From Halorarum halobium (GTDB lineage: Archaea; Halobacteriota; Halobacteria; Halobacteriales; Haloferacaceae), in assembly GCF_032116555.1 (NCBI RefSeq), contig NZ_CP134949.1, forward strand, positions 186,001 to 250,000: 64,000 nucleotides of DNA. Direction: 5' to 3'. Each line of letters begins with the position of its first letter. The first letter of the stretch is position 1. The translations under genes and the position numbers were made by a program. Below, in pieces: positions 1 to 64,000 of this stretch. Below the pieces are notes generated by a model. That model was given only the letters and a program-made list of their open reading frames with translations, searched no databases and was not told the DNA's origin.

Positions 1-274
1 CGAGTTCGACCGCCCAGCCCGCCTCGCTGGCGGCCTCCGCCGTCGCAGGGCCGATGGCCGCGAGCTTCGCGTCGCCGGGCTCCCAGCCGCCCCGTGCGGC
101 GAGTTCGACGCCCGTCTTCGAGGTGAGCACGACCCACTCGGCCGACTCGGGCGTCGCGCCGGCCGGCTCGACCGCGAGCATCGGGTCCGCGACCGGCTCG
201 ACGCCCAGATCCGTGAGCAGGTCGACCGCCGCCGACAGCCGCTCGTCGTCGGGGCGGAACACGGCGACGTTCAC
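1..274 (-). CDS. hemD: Uroporphyrinogen-III synthase, 5' part only (runs off window start)
   Basis: GTG start overlaps the cobA stop (GTGA); reads MNVAVFRPDDERL...LGVEPVADPML...VLTSKTGVE; follows hemC-cobA. Confidence 0.85.
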   Translation of the reverse strand, partial: MNVAVFRPDDERLSAAVDLLTDLGVEPVADPMLAVEPAGATPESAEWVVLTSKTGVELAARGGWEPGDAKLAAIGPATAEAASEAGWAVEL

Positions 275-1125
275 TCGCCGTCACCTCCGGGCGCGGCGTC
301 GTCGCCTCCGGTGGCCGTCGCGTCCGCGTCGCCCCGCCCGCGGAGGAACTCGACGACGCGCTCGCGGGTCGCGGCCACCTCGCCGATGACGGTCACGGCC
401 GGCGGTTCGATGCCCGCCTCGTCCCGCACCTCGACGGCGTCCGCGAGCGTCCCGGTCGCGGCGCGCATGTCGGGCCACGTGCCGCGCTCGACCAGCGCGA
501 CGGGCGTCCCCGGGTCCATCCCGGCCTCGCGCAGCGCAGCGGTGTACTTCGGCAGCTTGCCGACGCCCATCAGCACGACGAGCGTGCCGCCGGTCGCCGC
601 GAGCGCGTCCCAGTCCACCGCGGACTCCGCCTTCTCCGGGTCCTCGTGGCCCGTGACGAACGAGACGGATGAGGCGTGCTCGCGGTGTGTGACCGGGATC
701 CCCGCGACGCCGGGCGCGGCGACCGCCGAGGTGACGCCGGGAACGACCTCGAAGGGGACCCCGTGCTCGGCGAGGTGTTCGGCCTCCTCGCCGCCGCGAC
801 CGAACACGAACGGGTCGCCCCCCTTCAGCCGCACGACCGACCGCCCGGACTCGGCGAGTTCGACCAGCCTGTCGTTCGTGTGCTCCTGGCTCGTGCGCTC
901 GCCGCCGGCGCGCTTGCCGACGTCCTCGCGCTTCGCCTCGGGGATGGACTCGAGGATCTCGGGACCCGGAAGCTTGTCGTGGAGCACGACGTCCGCCTCG
1001 TCGATGAGCCGGCGGGCCTTCACGGTCAGCAGTTCCGGGTCGCCGGGGCCCGAGCCGACGAGCGAGATCGTTCCGGGCGTTCCGTCCGGAGACCGCACGC
1101 CTCCGGCCGACTCCGGTCCGGTCAT
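271..1125 (-). CDS. cobA: Uroporphyrinogen-III C-methyltransferase
   Basis: LVGSGPGDPELLT, RLKGGDPFVFGRGGEE and VPGVTSA motifs; ATG overlaps the hemC stop. Confidence 0.95.
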   Translation of the reverse strand: MTGPESAGGVRSPDGTPGTISLVGSGPGDPELLTVKARRLIDEADVVLHDKLPGPEILESIPEAKREDVGKRAGGERTSQEHTNDRLVELAESGRSVVRLKGGDPFVFGRGGEEAEHLAEHGVPFEVVPGVTSAVAAPGVAGIPVTHREHASSVSFVTGHEDPEKAESAVDWDALAATGGTLVVLMGVGKLPKYTAALREAGMDPGTPVALVERGTWPDMRAATGTLADAVEVRDEAGIEPPAVTVIGEVAATRERVVEFLRGRGDADATATGGDDAAPGGDGE

Positions 1126-2246
1126 TCCTCCTCCCTGGCGGCCTCGCCGTTCGCGTCCGCCTCGCGTTTCGCCGCCTCGATGAGGTCGGCCGCGCCGCGC
1201 TCGCGCAGGTCGGCCGCGAACTCGGCGGCCGCGTCGGCGTGCCGGCGGACCGGCAGGTCGCGGTTCGCCGCCACCTCCTCGCTCCCGTCGGCCGAGAGGA
1301 TCCGCGCGCGGACCTGCACGTGTTCTCCCTGCAGGAGCGCGCCGACGCCGATGGGCGCGATACAGCCGCCGCCCAGTTCCTTCAGGACGGTCCGCTCGAC
1401 GGTCGTGGCGATCCGGGTCGGCTGGTGTTCGACGGCGTCGTGGACGGCCTCCGTGGCGTCGCGGTCGGCAGTCGTGACGGCGATGGCACCCTGGCCCGGC
1501 GCGGGGACGAACTCCGCGCGTTCGAGCCGCTCGACCTCGTACTCGGGGCGGTCCAGCAGCCCGGAGCGTCGGAGGCCGGCCTCGGCGAGCACGACGGCGT
1601 CGAACTCCGTGTCGAGTTCGCGTTCGAGCGCCCGCCGCTGGAACTCCGAGAGGTCGTCGAACCACTCCTCGACCGTGCGGTCGTACTCGCTCCCGTCGCT
1701 GGAGGTGAGATCGCCCTTCCGGTCCCGTTTCTCCTCGACGCGGGCCTCGTGTTCGGCCTGGAGGTCCGGCGCGACGAGCTTCCGGAGCCGGGTGTCGACG
1801 TTGCCCCGGAGCGGCTCGACGGTGAGGTCGGGCCGGGCGGCGAGCACCTGCGCCTTCCGGCGGAGCGAGGACGTCCCCACGACCGAGCCGCTCGGGAGGT
1901 CCGCGACGGTGCCGCCCTCCCGGGAGACGAGCACGTCGCCCGACGGCGCGCGTTCCGGGACGCCCGCGACCCGGAGGTCGTCGGGCATCTCGGTCGGCAT
2001 GTCCTTCATCGAGTGGACCGCGGCGTCACACTCGCCCGCGAGCACCTCCTCGTCCAGCGCGCGGACGAACGCGCCCGTCTTCCCCAGCCGCGAGATGAGC
2101 TCCTCGGAGAGCCGGTCGCCCCGCGTCTCCACCTCCACGAGTTCGACCGAGCGTCGGCGGGTGGCGAGCGCGTCCGCGACGCTCTCGGCCTGCACCCGGG
2201 CGAGCGCGGAGCCGCGCGTCGCGAGCCGCAGCGTGCCGTCTGTCAT
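1122..2246 (-). CDS. hemC: Hydroxymethylbilane synthase (porphobilinogen deaminase)
   Basis: LATRGSALA, AVHSMKDMPT, GTSSLRR, LRGNVDTRL, PAPGQGA and GGGC motifs. Confidence 0.96.
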   Translation of the reverse strand: MTDGTLRLATRGSALARVQAESVADALATRRRSVELVEVETRGDRLSEELISRLGKTGAFVRALDEEVLAGECDAAVHSMKDMPTEMPDDLRVAGVPERAPSGDVLVSREGGTVADLPSGSVVGTSSLRRKAQVLAARPDLTVEPLRGNVDTRLRKLVAPDLQAEHEARVEEKRDRKGDLTSSDGSEYDRTVEEWFDDLSEFQRRALERELDTEFDAVVLAEAGLRRSGLLDRPEYEVERLERAEFVPAPGQGAIAVTTADRDATEAVHDAVEHQPTRIATTVERTVLKELGGGCIAPIGVGALLQGEHVQVRARILSADGSEEVAANRDLPVRRHADAAAEFAADLRERGAADLIEAAKREADANGEAAREEE

Positions 2247-2363
2247 TGTGGGGAGTGGGGTGGGCGCGGGGAAAACACGCTCGTTTCCGCGTCGTGCTCC
2301 CCGGCCCGGGTCGCGCGGACCGACCGCCGTCACCGAACACGGGCGGCCCGCACGCCGCCACCG

Positions 2364-2415
2364 TTTTAGGACTGCCAAAAGTTCGACAGAGTTATGCTGG
2401 TTTAGGCGGGCCTAA
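2364..2415. promoter_or_regulatory. Two DtxR/Idr/SirR-like operator palindromes
   Basis: TTTTAGGACTGCCAAAA (2364-2380) and TTAGGCGGGCCTAA (2402-2415) directly upstream of the binding-protein gene. Confidence 0.6.
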
Positions 2416-2420
2416 TGGCC

Positions 2421-3656
2421 ATGGAGCGAGATGAGACCGAGACTGGAGCGCCGAGCAGACGGGAGTACGTCCGATACGTGGGGGCGGTCGCGGGCGGCGG
2501 CCTGCTCGCCGGCTGTATGGGCGGCGACGGGGCGACGCCGACCGCCCAACCGTCCGACCCGACCGACTCGGCCGACACCGACGCGACCGAGGCGTCGACG
2601 CCGACCGAGTCGGGGGGCGACGCGTACACGGTCACGATGGCACCGATGGGGGAAGTCGAGTTCGAGCGCCCGCCCGAGAGCGTGTTCACCCGACTGACCC
2701 ACCTCGCCGGCATGGCGTTCGCGCTCGGTCGTGGGAACGACGTCAACGCGATGCACGCGCCGGCCTACTACGACGCGCTCTGGAACCAGTTCACGCCGCG
2801 GCTCGAGGGCGTCTCGCTGGACTGGACGGGGCTCTACTCCTCGTGGCAGACGAGCAAGGAGCAGCTGTACGAACTGGACAGCGACGTCCACCTCGCGGAC
2901 CCGGCGAGCCTCTACGCGCTCGGCAGCTGGGACGTGACCGACATCGAGGAGGTCGCCGAGAACATCGGCCCCTGGTTCGGGAACACGTTCAGCGACAGCC
3001 ACAGCCAGCCCCCCGAGGAGTGGGTCGACGACTACGAGTACTACGGGCTCTGGGAGATGTTCGAGAAGGTCGCGCAGGTGTTCCGCGAGGAGGAGCGCTA
3101 CGAGGCGCTCGCGTCGATCCACGCGGACGTGCGCTCCCGGATCGACGCGGAGCTTCCGTCCGAGAGCGATCGCCCCCGGACGGTGATGGGCGGGTTCAGC
3201 GAGGTCGACGCCCCGTACGTCTACAAGACCGACGCGCCGGGGTTCCTGGCGGCCCACGTCCGGCCGTTCAAGTCGCGGAACGCGTTCGGCGAGGACGTCT
3301 CCTCCACCACGCAGGTCGACATGGAGGCGATGCTCGAGGCCGACCCGGACGTCATCTTCGCGCTCGGCGGGATGCACCCGGGAACCGACATGCCGGCCAT
3401 TCGGAGCGGGCTGGAGGAGCACCCCGTCGGCCGGGAGATCACCGCGGTCAAGAACGGTCGCGTCTACGCCCAGGGCGCGCGCTACCAGGGGCCGATCCTG
3501 AACCTCTTCCAGCTGGAGATGACGGCGAAACAGCTCTACCCCGAGGCGTTCGGCGAGTGGCCCACCTACGAGACGGGCCCCTACCCCGAGATTCCCGCCG
3601 AGGAACGGCTGTTCGACCGGGACGAGGTCGCGGGCATCATCAACGGCGAGTTCTGA
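2421..3656 (+). CDS. Tat-exported lipoprotein, ABC transporter substrate-binding protein (iron-siderophore/cobalamin type)
   Basis: SRREYVR Tat motif, LAGC lipobox, VDMEAMLEADPDVI and ITAVKNGRVY periplasmic-binding-protein motifs. Confidence 0.85.
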   Translation: MERDETETGAPSRREYVRYVGAVAGGGLLAGCMGGDGATPTAQPSDPTDSADTDATEASTPTESGGDAYTVTMAPMGEVEFERPPESVFTRLTHLAGMAFALGRGNDVNAMHAPAYYDALWNQFTPRLEGVSLDWTGLYSSWQTSKEQLYELDSDVHLADPASLYALGSWDVTDIEEVAENIGPWFGNTFSDSHSQPPEEWVDDYEYYGLWEMFEKVAQVFREEERYEALASIHADVRSRIDAELPSESDRPRTVMGGFSEVDAPYVYKTDAPGFLAAHVRPFKSRNAFGEDVSSTTQVDMEAMLEADPDVIFALGGMHPGTDMPAIRSGLEEHPVGREITAVKNGRVYAQGARYQGPILNLFQLEMTAKQLYPEAFGEWPTYETGPYPEIPAEERLFDRDEVAGIINGEF

Positions 3657-3737
3657 GTTCGGGCTTCGGGGTTTCGGTCGGTTTCGGTTCGGGTTTTTCG
3701 GGACGACGCGATCCGACACCTAGTCCTCGAACAGTAC

Positions 3738-4011
3738 GATCACTACTGCTGGCTGTGATTTCTGGACCAACAAGCGCATTCCTACTGCTGACGGTGATGA
3801 AGGCCACACCCTCCCCAGCCGCTTGCGCTCCTCGCTCGCAGGCTCGCTGTCGTTCGAAAGGCGTTTCGCGCCTTTCGTGATGACGAGAGAGCTCCGCTCT
3901 CTCGAACCACGGTGCTCACCCCTCGCGCGCGTCCGGCGGGCCTCCGTGCCCGCCGGCACGCGCCGACCGCACTTGGACGGACGAGCCGCGGGAGCTTTCG
4001 AGGCGGTCGTC
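3738..4011. repeat. Modular palindromic intergenic repeat, copy A
   Basis: 3816-3848 identical to 18876-18908; hairpins 3855-3877 and 3884-3904 have counterparts in copy G; left end similar to the reverse complement of 33419-33462. Confidence 0.8.
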
Positions 4012-4148
4012 GCTGAGGCCGAAACGATACCGGGTGCGACGGATTTGGAGGACTTTCTTGGTGGTCGACACGCGGCCGTCTCCACGAAATCCGATTCCAA
4101 CGAAAAGTTCCCGATGGCTTGAAGAACACGGGCGACGCGACACGGACG

Positions 4149-4331
4149 ATGGCCTCCTCCGGCGACATCCGCGTGCTGCTCGTGATCGACCTCGTGCTCT
4201 CGCTCGCGTTCGGGGCGCTCGCGCTGTTCGCGCTCAGCATGGCCGACATCGCCGAGTTCACGCCGGTCAACGTCGCCCTCGCGACCGCCGTGCTCGCCGT
4301 CCTCACCTACGTCGTCGTGTTGCGGGAGTAG
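4149..4331 (+). CDS. Small two-TM membrane protein
   Basis: 60 aa, two hydrophobic segments, genome-typical codon usage. Confidence 0.7.
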   Translation: MASSGDIRVLLVIDLVLSLAFGALALFALSMADIAEFTPVNVALATAVLAVLTYVVVLRE

Positions 4332-4741
4332 CCGCCGGCGCGAACGGCCGGCGAACCGCGGTCCGAACGATCCGTGGCCACGCCTCTCGGTCCGACCTGC
4401 ACCACCGGAACCCGACCGATCATCCTCGACCCGCGGGCGTCGCCTGGGGTGCGGTGGCACGGCGCGCGCGAGCCAAACCCGGCCGACCTGTCTGGTCACC
4501 TGATAATACGTTCGTCAAGTTCGTTCGCAACGTTTGCCGGCCTCCCGCGGATATTACGTCCTTATACAAGGGGTATCGCGTTTTATTTCGGACGGTCATC
4601 TGGATACACACCCATGAATTTGTGAATTTCAACGTGTGGGTTTATGGTTGTCCGAATCAGCCCATCTGGCGTGATGCCCGACACGGATCACAGTAAAATC
4701 GGTGAATCGATGAACGAACGTTGCGTGCTGGTGGTGGGAGC

Positions 4742-6445
4742 ATGACGCTCCTCCAGGCCGACCCGGCGGTCATCGCCGAGGGGGTCAACCTCATGTGGGT
4801 GCTCGTCGTCACCTTCCTCATCTTCTTCATGCACGCCGGCTTCGCGATGCTGGAGGCCGGGCAGGTGCGCTCGAAGAACGTGGCCAACCAGCTCACGAAG
4901 AACCTCCTGACGTGGAGCGTCGGGGTGACGTTCTTCTTCCTCGTCGGCGCGGGCGTCAACGCGCTCGTCGGGGGACTGACCGGCCCCGGCTCGACCGGGG
5001 TCGCCTCGGCGTTCTCCGTCCTGGCGCCCGGCGCGGCGAACGCCTGGGTCGGCTGGCTGTTCGGCGCGGTGTTCGCCATGACGGCGGCGACCATCGTCTC
5101 CGGCGCGGTCGCCGGCCGCATGAAGCTCCGCGCGTACGTCGCGTACACCGTGCTGCTCGCGGGGGTCATCTACCCGGTCGTCACCGGCCTGACGTGGGCC
5201 GGCGGCTTCCTGGGCGCGATGGGCTTTCACGACTTCGCCGGCGGCGTCATCGTCCACGCGATGGGCGGCGTCGCGGGCCTCACGGCCGCCTACATGGTCG
5301 GCCCGCGCGTCGACCGCTTCAACGACGACGGCTCGGTGAACGTCATCCCCGGCCACTCGTTGACGTTCGCAGCGCTGGGGACGCTCATCCTGGCGTTCGG
5401 CTGGTACGGTTTCAACGTCGGCACCGCGGCGACGGTGTTCTCCGTCTCCGACGGCACCCTCCAGCTCGGCGCGTTCGCCACGGTCGGCCGCGTCGCCGTC
5501 ACGACGACGCTCGGCATGGCCGCCGGCGCGATCGGCGCGGCCGCGGCCACGCTGTACAAGACCGGAAAGGTCGACACGCTGTACGTCGCCAACGGCCTGC
5601 TGGCCGGGCTTGTCAGCGTGACCGCCATCACCGACGCCATCGTCTGGCCCGGCGCCGTGGCGGTCGGGCTGCTGGCCGGCATCCAGCTCCCGATCGTCTT
5701 CGCGTTCGTCGAGAAGCGTCTGAAGATCGACGACGTCTGCGCGGTGTTCCCGGTCCACGGCTCGGCCGGCGTGCTCGGCGCGCTGGCGTTCCCGTTCGTC
5801 GCCACCGAGTTCTGGGGCGGCGGCGGCGTCGGCTACCTCGTGAGCACGTTCACCACGCAGCTCGTCGGGGTCGTCGTCATCCTCGCGTGGACGGTCGTCG
5901 CCACCGGCGTCGTCTTCGGCGTCATCAAGGCGATGGGCGAGATCCGCGTCTCGCGTGAACACGAGATCGAGGGGCTCGACATCTCCGAACACGGCGTCAA
6001 CACGTACCCCGAGTTCGGCAAGCCCGACACGGTCACGGACGGCGGGTTCACCGAGGAGAACGGCATCGTGCGCGCCGACGGCGGCGAGGAACCCAACGAC
6101 GGCGGAATCAAGCTCGTCACGGCGTTCATCCGCCCCGACAAGCTCTCGGACGTGAAGGAGGGGCTCGCCGAGATCGGCGCGCCCTCGCTGTCGGTCACGA
6201 ACGTCTCCGGCCGCGGCTCACAGCCCGCGAAGAAGGGCCAGTGGCGCGGCGAGGAGTACACCGTCGACCTCCACCAGAAGGTAAAGATCGAGTGCGTCGT
6301 CGCCGACATCCCGGCCGAGGACGTCGCGGTCGCGATCCGCGACGCCGCCCGGACGGGCGAACCCGGTGACGGCAAGGTGTTCGTCCTCCCGGTCGAGGAC
6401 GCCTACCAGATCCGCACCGGCGAACAGGGGACCGTGGCCGTGTAA
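4742..6445 (+). CDS. amtB: Ammonium transporter fused to a C-terminal P-II (GlnK) domain
   Basis: Amt motifs [14 protein letters not shown] and FGWYGFN, then in frame [18 protein letters not shown]...GRGSQ...GDGKVFV...IRTGE. Confidence 0.93.
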
Positions 6446-7043
6446 GGGGCTCCGGCCGCGAGCGAGCTCGCGAACCCCTTGCGTCGGACGGACTCGGACG
6501 AACACGCTACTGCACCAATCAGGCGGACCGATCCGGGCGAGCGTTCGCCCGACACGAGACTGACGAATCCCGGACCTGCGATCGCGGAACGAACCGGATG
6601 CCCCCTCCAGCGTGCGGCGCGGACGCGGTCGGGAGCGGCGAGGTACTGGGCTCATCGGGCGCGGGCGTCACCGCGACCCGCGCCCACCAACCGGCGCTGC
6701 ATCCTGCCATCCGTGTCACGCCGACTCGTCGCGACCGACCGCCGCAGCCGTCCGCTGGACGGCGGCGCGTCCGACAACGACCGCCACTCCGGCGGCTCCC
6801 GCCGCCGGACCTTCCATACCACGACACCTTAGCGTTTAGTGACAAGGTTCGTGCGTGTTCGGCCTCGTCACGACGTCGCGAGCGGGTCGAAGCGATCGCC
6901 GGCCACGCCGACCCGGTAACTACTTTCCACCGGCCGCGCCAAGGCCAACCCATGAACACGCCGAGACGGTCCGGCTTCCTGGCGTCGCCGGCTGCGACTC
7001 GTCTGCTCACGCACGGTCTGCTCACACGCGGAGGTGTCCGCGC

Positions 7044-8387
7044 GTGAACCACGACCGCTCCCGCGACCTGTACGACCGGGCGCTGTCCGTCCTCGCGGGC
7101 GGCGTCAACTCCTCGGTTCGGGCGAGCATGCCGTACCCGTTCTTCGTCGAGAAGGGCGACGGCGCCCACGTCGTCGACGCCGACGGGAACCGCTACGTCG
7201 ACTACGTCATGGGCTATGGCCCGCTGCTGTTCGGCCACGACCTCCCCGACCCCGTCACCGCGGCGATCCAGAAACACGCCAGCCAGGGGCCGATGTACGG
7301 CGCGCCGACCGAGATCGAGGTGGAACTCGCGGAGTTCGTGGCCCGCCACGTCCCGTCGGTGGAGATGCTCCGGTTCGTCAACAGCGGGACGGAGGCGACC
7401 ATCTCGGCGGTCCGGCTCGCGCGTGGCTACACCGGCCGCGACAAGATCGTCGTGATGCAGGGCGGCTACCACGGCGCCCAGGAGTCGACGCTGGTCGAGA
7501 CCGACGACGGCCCGTCCCACACCCACCCGTCCTCGCCCGGCATCCCCGAGTCGTTCGCCGAGCACACCATCGCCGTCCCGTTCAACGACGAGGAAGCCGT
7601 GCGGGCGGTGTTCGCCGAACACGGCGAGGAGATCGCCGCGGTCCTGACCGAACCCGTCCTCGGCAACACCGGCATCGTCCACCCCGTCGAGGGCTACCAC
7701 GAGGCGCTCCGGGACCTCTGTGACGAGCACGGCTCGCTGCTCGTGTTCGACGAGGTGATCACCGGCTTCCGCGTCGGCGGCCTCCAGTGCGCCCAGGGGA
7801 AGTTCGGGATCACCCCCGACCTCACGACGTTCGGCAAGATCGTCGGCGGCGGGTTCCCCGTCGGCGCGATCGGCGGTCGCGCCGAGATAATCGAGCATTT
7901 CACGCCCGCCGGCGACGTGTTCCAGTCGGGCACCTTCTCGGGCCACCCGGTGACGATGGCGGCGGGCTACGAGACGCTCACGTTCGCCGCCGAGCACGAC
8001 GTCTACGACCACGTGAACGGGCTCGCCGACCGGCTCCGCTCCGGCATCCAGGACGTCTGCGAGGACCACGCCCCCGAGTACACCGTCGTCGGCACCGACT
8101 CGATGTTCAAGACGGTGTTCACCCGCGAGGCCCCCGAGACGTTCGAGGGTCACTGCGAGGGCGGCTGTACACAGCGCGAGTCGTGCCCGCGGTACGAACT
8201 GTGTCCCAAGAACGGCGCGGACGTGAACGCGGCGGCGACTGATCGCTGGGAGCGCGTGTTCTGGCAGGAGATGAAGGAACGGGGCGTCTGGCTCACGGCG
8301 AACCAGTTCGAATCGCAGTTCGTTTCATATGCTCATACTGAGGAGGATGTCGAGCGCACGCTGGAGGCGTACAAAGAGGCGCTCTGA
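7044..8387 (+). CDS. hemL: Glutamate-1-semialdehyde 2,1-aminomutase
   Basis: [47 protein letters not shown]-like sequence before the GTG. Confidence 0.96.
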
Positions 8388-8450
8388 TCTCACGGAATCT
8401 AGATCGTTGCAAGTTTCGGTCGTGCCGTCGGTCGAGTGACTACTCCAATG

Positions 8451-8598
8451 GTGACGACCGCGGAAGCCCCCGCGGTTCTCGGCTCGGGGGCCTCGCTGCG
8501 CGCTTCGCGCGCGGTCGCTCACTTCGTTCGCTCCCTCGCGCTGCAGTGCTTGCGTCGTCCGCCTTCCCCGAGAACCGCGGCCCCTTCCATTCCCACCC
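8451..8598. repeat. Modular palindromic intergenic repeat, copy B
   Basis: Inverted repeat 8470-8482/8568-8580; 8565-8598 is the exact reverse complement of 53212-53245. Confidence 0.8.
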
Positions 8599-8708
8599 TC
8601 CGGCTGGTCGGCTGAGCGTCGCCCGATGAAGTGTCGGCATCGACTCGAACGGACACCCGCCCGTACCGCCGTGGGGTGTCGGGGTCGGATTGCTGTTGTA
8701 AGCCGACT

Positions 8709-9014
8709 CTACTCGCCAGAGCCAGGGTCGCCCGTCTCGGCCATCCGGCGGTCGTACTTGTCGATGGCCTCCCGGAGGGCGTCGCCCGCGTCGACGTCGA
8801 GCGCCTCACAGACCGCGAGCAGCGAGAACAGCGCGTCGCCGAGTTCGTCGGTGGACACGTCGAGCGCGTCCGGGTCCGCGCCGTAGCCCGTCGAGGTCGT
8901 CGCGTCCTTCGCGATCTCGCCGACCTCGGAGGCCAGATCGAGGATTCGGTACGCGGGCTCGCCGGTCAGGTCGTGGCGGTCGAGAAACGCCGCCACCTGC
9001 TCCTGTTCGTCCAT
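8709..9014 (-). CDS. MazG-like nucleotide pyrophosphohydrolase
   Basis: LASEVGEIAK...DELGDALFSLL motif. Confidence 0.85.
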   Translation of the reverse strand: MDEQEQVAAFLDRHDLTGEPAYRILDLASEVGEIAKDATTSTGYGADPDALDVSTDELGDALFSLLAVCEALDVDAGDALREAIDKYDRRMAETGDPGSGE

Positions 9015-9145
9015 GTCACCCCCGGCCGCGCGTTCGCACTGAAAGCTGGCGGTTTCGGGACTCGGCGGGGCTCCGCGCCGGCGCCGGCGACTCCCGCGCC
9101 CCGATTCCCGTCAACGCTTTCCCCCGGGACCGAGAGGGGGCGCGC

Positions 9146-9838
9146 ATGAAGAACACCGACGGCACCGAGGCGGCCAAACGCGCCGCGGGCGAGTCGGCGG
9201 CCGACCTCGTCGCCGACGGCGACCTCGTCGGGCTCGGCACGGGCAGCACGGCGGCCCACGCCGTCCGCCGGCTCGGCGAGCGCGTCGACTCGGGCCTCGA
9301 CGCCCGGGGCGTCGCCACCTCCTACCAGTCGCGCGAACTGGCCCGCGAGGCCGGCGTCCCGCTGGAATCGCTCGCGGACGTCGCCCGGGTCGACGTCGCC
9401 ATCGACGGCGCGGACCAGGTCGCGGACGGCGACCTCGTGAAGGGCGGCGGGGCGGCACACGCCCGCGAGAAGGTGGTGGACGCGGCGGCCGACCGCTTCG
9501 TCGTCGTCGCCGACGACTCCAAGCTGGCGGACGCGCTCTCGCACCCGGTCCCCGTCGAGGTGCTGCCCGACGCCCGTGCGACCGTCCGGGACGCGCTCCG
9601 GGGGGCGGGCGGGGAGCCGACGCTCCGTGCCGCCGAACGCAAGGACGGCCCCGTCGTCAGCGACAACGGCAACCTCGTGTTCGACTGCGACTTCGGGACC
9701 GTATCGGACCCGGACGGGCTGGCCGTCCGGCTCTCGGCGATGCCGGGCGTGCTGGAGCACGGCCTGTTCGTCGGGCTCGCGGACGAACTGCACGTGGGGG
9801 CGGCCGACGGGAGCGTCTCGACGCGGTCGCTGCGCTGA
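9146..9838 (+). CDS. rpiA: Ribose-5-phosphate isomerase A
   Basis: GLGTGSTA, DGADQV, KGGGAAHAREK, PVEV, DNGN motifs. Confidence 0.96.
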   Translation: MKNTDGTEAAKRAAGESAADLVADGDLVGLGTGSTAAHAVRRLGERVDSGLDARGVATSYQSRELAREAGVPLESLADVARVDVAIDGADQVADGDLVKGGGAAHAREKVVDAAADRFVVVADDSKLADALSHPVPVEVLPDARATVRDALRGAGGEPTLRAAERKDGPVVSDNGNLVFDCDFGTVSDPDGLAVRLSAMPGVLEHGLFVGLADELHVGAADGSVSTRSLR

Positions 9839-9964
9839 GTCGTCGCCGCGGGACCGGTGTGGTGGGGCCGTCGCTACGCGGTCGGTACGTCGTCGCCGCG
9901 CGGTAAGCACGTCGTCGCCGCTACGCGGTCGGCGCGATAAAGAAGTGGAGGTGGATCGCCTGAG

Positions 9965-10132
9965 TTACAGGTCGCGCGGCTGAACCGTCTTCCGGTCGTT
10001 CTCCTCCGCGCGGCGGGCGGCGTCTTCGAGCAGCTCGGACACTTCCCCGTCGAGCGCGTCGTAGAAATCCGACGCGACGTTCTTGTCGTTCAGGTACTCC
10101 TTGACGGCTGCCTTGACGATGAGGTCTGCCAT
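9965..10132 (-). CDS. Small histone-fold-like protein (DUF1931 type)
   Basis: MADLIVKAAVKE...AARRAEENDRKTVQPRDL, 55 aa. Confidence 0.85.
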   Translation of the reverse strand: MADLIVKAAVKEYLNDKNVASDFYDALDGEVSELLEDAARRAEENDRKTVQPRDL

Positions 10133-10322
10133 GCAGCCGACTTTTTTCCGTCCCTCCTTATAAGATTTCCCAAGTGGGGGCGAAGCCAACGCCTCTCGCG
10201 GCCGTTCACGGGGGATTCGTTCCGAGCGCCCCACAAATCCCGCGGAAAATCCTCGCGGACCCAGCCGTCGGTCGCGCGCCCGCACCGACGGGTTCGAGTC
10301 GGTCGGGAACGGACACCCGGGC

Positions 10323-11213
10323 ATGAGAGAGACGCTCGACGCGCTCGCGGCCGGGGACCTCACGCCCGCCGAGGCCGAGGCCCGGCTCCGGGGCTACGCC
10401 ACCGCCGACCTCTCGGCAGCCGCCGACCCGGCAGATTCCACCGACGCCGCCGACGGCTCCCGGGCCAGCACCGCTGACGGATCCACGACCGCCGGCGGGG
10501 GCGGAGCATCCGGGAGCGCCGCGACGAGAACCGCGCTGTTCGACGCCAGCAGGGAGCGCCGCCGCGGCCTCCCGGAGGGCATCCTGGCCGAGGGGAAGAC
10601 GCCCGCCGAGACCGCCGCGCTGGCGGAGACGGCCCTGGAGACGACCGGCCGCGCGCTGGTCACCCGGGCGGACGACCGGACGGCCGACCGGGTCCGCACG
10701 TCGCTCGCGGCGGTCGCCCCCGACGCGACCGTCGAGCGCGACGCCCGGGCGCGGACGGTCGTCGCCACCGTCCCCGACTTCGAGCGCCCCGAGATCGACG
10801 CGACCGTCGCGGTCGTCACCGGCGGGACGGCCGACGCCGCCGCGGCGGGCGAGGCCGCGGTCGTCGCCCGCGAGGCCGGCCCGGACGTGAAACTGATCGA
10901 GGACGTCGGCGTCGCAAACCTCGACCGCATGCTCGACGCAGTCGGGGAGTTCCGGGACGCGGACAGCCTCGTCGTCGCGGCCGGGCGGGAGGGCGCGCTC
11001 CCGACCGTCGTCGCCGGACTGGTGGACGTGCCGGTCGTCGGGCTGCCGGTCTCGTCGGGCTACGGCGCCGGCGGCGACGGGCGGGCGGCGCTGCTCGGCC
11101 TCCTGCAGTCCTGTACGGTGCTCTCGACGGTCAACGTCGACGCCGGGTTCGTCGCCGGGGCGCAGGCGGCCCTCGTCGCGAGATCCGTGGCACGTGCCCG
11201 CACGGGCGGCTGA
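10323..11213 (+). CDS. larB: LarB / PurE-like carboxylase (nickel-pincer cofactor biosynthesis family)
   Basis: PEGILAEGKT, GGTAD, DVGVA, AGREGALPTVVAGL, PVSSGYG, LQSC, VNVDAGF. Confidence 0.88.
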   Translation: MRETLDALAAGDLTPAEAEARLRGYATADLSAAADPADSTDAADGSRASTADGSTTAGGGGASGSAATRTALFDASRERRRGLPEGILAEGKTPAETAALAETALETTGRALVTRADDRTADRVRTSLAAVAPDATVERDARARTVVATVPDFERPEIDATVAVVTGGTADAAAAGEAAVVAREAGPDVKLIEDVGVANLDRMLDAVGEFRDADSLVVAAGREGALPTVVAGLVDVPVVGLPVSSGYGAGGDGRAALLGLLQSCTVLSTVNVDAGFVAGAQAALVARSVARARTGG

Positions 11214-11325
11214 TTTCGAACGTTTGAACGGGGCAACGAAGTCGATCTTGCCACGAATCGTGAAAGGGTATATCAGTCGTGGCGGCGTATCCGCCCCCAC
11301 CGGCAGTGGTGGATGCCGGTCGACC

Positions 11326-11478
11326 ATGCCACGCTGCGACAACTGCGGGTCGCACGTCTCGGACCGCTTTGTCCGCGTGTTCAGCGACGAGCACGGGCGA
11401 CTCAACGCCTGTCCGTCGTGTTCCGCGAACGCGGGGATCGCCGAAGTGGCGCGAGAACGGACCCGCGTCGACGACTGA
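11326..11478 (+). CDS. Small CxxC...CxxC zinc-finger protein
   Basis: MPRCDNCGSHVSDRFVRVF...CPSC; typical haloarchaeal micro-protein. Confidence 0.8.
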   Translation: MPRCDNCGSHVSDRFVRVFSDEHGRLNACPSCSANAGIAEVARERTRVDD

Positions 11479-11631
11479 ATCGCTCGGAACCCGTCCACAA
11501 CGCGCCCGGTTCGCGGTGCGCTGGGGGTTCCCGGTTGCAGTACGGGCCGCACGGTGCCCGCGCCGATCCGGCCGGTGACCGGACCGACCGCGTGCCGGCC
11601 GACTTATGCTCCGGGCACCCGACTCGCCGCC

Positions 11632-11880
11632 GTGACCGACCACTTCGTCTACCTCCTCGAGTGTGCCGACGGCAGCTTCTACACCGGCTACACGACCGAC
11701 GTGGAGCGGCGCGTCGCGGAACACGACGCCGGCGAGGGCGCGAAGTACACCCGCGGTCGCACCCCGGTCGAACTGGTCCACGTGGAGGCGTTCGACTCGA
11801 AGTCGGCCGCGATGGCCCGCGAGTACGACGTCAAACAGCTCTCCCGGCGGCGGAAGGAGCGACTCGTCGGGGAGGACTGA
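11632..11880 (+). CDS. GIY-YIG nuclease family protein (UPF0213-like)
   Basis: [35 protein letters not shown]. Confidence 0.9.
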
Positions 11881-11923
11881 CGCAGGGGCAGCGAGGGGGG
11901 GACCGGGTGGGAAGCGACCGCGG

Positions 11924-12529
11924 TTACGGCACGTCCAGGAACTCGTCCTTGTGGCCGGCGTAGTGGGCGACCCGCCGGCCGAGCTTCAGCGTGCGCTCGC
12001 GGAGCGCGTCGTCGACGAACTCGTAGCGGGACTCGGCACCGATGCCCTCGCCCGGGCCGTCGCGCTTCTCGAAGCGGTCGCGGGCGTTCCGGAGGCCGAC
12101 CTGGAGCGGCACGGTCCAGCCGTGGACGCCCCTGACCGTCGCCCGCATGTGTGCCAGCGTCGACTCGTAGGAGCCGCCCCCGGCCGCGGCGAACAGCCCG
12201 ACGACGGTGTCCTCGTACTCGTCGAACGAGCACCAGTCGTGGAAGCTGCGGAACGCCGAGGAGTACGAGCCGTGGTACACCGGCGAGCCGAGGAGGACGC
12301 CGTCGGCGGCCCGCATCCGTTCGAGCAGGTCCGCGACGTCGCCGGCCTCGGCGACGTCTCGGTCGGGGTCGTACAGCGGCGCGTCGACCGCCGGGTCGCC
12401 CAGGTCGATGTAGTCGGTCTCCGCGCCGTACTCGGCGGCCGAATCGAGCGCGTAGTGGAGCGCGGCGCGGGTGTAGCTCCCGTCGCGGCGCGAGCCACAG
12501 ACCGCGACCACACGAGGTGCCTCTGCCAT
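11924..12529 (-). CDS. NADPH-dependent FMN reductase
   Basis: VCGSRRDGSYT, GSPVYHGSYS motifs. Confidence 0.9.
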   Translation of the reverse strand: MAEAPRVVAVCGSRRDGSYTRAALHYALDSAAEYGAETDYIDLGDPAVDAPLYDPDRDVAEAGDVADLLERMRAADGVLLGSPVYHGSYSSAFRSFHDWCSFDEYEDTVVGLFAAAGGGSYESTLAHMRATVRGVHGWTVPLQVGLRNARDRFEKRDGPGEGIGAESRYEFVDDALRERTLKLGRRVAHYAGHKDEFLDVP

Positions 12530-12652
12530 TGCTTCCACTCCGAGGGCGGAGGCGAAAAGCGACACGATAGCATCGCCGGCCCCCCGGCGGCGGCATCGAC
12601 CCGCACGCCGCCGCGACACCGGCTTTTTCTCCTCGGCCGGCGATTTTGCGGT

Positions 12653-14035
12653 ATGGACACCGACGCCATCGCCTTCGGGACGGACGGCTGGCGGGCGACG
12701 CTCGACACGTTCACCGACGAGCGCGTCCGCGCGGTCGGACAGGCGGTCGCCGACTACCTGGACGAGGCCGGCGAGTCCGGCCCGGTCCTCGTCGGCTACG
12801 ACGCCCGCCCGACGAGCGAGGGGTTCGCCGACTCGCTCGCCGCGGTGCTCTCGGGCAACGGCTTCGACGTGCTGCTCCCCGAGCGGGACTGCCCGACGCC
12901 GCTGGTCGCCCACGCCATCGTCGAGCGCGGCGCGGCGGGCGCGATGATGCTCACCGCCTCGCACAACCCGCCGGAGTACAACGGCGTGAAGTTCGTCCCG
13001 AGCGACGGCGCGCCGGCGCTCCCCGAGGTGACCGAGCGAATCGAGGCGAACCTCCGCGAACCCGACCCGGCGGCGTCCGCCGACGAACGTGGGGAGATCG
13101 AGCGCGTCGACCTCGTGAGTCCCCACGCCGAGCACGCCCGTGACCTCGTCGACGCCGACCTCTCCGGGCTGACGGTCGCCTACGACGCGATGCACGGCAG
13201 CGGGCGCGGCGTCACCGACGCCCTCCTCGAATCTGCCGGGGCCGACGTGATCCGCCTCCGCTGCGAGCGGGACGCCGAGTTCGGCGGGTCGCCGCCGGAA
13301 CCGAGCGCCGACAACCTCGCGGCGCTCGTCGAGGCGGTCGAACGCGGCGACGCCGACCTGGGCATCGCCAACGACGGCGACGCCGACCGTCTCGCGGTCG
13401 TCACCCCCCAGGGCGGCTTCCTCGACGAGAACCTGTTCTTCGCGGCGACGTACGACGGCATGCTGGACGAGCAGTCCGGCCCCGCCGTCCGCACCGTCTC
13501 GACGACGTTCCTCATCGACCGCGTCGCGGAGGCGCACGGCGAGGACGTCTTCGAGACGGCGGTCGGGTTCAAGTGGGTCGCGCGGGCCATCGCCGAGCAC
13601 GACGCCCTCATCGGCGGCGAGGAGTCGGGCGGGTTCACCGTCCGCGGGCACGTCCGTGAGAAGGACGGCGTGCTGATGGCGCTGTTCGCGGCCGCACTGG
13701 AGGCCGACGAGCCGTACGACGAGCGCGTCGACCGCCTCGAGGGCGAACACGGTCGCATCGTCGCGGACAAGACCAGCGTCGACTGCCCGGACGACGAGAA
13801 GGCGCGGGTCATCGACGAACTCGCCGAGCACATTCCCGACGAGGTGGCCGGGCAGGCGGTCGCCGACGTGGTGACCGTCGACGGCTTCAAGCTGCTGCTG
13901 GCGGACGGCTCCTGGATGCTCGTCCGGCCGAGCGGGACGGAGCCGAAGATGCGCATCTACGCCGAGTCGAGTTCCGCGGAGCGCTCGCGGGCGATTCTTG
14001 CGGACGGGCGGGAGCTAGTCGCGCCGCTCGTGTAG
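12653..14035 (+). CDS. pmm: Phosphoglucomutase/phosphomannomutase
   Basis: FGTDGWR, TASHNP, DGDADR, GGEESGG, RPSGTEPK. Confidence 0.93.
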   Translation: MDTDAIAFGTDGWRATLDTFTDERVRAVGQAVADYLDEAGESGPVLVGYDARPTSEGFADSLAAVLSGNGFDVLLPERDCPTPLVAHAIVERGAAGAMMLTASHNPPEYNGVKFVPSDGAPALPEVTERIEANLREPDPAASADERGEIERVDLVSPHAEHARDLVDADLSGLTVAYDAMHGSGRGVTDALLESAGADVIRLRCERDAEFGGSPPEPSADNLAALVEAVERGDADLGIANDGDADRLAVVTPQGGFLDENLFFAATYDGMLDEQSGPAVRTVSTTFLIDRVAEAHGEDVFETAVGFKWVARAIAEHDALIGGEESGGFTVRGHVREKDGVLMALFAAALEADEPYDERVDRLEGEHGRIVADKTSVDCPDDEKARVIDELAEHIPDEVAGQAVADVVTVDGFKLLLADGSWMLVRPSGTEPKMRIYAESSSAERSRAILADGRELVAPLV

Positions 14036-14440
14036 GGCGCCGCGCAGTCTGTGCTCCTCCGACGCATTCTCCTCGTCGCTCTCGACCTCGAACCCCAGCG
14101 ACTCGTAGAACGGCGCGATGTCCGCGCGGAAGTCGGCCGTGAGCGTCCCGTCCGCGCGCTCGGCCGCGGTTCGGACGAGGTCGCCGCCGATCCCTCCCCC
14201 GCGGCGACGACGCCGGACGGCGACGGCTTCGACGTGGCTCCCGTCGAGCACGAGCGCGCCGGTGACGGTGCCGTCGTCGACCGAGACGAGCACCTCGCCC
14301 GCACGGAGTCGGTGCTCGAGGTCGTCGGGGACGTCTAGCAGCGCGCCGTTCAGGACTCGCCGAACGTCGAGCGCGTCGTCCGGGGTCGCGTCTCGAACCG
14401 CCGTCCTGCTGGCGTCGGTCCCGCCATCGGAATCTGTCAT
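14015..14440 (-). CDS. GNAT family N-acetyltransferase
   Basis: AVAVRRRRRGGGIG acetyl-CoA motif, FYESLGF. Confidence 0.85.
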   Translation of the reverse strand: MTDSDGGTDASRTAVRDATPDDALDVRRVLNGALLDVPDDLEHRLRAGEVLVSVDDGTVTGALVLDGSHVEAVAVRRRRRGGGIGGDLVRTAAERADGTLTADFRADIAPFYESLGFEVESDEENASEEHRLRGALHERRD

Positions 14441-14637
14441 CCGCCCTTGATGAGTCGGAGCACCTTCACCCGACTCGCGTCGACCGCGCGGTCGTCGGGG
14501 ACCGGCGAGCCGTCGACCAGCGCCGTCACCTCGTGCGGGGAGTAGCCCACGGCCCGGCAGAGGTCGGCGTACGTCGCGTCGGCGTCGACGGAGACGTCCT
14601 CGGTCCCCTCGCCGACGACCTCGACGGTCACGTCCAT
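14437..14637 (-). CDS. samp2: Small archaeal modifier protein 2 (ubiquitin-like)
   Basis: 66 aa beta-grasp protein ending VLRLIKGG; near rfc. Confidence 0.9.
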   Translation of the reverse strand: MDVTVEVVGEGTEDVSVDADATYADLCRAVGYSPHEVTALVDGSPVPDDRAVDASRVKVLRLIKGG

Positions 14638-14745
14638 ATCCGGTTTCGGCGGGCTGCGGGTTTCAGCGTTTGCTCTCGGTTCCGTTTGATGGGGTCTCGA
14701 ACTACCTCGCTGCTGTCGCCCTCGGTGCAGGATCAATCGTCGCTT

Positions 14746-14870
14746 CGACCGCCTCGAAAGCCCCCGCGGCTCTCGGCTCGGTGCGGCCGCTGCGCTCCTC
14801 GGCTCGCTCGCCTGCGATGCTCGTCCCTCGCACGAGCGGCCGCGCTGGCGCGCGGCCGCCGCGCGCCACG
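14746..14870. repeat. Modular palindromic intergenic repeat, copy C
   Basis: 14760-14801 is the exact 42-nt reverse complement of 53451-53492; ends resemble the right half of copy D, reversed. Confidence 0.8.
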
Positions 14871-14933
14871 AGGATCAGATGAGTTTGCGACCCGGAAGCT
14901 CACCGGTAATCGACGGCAGCGGAAACCGTGAAT

Positions 14934-16016
14934 TCACCGCGACCGGACCCGCGGTGCGGTCCCCGTACCCAGGAGCGCGAGCGACAGGATTCCGACGGAG
15001 CCGAGCACGTGCAGTAACCCGAGCGCGGCGGCCGCGATCGCGACGAGAAGCGTGGCGGACGCCGTCGAAACCCGGTTCGTGGAAAACCGCCCGGCGACGG
15101 CGCGGCCGACGGCCAGCGTTCCGACCGCCAGCGAGAGCAGCACGCCCGCGAGCAGCAGCGGGACGAGCAGGCCGAGCAGCGGCAGGCCGACGACCGTGGC
15201 GGCGACGAGGACGACGCCGAGCATCGAGGCGAGCGCGACGCCGACGCCGCGGCCGAGCGTCCGTGCCGGCGCGTCGGCGACCCCTGCGGCCAGCGTCTCG
15301 GTCCGCGGGTCCACGCGGGCGAGCGCCACCCCGAGCAGGCCGCCCAGAAGCGGGAGCAGCACGGGCAGCCAGCCGGCCAGCCGGATCGCGACCCCGGCCG
15401 GGCCGAGCAATGCGTCGGTCGGCCGGCGCTCGCCGGCCACAGTGCCGCCGCGGTCCCGGAGCCGTGCGTCGTACTCGAAGTCGCCGCCCACGGTCGCGCC
15501 CTCGGCCAGCACGGCCGTCGCGCCGAGCACCGTCGCGTCGCCCGTCTCGCCCGCGATGGTGACCGTCTCGCCGCCGGCGTTGACGTCGCCGACGCTCCCG
15601 GTCCCGGCGACCTCGACGGTGCCGCCGTAGGCGGTGACCGGGCCGCGGACCTCACCTGCGAGGAGCACGCGCCCGCCGAACGCCTGCGCGTCGCCGGTCA
15701 CGACCGCGCCCTCGGTCAGCACGACGACCCCGCCGTACGCCCGGAGGTCGCCCTCGACCGTGCCGGCGACGACGACGCGGCCGCCGCTCGCGGTCACGTC
15801 GCCCGCGACCGTCTCGTTCGGGGCGACCGCGACGGTGGTGAACGGCCCGGACGGGACGCCGGTGGCGTTAGCGTTCTCGGTCGATGACTGGGTGCCCGCG
15901 GCCGTAGCGGGTGTGGCGACGGCGGCGATGCCCCCGCCGACCGCGCCGCCCAGAAGGACGAGACAGCACGCCCCGACGAGCGCGACGCGGGTCGTGCGGG
16001 GGGCACTGGTCGACAC
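14934..16016 (-). CDS. Membrane protein with a bactofilin-like (polymer-forming) beta-helix repeat domain
   Basis: Signal peptide; repeated GxVxVxGxVxGD units; several C-terminal TM helices. Confidence 0.75.
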
Positions 16017-16067
16017 GCGAGCGGGTTTCCGGGGCGCGGGTATAGGTTTCGTGGTCCCGCCGTCGGA

Positions 16068-16268
16068 TCAACGGCCGTCCCGCAGTCGGGCGAACGCGTA
16101 CCAGCAGAGCCCGGCGGTGCCGACGACGAAGCCGCCCCACAGCAGGAGGCCGCTGTCGAACAGGTCCGGCACGAGGTGGGTGACCCCGCCGACGAGCGAG
16201 CAGAGGACGCCGAACAGGAGGAGCACGAGGGCGTCGAACTGGACCCGGGTGACGGAGGGCGTCGCCAT
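16068..16268 (-). CDS. Small two-TM membrane protein
   Basis: 66 aa, two hydrophobic helices. Confidence 0.6.
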
Positions 16269-16356
16269 GCGGGACGCGACGGGCGGGGTCGTGAAAACGC
16301 GTTCGGGACGTGACCGTCTCGGGGTGTTTATGCCGACGGCCGACCCACCACCGTCC

Positions 16357-17346
16357 ATGAGCGAGGCCGACGCCGCGGACGGGGGGGCCACGACCGGCCG
16401 GGAGGTCTGGATCGAGAAGTACCGGCCACAGACGCTCGCGGACGTCCACGGGCACGAGGACATCGTCTCGCGCCTGCGGAGCTACATCGACCGGAACGAC
16501 CTGCCGCACCTCCTGTTCGCGGGGCCGGCCGGCGTCGGGAAGACGACCTGTGCGGTCGCCATCGCGAAGGAGATCTACGAAGACGACTGGCAGACGAACT
16601 TCCTCGAACTGAACGCCTCGGACCAGCGCGGCATCGACGTGGTGCGCGACCGCATCAAGAGCTTCGCGCGCTCGTCGTTCGGCGGCTACGACTACCGGGT
16701 CATCTTCCTCGACGAGGCCGACTCGCTGACCGACGACGCCCAGTCGGCGCTCCGCCGGACGATGGAGCAGTTCTCGGACAACACCCGCTTCGTCCTCTCG
16801 TGTAACTACTCCTCGAAAATCATCGACCCCATCCAGTCGCGGTGTGCCGTCTTCCGCTTCTCGCCGCTCTCGGACGAGGCGGTCGCGGCGCAGGTCCGCG
16901 AGATCGCCGGAATCGAGGGGATCGAACTCACCGAGGACGGCCTCGACGCGCTCGTCTACGCGGCCGACGGCGACATGCGCCGGGCCATCAACTCCCTTCA
17001 GGCGGCCGCGACGACCGGCGGCGAGGTGGACGAGGAGGCCGTCTACCAGATCACCGCCACAGCCAGGCCCGAGGAAATCGAGGCGATGGTCGCGGACGCG
17101 CTCGACGGGGACTTCTCGAAGTCCCGCGCGACGCTCGACACCCTGCTCACGGAGACGGGGATGGCCGGCGGCGACGTCATCGACCAGCTTCACCGTTCGG
17201 TCTGGGACTTCGGGCTGACGGACCGCGAGGCGGTCCGGCTGATGGAGCGCATCGGCGAGGCCGACTACCGGATCACGGAGGGCGCGAACGAGCAGGTGCA
17301 ACTGGAAGCGCTCTTGGCGTCGCTGGCGCTGGATTCGGACGACTGA
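16357..17346 (+). CDS. rfcS: Replication factor C small subunit (intein-free)
   Basis: [33 protein letters not shown]. Confidence 0.96.
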
Positions 17347-17592
17347 CCGTTACTCGGCTCCGGTTCGCCAGCCCGGTTCTGCGGCTCCGACCTTTCGTCC
17401 CAGTTTCCCGACTCCGGTTCCTCGACCCCTTCGCTTCCGGTGGAATCACGATCGGTCGGTGACGACGCCGGTCGAACTCCGAGCGCTCGCGGGTCCGACC
17501 GAGCACCGCTCCGGGAGCCAGGCCCGACCGAAAACCCGGCACGGAGCGGATGGACAAGAATTTAAGCCGGCCGGGCGAACCGTCAGGCCACC

Positions 17593-17745
17593 ATGACCAA
17601 GAAATCGAAGGCGAAGAAGAAGCGCCTGGGCAAACTGGAGCGGCAGAACAGCCGCGTCCCGGCCTGGGTGATGATGAAGACCGACATGGACGTCACGCGC
17701 AACCCGAAGCGTCGCCACTGGCGGCGAAGCGACACGGACGAGTAA
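17593..17745 (+). CDS. rpl39e: 50S ribosomal protein L39e
   Basis: [30 protein letters not shown]...RRHWRR; not in the ORF track; TTTAAG TATA-like box ~30 nt upstream. Confidence 0.95.
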
Positions 17746-18021
17746 ATGAGCGCGAACGACTTCGAGGAGCGGGTCGTCACCGTCCCGCTCCGCGACGCCA
17801 AGCAGGCACCCAAGCAGGAGCGGGGCGACCGCGCGATGTCGCTCATCCGCGACCACCTCGCACAGCACTTCTCGGTCGAGGCGGACGAGGTCCGACTCGA
17901 CCCCGCCGTGAACGAGACCGTCTGGGAGCGCGGGCGCCAGAACCCGCCGAGCAAACTCCGCGTCCGCGCGGCCCGCTTCGACGAGGACGGCGAGGTCGTC
18001 GTCGAGGCAGAGCCGGCCTGA
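17746..18021 (+). CDS. rpl31e: 50S ribosomal protein L31e
   Basis: [31 protein letters not shown]. Confidence 0.95.
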
Positions 18022-18031
18022 TTGGATTCAC

Positions 18032-18697
18032 GTGCTCCGCGTCTCCTTCGAAGGATCGTCGTACGTCGGCGTCTACGCACACGTCTCGACCGGCTGTCTG
18101 CTCGTGCGCCCGGACGCCGACGCGGACCTGGTCGACTCGCTGGCCGGGGAGTTCGGCGTCCCCGCGATCACCACCACGGTCGGCGGCTCGGGCACCGTCG
18201 GCGCGCTGACCGCGGGCAACGAGAACGGCACGCTCGTCTCCCGGCAGGCGACCGACCGCGAGATCGAGACCATCCGCGAGGCGACCGACGGCGCCGTCGC
18301 GCGCCTCCCCGGGAAGCTCAACGCCGCCGGCAACGTCGTGCTGGCGAACGACACCGGCGCGTGGGTCCACCCGGACCTGACCGACGACGCGCTCGCGGTC
18401 GTCGCCGACACCCTCGACGTGCCCGTCGAGCGCGGCTCGCTCGCGGACGTGAACACCGTCGGCACCGCCGCGGTGGCGAACAACACCGGGGTGCTCTGTC
18501 ACCCGCAGTCCGGCGAGGAGGAACTCGAGGCCGTCGAGGAGCACCTCGACGTGTACGCCGATCTGGGCACCGTGAACTACGGCGCGCCGCTGGTCGGGTC
18601 GGGGCTGCTCGCCAACGACGACGGCTACGTCATCGGCGAGGACACGACGGGACCGGAGCTGGGTCGGATCGAGGACACGCTCGGGTTCATCGAGTAG
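18032..18697 (+). CDS. eif6: Translation initiation factor 6
   Basis: [27 protein letters not shown]. Confidence 0.95.
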
Positions 18698-18789
18698 CGC
18701 CCGTTTGTACGGTTTCTTCCGCCCCTAGAATTTCGGGGGTCAGAGCGGGATTTGCTCCGTTCGATCCGCCGGTTCCGCGGTCGAGCAGA

Positions 18790-19066
18790 CCACTGCTGCT
18801 TGGCCCAGGAGGGCCTCGCCCTCCCGTCCCTCGGAGCGAGTTCCTCGGAACTCACCCTCGCTCCGCTCGCGTGAGCAGCCGCTTGCGCTCCTCGCTCGCA
18901 GGCTCGCTCGCGTGAACGGAGGCCCGCCGGCACGCGCCGACCTGTACGTGGACGGACGAACCACGTGGCGCGCGGCGGTCGCGCGGCGCGAGTCCCGCGA
19001 AGGGCGAGGAGCACGGAGCGTGCCGCGGGGGCCGAGCGCCGCGGGGGGCTTTCGAGGCAGTCGTCA
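18790..19066. repeat. Modular palindromic intergenic repeat, copy D (composite)
   Basis: Left half shares a 33-nt and a 20-nt block with copy A; right half is a reversed copy-C-like unit ending GGGGCTTTCGAGGCAGTCG. Confidence 0.78.
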
Positions 19067-19198
19067 CGACACCCGAGACGCCGCCGGATGCGACACGTCG
19101 TGGTGGCTTCGAGAAACTCGCAACCGTCGAAAATCGACGTTGAACGGCCGGACCCATCGGAACTGGCACGAACGGACGAAACAGTCGAACCGAGCCGA

Positions 19199-19996
19199 TC
19201 AGAGGTTCGACGCGCCCGAGCCGCCGTCGATGGGGACCGCCACGCCGTTGATGAATCCGGACCGGGGCGAGGAGAGGAACGCCACGGTGTTGCCGAGTTC
19301 GATCGGGTCGCCGATGCGGCCCAGCGGGACCTCCTCGCCGCGGGCCGCGAGCGCTTCCTCGTAGGAGCCGTACTCGCCGCGCTCGACGGCGGCCTCCATC
19401 AGGTTCTCGATGCGCGAGGTCTCGTGGGACCCGGGGAGGACCGCGTTCGCCCGGACCTCCGGGGCGAGTTCCCGCGAGAGCGTCTTCTCCAGGCCGACGA
19501 CGCTCATCCGCACGGCGTTCGAGAGCACGAGGTTGTCGATGGCTTCCTTCACGCTCCGGGAGGTGATGGTGACGACGGTGCCGCCGCCGTCCGCGCGCAG
19601 CGGGTCGGCCGCCTCGCGGACCAGGCGGACGACGCTCATGACGAGCAGGTCGTACGCGTGGTACCAGTCCTCGTCGGTCGTGTCGAGGAACGGACCGCTC
19701 GGCGGGCCGCCGGCGCTCGTCACCAGGTGGTCCAGCCCGCCGAACTCCTCGACCGTTCGCTCGACGAGCGCCGCGACCTCGGCCGCGTCGGTCAGATCCG
19801 CTGGCTGGCCGACGACCCGCGCGTCCCCGGCGGCCTCGGCCTCGACCTCCTCGACGGCCGCCGCCAGGCGCTCCTCGTCGCGACCGTTCAACACGACGTC
19901 GACCCCCTCGCGGGCCAGTGCCGTCGCGCTCGCCTTCCCGAGGCCGCTGCTGGAGGCGGTCACCAGCGCCGCGTTCCCCTCGATGTCGAACTCCAT
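19199..19996 (-). CDS. SDR family oxidoreductase
   Basis: ALVTASSSGLG, SAGGPP, FLSSPRSGFING. Confidence 0.92.
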   Translation of the reverse strand: MEFDIEGNAALVTASSSGLGKASATALAREGVDVVLNGRDEERLAAAVEEVEAEAAGDARVVGQPADLTDAAEVAALVERTVEEFGGLDHLVTSAGGPPSGPFLDTTDEDWYHAYDLLVMSVVRLVREAADPLRADGGGTVVTITSRSVKEAIDNLVLSNAVRMSVVGLEKTLSRELAPEVRANAVLPGSHETSRIENLMEAAVERGEYGSYEEALAARGEEVPLGRIGDPIELGNTVAFLSSPRSGFINGVAVPIDGGSGASNL

Positions 19997-20164
19997 GGTC
20001 GCTAGGTCGCCACCGGTCGCAAAAAACCTCCCGTGCGAGGCCGCCACCGTCGGGAACGGCCGGCGCCGGTCCGACGGGACGTCCGGGCCCGCCCGACCGG
20101 ACGGCCGCGGCGGTCGCTTTCGCAGAAAGTAACGGTTAAACGCCGGGCGTCCCGTCCTTCCCGT

Positions 20165-21043
20165 ATGCAACGACGCGCCGCTGCCGTCTACGTCGCGTTC
20201 TTCCTCGTCGTGGGGGCGGTGTCGTTCTCCCTCATCGCCACCGCGAGCGCGCCGCACTTCTCCGTGGAGGACCCGGAGTACACGCTCGAAGGGGGGGAGA
20301 GCTTCACCGTTGACGGGACCCAGTACAACGTCCAGAGCATCGAGGCGGAGATGACCGGCGGCGGGGGCGGCGGCCACGGCGGCGGCGGGGGCGCGACCCT
20401 GGAGCGCTCGGCGACGCTCAACTGGACGAACTCGTCGGCCCGCTACACGCAGGCGTGGGAGAACGGGTCGACCGTGACCTACGACGGGGACGACTGGAAC
20501 GTCTCCATCGAGCCGAGCGCGGACCCGAGCGAGGTCACGCTCAGGGAGGCGCAGAACCACACCGCCATCCTCTCCGAGGACCCGGCCGTCGAGAACGAGA
20601 CGACGACCGTCGACGGGCAGGTGTACGTCGTCCAGCGCGCGGGCGAGAACGGCTCGCGCGAACTGATCCCGGCGGAGGACTACTTCCCGGCCCCGGCGAC
20701 CCAGCAGTTCAGTGAGGGCGACGAGGTCCAGTTCGCGGGCAACGAGACGACCGTCGCGGCCGTCTCGAACACGACGGTGACTCTCGAGTGGTTCGCCCCA
20801 CAGACCAACGAGATCGCCGTCGAGGACACCGCGAACGTCTCCATCGGCGCGAACACGTACTTCGCGCACTTCCCGAACAACGAGACGCTGGCCTTGACCC
20901 AGGACTACGGCCAGTATCAGGCCTACCAGGAGCAGTCCACGGCGTTCAAGACCCACAGCGACGGGCTCTGGGGCGTCACCCTCCTGAGCGGCCTCATCAG
21001 CGTCTTCGTGACCGGGCTGGCGTACCTCCCGTCGCGGTACTGA
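20165..21043 (+). CDS. Membrane-anchored extracellular hypothetical protein
   Basis: N-terminal signal/TM, many N-x-S/T sequons, C-terminal TM ending YLPSRY. Confidence 0.8.
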   Translation: MQRRAAAVYVAFFLVVGAVSFSLIATASAPHFSVEDPEYTLEGGESFTVDGTQYNVQSIEAEMTGGGGGGHGGGGGATLERSATLNWTNSSARYTQAWENGSTVTYDGDDWNVSIEPSADPSEVTLREAQNHTAILSEDPAVENETTTVDGQVYVVQRAGENGSRELIPAEDYFPAPATQQFSEGDEVQFAGNETTVAAVSNTTVTLEWFAPQTNEIAVEDTANVSIGANTYFAHFPNNETLALTQDYGQYQAYQEQSTAFKTHSDGLWGVTLLSGLISVFVTGLAYLPSRY

Positions 21044-21166
21044 CCGCCCCGAACCGGGACATCGGCCTCCCACCTCCGGCTACGGGGCCGACGTTCGACT
21101 ACACGGTCGACGTTCGACTAAACGACCGACTTCCGACAACCGGTTTCCTTCCGCGCAGTTCGTCAC

Positions 21167-21895
21167 TCACTCCCCGGCGTCGTCCCCGACGAGCGTCTCG
21201 TAGACCGGTGGCACGGTTTCGAGCGAGACGCGCCGCTCGTCCGGGTCGTACTCCACGACGCCGGCGTCGTCGAGCTTCGGCAGGTGCGAGTGGTGGAGCG
21301 TGAGCGCGGCGGACGAGACGGCGTCCGCAGGGGGAGCCGCGTCGCTCCCGTCGGCCGTCGAACGCTCGTCGCATCCGCCCTCCCGCAGAACGACGTCGCG
21401 GGCGAGCCCGTCGAGCGCCCGGTCCCCCTCGCCCTCGCGGAGGATTCCGACGACGTCCCGACGCCGGCCGTCGGCGGCCAGCGTCCTGGCGACCGACCCG
21501 GACCAGTCGGCAGACGCGGCCGCCTTCAGGACGTCGAACGCGAGGTCCACGTCCAGGTCCGAGGCCGGCCGGGCGAGCCGCTCCTCGCCGTCGTCCTCCC
21601 GGACGACCAGGCCGTCGTCGGCGAGCCTCGGCAGGTGGACGTGATGGAGCGACGCCCGGACCCGACGGCGACGGTCGGGCGGCACGTCGCCGATCGGTTC
21701 TCCCCCCTCTCGCGCCGCGACCCGATCCGCGAGTTCGGTCTGCGTGAGTTCGTCGTGGATCAGCAGCGTCGACAGGACGCGGCGGCGGCGGGGGACCGCC
21801 GCCGCCTCGATGAGTGATGGCTCCGCCGCGAACGACGCGTCGGTCGCGTGACCCGTTCGACCGTCGGCGGGGATCGCACGTGATGTCTCACTCAT
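21167..21895 (-). CDS. Tandem winged-HTH protein (DUF7344-like)
   Basis: Two repeats of RRRxV...LHHxHLPxLxDxGxV. Confidence 0.8.
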   Translation of the reverse strand: MSETSRAIPADGRTGHATDASFAAEPSLIEAAAVPRRRRVLSTLLIHDELTQTELADRVAAREGGEPIGDVPPDRRRRVRASLHHVHLPRLADDGLVVREDDGEERLARPASDLDVDLAFDVLKAAASADWSGSVARTLAADGRRRDVVGILREGEGDRALDGLARDVVLREGGCDERSTADGSDAAPPADAVSSAALTLHHSHLPKLDDAGVVEYDPDERRVSLETVPPVYETLVGDDAGE

Positions 21896-21988
21896 GGCTT
21901 ACCGATGCGACTCCTCGCCCTAAGTCGCATGGCCTAATTCTTTACCCCACGCCGAATCCGGGTCGAAAACCCCCCGACGGGGACCGAG

Positions 21989-24040
21989 CTAGGACGTCTC
22001 CGGCGACTCGTCGTCCTCGAACATCGCCGCGAGGAGCTTCCGTTCGGCCGCCCGGAGGTGCTGGTGGAACGTGGGCGCGGAGACACCGAGCGTCTCGGCG
22101 ACCTCCTCGCCGGAACTGTCCCGCGGCCACTCGAAGAAGCCCGCGAAGTAGGCCGCTTCGACCGCGCTCCGCTGGCGTGCGGTCAGCTCCCGGTCGAACC
22201 CCCGCTGCAGGTCGGCCACCGCCCTGTCGGAGCGTTTCGTCCGCCGCTGTGCGATCATCTCCGTCCCCGCGTACGCCGACCGCATCGACTCCATGACCGT
22301 CCGGACGCTCGCGCCGGGCGGGAGGTGGATCACGACGGTGAGCGCCGACTCCTCGATCCCGGCGCGGTGGACCCGCCCGTCGTTCTCGGCGATCGCGTCG
22401 AGAAGCGGGGAGTCCGCGATGTCGAGCTCGAAGCGGTGCTCGCCGTCGCGCTCGCTCAGCACCGTGAGCTCCTCCCACGAGGGGTCGCGGTCGCGGACCG
22501 CCCGGAGCGTCTCGATCGCGCCGCCGCTGGCGAGGCCGTACACCGCGAACCGACCGTCGCCCAGCGGGACCACGCGGTCGAAGCTGATCGACCCTTCCGG
22601 CTCCACCTTCGGGTTCACTGCCTCGAGGTAGTCCTGCACCACCACCTCCACCTCGATGACCTCCTCGCTCGTGAGCGCCTGCTTCCGCTCGATGGCCATG
22701 ACGGCGTGGCCGACGACCTCGCCGAGCTGGCCGATGACGGCCCGCTCGTCGTCGCCGAACGCGTGTCGGCGCTCCGTGTAGACGTTCAGGACGCCGTACA
22801 ACGTCCCGTCGTGGGAGAAGGGGATGGCGGCCGAGGAGCCGACGCCGTGGGCCTCGGCGTGGTCGCGCCACGGCTCGTAGTCGGGGTTTTCCGGGATGTT
22901 CCGGGCGACCTGGATGGTGCCGGTTCGGACGGCGCGGCCGGTCGGTCCCCGGCCGCGGGGGCCCTCGTCGACGGAGATATCGACGCAGTCGAGGTAGCCC
23001 TCGACGCCGGCCTCGGTGCGCACGAGCACCTCCTCGGAGGCGGGGTCGACCTCCCCGATCCACGCGAACGAGTACGAGTCGCTCCGGGCGAGCGACTGAC
23101 AGACGGCGGTTTCGAGCTCCTCGCGGGTCGTCGACTCGATCACCGTGTGGGTGATCTCCTGCACGATGGCGTTCAGCTGGTTCAACGCCGCGAGCTCCTC
23201 GCGCTGTGTCGCGAGCTGTTCCTCGCGGCGCTTCCGCGCGGTGACGTCTCTCGTGTACAGCACGATGCCGTCGATGTCGGACTCCCCGCGCAGGTCGCGC
23301 CCCCGGACCTCGAGGACGACCCACGAGCCGTCGCGGTGCTCGAACCGGAACTCGACGGTGGGGGACTCGTCCGTCTCGACCACCCGGTCGAGCGCGGCCG
23401 TCGCCCCCTCCCGGTCGTCCGGATGGACGTAGCCGAGCCCGTCGGTCCCGATCAGTTCCCCGGGCGCGTAGCCGAGCACCGATTCGACCGACGGCGTCAC
23501 GTACTGGATGGTGCCGTCGGGATCGATGACGGCGTTGACGTCGGTGGACTCCTCGATCAGCACCTCGTACCGCTTCAGCTCCCGCTGCTGGGTGTGCCGC
23601 TCGATGGCGTGGTACACCGAGCGGATGAGCACGTCGCTGTTCACCTCGTCCTTCACGAGGTACTCGTCCGCGCCGCGGCGCAGCGCCCGGATCCCCCGTT
23701 CCCGGTCGCGCAGCCCAGTCAGCACGACGACCGGCGCGTCCCCCCGCTCGAGGACCGAAGAGAGCGTCTCCAGTCCCTCGCTGTCGGGCAGATCCAGATC
23801 GAGCAGCACGACGTCGACGTCCGTCCCGGCGAGCCGTTCGAGCCCGTCGGCGAGCCGCGTCTCGTGGTGGATCGTCGGCGACGTCTCCCCGGCCGCCATC
23901 GCTTGTCCGCCGTCGGCCTCCCGGGTCCCGAGCCGGGCCGAGAGCTCGGTGGCCTCCTCAAGCAGCGCCGTGATGTAGCGCGCGTCCCCCGGATTGTCCT
24001 CGATCAGCAGCAACTGTAGCGGTCCGTCCTCGTCCATCAT
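21989..24040 (-). CDS. REC-PAS-GAF bacterio-opsin-activator (Bat)-type transcription regulator
   Basis: N-terminal receiver (LLIEDN, VLLDLDLP), PAS, GAF, C-terminal LTARQ...AYFAGFFEWPR...HLRAAERK HTH. Confidence 0.9.
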   Translation of the reverse strand: MMDEDGPLQLLLIEDNPGDARYITALLEEATELSARLGTREADGGQAMAAGETSPTIHHETRLADGLERLAGTDVDVVLLDLDLPDSEGLETLSSVLERGDAPVVVLTGLRDRERGIRALRRGADEYLVKDEVNSDVLIRSVYHAIERHTQQRELKRYEVLIEESTDVNAVIDPDGTIQYVTPSVESVLGYAPGELIGTDGLGYVHPDDREGATAALDRVVETDESPTVEFRFEHRDGSWVVLEVRGRDLRGESDIDGIVLYTRDVTARKRREEQLATQREELAALNQLNAIVQEITHTVIESTTREELETAVCQSLARSDSYSFAWIGEVDPASEEVLVRTEAGVEGYLDCVDISVDEGPRGRGPTGRAVRTGTIQVARNIPENPDYEPWRDHAEAHGVGSSAAIPFSHDGTLYGVLNVYTERRHAFGDDERAVIGQLGEVVGHAVMAIERKQALTSEEVIEVEVVVQDYLEAVNPKVEPEGSISFDRVVPLGDGRFAVYGLASGGAIETLRAVRDRDPSWEELTVLSERDGEHRFELDIADSPLLDAIAENDGRVHRAGIEESALTVVIHLPPGASVRTVMESMRSAYAGTEMIAQRRTKRSDRAVADLQRGFDRELTARQRSAVEAAYFAGFFEWPRDSSGEEVAETLGVSAPTFHQHLRAAERKLLAAMFEDDESPETS

Positions 24041-24492
24041 CGCTCCCCGTCGTCCGGAAGCCGGACGAGCGTGAACCAGAAGTCCTCGAACGACCGCACC
24101 ATCTCAACGAACTCGTCGGGCCCGATCGGCTTGGTGAGGTAGGCGTTCGTGTGCAGTTCGTAGCTGCGGACGATGTCCTCCTCGGCGGCCGAACTCGTCA
24201 GGATCACGATCGGGATGCAGGAAAGCTCGGGCTCGTCCTTGACCGTCTCCAGCACCTCGAGCCCGCCGAGCTTCGGCAGGTTCAGGTCGAGAAGTACCAG
24301 CGTCGGGCGCGGCGAGTCGTCGTACTCCCCGCGCTGGAAGAGGAAGTCGAGGGCGGCCTCGCCGTCGGTGACGACGTGCATCGTGTTGTTGATCCGGGCC
24401 GCGTCGAACGCCTCCCGCGTGAGTCGAACGTCGCCGGGGTTGTCCTCCACGAGGAGGATGTCGATCGGCTCCCCCTCGGCGGATGCGTTCAC
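24037..24492 (-). CDS. Stand-alone response regulator receiver protein
   Basis: LLVEDNPGD, LLDLNLP, LTSS, YLTKP. Confidence 0.92.
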   Translation of the reverse strand: MNASAEGEPIDILLVEDNPGDVRLTREAFDAARINNTMHVVTDGEAALDFLFQRGEYDDSPRPTLVLLDLNLPKLGGLEVLETVKDEPELSCIPIVILTSSAAEEDIVRSYELHTNAYLTKPIGPDEFVEMVRSFEDFWFTLVRLPDDGER

Positions 24493-24558
24493 GGACCGCA
24501 CCCGTCAGCCGGCGTGGTCACCGTCGCTCCGTCCGGACGGCGGCGGTCCGGGGATGTC

Positions 24559-27500
24559 TCAGCGGTCATCTTCCCTCCGAAGGGGGACGGTGAAGAAAAA
24601 GCTCGCGCCCGCGCCCGGCTCGGACTCGACCCAGATCCGCCCCCCGTGCCGCCCGACGATCTTCTCACACAGCGCCAGCCCGATCCCCGTCCCGGGGTAC
24701 TCATCGCGCGTGTGGAGCCGTCTGAACACCTCGAACACGCGCTCGGCGTACTCGGGCTCGATGCCGATGCCGTCGTCGGCGACCCGGAACACCCACTCGC
24801 CGTCGCCCCGCCGTGCGTCGATCTCGACGCGGGGCGGCTCCCCGCCCCGGTACTTCAGCGCATTCGAGACGAGGTTCCGGAACACCTGTTCGAGCTGGTT
24901 GGCGTCGGCGACGACGGTCGGCAGGTCCCCGACCGCGAGTTCGGCGTCGGTCTCCTCGATGCGCAGCCGCAGGTCCTCGCGGACGGTCCCGACCACCGCC
25001 TCGCTGTCGACCGGTTCGAACGGCTCGGCGGCCGTCTCGACGCGCGAGTACGCGAGCAGCCCGTCGATCATCTCCTTCATGCGCTCGGCGCCGTCGACGG
25101 CGAAGTCGATGAACTCGCGGGCGTCGTCGTCGAGTTCGTCCCGGTAGCGCCCCTCCAGCAGCTGGAGGTAGTTCGAGATCATCCGCAGCGGCTCCTGGAG
25201 GTCGTGGGAGGCGATGTAGGCGAACTGTTCGAGCCGCTCGTTCGACTCGCGCAGCTCCGCGACCGTCTCGTTCAGCCGCTCCTCGTACCGGGCGCGCTCG
25301 ATGGCCGTCGTCAGGACGTTCGCAACGCTCCGGACGAAGCTGGCGTCCTCGGCGGTGAACTCCGCGGCGTCGACGTCGTGGGTGGCGAGGACGCCCCACG
25401 GCCCTTCGTGCCCGCCGATGGTCGCGGTGATGCCCGCCGACACGTCGTGGTCGCCGAGGAGCGTCGACCCGTCGAACCGGGGTTCGGTCGCCAGGTCCTC
25501 GACGACGACCGGCGTCGGCGACTCTAGCGTGTACCCCGCCTGAGTTTCGACCCCGGCGTCGACGGTCGCCTCGCCGACGACCCAGTCGCGCCAGCCGACG
25601 CCCGAGCGTACCAGCAGTTCGTCGGCGGCCGCGCGGCGTTCGAGGACCGCGGCGTACTCCGTGCCGAGCGCCTCGGCGACCGTCTCGACCGCGTCCTCGA
25701 ACAGCTCCGCAGGGGACTGGCTCTCCAGGGCGCGCTGGCCCAGGTCGGCGACGGCCCGCTGCTGTCGCGCGCGGGTTTCGAGGCTCCGCTCGTACGCCTT
25801 CCGGTCGGTGAGGTCCCGAACGACGCCGACCGAACCCAGGTTCTCGCCCGTCTCCGACAGCAGGGCCGTGAACTTGCACTCGGCCGGGACGCGCTCGCCA
25901 GCCGGGGTGACGACGTCGCCCTCCAGGGTGGCCCGGTCGCGCTCGCCCCGCACCATCTCGTCGACGAGTTCGCCCGCCCGCTCGGAGACCTCGTCGTCGA
26001 TCGTGATCGAGCAGGGCTCGCCGACGAGTTCGTCCCGGGAGCGCCCGGCCAGCTCCGCGTACGCGTCGTTCACCTCCACGAACCGGAACTCGGGGTCGAG
26101 GACGTACACGCCGTCCTCGATCGTCTCGAACACCGTCTCGTACTGCGTTAGCGCCTCCTCGCGCCGCTTCCGGTCGGTGATGTCCTGGGACATCCCCATC
26201 GCGGCGACCACCTCGCCGTCGGCGTCCCTGATCGGTGCCGTGTGGACCACCCACTCCTTCCCGTCGTAGCAGACCTCCGTTCGCGCGTGCTCGCCGTCCA
26301 GCGCGGCCTCGTAGGCCCACTCGGCTCCGTCGGCCAGGTCGTCGCCGTACGCCTCCCGGTACGTCATCCCGTCCATCTCGTCGGGGTCGAGTTCGCGGTC
26401 CTCGAACGCCCCGCCCGCCGCCAGCGTAATCTGCAGGTCCCGATCGACCAGGACGACCGCGCCGTTGGGGAAGTTCTCGGCGAGCGCCCGGTAGCGCCGC
26501 TCGCTCTCCTCCAGGGCGCGCTTCCGTTCGCGGCGCTCGCCCACGTCCCGGAAGTACACCGACAGCCCCGTCTCGGACGGGTAGGCGTTGATCTCGAACC
26601 AGCCGTCGAGCGACTCGTAGGACAGCTCGAAGCTGACGGGCTCCTGGGTCTCCATCGCCCGCTCGTACCGGGCGCGGATCTCCCCCTCGTCGGCCTCCGG
26701 AAACGCCTCCCAGATGCGTTCGCCCCGCAGCTCGTCGGCCGAGCGCCGGAGGGTTTCGGCCGCCTTGTCGTTGACGTGGGTGAAGCGCCACTCCCGGTCG
26801 AGCGCGTAGAAGGCGTCGGAGATCCGACCCAGGATCTCGCTCAGCTCGGTTTCGAGTTCCCGCGTGCGCCGCTTGAGCTCGGTGATGTCGTCGCCGGTGC
26901 TGACGACCCGCTCGATCTCTCCGGCCTCGGTCGTGAGCGGGACGGCGTTCACCGAGAGCCAGCGCCGGCTCCCGTCGGGCCGTTCGACCTGGAACACCTC
27001 GTCGTACACCGGCTCGCCGCCGTCGAGCACCCGCGCGAACGGGTGTTCCCCCTCGGCCATCTCCCGACCGTCCTCGTCGTAGATCCGCCGTTCCCCCGGC
27101 GTGTACGCCTCCCGTCCGGCCCCCTCCGGCAGCCCGAGCACCGCCGCGGCCTGCTCGTTGATGCGGACGGCCTCGCCGTCCGGATCGGTGATGATGATGC
27201 CCACCTGACTCGCGTCGAGGGTCCGGTCGAGCAGGTCGCGCTCGGCCTTCAACGCCTCCTCGTACTCGCGCCGCTCGGTCAGGTCGCGGGTCACCTTCGT
27301 GAACCCCGCGAGCGCCCCGTCGTCGTCACGGACCGCGGTGAGGGTGACGTTCGCAAAGAACCGCGACCCGTCGGCCCGTACCCGCCACCCCTCGCGCTCG
27401 ACGCGCCCCTCCGAGCGGGCGATCGCCAGCATCTCGGCGGGCACGTCGTCCGCGACGTCGTCGTCGGTGTAGAAGACCGAAAGGTGCCGTCCGACGATTT

Positions 27501-27963
27501 CCTCCTCGTCGTACCCCTTGATTCGCGCCGCGCCCTCGTTCCAGCTGACGACGACGCCGTCGGGATCGAGCGCGAAGATGGCGTAGTCGGACACCGCGTC
27601 CACGAAGTCTTCGAACTGCTCTAGCACCGACGACTCCCTGCCGTTCGTCGTTTCGGCCGAGGCCGTGTCCGTCCCGTCGGCCCGCCACGGCTCCGGGTCC
27701 GTCGTCGTCCCGTCGGCCCGCTCATCGTCCGGCGATCGGTCCGGCGGTCGCCACCAGACGCGGCTCCGTGCCCCCGTCTTCTTGCTGTTCAGGTCGCCCC
27801 GCTCGCTCAACGCTTCCAGCTTCCGGTGTGCGGTCCGCCGCGTGCAGTCGAGCTCCGCGGCGACTTCGCTGGCGGTCAGAGGCGTTCCCTGGCGTTCCTG
27901 GGCGGTGAACACCGCCAGCGTGTCGGTCAGCGTGATCTCCGGCGTCGGTCCCGGCGTCGTCAT
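24559..27963 (-). CDS. HTH-5xPAS-GAF sensor histidine kinase
   Basis: N-terminal HTH (LTASEVAAELDCTRRTAHRKL), five PAS-like segments, GAF, ASHDLQEPL H-box, NLVSNALKY, DDGIGI, GTGIGL. Confidence 0.92.
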   Translation of the reverse strand: MTTPGPTPEITLTDTLAVFTAQERQGTPLTASEVAAELDCTRRTAHRKLEALSERGDLNSKKTGARSRVWWRPPDRSPDDERADGTTTDPEPWRADGTDTASAETTNGRESSVLEQFEDFVDAVSDYAIFALDPDGVVVSWNEGAARIKGYDEEEIVGRHLSVFYTDDDVADDVPAEMLAIARSEGRVEREGWRVRADGSRFFANVTLTAVRDDDGALAGFTKVTRDLTERREYEEALKAERDLLDRTLDASQVGIIITDPDGEAVRINEQAAAVLGLPEGAGREAYTPGERRIYDEDGREMAEGEHPFARVLDGGEPVYDEVFQVERPDGSRRWLSVNAVPLTTEAGEIERVVSTGDDITELKRRTRELETELSEILGRISDAFYALDREWRFTHVNDKAAETLRRSADELRGERIWEAFPEADEGEIRARYERAMETQEPVSFELSYESLDGWFEINAYPSETGLSVYFRDVGERRERKRALEESERRYRALAENFPNGAVVLVDRDLQITLAAGGAFEDRELDPDEMDGMTYREAYGDDLADGAEWAYEAALDGEHARTEVCYDGKEWVVHTAPIRDADGEVVAAMGMSQDITDRKRREEALTQYETVFETIEDGVYVLDPEFRFVEVNDAYAELAGRSRDELVGEPCSITIDDEVSERAGELVDEMVRGERDRATLEGDVVTPAGERVPAECKFTALLSETGENLGSVGVVRDLTDRKAYERSLETRARQQRAVADLGQRALESQSPAELFEDAVETVAEALGTEYAAVLERRAAADELLVRSGVGWRDWVVGEATVDAGVETQAGYTLESPTPVVVEDLATEPRFDGSTLLGDHDVSAGITATIGGHEGPWGVLATHDVDAAEFTAEDASFVRSVANVLTTAIERARYEERLNETVAELRESNERLEQFAYIASHDLQEPLRMISNYLQLLEGRYRDELDDDAREFIDFAVDGAERMKEMIDGLLAYSRVETAAEPFEPVDSEAVVGTVREDLRLRIEETDAELAVGDLPTVVADANQLEQVFRNLVSNALKYRGGEPPRVEIDARRGDGEWVFRVADDGIGIEPEYAERVFEVFRRLHTRDEYPGTGIGLALCEKIVGRHGGRIWVESEPGAGASFFFTVPLRREDDR

Positions 27964-28144
27964 ACTCCCTCCTGGTGGACCAGCACCATAACTCGTCCGT
28001 CGAAGGAAACGTTCAGTTGGGGAACTATTTCATCCGAATACTGACCGAATGCGAACGCGCGTCCATTTCGACCACGGAGACGGACGGCCGTTCGCGCTCG
28101 CCGGTCGTCGCCGCCCTCGCTCCTCCGTGGTCCCGACCCGGCGC

Positions 28145-28163
28145 TGACTAATCGGTCAGTACG
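28145..28163. promoter_or_regulatory. Putative TetR operator, copy 1
   Basis: TGAC-TAATCG-GTCA-GTACG. Confidence 0.55.
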
Positions 28164-28210
28164 CTCGATTCCCCGCGGGAACGGCGATAACGATCCCGGG
28201 CCGCCCGCTC

Positions 28211-28810
28211 TCAGCGGTCGGGCGCGAGGACGGCCCGCACGTACTCGTCGGCCGTGCGTCTCGCCGCGGCGAGCGCGTCCTCCTCCTCGAGGACGACCGC
28301 CCGGGTCCGGGCCCCGTCCACGATGGTCATGAGCGCCCGCGCGACGTGTTCGGCGTCCGCGTCCGCGAACGCGCCCTGCTTGATCCCCTGGTCGATCGCC
28401 GTCTCCAGCATGTACCGGATGTACTCGTCGTTCTGGCGGAACCGGTCGCCGAACGCCCCGGTGTAGGGTGCCTGACTCCGCATCTCCAGCATCGCGACCA
28501 GCAGTTCCCGGTGGTCCTCGAGGTCCACGAGCAGCTTGTCGAGCAGCAGGTCCAGTCGCTGTTCGGGATCGGTCGTCTCGACCTCGTGGATGGCGTCGAC
28601 GAACTGGTCGAGGACGAAGTCCAGAAACGCCGCGAGCAGGTCGTCCTTCGTGTCGTAGTGGTAGTGGATCGCGGCCGTCGACTTCCCGTACTCGTCCGCG
28701 ATCCGTTTGATCGTGAGCGCCGCGTACCCGTGTTCGCGGAGCGCGCGGTAGGTGGCACGCATGATCTCCTCCTCCTGGTCCGAGGTGGTCCGGTTCGACG
28801 GATCGGCCAT
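28211..28810 (-). CDS. TetR/AcrR family transcriptional regulator
   Basis: ATYRALREHGYAALTIKRIA...IHYHYDTKDDL. Confidence 0.92.
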   Translation of the reverse strand: MADPSNRTTSDQEEEIMRATYRALREHGYAALTIKRIADEYGKSTAAIHYHYDTKDDLLAAFLDFVLDQFVDAIHEVETTDPEQRLDLLLDKLLVDLEDHRELLVAMLEMRSQAPYTGAFGDRFRQNDEYIRYMLETAIDQGIKQGAFADADAEHVARALMTIVDGARTRAVVLEEEDALAAARRTADEYVRAVLAPDR

Positions 28811-28847
28811 CACCTGGATCGTTCAGGGTTGGCGCGGATAACAGTTT

Positions 28848-28969
28848 TGACCAATCCGTCAGTACGAGCCGCCCGTAGCGGCGACCGCTGGGTCCGCTAG
28901 ACCGGACGACCCGGAGACTCTCCCCGTGTCCTCCCGTTCCAGAACGCTTTTGACTGACTGGTCAGTAAG
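28848..28969. promoter_or_regulatory. Putative TetR operators, copies 2 and 3, in the divergent promoter region
   Basis: TGAC-CAATCC-GTCA-GTACG (28848-28866) and TGAC-TGACTG-GTCA-GTAAG (28951-28969). Confidence 0.65.
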
Positions 28970-28986
28970 TACGGGTAGCAACCGAC

Positions 28987-29586
28987 ATGGACGACGAACC
29001 AGCAACCGAGATCTTGCGGGCCACGTACCGTGCCCTCTGTACGCACGGGTACGCGAACCTCACCCTCCAGGACATCGCGGCCGAATCGGAGCTGAGCAAG
29101 GCCTCGATCCACTACCACTACGAGAGCAAGGACGAACTGTTCGCGGCGTTCCTCGAGTACCTCTACGAGCGCCACACCGACCACTTCGAATCGATCGACG
29201 GCGACTCCGCTCCCGAGCGCCTCCGGTCGCTGTTGTCGCTCCTGTTGACCGAGGAGGGCGACGCGCCGGTGACGGAGTTCGGGACGGCGATGCTCGAGGT
29301 GAAAGCACAGGCCCCGTACGACGACGCGATCAGGGCCCGACTCGAGGAGTTCGACGAACTGCTGTTCGGGCATCTCCGTGACATCCTCGCCGACGGCGTC
29401 GAGTCGGGCGCGTTCGACGACCGCGTCGAGCCCGTCCGCGATGCCGAACTCCTGACGGCGACGATCACCGGCGCACACACCCGGGAGGTCGCGATCGACC
29501 ACGGGCCAGACCGGCTGTACGAGGCGCTGACCGAGTACGAGCGGGTGCACCTCCTCGACGAGGACGCACCCGAGGTGACCCACTGA
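28987..29586 (+). CDS. TetR/AcrR family transcriptional regulator
   Basis: ATYRALCTHGYANLTLQDIA...IHYHYESKDEL. Confidence 0.92.
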   Translation: MDDEPATEILRATYRALCTHGYANLTLQDIAAESELSKASIHYHYESKDELFAAFLEYLYERHTDHFESIDGDSAPERLRSLLSLLLTEEGDAPVTEFGTAMLEVKAQAPYDDAIRARLEEFDELLFGHLRDILADGVESGAFDDRVEPVRDAELLTATITGAHTREVAIDHGPDRLYEALTEYERVHLLDEDAPEVTH

Positions 29587-31085
29587 TGGGACTCGCCGGC
29601 CGCGTCAGGTCCCTGTTCAGGGGCCCCGACGAGTTCGATCTCACCTCGGGCGGCATCGGGAAGCCGCTGCTGTTCCTCTCGCTGCCGATCGTCGTCACGA
29701 ACCTGTTCCAGACCGCCTACAACCTCGCGGACACGTTCTGGCTCGGCCAGTACAGCACCGACGCGCTGGCCGCCATCTCCTTCGCGTTCCCGATGGTGTT
29801 CCTGCTCATCTCGCTGGGGATGGGCATCTCGGTCGCGGGCAGCGTCCTCGTCGCACAGTACACCGGCGCGGGCGAGGAACGCGAGGCCGAGTACGCCGCC
29901 TCCCAGACCGTCACCTTCGCGGTCGTCGCCTCGGTCGTCCTCGGCGGGGTCGGCTACCTCTTCATCGAGGACTTCCTCGCGCTCATGGGGGCCTCGGCGG
30001 ACGTGCTGCCGCTGGCGACCGACTACATGCAGGTCATCTCGCTCGGGCTCGCGTTCATGTTCGGGTTCGCCGTCTTCATCTCGCTCATGCGGGGGTACGG
30101 CGACACGATCACGCCGATGCTCGTCATGTTCGGCTCGGTCGTGCTGAACATCGTCATCGACCCGTTCCTCATCTTCGGCTTCGAGTCGAACCCGCTGTTC
30201 GGGATGCTCGGCGCGCGCGGACTGGAAGCCAGCCTGCTCGCGGCGACCGGATACACGGGTTCCGGCATCGCCGGGGCCGCGTACGCGACCGTGTTCTCGC
30301 GGGCGCTCGCGCTGGTCGTCGGGCTCGCAATCATGTTCCGCGGGATCCGCGGCGTCCGGATCCGCCACCGAGACATGGTGCCGGACCTGCGCTACCTCCG
30401 CCGACTCTTCCGGATCGGGCTGCCCGCGTCCATCGAGGGCACCGGTCGGGCACTGTCGATGAACCTGCTGCTGTTCATCGTCGCGCTGTTCCCGGACACG
30501 GTCGTCGCCGCCTACGGGATCGGGACGCGCGTGTTCTCGGTCGTCTTCCTCCCGGCCATCGCGGTCGCCCGCGGGGTCGAGACGATGACCGGCCAGAACA
30601 TGGGTGCGGACAAGCCCGCCCGTGCCGAGCGGGCGGCCGGGCTCGCGGCGAAGGTGCTGTTCGTGGCGCTCACCGTCGGCGGGGTCGTCGTCTGGTTCGG
30701 GGCCGCGCCCATCGCCGACGTGTTCACGACCGACCCCGCGGTGGTCGCCGTCGCCGAGACGTTCCTCCGCTACGTCGCGCTCACGTTCGGCTTCATCGGC
30801 ATCATGCGGGCCTACACGGGGAGCTTCCGGGGCGCGGGCAAGACGCTCACCGCGGCGGCCATCTCCGTGCTGATGCTCGGCGTCGTCCGCTTCCCCATCG
30901 CGTGGGTGGCGGCCGGTTCGATCGGCGAGCGGGGGATCTGGCTCGCCTTCGCCGTCTCGAACGTCGTCGGCGCGGCCGTCGCGTACGCGTGGTACAGGCG
31001 CGGCACGTGGCGCGGGGGCGATCTCACCGGCGAGGACGTCGGACTCGGGGACGCCGGGATGGAGGCGTCGACGACCGACGACTGA
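29586..31085 (+). CDS. MATE family efflux transporter
   Basis: LSLPIV..NL...YNLADTFWLG, RGYGDT..PM, NIVIDP; multiple TM segments. Confidence 0.93.
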   Translation: MGLAGRVRSLFRGPDEFDLTSGGIGKPLLFLSLPIVVTNLFQTAYNLADTFWLGQYSTDALAAISFAFPMVFLLISLGMGISVAGSVLVAQYTGAGEEREAEYAASQTVTFAVVASVVLGGVGYLFIEDFLALMGASADVLPLATDYMQVISLGLAFMFGFAVFISLMRGYGDTITPMLVMFGSVVLNIVIDPFLIFGFESNPLFGMLGARGLEASLLAATGYTGSGIAGAAYATVFSRALALVVGLAIMFRGIRGVRIRHRDMVPDLRYLRRLFRIGLPASIEGTGRALSMNLLLFIVALFPDTVVAAYGIGTRVFSVVFLPAIAVARGVETMTGQNMGADKPARAERAAGLAAKVLFVALTVGGVVVWFGAAPIADVFTTDPAVVAVAETFLRYVALTFGFIGIMRAYTGSFRGAGKTLTAAAISVLMLGVVRFPIAWVAAGSIGERGIWLAFAVSNVVGAAVAYAWYRRGTWRGGDLTGEDVGLGDAGMEASTTDD

Positions 31086-31091
31086 TCGACC

Positions 31092-31901
31092 GTGACACGC
31101 GAACGCCCGCTCGCCGCTCGCCGGGCCGCGATCGACGCGCGGATCGACGCCGCGCTCGAGTCCGCGACCGCGAACTCGCTTGCGCTGGCCCGGACGACGA
31201 TGGAGGAAGCCGGCTGGTTCGGCCCCCTCCTGGCGTGCTCGTACGACTCGGTCGCGGACGGCTCGGCCGCTGACGGCGCGGACGCGGAGGGTGCCCTGCT
31301 CGCGGCGGCCGCGATCGAACTGCTCGCGGGCTACTGCCGCCTCCGGGGCGAACTGCTGGTCCAGCTCGACGACGGGGTGGCCCACTCGCTGAACCGCGAC
31401 CCGCCCTCGGCCCTGCTCGCCGCGGACTTCCTCTACACGTCCGCGTACTCGACGCTGGCCTCGATCGACCACGCCCGCATCGGGGCGTGTTTCGACGCGT
31501 TCACCGACGCCTCGCTGTCGATAGTCGGCGCGTTCGACGCCGGCGGGGCGGGCGCGGAGCCGTCGAGAACCGACCGCCGTCCGAGCATCGAGGGAACGGC
31601 CGGGGCGCTCGGCGAGACCGCCGCGACCGTCGGGGCGGCGCTCGCGGGGGTCGAGCGCGACCGCCGGGACCGATTCGCCACGCTCGGTCGCGGATTCAGC
31701 ACGGCTCGGCGGGTTCGACTCGCGCTCGACTCGGACGTCTGGCCCGCCCACGTCGGTCGCCCGGACCTCGACGACCGACGCTTCGTCAGGTCCGCCGACA
31801 GGAGCCGCGCCGAGGCCGAGCGCGCGCTCTCACGGCTCCCGTCCCCCGCCGACGCGGGGCCGCTGGAGGCGCTCGTCGACGACGCGCTCCCCCCGGTCTG
31901 A
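31092..31901 (+). CDS. Divergent polyprenyl-synthetase-fold protein
   Basis: AAAIELL, ALLAADFLYTSAY and TAGALG resemble the isoprenoid synthase helices, but the DDxxD motifs are missing. Confidence 0.65.
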   Translation: MTRERPLAARRAAIDARIDAALESATANSLALARTTMEEAGWFGPLLACSYDSVADGSAADGADAEGALLAAAAIELLAGYCRLRGELLVQLDDGVAHSLNRDPPSALLAADFLYTSAYSTLASIDHARIGACFDAFTDASLSIVGAFDAGGAGAEPSRTDRRPSIEGTAGALGETAATVGAALAGVERDRRDRFATLGRGFSTARRVRLALDSDVWPAHVGRPDLDDRRFVRSADRSRAEAERALSRLPSPADAGPLEALVDDALPPV

Positions 31902-31978
31902 TCCACGGCAGTGGCCCCGCGGGCTCGCTTCTCACTTTGCCGGACTCGCTGCGCTCGTCCGGCTTTCGTCTCACGGAA

Positions 31979-32084
31979 CGGGCGCGACGGGATTTGAACC
32001 CGCGACCGTCGGATGGCTCCCCACACCCGAACCCGGATGCGGTTAGAAGTCCGACGCTCTGAATCCGGACTGAGCTACGCGCCC
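31979..32084 (-). tRNA. tRNA-Arg(UCU) with a 29-nt intron (32015-32043)
   Basis: GGGCGCG acceptor stem, GTTCAAATC T-loop, anticodon TCT, bulge-helix-bulge at 37/38. Confidence 0.92.
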
Positions 32085-32183
32085 TCGTCGGTGAACACGC
32101 GGGCATCGGCAAAAGCGACGCGGTTCACCCCACGGCTCCGGGTCCCGCAGGTCTTAACTCCGCGACAGGCAAAGTCCGGACCG

Positions 32184-32801
32184 ATGCGAGTCATCGGAAC
32201 CGTCGGACTGCCCGGCAGCGGCAAGGGCGAGGCCGCGGCCGTCGCCGAGGCGGAGGGCGTCCCGGTCGTGACGATGGGCGACGTCATCCGCGAGGCGTGC
32301 CGCAACCGGGGGCTCGACCCCGCCGAACACCACGGCGCGGTCGCACGGGCGCTCCGCGAGGAGGACGGCCCCGCCGCCGTCGCCGAGCGCTCGATCCCCG
32401 CCATCCGGGACGCTGCGGCCGACGCGGACGCCGTCCTCGTCGACGGCCTCCGGTCGACCGTGGAACTGGAACGGTTCCGCGAGGCGTTCGGCGACGACTT
32501 CCGCCTCGTCGCCGTGGAAGCGCCGTTCGACCTGCGCGCAGAGCGGCTCGGTGCCCGGGGCCGCGACGACTCCGACGTGGACGTCGAGGCGCTGCGGCAG
32601 CGCGAGGAGCGCGAACTGGAGTTCGGCATGGGCGAGGTCATCGACGCGGCCGACGTGACCGTCGATAACACAGGGACGCTGGCGGCGTTCCGCGAGCGAA
32701 TCCGGGCGATCCTCGCGGCCGAGGGGGACGACCCCGGAACCGACGGCGACCGGCCACCCGCGGACGCGACGCGGGAAGCCGACGCGGGAGGGCAGCCGTG
32801 A
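32184..32801 (+). CDS. P-loop nucleotide kinase-like protein (UPF0200 / dephospho-CoA-kinase-like)
   Basis: MRVIGTVGLPGSGKG, MGDVIR, VDGLRS. Confidence 0.85.
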   Translation: MRVIGTVGLPGSGKGEAAAVAEAEGVPVVTMGDVIREACRNRGLDPAEHHGAVARALREEDGPAAVAERSIPAIRDAAADADAVLVDGLRSTVELERFREAFGDDFRLVAVEAPFDLRAERLGARGRDDSDVDVEALRQREERELEFGMGEVIDAADVTVDNTGTLAAFRERIRAILAAEGDDPGTDGDRPPADATREADAGGQP

Positions 32802-33229
32802 CGACCGTCTACAGCATCGACGCGCGCATCGAGGTGCCCGTCAACGACACCGAGGTCACCGACCGCGTCGCCGACGCCGTCGAGGCGCTGTTCCCCAACG
32901 CGGAGTTCGCTCACGAACCCGGCAAACTCGTCGCCGAGACCCACACGTTCGACCCCTTCTCCGACCGCCTGCACGAACAGGAGATCCTCGACACGGCCCG
33001 TCGGGAGTTCACGAAGGGCACCACCGACGACGGCTTCTCGTTCGCGCTGAAGAAGCAGGCCGCCTTCGAGGGCGTGATCAACTTCGCGGTCGGCGAACCG
33101 GACGAACTCGGCGACGTCGAGGTGACCGTGACCGTCCGCGAGCCCTCGGTCGAGGAGTACATCGACCACGTCGCGCCGCCGACCCGCGACGGCACCCCCA
33201 TCGACCCGAACGGCGACCGCGGGCGGTAG
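32798..33229 (+). CDS. Archaeal RNA-binding domain protein (DUF54/UPF0201)
   Basis: TEVTDRV..A...LFP, QEILDTAR, LKKQAAF; translationally coupled to the kinase. Confidence 0.85.
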   Translation: MTTVYSIDARIEVPVNDTEVTDRVADAVEALFPNAEFAHEPGKLVAETHTFDPFSDRLHEQEILDTARREFTKGTTDDGFSFALKKQAAFEGVINFAVGEPDELGDVEVTVTVREPSVEEYIDHVAPPTRDGTPIDPNGDRGR

Positions 33230-33285
33230 CTCACCGGGCTCGCCCTTCCGGCCAACTGCCTCCCTATCTCTCGCGACGGCCCCGG

Positions 33286-33462
33286 CCAGCCGCTTGCGGG
33301 TTCGCTATCTCGCGGTGCGGTGGCGCGCGCGACTCGAACCCCCTTGTGGGGTGAGCAGACGCGCGCGAGGGATGAGCGAGCCGGCGCGCCCTCGTGGCGC
33401 GCCGACCGTGAGCGAATCGGCTGGGGAGGGCGTGGCTACACTCACCGCCAGCAGTAGTGATC
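33286..33462. repeat. Modular palindromic intergenic repeat, copy E
   Basis: Starts CAGCCGCTTGCG; 33419-33462 is similar to the reverse complement of the copy A left end (CTACTGCTGRCGGTGA...GCCACRCCCTCCCCAGCC). Confidence 0.7.
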
Positions 33463-33619
33463 CGCTTGTCGACACCTCGATCACCGAAACGAGGGCCGGG
33501 CATTCCACCGACGCCGACAGCCACGAGACACCACCGTCAGAATACCCTCCAACTCCCGTGCCACCCACTCCCCAACAATCGAGTCGTTTAACAGCGGCTC
33601 GCGGGTACTACCCCTACGA

Positions 33620-36319
33620 ATGCCCAGTGGAGACTACGACCCCGAGGCCGTCGAGCCGAAGTGGCAGCGGCGCTGGGTCGAGACCGACACCTACGCCTAC
33701 GACGAGGACGCGGCGACGGACCCGAACACGACCTTCTCCATCGACACGCCGCCGCCGACCGTATCGGGCAGTCTCCACTGGGGCCACGTGTACGGCTCCA
33801 TCCTCCAGGACACCGTCGCGCGCTTCAACCGGATGAACGGCAAGGAGGTGTTCTTCCCGTTCGGCTACGACGACAACGGCATCGCCTCCGAGCGCCTGAC
33901 CGAGGACGAACTCGACGTCCGGCACCAGGACTACGAGCGTCGGGAGTTCCAGCAGCTCTGCCGCGAGGTCTGTGCGGAGTACGAGGCCGAGTTCACCGAG
34001 AAGATGCAGGAACTGGGCATCTCCATCGACTGGGACCAGACGTACCGGACCATCGAGCCGCGCGTCCAGCGGGTCTCACAGCTCTCTTTCATCGACCTCT
34101 ACGAGCAGGGCCGCGAGTACCGCGAGAAGGCGCCCGCCATCTGGTGTCCCGAGTGCGAGACGGCCATCTCGCAGGTCGAGACCGAGGACGACGAGCGGGA
34201 CAGCCACTTCCACGACGTCGAGTTCGTCACCGTCGACGGGACGGACGAGGACGGCGAGCCGTTCACCATCTCCACCACGCGGCCGGAGCTCCTGCCGGCC
34301 TGCGTCGCCGTGTTCGTCCACCCGGACGACGACGACAACCAGCACCTCGTCGGCGAGGAGGCACGGATTCCGCTGTTCGGCCAGGAGGTGCCGATCATCG
34401 CCGACGAGCGCGTCGACATGGAGACGGGCTCGGGCATCGTGATGTGCTGTACGTTCGGCGACCAGACCGACATCGAGTGGTACCAGGCCCACGACCTCGA
34501 CCTGCGCATCGCCATCGACGAGTCCGGACACATGACCGGCGTCGCCGAGGGGTACGAGGGGCTCGACTCCGACGAGGCGCGCGAGGCGATCGTCGCCGAC
34601 CTCGAGGCGGACGGCGCGCTGCTGGACCGGCGGGCGATCACCCACACCGTCAACGTCCACGAGCGCTGTGGCACTCCCGTCGAGTTCCTCGTCACCGAGC
34701 AGTGGTACGTGAAGATCCTCGACCGGACCGACGAGTACCTGCAGGCCGGCCGGGAGATGGAGTGGTTCCCCGACAAGATGTTCACGCGGTACGAACACTG
34801 GATCGAGGGGCTCCAGTGGGACTGGCTCATCTCGCGCCAGCGCTCCTCCGGCATCCCGTTCCCGGTGTGGTACTGCGGGGACTGCGGCGAGGTCGTCGTC
34901 GCCGAGAAGGCGGACCTGCCGGTCGACCCGCTGTCGGACGACCCGCCGGTGGAGACCTGCCCCGAGTGCGGTGGCGACGAGTTCGACCCGGAGGACGACG
35001 TGCTCGACACCTGGGCGACCTCGAGCCTGACGCCGCTCATCAACGCCGGGTGGGACTGGGTGCCCGAGGCGGCATCGGACGCCGCCGACGGTGGGGAGGG
35101 GAACTCGGAGGGATTCGAGATGGCCCGCCCCGAACTCTACCCGATGGACGTGCGCCCGCAGGGCCACGACATCATCAGCTTCTGGCTGTTCCACACGGTC
35201 ATCAAGTGCTACGAACACACCGGCGAGGTGCCGTTCGAGTCGACGATGATCAACGGGATGGTGCTCGACGAGAACCGCGAGAAGATGTCCAAGTCGAAGG
35301 GGAACGTCGTCGCGCCCGACGAAGTGCTGGCGAAGTACCCCGTCGACGCCGCGCGCTACTGGGCGACCGGCTCCGCGGTCGGGGACGACCTGCCGTACCA
35401 GGAGAAAGGCCTGCGCGCGGGCGAGAAGCTGATGCAGAAGCTCTGGAACGCCTCGAAGCTGGTCGACTCGCTCACGCCCGAATCGGACCCCGACCTCGCG
35501 CCCGGCGACTTGCGGGAACTCGACCGCTGGCTGCTCGCCGAACTCGACGACCTCGTCGACACCGTCACCGGCCAGTTCGAGGCGCGCGAGTTCTCGAAGG
35601 CCCGGGACGACCTCCGGAGCTTCTTCTGGCACACGTTCTGTGACGACTACCTCGAGGTGGCCAAGACGCGGGTCCGGGACGCCCACGACGACGACCCGGC
35701 CGCACAGTACACGCTTCGGGTCGCTCACCGGCGGTTCCTGAAGCTGTTCGCGCCGTTTCTCGCCCACGAGACGGAGGAGCTGTGGCAGGAACTCTACGCC
35801 GAGGCGGACGTGGCCGAGGGCGGCTCGGTCCACCGGACGGACTGGCCAGAGCCCCTGGAAATCGAGGCCGACCACGCGGCCGGTCGGACCGCCACCGCGG
35901 TCATCGGCGCGCTCCGGCGGTACAAGAGCGAGCGCGGCCTGCCGCTGAACGCCGAACTCGGGCGCGTCGAGGTGTGGGGCGAGGGCGACGTCGCCGCGTT
36001 CGCCGACGACGTGCGCGGGGTGATGAACGTCGCGGACCTCGACGTGCTCGCCGCGGAACCCGAAATCGAGACGGTCGTGACCGGCATCGACCTCGACTAC
36101 GCGCAGGTCGGCCCGCAGTTCGGCTCGAAGGTCGGCGACATCGACGCGGCCATCGCCGAGGGCGAGTACGAGGTCGCGGACGACGAACTGCACGTGGCGG
36201 GCGAGACGCTGGGTTCGGAGCTGTTCGAGGTGGAGCGCGACCGGCAGTACGCCGGCGAGGGCGACCTGCTGGAGGCCGAGGACGCGGTGGTCATCGTCCA
36301 CGGGGCCGCCGAGAACTGA
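33620..36319 (+). CDS. valS: Valine--tRNA ligase
   Basis: DTPPPTVSGSLHWGH, DWLISRQR, KMSKS. Confidence 0.96.
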   Translation: MPSGDYDPEAVEPKWQRRWVETDTYAYDEDAATDPNTTFSIDTPPPTVSGSLHWGHVYGSILQDTVARFNRMNGKEVFFPFGYDDNGIASERLTEDELDVRHQDYERREFQQLCREVCAEYEAEFTEKMQELGISIDWDQTYRTIEPRVQRVSQLSFIDLYEQGREYREKAPAIWCPECETAISQVETEDDERDSHFHDVEFVTVDGTDEDGEPFTISTTRPELLPACVAVFVHPDDDDNQHLVGEEARIPLFGQEVPIIADERVDMETGSGIVMCCTFGDQTDIEWYQAHDLDLRIAIDESGHMTGVAEGYEGLDSDEAREAIVADLEADGALLDRRAITHTVNVHERCGTPVEFLVTEQWYVKILDRTDEYLQAGREMEWFPDKMFTRYEHWIEGLQWDWLISRQRSSGIPFPVWYCGDCGEVVVAEKADLPVDPLSDDPPVETCPECGGDEFDPEDDVLDTWATSSLTPLINAGWDWVPEAASDAADGGEGNSEGFEMARPELYPMDVRPQGHDIISFWLFHTVIKCYEHTGEVPFESTMINGMVLDENREKMSKSKGNVVAPDEVLAKYPVDAARYWATGSAVGDDLPYQEKGLRAGEKLMQKLWNASKLVDSLTPESDPDLAPGDLRELDRWLLAELDDLVDTVTGQFEAREFSKARDDLRSFFWHTFCDDYLEVAKTRVRDAHDDDPAAQYTLRVAHRRFLKLFAPFLAHETEELWQELYAEADVAEGGSVHRTDWPEPLEIEADHAAGRTATAVIGALRRYKSERGLPLNAELGRVEVWGEGDVAAFADDVRGVMNVADLDVLAAEPEIETVVTGIDLDYAQVGPQFGSKVGDIDAAIAEGEYEVADDELHVAGETLGSELFEVERDRQYAGEGDLLEAEDAVVIVHGAAEN

Positions 36320-36357
36320 GTCCGCGCCACGAAGCGCCCGTCTACTCCCTTGCTTCT

Positions 36358-37416
36358 CTACTCCAGGTCGACGCCCACGGCGTCCCCGATCGAGTCGAAC
36401 CCGTCGCGTTCCAACAGTTCGAGCAGTCCCTCGTTTATCTCGCGGGCGAGGCTCGGCCCCTCGTAGACGAGTGCGGTGTACAGTTGCACCACGCTCGCAC
36501 CTGCCCGGACCTTCCGGTAGGCTCCCTCGGCGTCCGAGATACCGCCGACACCGACGACGGGCACGTCGGTTCGTTCGGCGATGAAGCGAACGAGCGAACT
36601 CGCCCGCTCCTCGATCGGTTCTCCGGAGAGCCCCCCCGACTCCGCGCGGTTCGGGCTCCGGAGCGAGTCGGGGCGCTCGGTCGTCGTGTTCGTGGCGATG
36701 ACGCCGTCGAGGTCGAGGTCGTCGACGACCGCGAGCGCCTCCTCGATCGCCGGGCGCGGGAGATCCGGCGAGAACTTGACGAGCAGCGGGTCGGCGCCGG
36801 CGTCACGGAGTTCGCCGAGGATCGCCTCCAGCGCGTCGCGGTTCTGGAGCGAGCGCAGGCCGGGCGTGTTGGGGCTGGAGACGTTGACCGCGACGTAGTC
36901 GGCGTGTTCGCCCACGCGCTCGTAGGTGTACAGGTAGTCCGACGGGGCGTCCTCCAGGGGGATCGACTTCGACTTGCCGACGTTGACGCCGACCGGGACG
37001 TCCGGGAGTTCGCCGGCGGCGAGGCGGTCGCCGATGGCGTCCGCGCCGTCGTTGTTGAACCCCATCCGGTTGATCAGCGCGCGGTCCTCCGCCAGTCGGA
37101 AGAGGCGCGGGCGCGGGTTGCCGGCCTGCCTCTCGGCGGTGACGCCGCCGACCTCGACGTGACCGAAGCCGAGCGCCGCGAGGAAGCGCGGGACGTGCGC
37201 GTTCTTGTCGAACCCGGCGGCGACGCCGACCGGCGTGGGGAACGAACAGCCGAACGCCTCGGTCCGGAGCCGCTCGTCGGTCACGACGTAGCGGCCGCGT
37301 ACGGCGTCCTCCACGGGCGTCCCCTGTGCGGCCCGCATGAGCCGTGCGGTCACGCCGTGGGCCGTCTCCGGCGGGAGCGCGAACAGCGCCGGTTTCGCGA
37401 GGTCGTACGGCTTCAT
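36358..37416 (-). CDS. pyrD: Quinone-dependent dihydroorotate dehydrogenase
   Basis: AAGFDKNA, NRMGFNN, NVSSPNTPGLR, GGLSG. Confidence 0.95.
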   Translation of the reverse strand: MKPYDLAKPALFALPPETAHGVTARLMRAAQGTPVEDAVRGRYVVTDERLRTEAFGCSFPTPVGVAAGFDKNAHVPRFLAALGFGHVEVGGVTAERQAGNPRPRLFRLAEDRALINRMGFNNDGADAIGDRLAAGELPDVPVGVNVGKSKSIPLEDAPSDYLYTYERVGEHADYVAVNVSSPNTPGLRSLQNRDALEAILGELRDAGADPLLVKFSPDLPRPAIEEALAVVDDLDLDGVIATNTTTERPDSLRSPNRAESGGLSGEPIEERASSLVRFIAERTDVPVVGVGGISDAEGAYRKVRAGASVVQLYTALVYEGPSLAREINEGLLELLERDGFDSIGDAVGVDLE

Positions 37417-37465
37417 CGGCCGAAGCCACGGCTGGCCGGGGTTTCAAATCGCCGGAACGCTCGTC

Positions 37466-37663
37466 TCAGAAGTCGTGTTCGACCTCGTCGGGGTCCGCAG
37501 CCTGGATGATGATCTTCCCGTCCCGGACCCGCACGAACACCTCGTCGCCGATTTCGAGGCCCGCGACGGCGAGTTCGTCCTCGTGGAGGTTCACGTGGAC
37601 GTTGTGGTACTCGCCGTTCTCGTCCTTAGCGCCACTCGGGCTGAGCGTCTTTTTCCGGACCAT
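37466..37663 (-). CDS. Small conserved protein with an AbrB/MazE-like swapped-hairpin pattern
   Basis: 65 aa; LAVAGLEIGDEVFVRVRDGKIII. Confidence 0.75.
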   Translation of the reverse strand: MVRKKTLSPSGAKDENGEYHNVHVNLHEDELAVAGLEIGDEVFVRVRDGKIIIQAADPDEVEHDF

Positions 37664-37902
37664 CGGCTTGTGTTACACCACGCTTCGCCGCACGGAATAC
37701 ATAAGTGTTGTTTCCGGCACGAAGCCGCCTCACGGCGCGCGCGAGGTTCCACGGCCGAATCACCCCGGCGTCACCACCGGGTTTTCGACCCGAATCGACG
37801 GACGGCTCCTCCCTACTACTAAAGCCTTTCTTCGGATAGCCCTCACTTCCCCGATATATTTATAACACAGTGTGTGCTGCCGTCACATGGAGGCGAAAAA
37901 CC

Positions 37903-38211
37903 ATGGTACGCGAGGACGGTAAGCGAAATTTCGCACTGCGCGAGACTGACGGGGACGAGGAGAGCGTCTACTCGGGGAACACTCCCCGACAGGCGGCGCT
38001 GAAGGCTGCCCGACGTCTCGACCCGGCCAGTTCCGAGGACGAGGCGTCGGGGACGGAGCTCCGTCTCCGCGAGAAGGGAACCGACAAGGTCCATATCTAC
38101 GACGGCTGGGCCTGGCGCGAGTCGGCTCCCGACAACAAACCCGACTGGATGCCCGGCGAGATCACCGAGGCGAACGTCTCGAAGAAGGGCATCGAGCATC
38201 TCGAGAGTTAG
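37903..38211 (+). CDS. mc1: Non-histone chromosomal protein MC1
   Basis: KRNFALRE, PRQAALKAA, LREKGTDKVHIY, KPDWMP. Confidence 0.92.
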   Translation: MVREDGKRNFALRETDGDEESVYSGNTPRQAALKAARRLDPASSEDEASGTELRLREKGTDKVHIYDGWAWRESAPDNKPDWMPGEITEANVSKKGIEHLES

Positions 38212-38490
38212 CCGCCCGATCTAGTTGTTCTTTGCGTACGTGTGCGAGCCGACCCAGCAGCAGCGTAGTCGAGGCCGCCGGGACGGCGGGCGAGTCGCTC
38301 GCAGTAGTCCGTTAGCCTGCCAGTTCGTTCGTCGGCCCGGACCGGATACGTCGCTCTGCGAGGGCGTTCGTTCCACGGGGCTGGATACTTCGACCGGTTT
38401 CCCCCGCGTATCCTGCAGCGGCTTGCATCGTACACGGTTCTCTATGGGTCGTCCCCCCGTGAAACCGCATGACGGGGTGGCGATGAAACG

Positions 38491-38790
38491 ACGGCCTTTT
38501 ACGTACCCCTGCCATCCGAATGAATGCGAAGGTCGCACGGGACGCACCCGGGCGACACGGCACGCCCTTCCGGGGCGATGTCGAAGCTCATCCGACGCCC
38601 TTATGTACTCCTGGGCAGTTCGATATGAACGTGAATGGCAGACCCCGTCGGGGTGACGCCAGGACCGTTCCGACGCCCTTAAGTGTAACAGGGGACTCGG
38701 ATGGAATGCGAAAGACACAGTGCGAATCCGTCCGGTTCACAGCCGGACGAGTTCGCCGGCTTCGATCAGGTTCGAAGGGCTTATGTCCTT
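38491..38790 (+). promoter_or_regulatory. Tandem rRNA operon promoters
   Basis: TATA-like boxes at ~38497 (TTTTACGT), 38600 (CTTATGTA), 38678 (CTTAAGT) and 38780 (CTTATGT); two are preceded by CCGACGCC. Confidence 0.7.
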
Positions 38791-39036
38791 CCCGGGCCTT
38801 GGTTGAAATCCGTAAGAAATGAGGATTCCGCCCCTGCGGTCCGCCGCAAGACGGTATCTGATGTTAGCCTCGATAGTTCGGTGATACCCGATCGGTATCA
38901 CCGAGCTCGGACCACGCAATACAGCGGATCGCATCTTCGGATGTGATCCATTGGTGATTCACGTCTTACGACGTGATCTTGGTGAACCACGTTTCACGAC
39001 GTGATTCCCGCCACCCCGCTCCCTTACGGGAGCGAC

Positions 39037-40508
<1,472 letters not shown>

Positions 40509-40612
40509 ACAGACCGGGACCAGGGCGACGCCCTGGCCCACTTCGCTTGGTCCGGCTCGTGACGCCGATCGGGCACCTTCGAACTATCGAGGCTGTTCAC
40601 CCCATCCGGGGT

Positions 40613-40684
40613 GGGCCCATAGCTCAGCGGTAGAGTGCCTCCTTTGCAAGGAGGATGCCCTGGGTTCGAATCCCAGTGGGTCCA
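40613..40684 (+). tRNA. tRNA-Ala(UGC) in the 16S-23S spacer
   Basis: GGGCCCATAGCTCAG...CCTCC-TTTGCAA-GGAGG...GGTTCGAATCCC. Confidence 0.96.
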
Positions 40685-40899
40685 TGTCCTCGGGGTTCGT
40701 CGTGAACCGCTCCCCTTAAGTGTGGGACGGCGCTACGACGTAATCCCGAAGCAAGACCGATGCACCATCCCGCGAGAGCGCGGTTGGGAAGGGTCGAACA
40801 CGGCCGTGGAAGACACCACGACGTGTGATGAGACCGTGTGTACGTGCAATCCAGACGCCCACTGGACCCGTTCATCGGGTTTCAGTGATCACACATCAA

Positions 40900-43813
<2,914 letters not shown>

Positions 43814-43919
43814 CTGCACTGCGACCCGTGAACGGGTCCAGGCGTTAACTGGATTGCACGTACATTACGGTCTCCGACCGACGCAGGCGTTACATCGGAT
43901 CGTTCCCGATGGTCGGCCT

Positions 43920-44040
43920 CAAGGCGGCCACAGCGGCGGGGAAACACCCGTACCCATCCCGAACACGGTAGTTAAGTCCGCCAGCGTTCCGGCGAGTACT
44001 GGAGTGCGAGAGCCTCTGGAAAAGCTGGTTCGCCGCCTAC
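43920..44040 (+). rRNA. rrf: 5S rRNA
   Basis: AGGCGGCCACAGCGG...CCCATCCCGAACACGG...TCGCCGCCT. Confidence 0.96.
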
Positions 44041-44056
44041 CACTCATACATCATTC

Positions 44057-44095
44057 GAAGCCCACCAGCACCGCGCTGGTGGGCTTTCTTCATTT
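44057..44095 (+). terminator. Hairpin plus T-rich tract after 5S
   Basis: AAGCCCACCAGC...GCTGGTGGGCTT followed by TCTTCATTT. Confidence 0.6.
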
Positions 44096-44162
44096 ACGGA
44101 GACGACCGGAAATCCGGTGAATCCGCTAGGCTTAAGCGCCACAGTCGTCTCCCTTCGCACGC

Positions 44163-44238
44163 GCCAAGGTGGCAGAGTTCGGCCATACGCATCTCCCTGC
44201 AGAGGAGAATCACGCCGGTTCAAATCCGGTCCTTGGCT
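44163..44238 (+). tRNA. tRNA-Cys(GCA)
   Basis: GCCAAGG acceptor, TCTCC-CTGCAGA-GGAGA anticodon arm, GGTTCAAATCC; own CTTAAG box upstream. Confidence 0.94.
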
Positions 44239-44411
44239 CTCCTTCACGAACCATACGGTAGCGACGGCCGCGCCAATCGGCACCCACGCAACCGCACCCC
44301 GGTAGCGCACGCTGAATCTCGCACGACTCGACGAACGCACAGTGACCGATCAAACCACGATTTGAGCTTTCGTCGGTTTTAGTCGCTCCCGTCCGGTAGC
44401 CGGGAACGCGA

Positions 44412-44936
44412 ATGAACGCCCCAGTTGGTCCTCGACCCGCACGAATCGTCCTCCTCACAACGCTCCTCCTCGGCACGGTGCTCGGCGGGACGGCCGCCGG
44501 GGCGGGCCAGTCCGACTCGGTCTCGCTCGCCGCGGAGAACGGTTCCGTGATCGTCCACGCGACCGACGAGGCGACGGTCCATGGCACGGCCGACCTCCCG
44601 GAGGAAACGGAACTGTCCGTCGGGATTCGATCCGCCGGCGACACCGACCCACAGTTCTTCAAGTCCGCGACCGCGACGGTCGGTCCCGACGGAACCTTCA
44701 GCGCGACGTTCGACCTGGCCGAACTGTCCGCCGGCGACGAGTTCACGGTGACCGTCAGCGACGGCAACTCGACGATCGCCGAGTCCGACGGGCGGATCCT
44801 CGCGCCCGGCGCGACCGTCACGCCGGGAGCGACCGAGGGAGACACCGTGACGAGCCTCCCCGGGTTCGGCGTTCCGGTGGCGGTGACGGCGCTGCTCGCC
44901 CTCGCTGGGCTCGCAGGGCTTGCTCGACGGCGATAA
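44412..44936 (+). CDS. PGF-CTERM-anchored cell-surface protein
   Basis: Signal peptide, Ig-like domain, C-terminal LPGFG + TM + RRR archaeosortase signal. Confidence 0.88.
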   Translation: MNAPVGPRPARIVLLTTLLLGTVLGGTAAGAGQSDSVSLAAENGSVIVHATDEATVHGTADLPEETELSVGIRSAGDTDPQFFKSATATVGPDGTFSATFDLAELSAGDEFTVTVSDGNSTIAESDGRILAPGATVTPGATEGDTVTSLPGFGVPVAVTALLALAGLAGLARRR

Positions 44937-45038
44937 TTCGGTTCGGACCGTCCGGTCGACACAGACGGGTCGTCGGTCCCCGCCGCCCTCGCACAATGTT
45001 TATCCCACTCGGGTCCCTCGCCAGTGCCAACGATTCCC

Positions 45039-45479
45039 ATGGAAGTGAGTGGCTTCGTACTCAGCGGAATCCTGACCGGGCTGTTCCTCCTCGGGACGGT
45101 CCTCGTCCTCGCGCGGAACCGGGACTGGCGGGCCTACTCGGCCTCCGGCGGCGGGAACGGCGCGATCGAGACGCTCGAACGGGTGGCCGGGAGCCCCACC
45201 ACGTGGATCGGCGGGTTCCTCCTCCTGACGTTCGGGCTCGGGTTCGGCACGCTGGTGGTCGTCGGCGGGCTCGCGGTGCCCGCGAGCGTTCAGGGCGTGG
45301 CCGGGGGCGTGATGGCCGGACTCGTCCTGGCCGCGCTCGCGGTCTACACGTTCCTCGGCGTCTACCAGTCGATCCGCTACCGCGGGCTCTACCGCTCGCA
45401 GGCGGTCGCGGCCGGCGTCTGGGTCGTCGCGACGCTCGCGGTCGGCGGGCTCGCGGTGATGCTGCTCACGGCGGGGTGA
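45039..45479 (+). CDS. Multi-pass membrane protein
   Basis: Four hydrophobic segments; first gene of a coupled four-gene run. Confidence 0.75.
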   Translation: MEVSGFVLSGILTGLFLLGTVLVLARNRDWRAYSASGGGNGAIETLERVAGSPTTWIGGFLLLTFGLGFGTLVVVGGLAVPASVQGVAGGVMAGLVLAALAVYTFLGVYQSIRYRGLYRSQAVAAGVWVVATLAVGGLAVMLLTAG

Positions 45480-46159
45480 CAGTGACCGCGACGCTCGACC
45501 GGCTGGCCGATCTGGAGCTCCGCCACCGGCACGGCTGGCTGCTGGGGCTCGTGGCGCTGGAACTGCTCTCGGCGGTCGCCTACTTCGGACTCACCTCGGC
45601 CCAGGTCACGAGCGTCAGGTACGTCGTCTACCCGTTCGTCTGGATCACGGTCGGCGTCTGGGCGGTCACGGCCGTCGACGTCTCCGCCGACGCGCCCCGG
45701 AGCCACCGCGTCGCCGCCGCCGTCCTCGCGGCCGCCTACTTCCTCGTGCTCGCGTGGCTCGCCGGCCTCGTCTCGGTGTACTCGCTCGGCCCCGGCCACA
45801 GCCACAGCCACCTCAACGGCCTCCAGGTCGCGATGGTCCAGCCCGGCTGGGGGCCGCGCGTCGCCTACGTCACGCACGTGTTCCACGTGTACTTCGTCCC
45901 GTACCGCGCCATCGGCTTCCTGGCGCTCGCGTACCTCGTGTACGCGACCGTCCTCGACGCGACGGGCGCGGCGCTCTCGGGGGCGCTCGGGCTGGTCGCC
46001 TGTGTCGGCTGCACGTTCCCCATCGTCGCCGGCCTCGCCGCGGGCGTCGTCGGCCCGGGCGTCGCGGCGGCGGTGACCGACTACTCGGTGGACCTCTCGA
46101 CCGCGGTGTTCCTCGCGGCCGTGGCCCTCCTCGTCGTCCGCCCGGGGTTCCGAACGTGA
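45476..46159 (+). CDS. Membrane protein with HSHSH and CVGC motifs
   Basis: GTGA overlap with the previous stop; YVVYPFVWI, GWGP, ACVGCTFP. Confidence 0.78.
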   Translation: MTVTATLDRLADLELRHRHGWLLGLVALELLSAVAYFGLTSAQVTSVRYVVYPFVWITVGVWAVTAVDVSADAPRSHRVAAAVLAAAYFLVLAWLAGLVSVYSLGPGHSHSHLNGLQVAMVQPGWGPRVAYVTHVFHVYFVPYRAIGFLALAYLVYATVLDATGAALSGALGLVACVGCTFPIVAGLAAGVVGPGVAAAVTDYSVDLSTAVFLAAVALLVVRPGFRT

Positions 46160-47568
46160 GCGGCTCCGACCGACCCGGCGACGGATCCGCCGAGCGTTCG
46201 CCGGCGAGTCCGACACGCCTCGCGGTCGTCGGTCTGTCCGCATTCCTCGCGCTCGCGTCCGTCCCGGTCGCCGGCGCGCACGTCGGCGGCCTGGGCGGGA
46301 CCATGGGGCCGGTCGCGGTGCCGACGTGGCTCGTCATCACCACCGGCGGCGGCGTGGTCGGCGCGTCGTTCCTCTTCACCAGCCTGCTCACCGACCGCGG
46401 GCCGATGCACGCCGTCGCCGGCTGGCGGGCCGACGCCGCCGCCCTCGCCCGCCCCGCAGCCCTCGCCCGCCGGGCGCTCCAGGTCGTCGGCGTCCTCGGC
46501 CTCGCGGCGACGCTCGTCTCGGGACTGGTGGGCCCCCTGACGCCGACGGCGAACCTCGCCGTCCTGCTCGTCTGGGGCGGCTGGTGGGCGGGCTTCACGA
46601 TGACGACCTACCTCGCGGGCGACTCGTGGCCCGCGGTGAACCCCTGGCGGACGCTCGCCGGCCTCCTCCCAGCTCTCGACCGCGAGTACCCCGAACGATG
46701 GGGGGCGTGGCCGAGCGTCGTCGGCCTGCTCGCGCTCGTCTGGGTCGAGGTCGTCAGCCCCGTCTCCGACGACCCGCGACTGCTGGTCGCGCTCGTCGTC
46801 GCCTACACCCTCCTCACGCTCGCCGGCGCGGCGACGTTCGGCCGGGACGTCTGGTTCGCCAACGTCGACCCCGTCGCCCGGGTGTTCCGATGGTACGGCC
46901 GCCTCGCGCCGATCCAGCGGACCGAGGACGGCCTCGAACTCGTGGTGCCCGGCGCGGGGCTGGTTCGGACGGTGCCCGAGCGCGAGGACGGCCCGGCGTT
47001 CGTCGTCGCGCTGCTCTGGGTGACGACGTTCGACGGCCTCGTCACGACGCCGCTCTGGGCCGCGGTCGCGGGGCCGCTCGTCGACGCTGGCGTCCCCTCG
47101 TGGCTGCTTTCGCTCGTCGCGCTCGCGGGCGGGTTCGTGCTGTTCTACGCCGCGCTCCTGCGGGCCTCGACGCTCGCCCGCGGGACGGCCGACAGCTACG
47201 TCACCGCCGAGTACGTCCGGCGCGCGCTCGCCCCGTCGCTGGTCCCCATCGCGGCGGGCTACCACCTCGCGCACTACCTGGGCTACTTCCTGGGGCTGGC
47301 GCCCGCGCTGGCGTTCGCAATCGCGAACCCGCTCGGCGGCATCACGGGGCCGACGCTGCTGCTCCCGGACTGGTTCGGGGCGCTCCGGCTCTCGTTCGTC
47401 GTCCTCGGCCACCTCGTCGCCGTGGCGGTCGCACACGTCGTCGTGTTCGAGGTGTTCCCGGGTCGACTCCAGCCGATCCGGAGCCAGTACCCCTTCATCG
47501 TCCTGATGATACTGTACACCATGACCAGCATGTGGATCCTCACACAGCCGTTCGTCCAACCGGTATGA
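46156..47568 (+). CDS. Large multi-pass membrane protein
   Basis: GTGA overlap; AHVGG, NPWRT, PIAAGYHLAHY, GHLVAVAVAH; ~11 TM. Confidence 0.8.
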   Translation: MSGSDRPGDGSAERSPASPTRLAVVGLSAFLALASVPVAGAHVGGLGGTMGPVAVPTWLVITTGGGVVGASFLFTSLLTDRGPMHAVAGWRADAAALARPAALARRALQVVGVLGLAATLVSGLVGPLTPTANLAVLLVWGGWWAGFTMTTYLAGDSWPAVNPWRTLAGLLPALDREYPERWGAWPSVVGLLALVWVEVVSPVSDDPRLLVALVVAYTLLTLAGAATFGRDVWFANVDPVARVFRWYGRLAPIQRTEDGLELVVPGAGLVRTVPEREDGPAFVVALLWVTTFDGLVTTPLWAAVAGPLVDAGVPSWLLSLVALAGGFVLFYAALLRASTLARGTADSYVTAEYVRRALAPSLVPIAAGYHLAHYLGYFLGLAPALAFAIANPLGGITGPTLLLPDWFGALRLSFVVLGHLVAVAVAHVVVFEVFPGRLQPIRSQYPFIVLMILYTMTSMWILTQPFVQPV

Positions 47569-47999
47569 CCGAGTCACACGACGCGGGCGGTCCAGGTGAC
47601 GACGTCGGCTCCCCGGTGAGCGACGCGGCGGGCGGGACGGCAGGCGGCGACGCGGAGACGCGCGGTCCGACGGGGACGCGGCACGGGGCCGGCGGCGTCC
47701 GCATCGACGACCCGGACTCCCGTCGCGCCGTCCCGACCAGCGTCCCGGACGGGGAGACGCCCGGCGCGCGGTGCCCCCACTGCGAGCGCCCGTTCCGGAC
47801 CGAACGGCTGCGCGACCTCCACGTCGGCGAGGTCCACGAGGAATCCAGCAGCGACGAGGAACGGGCGGCCCACGAGGACGCCGACGAGGCGGAACTCGAC
47901 GAACTGTTCTTCTATCACATCAAGGTCGTCGTCCTCATCGGCCTGCTGTTCTCGGCGTTCGTGCTCGGCTACACGGTCGTGCTCAGCGGCGCGGGCTAG
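47565..47999 (+). CDS. C2H2-type zinc finger protein with C-terminal TM
   Basis: CPHC...LHVGEVH, C-terminal hydrophobic helix; ATGA overlap. Confidence 0.8.
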   Translation: MTESHDAGGPGDDVGSPVSDAAGGTAGGDAETRGPTGTRHGAGGVRIDDPDSRRAVPTSVPDGETPGARCPHCERPFRTERLRDLHVGEVHEESSSDEERAAHEDADEAELDELFFYHIKVVVLIGLLFSAFVLGYTVVLSGAG

Positions 48000-48029
48000 C
48001 GGGCGCTGTGCTTCCTCGCGGAGGCGACG

Positions 48030-48178
48030 CGCGTGCCGTTCACGCGAGCGAGCGTGAACTCGCGGGGCCGCAGGTCCCGGGTAGTCGTGTCGGACGCGCG
48101 CGAGGGAGGGGAGCGACGGCGAGCGGAGCGAGCCGAGCGAACGAATCGGCTCGGGAGGGGCGTTCGAGGCTGCCGTCA
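48030..48178. repeat. Modular palindromic intergenic repeat, copy F (more diverged)
   Basis: GACGCGCGCGAGGGA and CGAATCGGCT.GGGAGGG shared with copy E; GTTCACGCGAGCGAGC is the reverse complement of a copy D block; ends TTCGAGGC. Confidence 0.6.
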
Positions 48179-48246
48179 CTGAACCCGAGGCGAGACGAGC
48201 CAGGTGAGTCGGAAGGTACTTCCCGCTCGCGGGGCGATTTCGGGCC

Positions 48247-48321
48247 ATGACTCAGTGTTCCGTGAGCGGTGAGTTCCGGACCCGCGAGAATCGGCGCGCG
48301 ACGACGGAGGTGGCCGCATGA
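48247..48321 (+). pseudogene. rplX: Internally deleted remnant of 50S ribosomal protein LX/L18Ae
   Basis: 24-aa ORF MTQCSVSGEFRTRENRRATTEVAA in the canonical rplX position, with ATGA overlap onto pfdA; ends resemble haloarchaeal LX termini. Confidence 0.6.
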
Positions 48322-48806
48322 GCCTCGGCGGCGGCGGCCAGGGCCAGCAGCAGCTCCAGCAGCTCTCCCAGGAACTGCAGGCGATCGACGAGGAGATCGA
48401 GGCGGTCGAGGCCGACATCGAGGAGGTCCGCCAGGAGCAGCGCGGCATCGACGAGGCCAAGGAGGCCATCGAGACGCTCGACACCGGCTCGACGGTGCAG
48501 GTGCCGCTCGGCGGCGGCGCGTACGTCCGCGCGGAGATCAGCGACATCGACGAGGTCGTCGTCTCGCTCGGCGGCGGCTACGCGGCCGAGCAGGAGGAGG
48601 ACGACGCGGCCGAGGCACTCGACCGCAAGCGCGACGCGCTCGACGACCGCATCGCCGAGCTCCAGACCGAGAAGGGCGAACTCGAGGCCGAGAGCCAGCA
48701 GCTCGAACAGCAGGCCCAGCAGATGCAACAGCAGATGCAGCAACAGCAGATGCAACAGATGCAGCAGACGACCGGCGAGGAGGGCGCGGACGACGGGGAC
48801 GAGTAG
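48318..48806 (+). CDS. pfdA: Prefoldin alpha subunit
   Basis: VQVPLGGGAYV, VVVSLGGGY, flanking coiled coils. Confidence 0.95.
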   Translation: MSLGGGGQGQQQLQQLSQELQAIDEEIEAVEADIEEVRQEQRGIDEAKEAIETLDTGSTVQVPLGGGAYVRAEISDIDEVVVSLGGGYAAEQEEDDAAEALDRKRDALDDRIAELQTEKGELEAESQQLEQQAQQMQQQMQQQQMQQMQQTTGEEGADDGDE

Positions 48807-48810
48807 GGCG

Positions 48811-49938
48811 ATGTTCGACGGCCTGAAGGACAAGCTCTCCTCGTTCCGCGAGGACGCGGCCGAGGAGGTCGAGGAGAAGGCCACCGAGGCGGAAGCCGAC
48901 GCGGACGCCTCGGACGCGGCGGCCGATGCTGAAGCGTCCGCCGGCGCCCGAGCGAACTCGACCGGCTCGGCGACGGCTGACGCCGACGCTCCGAGCGACG
49001 CCGAAGCCGCCGAATCGACAGACGAGGAGTCGGACGAGGGCGGCTCGTCGGCGAGCCGGTTCCAGCGCGCGGCGGCGTTCGCGACCGGGAAGGTCATCAT
49101 CGAGGAGGAGGACCTGGAGGAGCCCCTCCGGAACCTCGAGATGGCGCTGCTCGGCAGCGACGTGGAGATGAGCGTCGCCGAGGAGATCCTCGACACCGTG
49201 CGCGAGCGGATGCTCGGCGAGAGCCGCGCGCAGATCGAGACGACCGACCAGCTCGTCACGGAGGCGCTCCACGACGCGCTGCTGGAGGTCATCGCCGTCG
49301 GCCAGTTCGACTTCGAGGAGCGGATCGCCGCGGCCGAGAAACCCGTCACCATCGTGTTCACCGGCGTCAACGGCGTCGGCAAGACGACGACCATCGCGAA
49401 GCTCTCCGAGTGGCTCGAAGCCCGCGGCTACTCCTCGGTGCTGGCGAACGGCGACACGTACCGGGCCGGCGCGAACGAGCAGATCCGCGAGCACGCCGAG
49501 GCGCTCGACCGGAAGCTGATCGCCCACGACAAGGGCGGCGACCCGGCGGCGGTCATCTACGACGGCGTGGAGTACGCCGAGGCGAACGACGCCGACGTCG
49601 TGCTGGGCGACACGGCCGGCCGACTCCACACGAGCAACGACCTGATGGCGCAACTGGAGAAGATCGACCGCGTCGTCGACCCCGACCTGACGCTGTTCGT
49701 CGACGAGTCGGTCGCGGGCCAGGACGCGGTCCGGCGTGCCACCGAGTTCGACGACGCGGCCGAGATCGACGGCGTCGTGCTCTCGAAGGCCGACGCGGAC
49801 GCCTCGGGCGGAGCGGCCATCTCCATCGCGTACGTGACGGGCAAGCCGGTGCTGTTTCTCGGCACCGGCCAGGGGTACGACGACCTCGACCGGTTCGACC
49901 CGGAGGAACTGGTCGACGACCTCGTCGGCGGCGAGTAG
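48811..49938 (+). CDS. ftsY: Signal recognition particle receptor FtsY
   Basis: GVNGVGKTTTIAKL, DTYRAGA, DTAGR, GTGQ. Confidence 0.96.
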   Translation: MFDGLKDKLSSFREDAAEEVEEKATEAEADADASDAAADAEASAGARANSTGSATADADAPSDAEAAESTDEESDEGGSSASRFQRAAAFATGKVIIEEEDLEEPLRNLEMALLGSDVEMSVAEEILDTVRERMLGESRAQIETTDQLVTEALHDALLEVIAVGQFDFEERIAAAEKPVTIVFTGVNGVGKTTTIAKLSEWLEARGYSSVLANGDTYRAGANEQIREHAEALDRKLIAHDKGGDPAAVIYDGVEYAEANDADVVLGDTAGRLHTSNDLMAQLEKIDRVVDPDLTLFVDESVAGQDAVRRATEFDDAAEIDGVVLSKADADASGGAAISIAYVTGKPVLFLGTGQGYDDLDRFDPEELVDDLVGGE

Positions 49939-50077
49939 CCCACTTTTCGCTCGCCCGTCGCCGCTCGTCCGTCGCCGACCGTTCCATGACCGGCACAGCT
50001 ACCCGGCCGGCACCCGAGCGACACGACCCCACCCAACGCTTTATCCGGGATAGCGCACCACGTTCACCCGGGAACCC

Positions 50078-50893
50078 ATGCCGACCATCGACGAGAAGCG
50101 CGTCTACGACGCGAAGACGGGGACGACCCGGGCGCTCGTCGCCTCGCCCATCGGCGTCGTCGGCGTCGCGGTCTCGGACGACATCGTGGGCGAGTTCGGC
50201 ATCGACCACCGCTGTGCCGCGCGGGACCTGGCGGCGGCCGGCGACGCGCTCGCGGTCGCCACCGACGAGGACGTGCTGGTCGGCGAGTACGAACCGACCG
50301 ATCACGGCCCGGCGGCAGCGGTCGGGATCGACGGCGACGCGATGCTCGCTGGCGCGCCCGACGGAACCGTCTCTCGGCTCGCACGCGATGCGGACGAGTG
50401 GGTGGAACTCGGGACGGTCGCGGAGCCGAGACGGATGGCCGGCCCGCTCGTCGCGGCCGCCGACGGCGTCCACCGCGTCGCCGGCGGCGTAGTCGAGTAC
50501 GTCGGTCTGGAGGACGCCCGCGACGTGGCGACCGGCGGGACGCCGCTGGCGGCCACCGGGGAGGGCCTCTACACGCTCGGGAACGGCTGGATGCGGGACT
50601 TCGATGGCGCGTTCCGTTCGGTTTCGACCGACCCAGCGGGCGAGCGCGCGGTCGCGGCGACGGGCGCGTCCGTGGTCGAGCGGGTCGGGGACGGCGCCGA
50701 GTGGCGCAGCCACGAGGAGGCCGACGTCGTCGACCTCGCGGTCGACTCCGACCTGCTCGTCGGCGTCACCGGCGACGGCGAGCTGCGGGTGCGGTCGGGC
50801 GGTTCCGCGGACGACGGCGCCGTCGGCGACTGGCGCGGCCGCCACCTCGGCGTCCCCGACGCCTCGGCGGTCGTGCTTCCAGGTACGGAGTAG
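50078..50893 (+). CDS. Conserved haloarchaeal beta-propeller-like hypothetical protein
   Basis: TIDEKRVY, VSDDIVGEFG; repeated short beta strands; acidic. Confidence 0.75.
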   Translation: MPTIDEKRVYDAKTGTTRALVASPIGVVGVAVSDDIVGEFGIDHRCAARDLAAAGDALAVATDEDVLVGEYEPTDHGPAAAVGIDGDAMLAGAPDGTVSRLARDADEWVELGTVAEPRRMAGPLVAAADGVHRVAGGVVEYVGLEDARDVATGGTPLAATGEGLYTLGNGWMRDFDGAFRSVSTDPAGERAVAATGASVVERVGDGAEWRSHEEADVVDLAVDSDLLVGVTGDGELRVRSGGSADDGAVGDWRGRHLGVPDASAVVLPGTE

Positions 50894-50965
50894 GTTCGGG
50901 CTGGTTGCCGCGCGCGCCCCGCGGAGTAGGAACCGGTTTGTACCCGGGGACGGTTACTCCCGCGT

Positions 50966-51817
50966 ATGCTCGTACCCGGGTCCGCCTCGCAGTCGCTCGC
51001 GGCCGCGCTCGCCGCCGAGACGGGCCGATCGCTCGCCACGCCGGAGTACCGCGTCTTCCCCGACGGCGAGGCGTGCGCCTCGGTGCCCGAGTTCGCGGGC
51101 GAGGAGGCGGTCGTCGTCGCCGCCACCGTCTCGAACGACGCGCTCGTGGAACTGCTCCAGTTACAGGACGCGGTCCGGGAGGCCGGCGCGTCGTCGGTGA
51201 CGACGGTGCTCCCGTACATGGGCTACGCGCGGCAGGACCGTGCGTTCGAGGAGGGACAGCCTGTGTCGGCCCGCGCGGTCGCCCGCGCGGTGTCGACCGG
51301 GACGGATCGCGTCGTGCTGGTGAACCCGCACGAGGACGGCGTCGCCGACTTCTTCGCGGCCGAGACGACCGTGCTCGACGCCGCCCCGCGGCTGGCGACG
51401 CCGCTGCCCGACGACCTCGCGGACCCGCTCTTTCTCGCCCCCGACGAGAGCGCACGCGGCATCGCCGCGGAGACGCGGGACGCGTACGACCGGGGCGCGG
51501 TGGACTACTTCGAGAAGGAGCGCGACTACGACACCGGCGCGGTCACGATCCGGCCGAGCGACGCCGACGCGTCCGGCCGGGACGTGGTCGTCGTCGACGA
51601 CATCATCGCCACCGGGTCGACGATGAGCGAGGCCGTCGCGGCGCTCGTCAAGCGGGGTCCCGAACGCGTGTTCACTGCCTGCGTCCACCCGATGCTGGTC
51701 GGCAACGCGCGGACGAAACTGGCGACTGCGGGCGTCGAGCGCGTGTTCGGCACCGACACCGTCGAGCGCGAGGCGAGCGCCGTCTCGGTCGCGCCGGTCG
51801 TCGCCGACGCGCTCTGA
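50966..51817 (+). CDS. prs: Ribose-phosphate pyrophosphokinase
   Basis: FPDGE, PYMGYARQD, VVVDDIIATGST. Confidence 0.95.
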   Translation: MLVPGSASQSLAAALAAETGRSLATPEYRVFPDGEACASVPEFAGEEAVVVAATVSNDALVELLQLQDAVREAGASSVTTVLPYMGYARQDRAFEEGQPVSARAVARAVSTGTDRVVLVNPHEDGVADFFAAETTVLDAAPRLATPLPDDLADPLFLAPDESARGIAAETRDAYDRGAVDYFEKERDYDTGAVTIRPSDADASGRDVVVVDDIIATGSTMSEAVAALVKRGPERVFTACVHPMLVGNARTKLATAGVERVFGTDTVEREASAVSVAPVVADAL

Positions 51818-51856
51818 TCGGTTCCGGTTTCGTCTCCCAGTTCGTCCGGCGGCTAC

Positions 51857-52102
51857 TCAGTCCGCGAGGTACGCACGGGTCTTCGGGAGGAACGCCTCGT
51901 ACCCACAGAGGTAGAGCCCCCAGACGAGCGCGACGGCCGCGAGGACGAAATCGACCATGGCGTACTCGAGGTTACCCGCCGCGAAGGCGAGTTCGCCGGC
52001 GTGTTCGAAGTGGACGCCGAGTCCGGTCAGGCCGACGGTCCCGAGTGCGGTGACGAGCCACTCGGCGAACGCCCAGAGGGCGTCGAAGAGGTTGTCTCGC
52101 AT
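51857..52102 (-). CDS. Small membrane protein
   Basis: 81 aa, two hydrophobic helices. Confidence 0.65.
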   Translation of the reverse strand: MRDNLFDALWAFAEWLVTALGTVGLTGLGVHFEHAGELAFAAGNLEYAMVDFVLAAVALVWGLYLCGYEAFLPKTRAYLAD

Positions 52103-52197
52103 ACGCTTCCTCTCTCCAGGGTGGTTCTGGGTCTTTCGGTCCCGGCGGTCGCGTCCGGACCGAAAAGCACAGGGTCGCGTGCGGGCCACCGGGAGTC

Positions 52198-52425
52198 ATG
52201 GGCCGTTACGGCGACATCGACTACGCGCGACTGACGAAGGGCGGCGTCGGGCTCAGCCTCGTCGTGTTCGCGCTCGCGTTCCTCGTCCAGATGGGTGCAA
52301 GCGCAACCGGGACCGCGCTCCCCGGGTGGGAGACCACGCTGCTGACCGACCTTGAGTACCTGAGCATCCTCGGCGTCGTGATCTCCGTCTTCGTGTTCGG
52401 CATCTTCCTCCCCCTGACGGAGTGA
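52198..52425 (+). CDS. Small two-TM membrane protein
   Basis: MGRYGDIDY...FGIFLPLTE; coupled to udg (TGATG). Confidence 0.8.
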   Translation: MGRYGDIDYARLTKGGVGLSLVVFALAFLVQMGASATGTALPGWETTLLTDLEYLSILGVVISVFVFGIFLPLTE

Positions 52426-53090
52426 TGCCGTCCGCCCCCGGCGACGGCGGGGCGGGCCGTCGGGGTCGCGACTTCCCCGACCACCCCGATCCCGAGGACC
52501 GACTGGTTCTGGACCCCGACTGCGAGCGCTGTCCCGCGCTCGCCGACTCACGCACCTGCATCTCTTGGGGCAACGGTCCCCGCGACGCGGACGTCCTGGT
52601 CGTCGGCGAGGCACCCGGCGCGGGCGACCCCGACGCCGGAACCTGGAAGGGCGGGAACCACACGGGCTGTGCGTACACCTCGCGCCACTCCGGGCGGCGA
52701 ATCCGGACGCTGTTCGCCGACCTGGGCTACGCCGACCGGACGTTCTACACGAACGCGGCCAAGTGCTTCCCTGCGGGCGAGGACGGAAGCAACCGCGAGC
52801 CGACGGCCACGGAACTGGCGAACTGCCGGGGGCACCTCGAATCCGAACTCGCCGTCGTCGACCCCGCGATCGTCGTCGCGACCGGGAAACACGCCACCGA
52901 GACGCTGCTCGCGTTCGAGGGCCGGGCGCTCGACGGCTTCCTCGACTCGGTCTGTGACCCCGTCGACCTCCCGGGGCTCGACGTCACGCTGCTCCCCGTC
53001 CTCCACCCGAGTTATCAGGAGGTGTGGCTCTCGCGGCTCGGCCTGAGCGAGGCCGAATATCGCGAGCGAATCGCCGCCCGCCTCCCCTGA
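52425..53090 (+). CDS. udg: Uracil-DNA glycosylase (Fe-S family 4/5 type)
   Basis: CERC, VGEAPG, TNAAKCFP, HPS. Confidence 0.9.
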   Translation: MPSAPGDGGAGRRGRDFPDHPDPEDRLVLDPDCERCPALADSRTCISWGNGPRDADVLVVGEAPGAGDPDAGTWKGGNHTGCAYTSRHSGRRIRTLFADLGYADRTFYTNAAKCFPAGEDGSNREPTATELANCRGHLESELAVVDPAIVVATGKHATETLLAFEGRALDGFLDSVCDPVDLPGLDVTLLPVLHPSYQEVWLSRLGLSEAEYRERIAARLP

Positions 53091-53211
53091 TCGCTTTCGG
53101 CCGACCCGTTTCGCCCGCGATGATCCCGACCAGCCGACCGGAATCGCACGGCCGGATTCCCCCTGCGACGCGTCCGAATCCCCGGGAGCGACGACGGACC
53201 GGCAAACCGAC

Positions 53212-53508
53212 GGGTGGGAATGGAAGGGGCCGCGGTTCTCGGGGACGTTCACGAGACGCACGACGTCTCGTGAGCTCACGAGAGCGTTGCTCTCGTGAAC
53301 GGCGCGGACCGTCAAGCACCGTGGTTCGAGAGAGCGAAGCTCTCTCGTCAGTACGGGAAACCAACGGTTTCCCGTCAGCAGTCGGATTCCGCCGGAATCC
53401 GATGGCATCACGAAAATCTTCGATTTTCGAACGACAGCGAGCGAAGCGAGCGAGGAGCGCAGCGGCCGCACCGAGCCGAGAGCCGCGGGGGCGTCCGCGG
53501 TCATCACT
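53212..53508. repeat. Modular palindromic intergenic repeat, copy G (largest; six internal hairpins)
   Basis: Exact blocks shared with B (34 nt) and C (42 nt) and a near-exact block with A; hairpins at 53250, 53276, 53327, 53353, 53382 and 53411. Confidence 0.85.
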
Positions 53509-53599
53509 ACGTTACCCGAATCGAACCCCACCACCCCCATGCTCACATTCCATCAGAATCGCCCGTAGATTCAAGCGACTCACCGACCACACCCCACAC

Positions 53600-54019
53600 A
53601 TGAGCGAGGACTGCATCTTCTGTGCGATCATCGCGGGGGAGATCACCGGACGAACCGTCGCCGAGACCGACGACGCGCTCGCGTTCCTCGACGCGAACCC
53701 GCTCTCGCCGGGCCACACGCTCGTGGTCCCGAAGGCCCACCACACCAGAGTCGCGGACATGTCCGCCGCCGAGTCGCGCGCGGTGTTCGATCTCGTCCAC
53801 GAGCTCGCCCCGCGCATCGAGGAAGCCGTGGACGCCGACGCTCACACCATCGCCGTCAACGACGGCCCCGAGGCCGGCCAGGAGGTGCCCCACGCACACG
53901 TCCACGTCATCCCCCGGTTCGCGGACGACGACGGCGGCCCGATCCACGCCGTCGCGGGCAGCCCCCTGGAGCTCTCGGACGAGGAACTCGACGAGATTGC
54001 CGAATCAATTTCGACATAG
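53600..54019 (+). CDS. hit: HIT family hydrolase
   Basis: DCIFC, GHTLVVPK, GQEVPHAHVHVIPR. Confidence 0.94.
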   Translation: MSEDCIFCAIIAGEITGRTVAETDDALAFLDANPLSPGHTLVVPKAHHTRVADMSAAESRAVFDLVHELAPRIEEAVDADAHTIAVNDGPEAGQEVPHAHVHVIPRFADDDGGPIHAVAGSPLELSDEELDEIAESIST

Positions 54020-54061
54020 CACAACCGAAATTTTATCCCCGGAAGCGCGGTCAGAAGGAGT

Positions 54062-54829
54062 ATGACCCGAACCCTGGCGCTCGTCGGCGTCGCCGGCGGC
54101 GTCGGCACCACCAGAACCCTGGTCGAGAGCGCGGCGACGCTCGCCCGCGACGGACGCGACGTCGTGGTTCTCGATGCCGCCTACGCGACGCAGGGGCTCT
54201 CGGAGTTCCTCGGCGGGCGCATCGACCCCGACCTCACCGCGCTCTGTCTCTCGCCGGACCGACCGCTCGCGGACGGGCTCTACGACCTCGAACTCGGCCC
54301 CGGCGTCGACGACGCGCCGGGCCGCGTGGCGCTCGCGCCGGCGTTCGCCCCGTTCGAGCGCCTCGCCCGCGCGAAGACCACCGACGCCGCCGAGGCGTTC
54401 GAGGACCGCGTCGCCGAGGCCGCGACGGCGTTCGACCACGTGCTCGTCGACACGCCGCCGGTCGGCGCAAACCAGCACCTCGCTGCCGTGAACGCGGTCG
54501 ACCGGGTGGTGCTCGTCGCGCCCGGAACAGAACACGGCGCCGACGCCCGCCGCCGGATGGTGGATCGGCTCCGCGACGTCGGCACGACCCCCGCGATGAC
54601 GGTCGCCGTCGGCGGACCGCTTCCCGCCGCGTCCGCGACCGTTCCGGACCTCCCCGGAACGCCGGCGGAGGGCGTCCAGTGTCTCGATGACGACGCCCTG
54701 GGCGGCCGGATGATGACTGCCGTCGAGTCGCTGCTCGACACGTCGCTCGCCGTCGAGTTCGAGGACGACGGTGCGCTCGGGAAAGTGAAGGCGGGCGTCG
54801 AGGAGCTTCGGGGTCGCGCCGAGGACTGA
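54062..54829 (+). CDS. ParA/MinD-like protein with a degenerate Walker A
   Basis: VGVAGGVGTT, VVVLD, VLVDTPP. Confidence 0.8.
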   Translation: MTRTLALVGVAGGVGTTRTLVESAATLARDGRDVVVLDAAYATQGLSEFLGGRIDPDLTALCLSPDRPLADGLYDLELGPGVDDAPGRVALAPAFAPFERLARAKTTDAAEAFEDRVAEAATAFDHVLVDTPPVGANQHLAAVNAVDRVVLVAPGTEHGADARRRMVDRLRDVGTTPAMTVAVGGPLPAASATVPDLPGTPAEGVQCLDDDALGGRMMTAVESLLDTSLAVEFEDDGALGKVKAGVEELRGRAED

Positions 54830-54909
54830 GAACGGCACGGAACCCGGAACCGTCTCCGTCGTTCGAACCCCGGGCCTACCGTCGGACCGCTTACAGTGGA
54901 GGGCGGGCG

Positions 54910-55425
54910 TCAGCGGAGGTCCGCGGCGTCCGTCATCGTCTCCGCGAGCGCGTCGCGCTTGGCAACGCTCGCGTTGTCGGTCGGCGACCGCGCCGATTCG
55001 GCGGCCTCGATCAGTTCCGGGACGGAGTCGTGGCTCTCGACGTAGGCCGCCAGCGCGAAGTCGGCCTCGTCGCCGCCGGTCAGTTCGAGCGCGTCCGTGC
55101 GTGAGACGTCGCCGCCGAGCCAGTCGCGGACGATCCGTCGTCCGGTCGGCCCGAGCGGCGACACGCCCGAAACGCCACAGCGGTGGAGCGCCTTCGCCGC
55201 GGTCATCGGCGCGACGCCGGCCTCGCGGGCGGACTCGCCGACGCTCACGCCGCGACCGTACTCGTCGAGCACCGTCGCGGCCGCGGCTGCCGTACAGGGA
55301 AGGCGCTCCGCGGCGGCAGCAAGCCGCTCGCGCAGGTCGCCGCCGGTGTCGTCGACGACCCTGACCCCCTGGTCCCGCTGCTCGGCGGTCACCTCGATGC
55401 CGGCGGCGATGTCCGAGAGCGCCAT
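54910..55425 (-). CDS. Conserved hypothetical protein with an HTH-like segment
   Basis: GVSVGESAREAGVAPMTAAKALHRCG; acidic, typical codons. Confidence 0.75.
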   Translation of the reverse strand: MALSDIAAGIEVTAEQRDQGVRVVDDTGGDLRERLAAAAERLPCTAAAAATVLDEYGRGVSVGESAREAGVAPMTAAKALHRCGVSGVSPLGPTGRRIVRDWLGGDVSRTDALELTGGDEADFALAAYVESHDSVPELIEAAESARSPTDNASVAKRDALAETMTDAADLR

Positions 55426-55594
55426 GCGAACCGGTTACTCCCCATTCGGTATAAATTCATCCATCGGACGAAAGAATTGATCGTCGCATCCGCGACGAAC
55501 GAACCGATTATCGGTACGTTCGTCCGGTCGGATCGGCTCGATTTCCCGCCGTTCTCCCCTCATTAAAGTAACCGATCGGGCGCAACGTTCGAGT

Positions 55595-56452
55595 ATGAGC
55601 ACTGCAACAGTTGCGTGCCCCGAGTGCGAGGGACGACTGCGCGCGGACGGCGACGAGACGGTCTGTGGCGAGTGCGGGCTGGTCGTCGACGCCGATCGGC
55701 TCGACCGCGGCCCCGAGTGGCGGAGCTTCTCGGACGACGAGACCGACCCGCGACGGACCGGCGCGCCGCTGACCCGCTCGCGCCACGACCGCGGACTCTC
55801 GACCGAGATCGGCCACACGCGCGTCACGGGACGCAAGCGGAAACAGTGGGCCCGGATGCGCCGCCAGCACACCCGGGCGCGCATCTCGACCAAGCGGGAG
55901 CGGAACCAGGTGTACGGCTTCACCGAGATCCGCCGGCTGACGAGCGCGCAGTCGCTCGGCGACCGCATCCGTGACCAAGCCTGCTCGCTGTTCCGGTCCG
56001 CACAGTCGGAGAACCTCCTCCGCGGTCGCTCCATCGAGGGGTTTGCCGCCGCGGCGGTGTACGCGGCCTGCCGCGTCGCCGGCATCTCCCGGACCCGCGG
56101 CGAACTGCTCGCGGACGCGAAGGCCGACCGGGGAGAGCTCGACGCGGCCTATGACGCGCTCAACCGCGACCTGGGGCTCCCGGTCGGTCCCATCGACCCC
56201 GCCGAGTACCTCCCCCGGTTCGCGTCGGAACTCGACCTCGGCGCCGGGGTCGAGCGCGACGCCAGGGGGTACCTCGACCGGGCGCGAGAGCGCGGCATCG
56301 TCAACGGCCGCAACCCCAGCGGCGTCGCCGCGGCGTGTCTGTACGCGGCCGCCCGCGACCGGGGACTCGAGTGCACGCAGGCCGCCGCGGCCGACGTCGC
56401 GGGCGTGACGCCGGTGACGCTGCGGAACAGCTACGGCGACCTGCAGGAGTGA
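55595..56452 (+). CDS. tfb: Transcription initiation factor IIB paralog
   Basis: CPEC...CGEC zinc ribbon, DRGPEWRSF, RTGAP, two cyclin repeats (GRSIE, GRNPSG). Confidence 0.93.
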   Translation: MSTATVACPECEGRLRADGDETVCGECGLVVDADRLDRGPEWRSFSDDETDPRRTGAPLTRSRHDRGLSTEIGHTRVTGRKRKQWARMRRQHTRARISTKRERNQVYGFTEIRRLTSAQSLGDRIRDQACSLFRSAQSENLLRGRSIEGFAAAAVYAACRVAGISRTRGELLADAKADRGELDAAYDALNRDLGLPVGPIDPAEYLPRFASELDLGAGVERDARGYLDRARERGIVNGRNPSGVAAACLYAAARDRGLECTQAAAADVAGVTPVTLRNSYGDLQE

Positions 56453-57090
56453 ACGTCGGCCGCGAGCCCCTCGATCGCTCGTGCGGCCGCGGAGTCCGGA
56501 GCCGCTTCGACGACGGGTGACTCCGTCTCGACCGACCGTCCGAGCCGCGGATCGGCCGGGACCGACACGGCAGGTGCGCCCAGCGCGCGCTCGACGGCTC
56601 CCGTCGGCACCGAGTCGAGCACGCGATTGAGCGCCACCGCAACTACGCCCGCGTCGAGTTCCCGGGCGAGTTCACGAGCGCTGACGGCGTCAGCGAGCGC
56701 CCACGCTCGGGGGGACGCGACGACGAGACAGGCGTCCGCGACCGCGAGCGGGACCCCGGCGTCGGCACGGAGCCCCGCCGGACAGTCGAGGATCACGTCG
56801 CGGCCGGCCCCGATCGAACCGACGGCCTCCTCGAGCCGCCCGACGTCGGCCGCGCGCGCCCCCGCCAGCGACCGGCCGCAGGGAAGCAGATCGACCGGCC
56901 CGGAACGGACCGCCTCCCGTGGGGCCGCACGCCCGGCGAGCACGTCGTGGAGGTCCGGGCCGCGGCCCCGCGGAAGGTCCGCCATTCCGAGGTCGGCGTC
57001 GACGACGACGGCGTCGAGCGCCGCACCGAGGTTGTACGCCAGCGTCGACTTTCCGACGCCGCCCTTCCCGCCCGTCACGGCCAGAATCAC
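56431..57090 (-). CDS. minD: MinD/ParA family ATPase
   Basis: GGKGGVGKST, VDADLGMADL, ILDCPAG. Confidence 0.88.
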   Translation of the reverse strand: MILAVTGGKGGVGKSTLAYNLGAALDAVVVDADLGMADLPRGRGPDLHDVLAGRAAPREAVRSGPVDLLPCGRSLAGARAADVGRLEEAVGSIGAGRDVILDCPAGLRADAGVPLAVADACLVVASPRAWALADAVSARELARELDAGVVAVALNRVLDSVPTGAVERALGAPAVSVPADPRLGRSVETESPVVEAAPDSAAARAIEGLAADVHSCRSP

Positions 57091-57860
57091 GCCAGTCTCC
57101 CGAGCGCGTCGACCGGCACGTCCGTGGCTTCCGCGCGGCCGGCCAGCGTCTCCGTTCGCTCTCCGACCGACCGAAGCGCCTCGGCGTCGGCTTCGACCGC
57201 CAGGGGGAGCGCCTTCGGATCACGGTCACCGTCCGCGAGCGCGTCGGTCGCGTCGGCCACGGAGGCGTCGGTGAGCCGCTCCGCGAGTTCGATGCGCGTC
57301 GCGGCGTCCTCGAGCCAGTCGAGGACCGAATCCGGGATGGCGGAGGGTGGGAGGTCTTCGGCGACCGTCCGTTCGGTCTCCGTCGTCTTCCGTTCGGGTA
57401 CCGTCGCTTCCAGGTCTGGCACCGTCGCATCCGGTTCGGACGCGCCCGACTCGTGCCCGTCCCTGGGTGGGACGACGTCGAGTGCGGTCCCGTCGGGGAC
57501 GGCGTCCCTGGGCGGCCGAAACGCGCCGAGTTCCCGGCGCGCCCGGGTCGCCACCGCCTCTCGCGACCCGTCCGGGTCACCGACGTCCGCGAGTTTCGCC
57601 GTCGGCACCGTGGCCTCGCGCTCCCCCAGCGGACACGCGTATCCCAGCGAGATCGACTCGCCGGCGTCCAGAACCGCCGTCACGCCGTCCTCATCCCAGC
57701 CCGTCTCCGGAACCCCGTTCCGGCGTGGCGGCAGCACCGGACCGTCCAGCCGGTTCACGATCCGGACCTGCCGGGCTACTGGCGTGGGGTTTCGGACGTC
57801 GAGGCTGACGAGCGCGACGCCGGCAGCAACCGTCGCGTCGGCGCTGAGGGAGACGGACAT
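57087..57860 (-). CDS. Conserved haloarchaeal hypothetical protein
   Basis: NRLDGPVLPPRRNGVPETGWD; stop overlaps the minD start. Confidence 0.78.
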   Translation of the reverse strand: MSVSLSADATVAAGVALVSLDVRNPTPVARQVRIVNRLDGPVLPPRRNGVPETGWDEDGVTAVLDAGESISLGYACPLGEREATVPTAKLADVGDPDGSREAVATRARRELGAFRPPRDAVPDGTALDVVPPRDGHESGASEPDATVPDLEATVPERKTTETERTVAEDLPPSAIPDSVLDWLEDAATRIELAERLTDASVADATDALADGDRDPKALPLAVEADAEALRSVGERTETLAGRAEATDVPVDALGRLA

Positions 57861-57885
57861 GGGGTCAGTGGTCCCGTCATCGGGG

Positions 57886-58701
57886 TTAAATCTGGACGAC
57901 GGGGGCTCCGAGAACGTCCCTCGCAGCGGCCGGATCGTCGAACCGGTCGACCGCGAGCACCACGGGCTCGTCGCGGTCGGCGACGGCGACCGCGGCCAGA
58001 TGGGCCGTGATCGCGTCCCCGGCGAACGCCGAGGGGTCGGTTCCGGGATCGGCGTCGCCGGGGACTCGCTCCAGTGCCGCGGTGAACGGCTCGTACACGC
58101 GCTCGGCGAGCGCTCGCCGCGCCTCACGCCGACGGTTCGCCAGTTCGTCGCGGAGGCGGAGCGTCTCTCGACGGTCGGTCCGTCGGCGCTGCGCCCGATC
58201 GCCGGCTGCTTCGAGCGCCTGCTCGGCGGCGACCCGGTCGGTCTCGGCCGCCGCCAGCTCGCGGGCCGCACGCTCGTGTTCCTCCCCGGCGGCCGTCACG
58301 TCCCCGCCGTCCTCCCGAACGGCCTGCAGCCGCCCGCGGGCGGTGGCGACGCGCTCGCGGAGGCGCTCGACGTCCGCCGTCGCGTCGGCGGCACGCTCGC
58401 GCGCCGCGGCCAGCCCCGTTCGGTCGGACCGCTCGTCGGCCGATGGGTCCCCCGAGGCCGCGCCGGCCAGTCGCCGTCGGAGGGTGGCGATCCTGTCCGC
58501 CTGGGGGGCCTCGTGTCCCCTGGTCCGGGCGGCGCTGGCGAGCAGTTCATGGAGCGACGGGGGCGAGTCGGCGACGAGCGCCAGCGGGTCGTCGCCATCG
58601 AGGCCCAGCGCGGAGCAAATTCGCCCGGGGTTCAGCTCCCCGCGATCGGAGAGGTCGACCGCGCGGCCGCGATAGGTTCGACCCTCGAGCCGGAAGTTCA
58701 C
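57886..58701 (-). CDS. Coiled-coil hypothetical protein
   Basis: Long R/E/A-rich heptad region; coupled to the upstream gene. Confidence 0.72.
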   Translation of the reverse strand: MNFRLEGRTYRGRAVDLSDRGELNPGRICSALGLDGDDPLALVADSPPSLHELLASAARTRGHEAPQADRIATLRRRLAGAASGDPSADERSDRTGLAAARERAADATADVERLRERVATARGRLQAVREDGGDVTAAGEEHERAARELAAAETDRVAAEQALEAAGDRAQRRRTDRRETLRLRDELANRRREARRALAERVYEPFTAALERVPGDADPGTDPSAFAGDAITAHLAAVAVADRDEPVVLAVDRFDDPAAARDVLGAPVVQI

Positions 58702-59036
58702 AGCTCAGTCCCTTCCATCGCGTCCGGATCCGGGTGGTCGGTTCCGGCCGCGAACTTCGGATACGGCGTGCTGGGTCGGTCGCGGTCCTCGTAGTCGACG
58801 GCGGCCTCCCGAATCGCGGGCCTGACGGCGGCGAACTCGTTGAACGTGTCGGTGCGTTCGACCCGAACGTCGGCACCGTGTTTCGCCCTGAGTCGGCACG
58901 CGAGGAACGCGCCCAGCTCCGTCTCGGCCAGCAGCGCGACGCGGCCGTACCGCTCGCGGACCGCCGCCTCGTTGGCTCGACAGCAGTTCCGCAGGGTCGT
59001 CCGCGCCCCGGCGGAGTAGGCGACGACGAGCAACAT
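58698..59036 (-). CDS. Conserved hypothetical protein
   Basis: MLLVVAYS..AR..LRN.C, TPYPKFAAGT. Confidence 0.78.
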   Translation of the reverse strand: MLLVVAYSAGARTTLRNCCRANEAAVRERYGRVALLAETELGAFLACRLRAKHGADVRVERTDTFNEFAAVRPAIREAAVDYEDRDRPSTPYPKFAAGTDHPDPDAMEGTEL

Positions 59037-59117
59037 GAGTACGGGTGCTTCGCTATCGAAAATAAAGCTATCGTACGGGGAAGCGGCGTCGGGACGGCGC
59101 GGGGTTCGGGAGCGCCC

Positions 59118-59750
59118 CTACCGCATGCGGACGGTATGACCGTCCTCGTCGAGTTCGACCACGGCGTCGAACAGCGACGTGATCGTCTCGACGGTCTGGT
59201 CGTCGTGTGCGGTGGGGTCCATGTGGAAGTGTGCGAACGCGCCGACGGCCGCGAACCGACCGGTGAGCACGTGGAGGAACTCGTAGGCGGTCTCCAGTTC
59301 GACGTACTGCAACAGCGCTGTGAGCGAGTCGAAGCAGACGACGGTGTCGCCGTCGTCGTCCTCCCAGCCCCGCAGGTACTCCGTGATGCGGATGCCCAGC
59401 CCCGTGAGGTCGTTGGGACTCGTGATGGTGTCGGCGCGCGTCTCCAGTCCGCCGTCGGGGCTGCCACCCGAACCGGAGGCGGCCGCGGCCGACCGCGCGG
59501 CGTCGTCGACGCTGATGACTCCGACGTTACGCGGCGTCGACTCGGAGCGGGACCGGAACCGCCGAACCTGTTTGTCCGGCGATTTCGTGTACGAGATCCA
59601 CAGCGCGTTCCCGTCGGCGGTCCGCTCCGGGTCGAGGAGGTCCACACAGCGGTCGCCTTCCTGCTCCGAGAACGACGGGGCGAGGAGCAGCACCGTCGCT
59701 GCGTCCCCAAGCTGTGCCCGCACGTCCCGCTCGAGTTCGTGTACAGTCAC
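59118..59750 (-). CDS. RecA/KaiC-like-fold protein lacking Walker A
   Basis: SPNDLTGLGI, VVCFDSLTALLQY, FLHVLTGR, SLFDAVVE. Confidence 0.78.
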   Translation of the reverse strand: MTVHELERDVRAQLGDAATVLLLAPSFSEQEGDRCVDLLDPERTADGNALWISYTKSPDKQVRRFRSRSESTPRNVGVISVDDAARSAAAASGSGGSPDGGLETRADTITSPNDLTGLGIRITEYLRGWEDDDGDTVVCFDSLTALLQYVELETAYEFLHVLTGRFAAVGAFAHFHMDPTAHDDQTVETITSLFDAVVELDEDGHTVRMR

Positions 59751-59814
59751 CTTCGGAACCCCACTATCCTGTCACTCAGGTTGGAGGGGATCGGATAAAG
59801 GGCTTTCCCTGCGC

Positions 59815-60096
59815 TCATCGGATCGGCGTCACCTCGACCACGTCGACGTCGCGGTCCGCGAGCGCGGCCACGCGCTCGCGTGCCTGGGCCGCCGAGTCGG
59901 CGACGACGACGGTCTCCTCGTCCGGTCCGTCACCGTGGACGGTGCGGTACGCGCGCGTCCCTGACACCTCGAACTCCGTGGCGAACGTGCGGAGCACGGC
60001 GTTCACGCGCCGCTCCGTCTCGGTGAGGTCGGCCTCGCCCTCCTCGAACTCCCTGAGCGCGTTCTCGACGTTCCGGAGGGCCGAGATTCGGTCCAT
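59815..60096 (-). CDS. Small conserved hypothetical protein coupled to mcm
   Basis: MDRISALRNVENALREFEEGE; TGATG overlap with the mcm stop. Confidence 0.8.
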   Translation of the reverse strand: MDRISALRNVENALREFEEGEADLTETERRVNAVLRTFATEFEVSGTRAYRTVHGDGPDEETVVVADSAAQARERVAALADRDVDVVEVTPIR

Positions 60097-62201
60097 CAGA
60101 CTACACGAAGGTGGTCTTGGTCAGGGGAATAGACTTCACCGGATTCACGGAACTTCTCAATCTCTCTCTCAGCCTTCTCTCGGTCAATTCCGATTTCTTC
60201 GGCAGTTTCAAGGACTTCATCCCATGGTGCGCCAACATCATATTCATCCTGCATATCTCTGATAAGCTGCTTGATATTCTTTTTTCGCTCACGTTGATTC
60301 TTGCTAGTACCCGTCTCGACCACGTCGGCGTCGAACTGTCCCGTCTCGGGGTCGACGCCGATGTCCTGCAGGCACGAGCGGACGATCTCGATGACGCGTT
60401 CGGCGTCCTTGGGTTCGACCGTGTCCGAGAGCCGGACGCGCGCGCTCGCCTCCGAGAGCCGGACGAGCGCCTCCAGCTTCCGGGCGGTGACAGGCACCGG
60501 GGCGTCCTCGTCGGCCCCTTTCGCACGGAGGTCGACGTAGAAGTCGCGGATGGCCTCCTTCGCCTCGTCGGTCATCGTCGGGTAGCAGTTCCGCTTCGAG
60601 TACGCAATGTACTTCCGGAGCAGGTCCGCCTCGATGACCGGCGCGACCTCCTCGGTGACGTCAGCGACCTCCTCGGAGCTGTACTCCGAGTTCGTCGTCT
60701 TCTCGCGCTGGGTGTTCAACTCGCCCGCGTAGTTGGTGGTGATGATGTGTTCCGCGAGCTTCGCGTCGTGGTCCGGGTCCGGCTGGTCGGTGACGGTGAA
60801 GATGAGGTCGAACCGCGAGATGAGCGCGGGTTCGAGGTCGATCTGCTCGCCGATGGGCTCGTACTGGTCGAACCGGCCGTACTTCGGGTTCGCCGCGCCG
60901 AGCAGCGAACAGCGGCTCTTCAGGGTGGCGTTGATGCCGGCCTTGGAGACGGAGATCTGCTGCTGTTCGAGTCCCTCGTGCATCGCGGAGCGGTCCTCCG
61001 ATCTCATTTTATCTAGCTCGTCGACCGCCGCGATGCCCTTGTCCGCGAGCACGAGCGCGCCGGCCTCCAGGGTCCACTGCTGGCCGTCGCCGAAGTCGTC
61101 GCGGACCGCCGCGGCCGTCAGCCCGGCCGAGGAGGAACCCTTGCCGGAGGTGTACACCGACCGCGGCGCGATGTGGCGGATGTACGAGAGCATCTGCGAC
61201 TTCCCAGTCCCGGGGTCGCCGATCAGGAGCATGTGGAGGTCGCCGCGGATGCGCGAGCCGTCCGGCAGGTGCTTGGTGACGCCCGAGAACAGCTGGAGGA
61301 TCATCGCGAGCTTCTCCTGTTCGTAGCCGTAGATGGACGGCGCGATGGAGCCGACCATGTCCTCGTAGATGTTCTCGCGTTTTGAGAGCTCGTAGATCTC
61401 CTCCTTGTCCTCGTCGGTGATGTCCATGTCCTCGAACTCCTCGTCCTCGACGACGACCGAGACGCCGTCCATGTAGAGGTCGAAGATGTTCGTCTTCTCC
61501 TGGCCGGAAGTGACCTGCTCGATGTGGAGCACGCCCGCGACGGTGACGTGATCGCCCGGCGTCACCTTCCCGCAGACGTCGTCCTCCAGGTTCACGTCGA
61601 TGCTCTGGGGCGTCTCGCCGCCGCGCAGCCCCTCGGGCGACTCCTGGACACGGAGCTTCTGGGAGTCGATGAACTCGGACTGGTCGTGGTTCACCCGAAA
61701 CGGTCCCTGGCGCTCACAGCCCTGGCACTCGTGGGGCTCCTGGAACCCCGAGTCGGCCTGTGGGATGTACGTCATCGTCCCGCAGCGCTGGCACTCGAAG
61801 GCGGCCTCGGTCACCTTCGGGCGCACGTCGGTCGCCTTCCGGACGATGCCCTGCACGGCGACCATCGAGCCGATGTGGTCGTCCTGGACCCGGATGTTCC
61901 GGATGTCGATGGTGCGCTCGCGCGGGAGCCCCCGTACCCGGACGTGGGCCTGCCCGAGCGAGATGTCGACCGGTAGGTCGTAGGTGCGGAGCGCCTCCTC
62001 GGCGACCCGCCCCATGTCCTCTGGGTGCTGGAGGAATCGCTCGGCCAGGTCCGGGTCGAACGTGTAGAGGTCGTCGTACTCGACGTGGAGCGAGCGTTGC
62101 TCCTTGGGGTACCGCTGGGCGAGCGCGGCGATCTCGTCGCCGTAGTACGTGCGGTAGAAACTCAGGAACTGGTCGAGTTCCTGGCGCTCCATCTGACTCA
62201 T
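60096..62201 (-). CDS. mcm: Replicative DNA helicase MCM (intein-free)
   Basis: CQRC...CQGC zinc motif, GDPGTGKS, VDELDKM, AANP, SRFD. Confidence 0.97.
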   Translation of the reverse strand: MSQMERQELDQFLSFYRTYYGDEIAALAQRYPKEQRSLHVEYDDLYTFDPDLAERFLQHPEDMGRVAEEALRTYDLPVDISLGQAHVRVRGLPRERTIDIRNIRVQDDHIGSMVAVQGIVRKATDVRPKVTEAAFECQRCGTMTYIPQADSGFQEPHECQGCERQGPFRVNHDQSEFIDSQKLRVQESPEGLRGGETPQSIDVNLEDDVCGKVTPGDHVTVAGVLHIEQVTSGQEKTNIFDLYMDGVSVVVEDEEFEDMDITDEDKEEIYELSKRENIYEDMVGSIAPSIYGYEQEKLAMILQLFSGVTKHLPDGSRIRGDLHMLLIGDPGTGKSQMLSYIRHIAPRSVYTSGKGSSSAGLTAAAVRDDFGDGQQWTLEAGALVLADKGIAAVDELDKMRSEDRSAMHEGLEQQQISVSKAGINATLKSRCSLLGAANPKYGRFDQYEPIGEQIDLEPALISRFDLIFTVTDQPDPDHDAKLAEHIITTNYAGELNTQREKTTNSEYSSEEVADVTEEVAPVIEADLLRKYIAYSKRNCYPTMTDEAKEAIRDFYVDLRAKGADEDAPVPVTARKLEALVRLSEASARVRLSDTVEPKDAERVIEIVRSCLQDIGVDPETGQFDADVVETGTSKNQRERKKNIKQLIRDMQDEYDVGAPWDEVLETAEEIGIDREKAEREIEKFRESGEVYSPDQDHLRVV

Positions 62202-62240
62202 TGGAACGAGTTACTGCGTCATAGGGTAAGAAGGGTTGGC

Positions 62241-62262
62241 TTCCACTGGAACTGAAGGGGGG
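62241..62262 (+). promoter_or_regulatory. ORB-like box upstream of mcm
   Basis: TTCCACTGGAAC-TGAA-GGGGGG: dyad core plus G-string. Confidence 0.45.
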
Positions 62263-62493
62263 TTCGCGTTCGGGGTCGTGTCAGTGGGTTTCGGGCGGCC
62301 ATCGCCCGTCGAACTCGTCGGCCCAGTTGATCGTCCGCTGTGACTGTTTTGGCTCCGCGACACGAAGCCACATGGCAGTCTCAAACGCATCTTCGGCGAC
62401 GAGGTACCTCGACTCAAAACGTACGTGGGGAACCGAAATCGGGATGAAGGGCCGACTTCACTCCGAACTCCCCGTCCTACCACGGGTGTAAAA

Positions 62494-62566
62494 TGGGACC
62501 GCCCAGATTTGAACTGGGGTCAATGGCACCCAAGGCCACAAGTATACCAGGCTAACCCACGGTCCC
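62494..62566 (-). tRNA. tRNA-Pro(UGG)
   Basis: GGGACCG acceptor, GTGGC-CTTGGGT-GCCAT anticodon arm, GTTCAAATC. Confidence 0.95.
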
Positions 62567-62657
62567 GTGCTTCGATAGAGAGCCGACTCGCGCCTAAGCG
62601 TTTCGTTCTGCCCGACCACCCCATCCGACCGCCCTCCACCCGACAACCGCCACGCCC

Positions 62658-64000
62658 CTACAACCCCAGCCCGAAGAAGAAGTCCACCCCGATCGGCGTC
62701 ACGACGGCGAAGATGGCCTGCAGCGGCCCGCCGACGCGGACGTAGTCCGAGAACCGGTACCCGCCCGGCCCGTAGACGAACAGGTTCGTCTGGTAGCCGA
62801 CCGGCGTCATGAACGCCGTGCTGGCCGCGAACGTGACCGCCATGGCGAACGCGAGCGGGTTCGCGCCGAGCGTGCCCGCCGCCTCGATGGCGACCGGGAT
62901 CATCAACACGACGCTCGCGTTGTTGGAGATGACGTTCGTCAGCAGCGCCGTGACGACGTAGAAGACGCCCAGCAGCACCAGCGGCGGGAGCACGTCGCCG
63001 GCCGCGACGACCGCGTCCGCGAGCAGACTCGCGGCGCCGGAGGACTCCAGCGCGATGCCGAGCGGGATGACGCCAGCGAGCAGGAAGATGACGTCCCACT
63101 GTACGGCGTCGTACACCTCCGGCGGGCGCAGACAGCCCGTCACGACCATCGCCAGCGCGCCCGCGAGCGCGGAGACGACGATGGGCATGACGCCCAGCGC
63201 GGCCAGCGCGACGACGGCGCCGACGATGCCGACCGCGACCGACGTCCGCGACTCCCGGTAGTCGTGCTGCTCGATCTCCTGGGCGACGATGAAGTTCCGG
63301 TTCGCGTCGAGCCGTTCCAGCGACTCGACCGACGCCTGCACGAGCAGCGTGTCGCCGACCCGCAGGGGCACCTCGTCCATCCGCTGGCGGATGAGTTCGC
63401 GGCCGCGCCGGAGCGCGAGCACCGTCGCGTCGTAGCGCTGGCGGAAGCTCGCGGTGGCGAGCGAGTCGCCGACGAGCGAGGAGCCGGGCGCGATGACCAC
63501 CTCGACGAGGTTCTTCGGTCCCTCGGCGGCCTCGAGTTCGTCCTCGTCGACGGTCGCCTCCGGGACGAGGTCGAGCCCTTCCACGTCGAGTAGTTCGACC
63601 AGCGTGGCGCGGTCGGTCCGGACCGCGAACACGTCGCCGGGCTGGATCTCCTTCTGGCCGAGCGGTTCGAGGAACACGCGCTCGTCCCGGATGAGCTGGA
63701 CGAGGTCGACGTCGAACGGGGTGTCCTCCAGGGCCCCCTCGACGCGCTGGCCGACCAGCGGCGAGTCCGGGCGAACGACGACCTCGGTGAGGTAGTCGGC
63801 CATCTCGAACTCCTCGGTGAGGTCCGCCCGGGGTTCGATCCTGGCAGGGGTGAGCCAGCGGCCGACCGTGAGCAGGTAGACCGAGCCGATGACGAGCAAC
63901 ACCGCGCCCAGCGGGAGGAACTCGAACATCCGGAACTCGCGGGCCACCGCCGCCGGCGCGAGCCGGCTGTACAGGTCCGAGGCGAGGATGTTCGTCGACG
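62658..64000 (-). CDS. SLC13/TrkA-C domain permease, 3' part (start lies outside the window)
   Basis: Two TrkA-C-like domains, ISNNA, FMTPVGYQTN, GGYRFSDY. Confidence 0.92.
   Translation of the reverse strand, partial: STNILASDLYSRLAPAAVAREFRMFEFLPLGAVLLVIGSVYLLTVGRWLTPARIEPRADLTEEFEMADYLTEVVVRPDSPLVGQRVEGALEDTPFDVDLVQLIRDERVFLEPLGQKEIQPGDVFAVRTDRATLVELLDVEGLDLVPEATVDEDELEAAEGPKNLVEVVIAPGSSLVGDSLATASFRQRYDATVLALRRGRELIRQRMDEVPLRVGDTLLVQASVESLERLDANRNFIVAQEIEQHDYRESRTSVAVGIVGAVVALAALGVMPIVVSALAGALAMVVTGCLRPPEVYDAVQWDVIFLLAGVIPLGIALESSGAASLLADAVVAAGDVLPPLVLLGVFYVVTALLTNVISNNASVVLMIPVAIEAAGTLGANPLAFAMAVTFAASTAFMTPVGYQTNLFVYGPGGYRFSDYVRVGGPLQAIFAVVTPIGVDFFFGLGL

Follow-up and report, generated by a model that had tools for sequence, protein, structure and literature searches.

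A foreign-looking winged-helix tail in a haloarchaeal mcm gene and the mobile element that may have left it

The replicative helicase gene mcm is essential, and it serves as a vertically inherited core marker. In the 64,000-nucleotide stretch of DNA analysed here (the window), the last 71 codons of this gene differ sharply in composition from the codons that precede them and from the gene that follows. This raises the question of how an essential gene came to end in a domain that does not look its own, and whether mobile DNA put it there.

The break in mcm and its two ends

The gene is the sole MCM of a 3-contig genome (68% GC, 99.9% complete, 0.28% contamination), and it looks like a chromosomal (core) archaeal MCM in every respect: there is no second copy, the domain set is complete, the synteny is conserved and the core tree follows the host. 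Pfam assigns MCM_N, OB, P-loop and lid domains, followed by a linker ending in ...FDADVVET. We placed the break by the maximum-likelihood change point in GC3, which gave a sharp step between codon 630 (Thr) and codon 631 (Gly), with a log-likelihood gain of 55.6; GC3 is 593/630 (0.94) before it and 30/71 (0.42) after it. The largest step in 1000 draws of a simulated null was 9.8. A scan of ORF 3' ends across the genome ranked the mcm drop first of 2342 ORFs, with 39.6 ahead of 19.3 in second and 14.1 in third place. Low GC at this position is not a general trait of the relatives, which would have spoken against the reading given in the first-pass annotation of this DNA: the low-GC3 tail is absent from all 15 intein-free relatives, in which the largest gain was 11.8 and lay elsewhere in the gene.

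That annotation had counted 96 G+C in the 210 nt from 60101 to 60310. The count is exact, and no other 210-nt segment of the 64 kb (mean 0.69) is lower. The second-lowest stretch of the window (4491-4710, 0.48) is intergenic, before the ammonium transporter-PII gene, and is ordinary promoter DNA. Also as first described, the frame, the C-terminal domain and the TGATG coupling are intact, and high GC returns in the next gene, DUF7854 (Table 1). The tail comprises the end of the linker and the MCM winged helix (WH; Pfam PF21120), which scored 28.4 bits against a cut-off of 26.1 with the last 76 aa and 22 bits, under the cut-off, in the whole protein. Conserved WH residues are retained. A single-sequence model of the tail has three helices (pLDDT 68.6), for which Foldseek returned no match at E <= 0.001. 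Nor did a Pfam scan of mcm and its surroundings turn up a Hint or a LAGLIDADG domain, such as an intein or homing endonuclease would bring.

Table 1. Features of the mcm locus (window coordinates) and of related proteins from other loci
Feature	Position or identifier	Strand	Description
mcm	62201-60096	-	701 aa, intact, without intein
Native mcm core, codons 1-630	60312..62201	-	Pfam domains; GC3 0.94; DNA identity 94%/93% to congeners
Apparently foreign tail, codons 631-701 plus stop	60096..60311	-	MCM winged-helix domain, GC3 0.42, 71 aa
Left junction	60302..60319	-	In congeners a 5-bp inverted repeat with 8-bp spacer, TCGAG-N8-CTCGA
Right junction, TGATG stop/start overlap	60088..60100	-	Foreign codons up to the stop; host-like from the DUF7854 start
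DUF7854 gene, native	59815..60096	-	PF25252; GC3 0.93; translationally coupled to mcm
Element proteins with C-terminal MCM WH	L032:9667-10167, L034:9683-10174, L378:2683-3216		About 160-180 aa
Nuclease-WH fusions	P0037, P0045, P0072, P0076, P0093, P0097, P0121, P0125, P0128, P0047		PADLOC matches the nuclease part only

Identity to the congeners extends to base 60310, which places the break within the Gly codon and not after ...VVETG, where the drop had originally been placed; the low-GC tail itself is as reported. At this left junction the congeners carry an inverted repeat, and the break falls within its 8-bp spacer; this mcm keeps the left arm and 7/8 spacer bases and has lost the right arm. 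An inverted repeat around a short spacer is the shape of a tyrosine-recombinase core. The dyad, intact in 52/142 loci, is a candidate recombination core, spotted post hoc, and spacers of this kind cover about 5% of congener mcm. The ETG block is among the best conserved DNA ahead of the variable tail, so that homology alone could fix the break there. At the right end, only TGA is common to this tail and those of the congeners, which would leave a precise deletion little homology to use. No flanking direct repeat was found around the tail.

The DUF7854 protein is 68-71% identical to those of congeners versus 51-67% to others, and its gene is the first in a block between mcm and a HIT gene (window 53600-60096) that includes DUF7854-7857, MinD-like and TFB genes. 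This block, a variable module adjoining mcm, is missing beside mcm in at least seven genomes (G154, G401, G251, G342, G336, G393, G371), where lower-GC DNA is found instead. On the other side of mcm, a tRNA-Pro gene (62494-62566, minus strand) lies about 290 bp upstream on the same strand; tRNA genes are usual integration targets, and no island was seen beside this one.

Relatives, candidate donors and other tail swaps

Comparison with two congeners separated the two parts of the gene. Core DNA identity is 1777/1890 and 1753/1890 (93-94%), and tail identity is 117/213 and 124/212 (55-58%), with the congeners' tails matching each other at 195/219 (89%); the tail of this mcm is absent from both. 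Of 122 MCMs, 97 have a neighbour whose core is at least 92% identical, and their median tail identity is 96%; this MCM is the lowest, at 51%. The WH evolves faster than the core across the order.

In the core tree (33 rows) this MCM nests in its genus clade (support 100, starred), inside a 10-row clade (99, starred); the nearest named relatives outside the genus are Halobaculum and Halobonum. The other nine rows of that clade have 73-aa tails, all with a 2-residue insertion, and they group together in the tail tree (95/99, starred), whereas this 71-aa tail is without the insertion and falls outside the group, on a terminal branch of 0.43 versus 0.023 in the core tree. Separate trees for core and tail had been proposed as a check, and they gave a divided answer: the tail does stand apart on a long branch, but its own placement is a long-branch join, and AU tests on 71-73 columns failed to reject tail monophyly with the congeners (p 0.096, 0.249, 0.278). 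Composition, the step in DNA identity, the lost lineage insertion and a second case at the same codon (below) together support the domain-precise WH replacement that the first-pass annotation had proposed, and, judged from its sequence, the tail appears both foreign and derived.

We then looked for a donor. The best identity was 66% in 400 genomes (chromosomal tails, 64-66%), 56% in 20 plasmid records, 47% in six phage records and 63% among the 150 representatives listed, the closest matches being chromosomal and not mobile. Homologous-protein searches with the tail returned itself alone (1/50 and 1/118 candidates), and scans of viral and metagenome data with the tail sequence gave no match. 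Motif scans of viral contigs found three real MCMs in 40 loci, and further scans gave two chance hits and four loci lacking the junction. The junction pattern occurred in two metagenome loci, in 3/256 genomes of the family and in 7/232 of a second family, with no new case among them; a match repeating the tail of the second case (L109) was left out of the count. Tails with GC3 <= 0.55 make up 4/166 chromosomal-type loci (this one, L109 and two low-GC3 genes) and 9/33 non-chromosomal-type loci, one of the nine being a mis-binned chromosomal gene; suitable low-GC WH donors appear to be common on mobile DNA. Among the sampled chromosomal mcm genes, only Haloquadratum tails are equally low in GC3 (0.40), but they are of a different sequence type. 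On two Halorussus plasmids (L037, L379) there are mcm paralogues whose lid and linker are near-chromosomal and whose tail is low in GC3, each with a convergent integrase; the L037 paralogue is split by a frameshift.

Five of 168 distinct MCM-tail loci surpass the null maximum of 9.8: this mcm (42.6), L109, G154, G401 and one Halorussus plasmid paralogue. L109 is a MAG with a Haloarcula-like core, and it is the only other chromosomal mcm among the 168 loci to switch at the codon where this one does, its GC3 passing from 188/207 to 39/71 and its tail being followed by TGATG-DUF7854, as here. The left break is at the same codon in both whole-tail cases among the 168 loci, a codon that also lies in a conserved block. 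In the related genomes G154 and G401, only the last 12-14 mcm codons are low in GC3, low-GC DNA comes next, and DUF7854 was not found. At the protein level, the metagenomic P0172 has three differences from P0168 in its first 640 residues and 22 in its last 60. P0214, metagenomic as well and possibly an assembly chimera, joins a core 100% identical over its last 200 aa to the Halorubrum-type P0208 with a Halobacterium-type tail (70%). The chromosomal tails of Halobium (P0252) and Natronocalculus (P0188) fall, at starred nodes, into other groups than their cores do; these tails and that of P0182, which stand apart from their own cores or are unlike the type of their genus, may be older swaps. 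L006 and L007 were rejected as swaps, their low GC3 spanning the whole gene. The mcm tail swap is real, rare and recurrent, with its mechanism half resolved.

Elements at mcm and the origin of the tail

In genome G414 a 36%-GC island, spread over two contigs (C18 and C23; L234, L235), separates the mcm stop from the DUF7854 start exactly where they meet. It carries restriction-type genes, a GmrSD-type gene, an IS and a tyrosine-integrase-like gene, and at its DUF7854-proximal end lie the integrase and a gene for a small regulator, where no MCM tail is present. The mcm stop/DUF7854 start is a real insertion site. The first-pass annotation had proposed to look in relatives for islands that start at the ETGTSK codons; the G414 island lies at the stop, and no intact element at the ETG codons was present in any locus examined. 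Relatives of the G414 integrase occur in 28/301 genomes, bordering protein-coding genes, and none of 29 loci has an MCM tail within 1.5 kb of the integrase. In three loci of this integrase family an AhpD-like gene ends in 10-11 codons of low GC3. One of them, L385 (G024:C5:168715-176067), is an intact element of 7352 bp and 47% GC, which lies in the AhpD-like gene with a 14-bp core repeated at its two ends and the host end that it displaced on its far side; L336 and L337 have the same target in two more genomes. Integration at the mcm stop is seen in one other genome, and restoration of a target with the element's own end at other haloarchaeal genes. Elements of the same family in L327, L332 and L333 (G083, G144, G073) cut short a creatininase-like gene of the host, all three at the same codon; there a complete low-GC3 copy of the gene lies beside the integrase, so that the whole gene, not an end, is replaced.

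The explanation we favour, with a probability of about 0.5, is that the tail is the scar of a gene-restoring mobile element. An element would have recombined site-specifically into mcm at the ...VVET/G codons, and its own 3' end, a low-GC WH of element rather than chromosomal descent, would have restored the essential gene in frame. The element would later have been deleted along with the displaced host tail, leaving its 71 codons alone before DUF7854. What favours this reading is the dyad, the insertion site seen in G414, an integrase family that restores its targets and the low-GC WH donors on mobile DNA. The mcm locus has one hallmark of a gene-restoring integrative element, a target gene restored by a foreign end, and lacks two others, a displaced fragment (direct repeat) at a far end and an adjoining integrase with cargo: searches of this genome (tblastn/blastn, motif counts) found no displaced host tail, nor did they find the congener-type junction motif or a relative of the G414 integrase, and no integrase or cargo lies beside the tail. 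Because the native DUF7854 block follows directly, the tail is at most a scar and not a member of a standing island. The first-pass annotation had offered a scar as one reading, and the support for it is good, if circumstantial; the lack of an intact element, a displaced tail, a related integrase and a donor above 66% is a serious objection. Two kinds of candidate for a displaced tail were set aside: P0115, which does not differ from the C-terminus of a full-length MCM in its own species and most probably stems from a frameshifted gene call, and other short WH proteins, mostly on contigs under 2 kb. Whatever the source of the tail, the genome is 99.9% complete and has no other mcm, so the hybrid helicase must be functional.

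The strongest rival is direct allele exchange, on which no element ever resided at this site. Two crossovers would have brought in the tail, either from the syntenic mcm-DUF7854 locus of a low-GC haloarchaeon outside the sample or from an mcm paralogue on a plasmid. They would be anchored in two conserved stretches, the DADVVETG codons and the start of DUF7854, and this is the simpler course, as the exact TGATG join needs no deletion step. The best tail matches are chromosomal, chromosomal-type tails do sit on other cores (P0214, P0172, and Halobium and Natronocalculus at starred nodes), and the Halorussus plasmid paralogues share the linker and have low-GC3 tails. However, P0214 and P0172 carry the metagenomic provisos given above, Haloquadratum provides the only chromosomal tails of comparable GC3 and these are of another type, and a full-length homologous donor need not put the left crossover on the same codon twice. 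We consider this exchange a serious but rather unlikely account.

An element could also have come in by two steps with the ends reversed, an element with an MCM-like tail at its attachment site integrating at the DUF7854 start, and homologous deletion between two DADVVETG copies then removing the host tail and the cargo. Both precise ends would be accounted for, at a start codon that does receive insertions, and plasmid mcm paralogues do adjoin convergent integrase genes. Nevertheless, the G414 element presents a regulator and an integrase to DUF7854 rather than an MCM tail, no DUF7854 match was found in plasmids, and the plasmid integrase as carrier of the tail was rejected, as it is not generally linked to MCM tails (2/2 other close relatives are without one within 1.5 kb). 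This sequence of events seems improbable to us.

An assembly chimera with contaminant DNA is very improbable. The tail is present in one assembly only (cluster 1 member, 1 contig), the best sequencing runs contain 0.11 of the words sought with no cover at 60176-60272, and three contigs of relatives depart from this sequence at 60313 with a host-type tail; against this, the assembly has three contigs with 0.28% contamination, frame and coupling are kept at both joins, the 16-nt junction words are unique in the genome, and an unrelated genome (L109) has the same left break. That the native tail itself hypermutated locally or came under relaxed selection, as the AU tests and the fast-evolving WH would permit, is scarcely credible given the step-like boundary, codons ending in both A and T, a loss of the 2-residue insertion that yields the common haloarchaeal length, the conserved WH residues and 51% tail identity where comparable MCMs have a median of 96%.

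Initiator contact and known systems

The replaced segment is of the same domain type (PF21120) as the C-terminal winged helix of Sulfolobus islandicus MCM, which, according to the available part of PMC5333045, binds the ATPase domain of Cdc6-1 and is needed at oriC1. There the Orc1/Cdc6 contact was shown in a crenarchaeon; in this haloarchaeon it is a predicted docking only. The complex prediction of the host main Orc1 AAA+ domain with this WH scored 0.59 versus 0.00 for the best control (100% agreement between runs, partner pLDDT 82 or higher). Among reference pairs, 116/157 solved and 2/215 mismatched ones attained the mark, and 18/157 solved pairs and both mismatches did so at <=0.60; because family alignments were used, the prediction speaks for family likeness only. 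It hints that the foreign WH may still dock on the host Orc1. Outside one variable insert, the host main Orc1 differs from those of congeners at three positions, so there is no sign of co-change. The first-pass annotation had suggested that an exchanged initiator-binding surface might help to evade viral or plasmid initiators; this would be a hypothetical benefit, to which the many non-replicative proteins with an MCM-like WH at their end, described next, lend indirect support alone.

WH domains of this type also occur on other proteins. Several nucleases (Mrr-MCM-WH, HSDR_N-WH and HNH-WH fusions, several with a degenerate MCM) end in a host-like MCM winged helix, and these candidate defence proteins might load at Orc1-bound origins of invaders. 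Some of these WHs track the tail type of their host, among them that of L032, which groups with G002 (support 92), and those of L265 and L267. Of the element proteins in Table 1, those of L034 and L378 adjoin the element's own cdc6; L032, L034 and L378 are possible initiator-binding mimics. A low-GC island of about 100 kb (G000:C1:687000-786000) has its own Orc1/Cdc6 at about 726 kb, and no MCM-like gene was found inside. More speculatively, the haloarchaeal MCM WH could be an exchangeable module, with mobile and defence genes carrying host-like copies to engage initiators, elements targeting mcm and hosts repeatedly fixing foreign WHs; we think this doubtful as a whole. If true, an exchangeable WH would change which initiators and mimics load or block the helicase.

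The locus offers a natural, viable swap of a whole initiator-contact domain that is about half identical, and with it a test of Orc1-MCM pairing specificity, which is relevant in haloarchaea with their many Orc1/Cdc6 copies. On the favoured reading of an element scar, mobile DNA can alter the coding sequence of a core replication gene for good and leave nothing else behind. Of wider interest are the numerous element and nuclease genes whose products end in a host-like MCM winged helix, for which our search of open papers found no description; nor did it find one of elements targeting haloarchaeal mcm or of WH swaps, and the available part of PMC7911831 says nothing of mcm as a target.

For tRNA islands it has been described how a tyrosine-integrase island interrupts its target gene and makes it whole again with a fragment that it carries (the Islander principle; PMC4383910, as far as its available part goes). 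As in such islands, at mcm a foreign end restores the target in frame and the break falls in a short dyad, and haloarchaeal examples in protein genes exist. Unlike them, the target here is the essential replicative helicase, the exchanged part amounts to an entire domain of 71 aa that shares only 51% identity with the native type, and the site retains no island, integrase or displaced fragment.

Mosaic alleles that arise by interspecies recombination, such as those of the penicillin-binding proteins, provide a second comparison. They too have a divergent block within a native essential gene. In contrast to such mosaics, the block in mcm ends at a domain boundary and a stop codon, its left end recurs, and 55-58% identity is very low for ordinary homologous recombination.

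Finally, archaeal elements carry extra ('shell') MCM copies beside the vertically inherited core gene (available parts of PMC3914693 and PMC5333045; Krupovic et al. 2010 as cited there). Haloarchaeal plasmids, viruses and islands likewise carry MCM copies and WH derivatives able to donate such a tail. While extra MCM copies on elements were already known, we found no description of a foreign domain inside the core gene, and this is where the present case differs: the core mcm itself has taken in a piece of a foreign copy.
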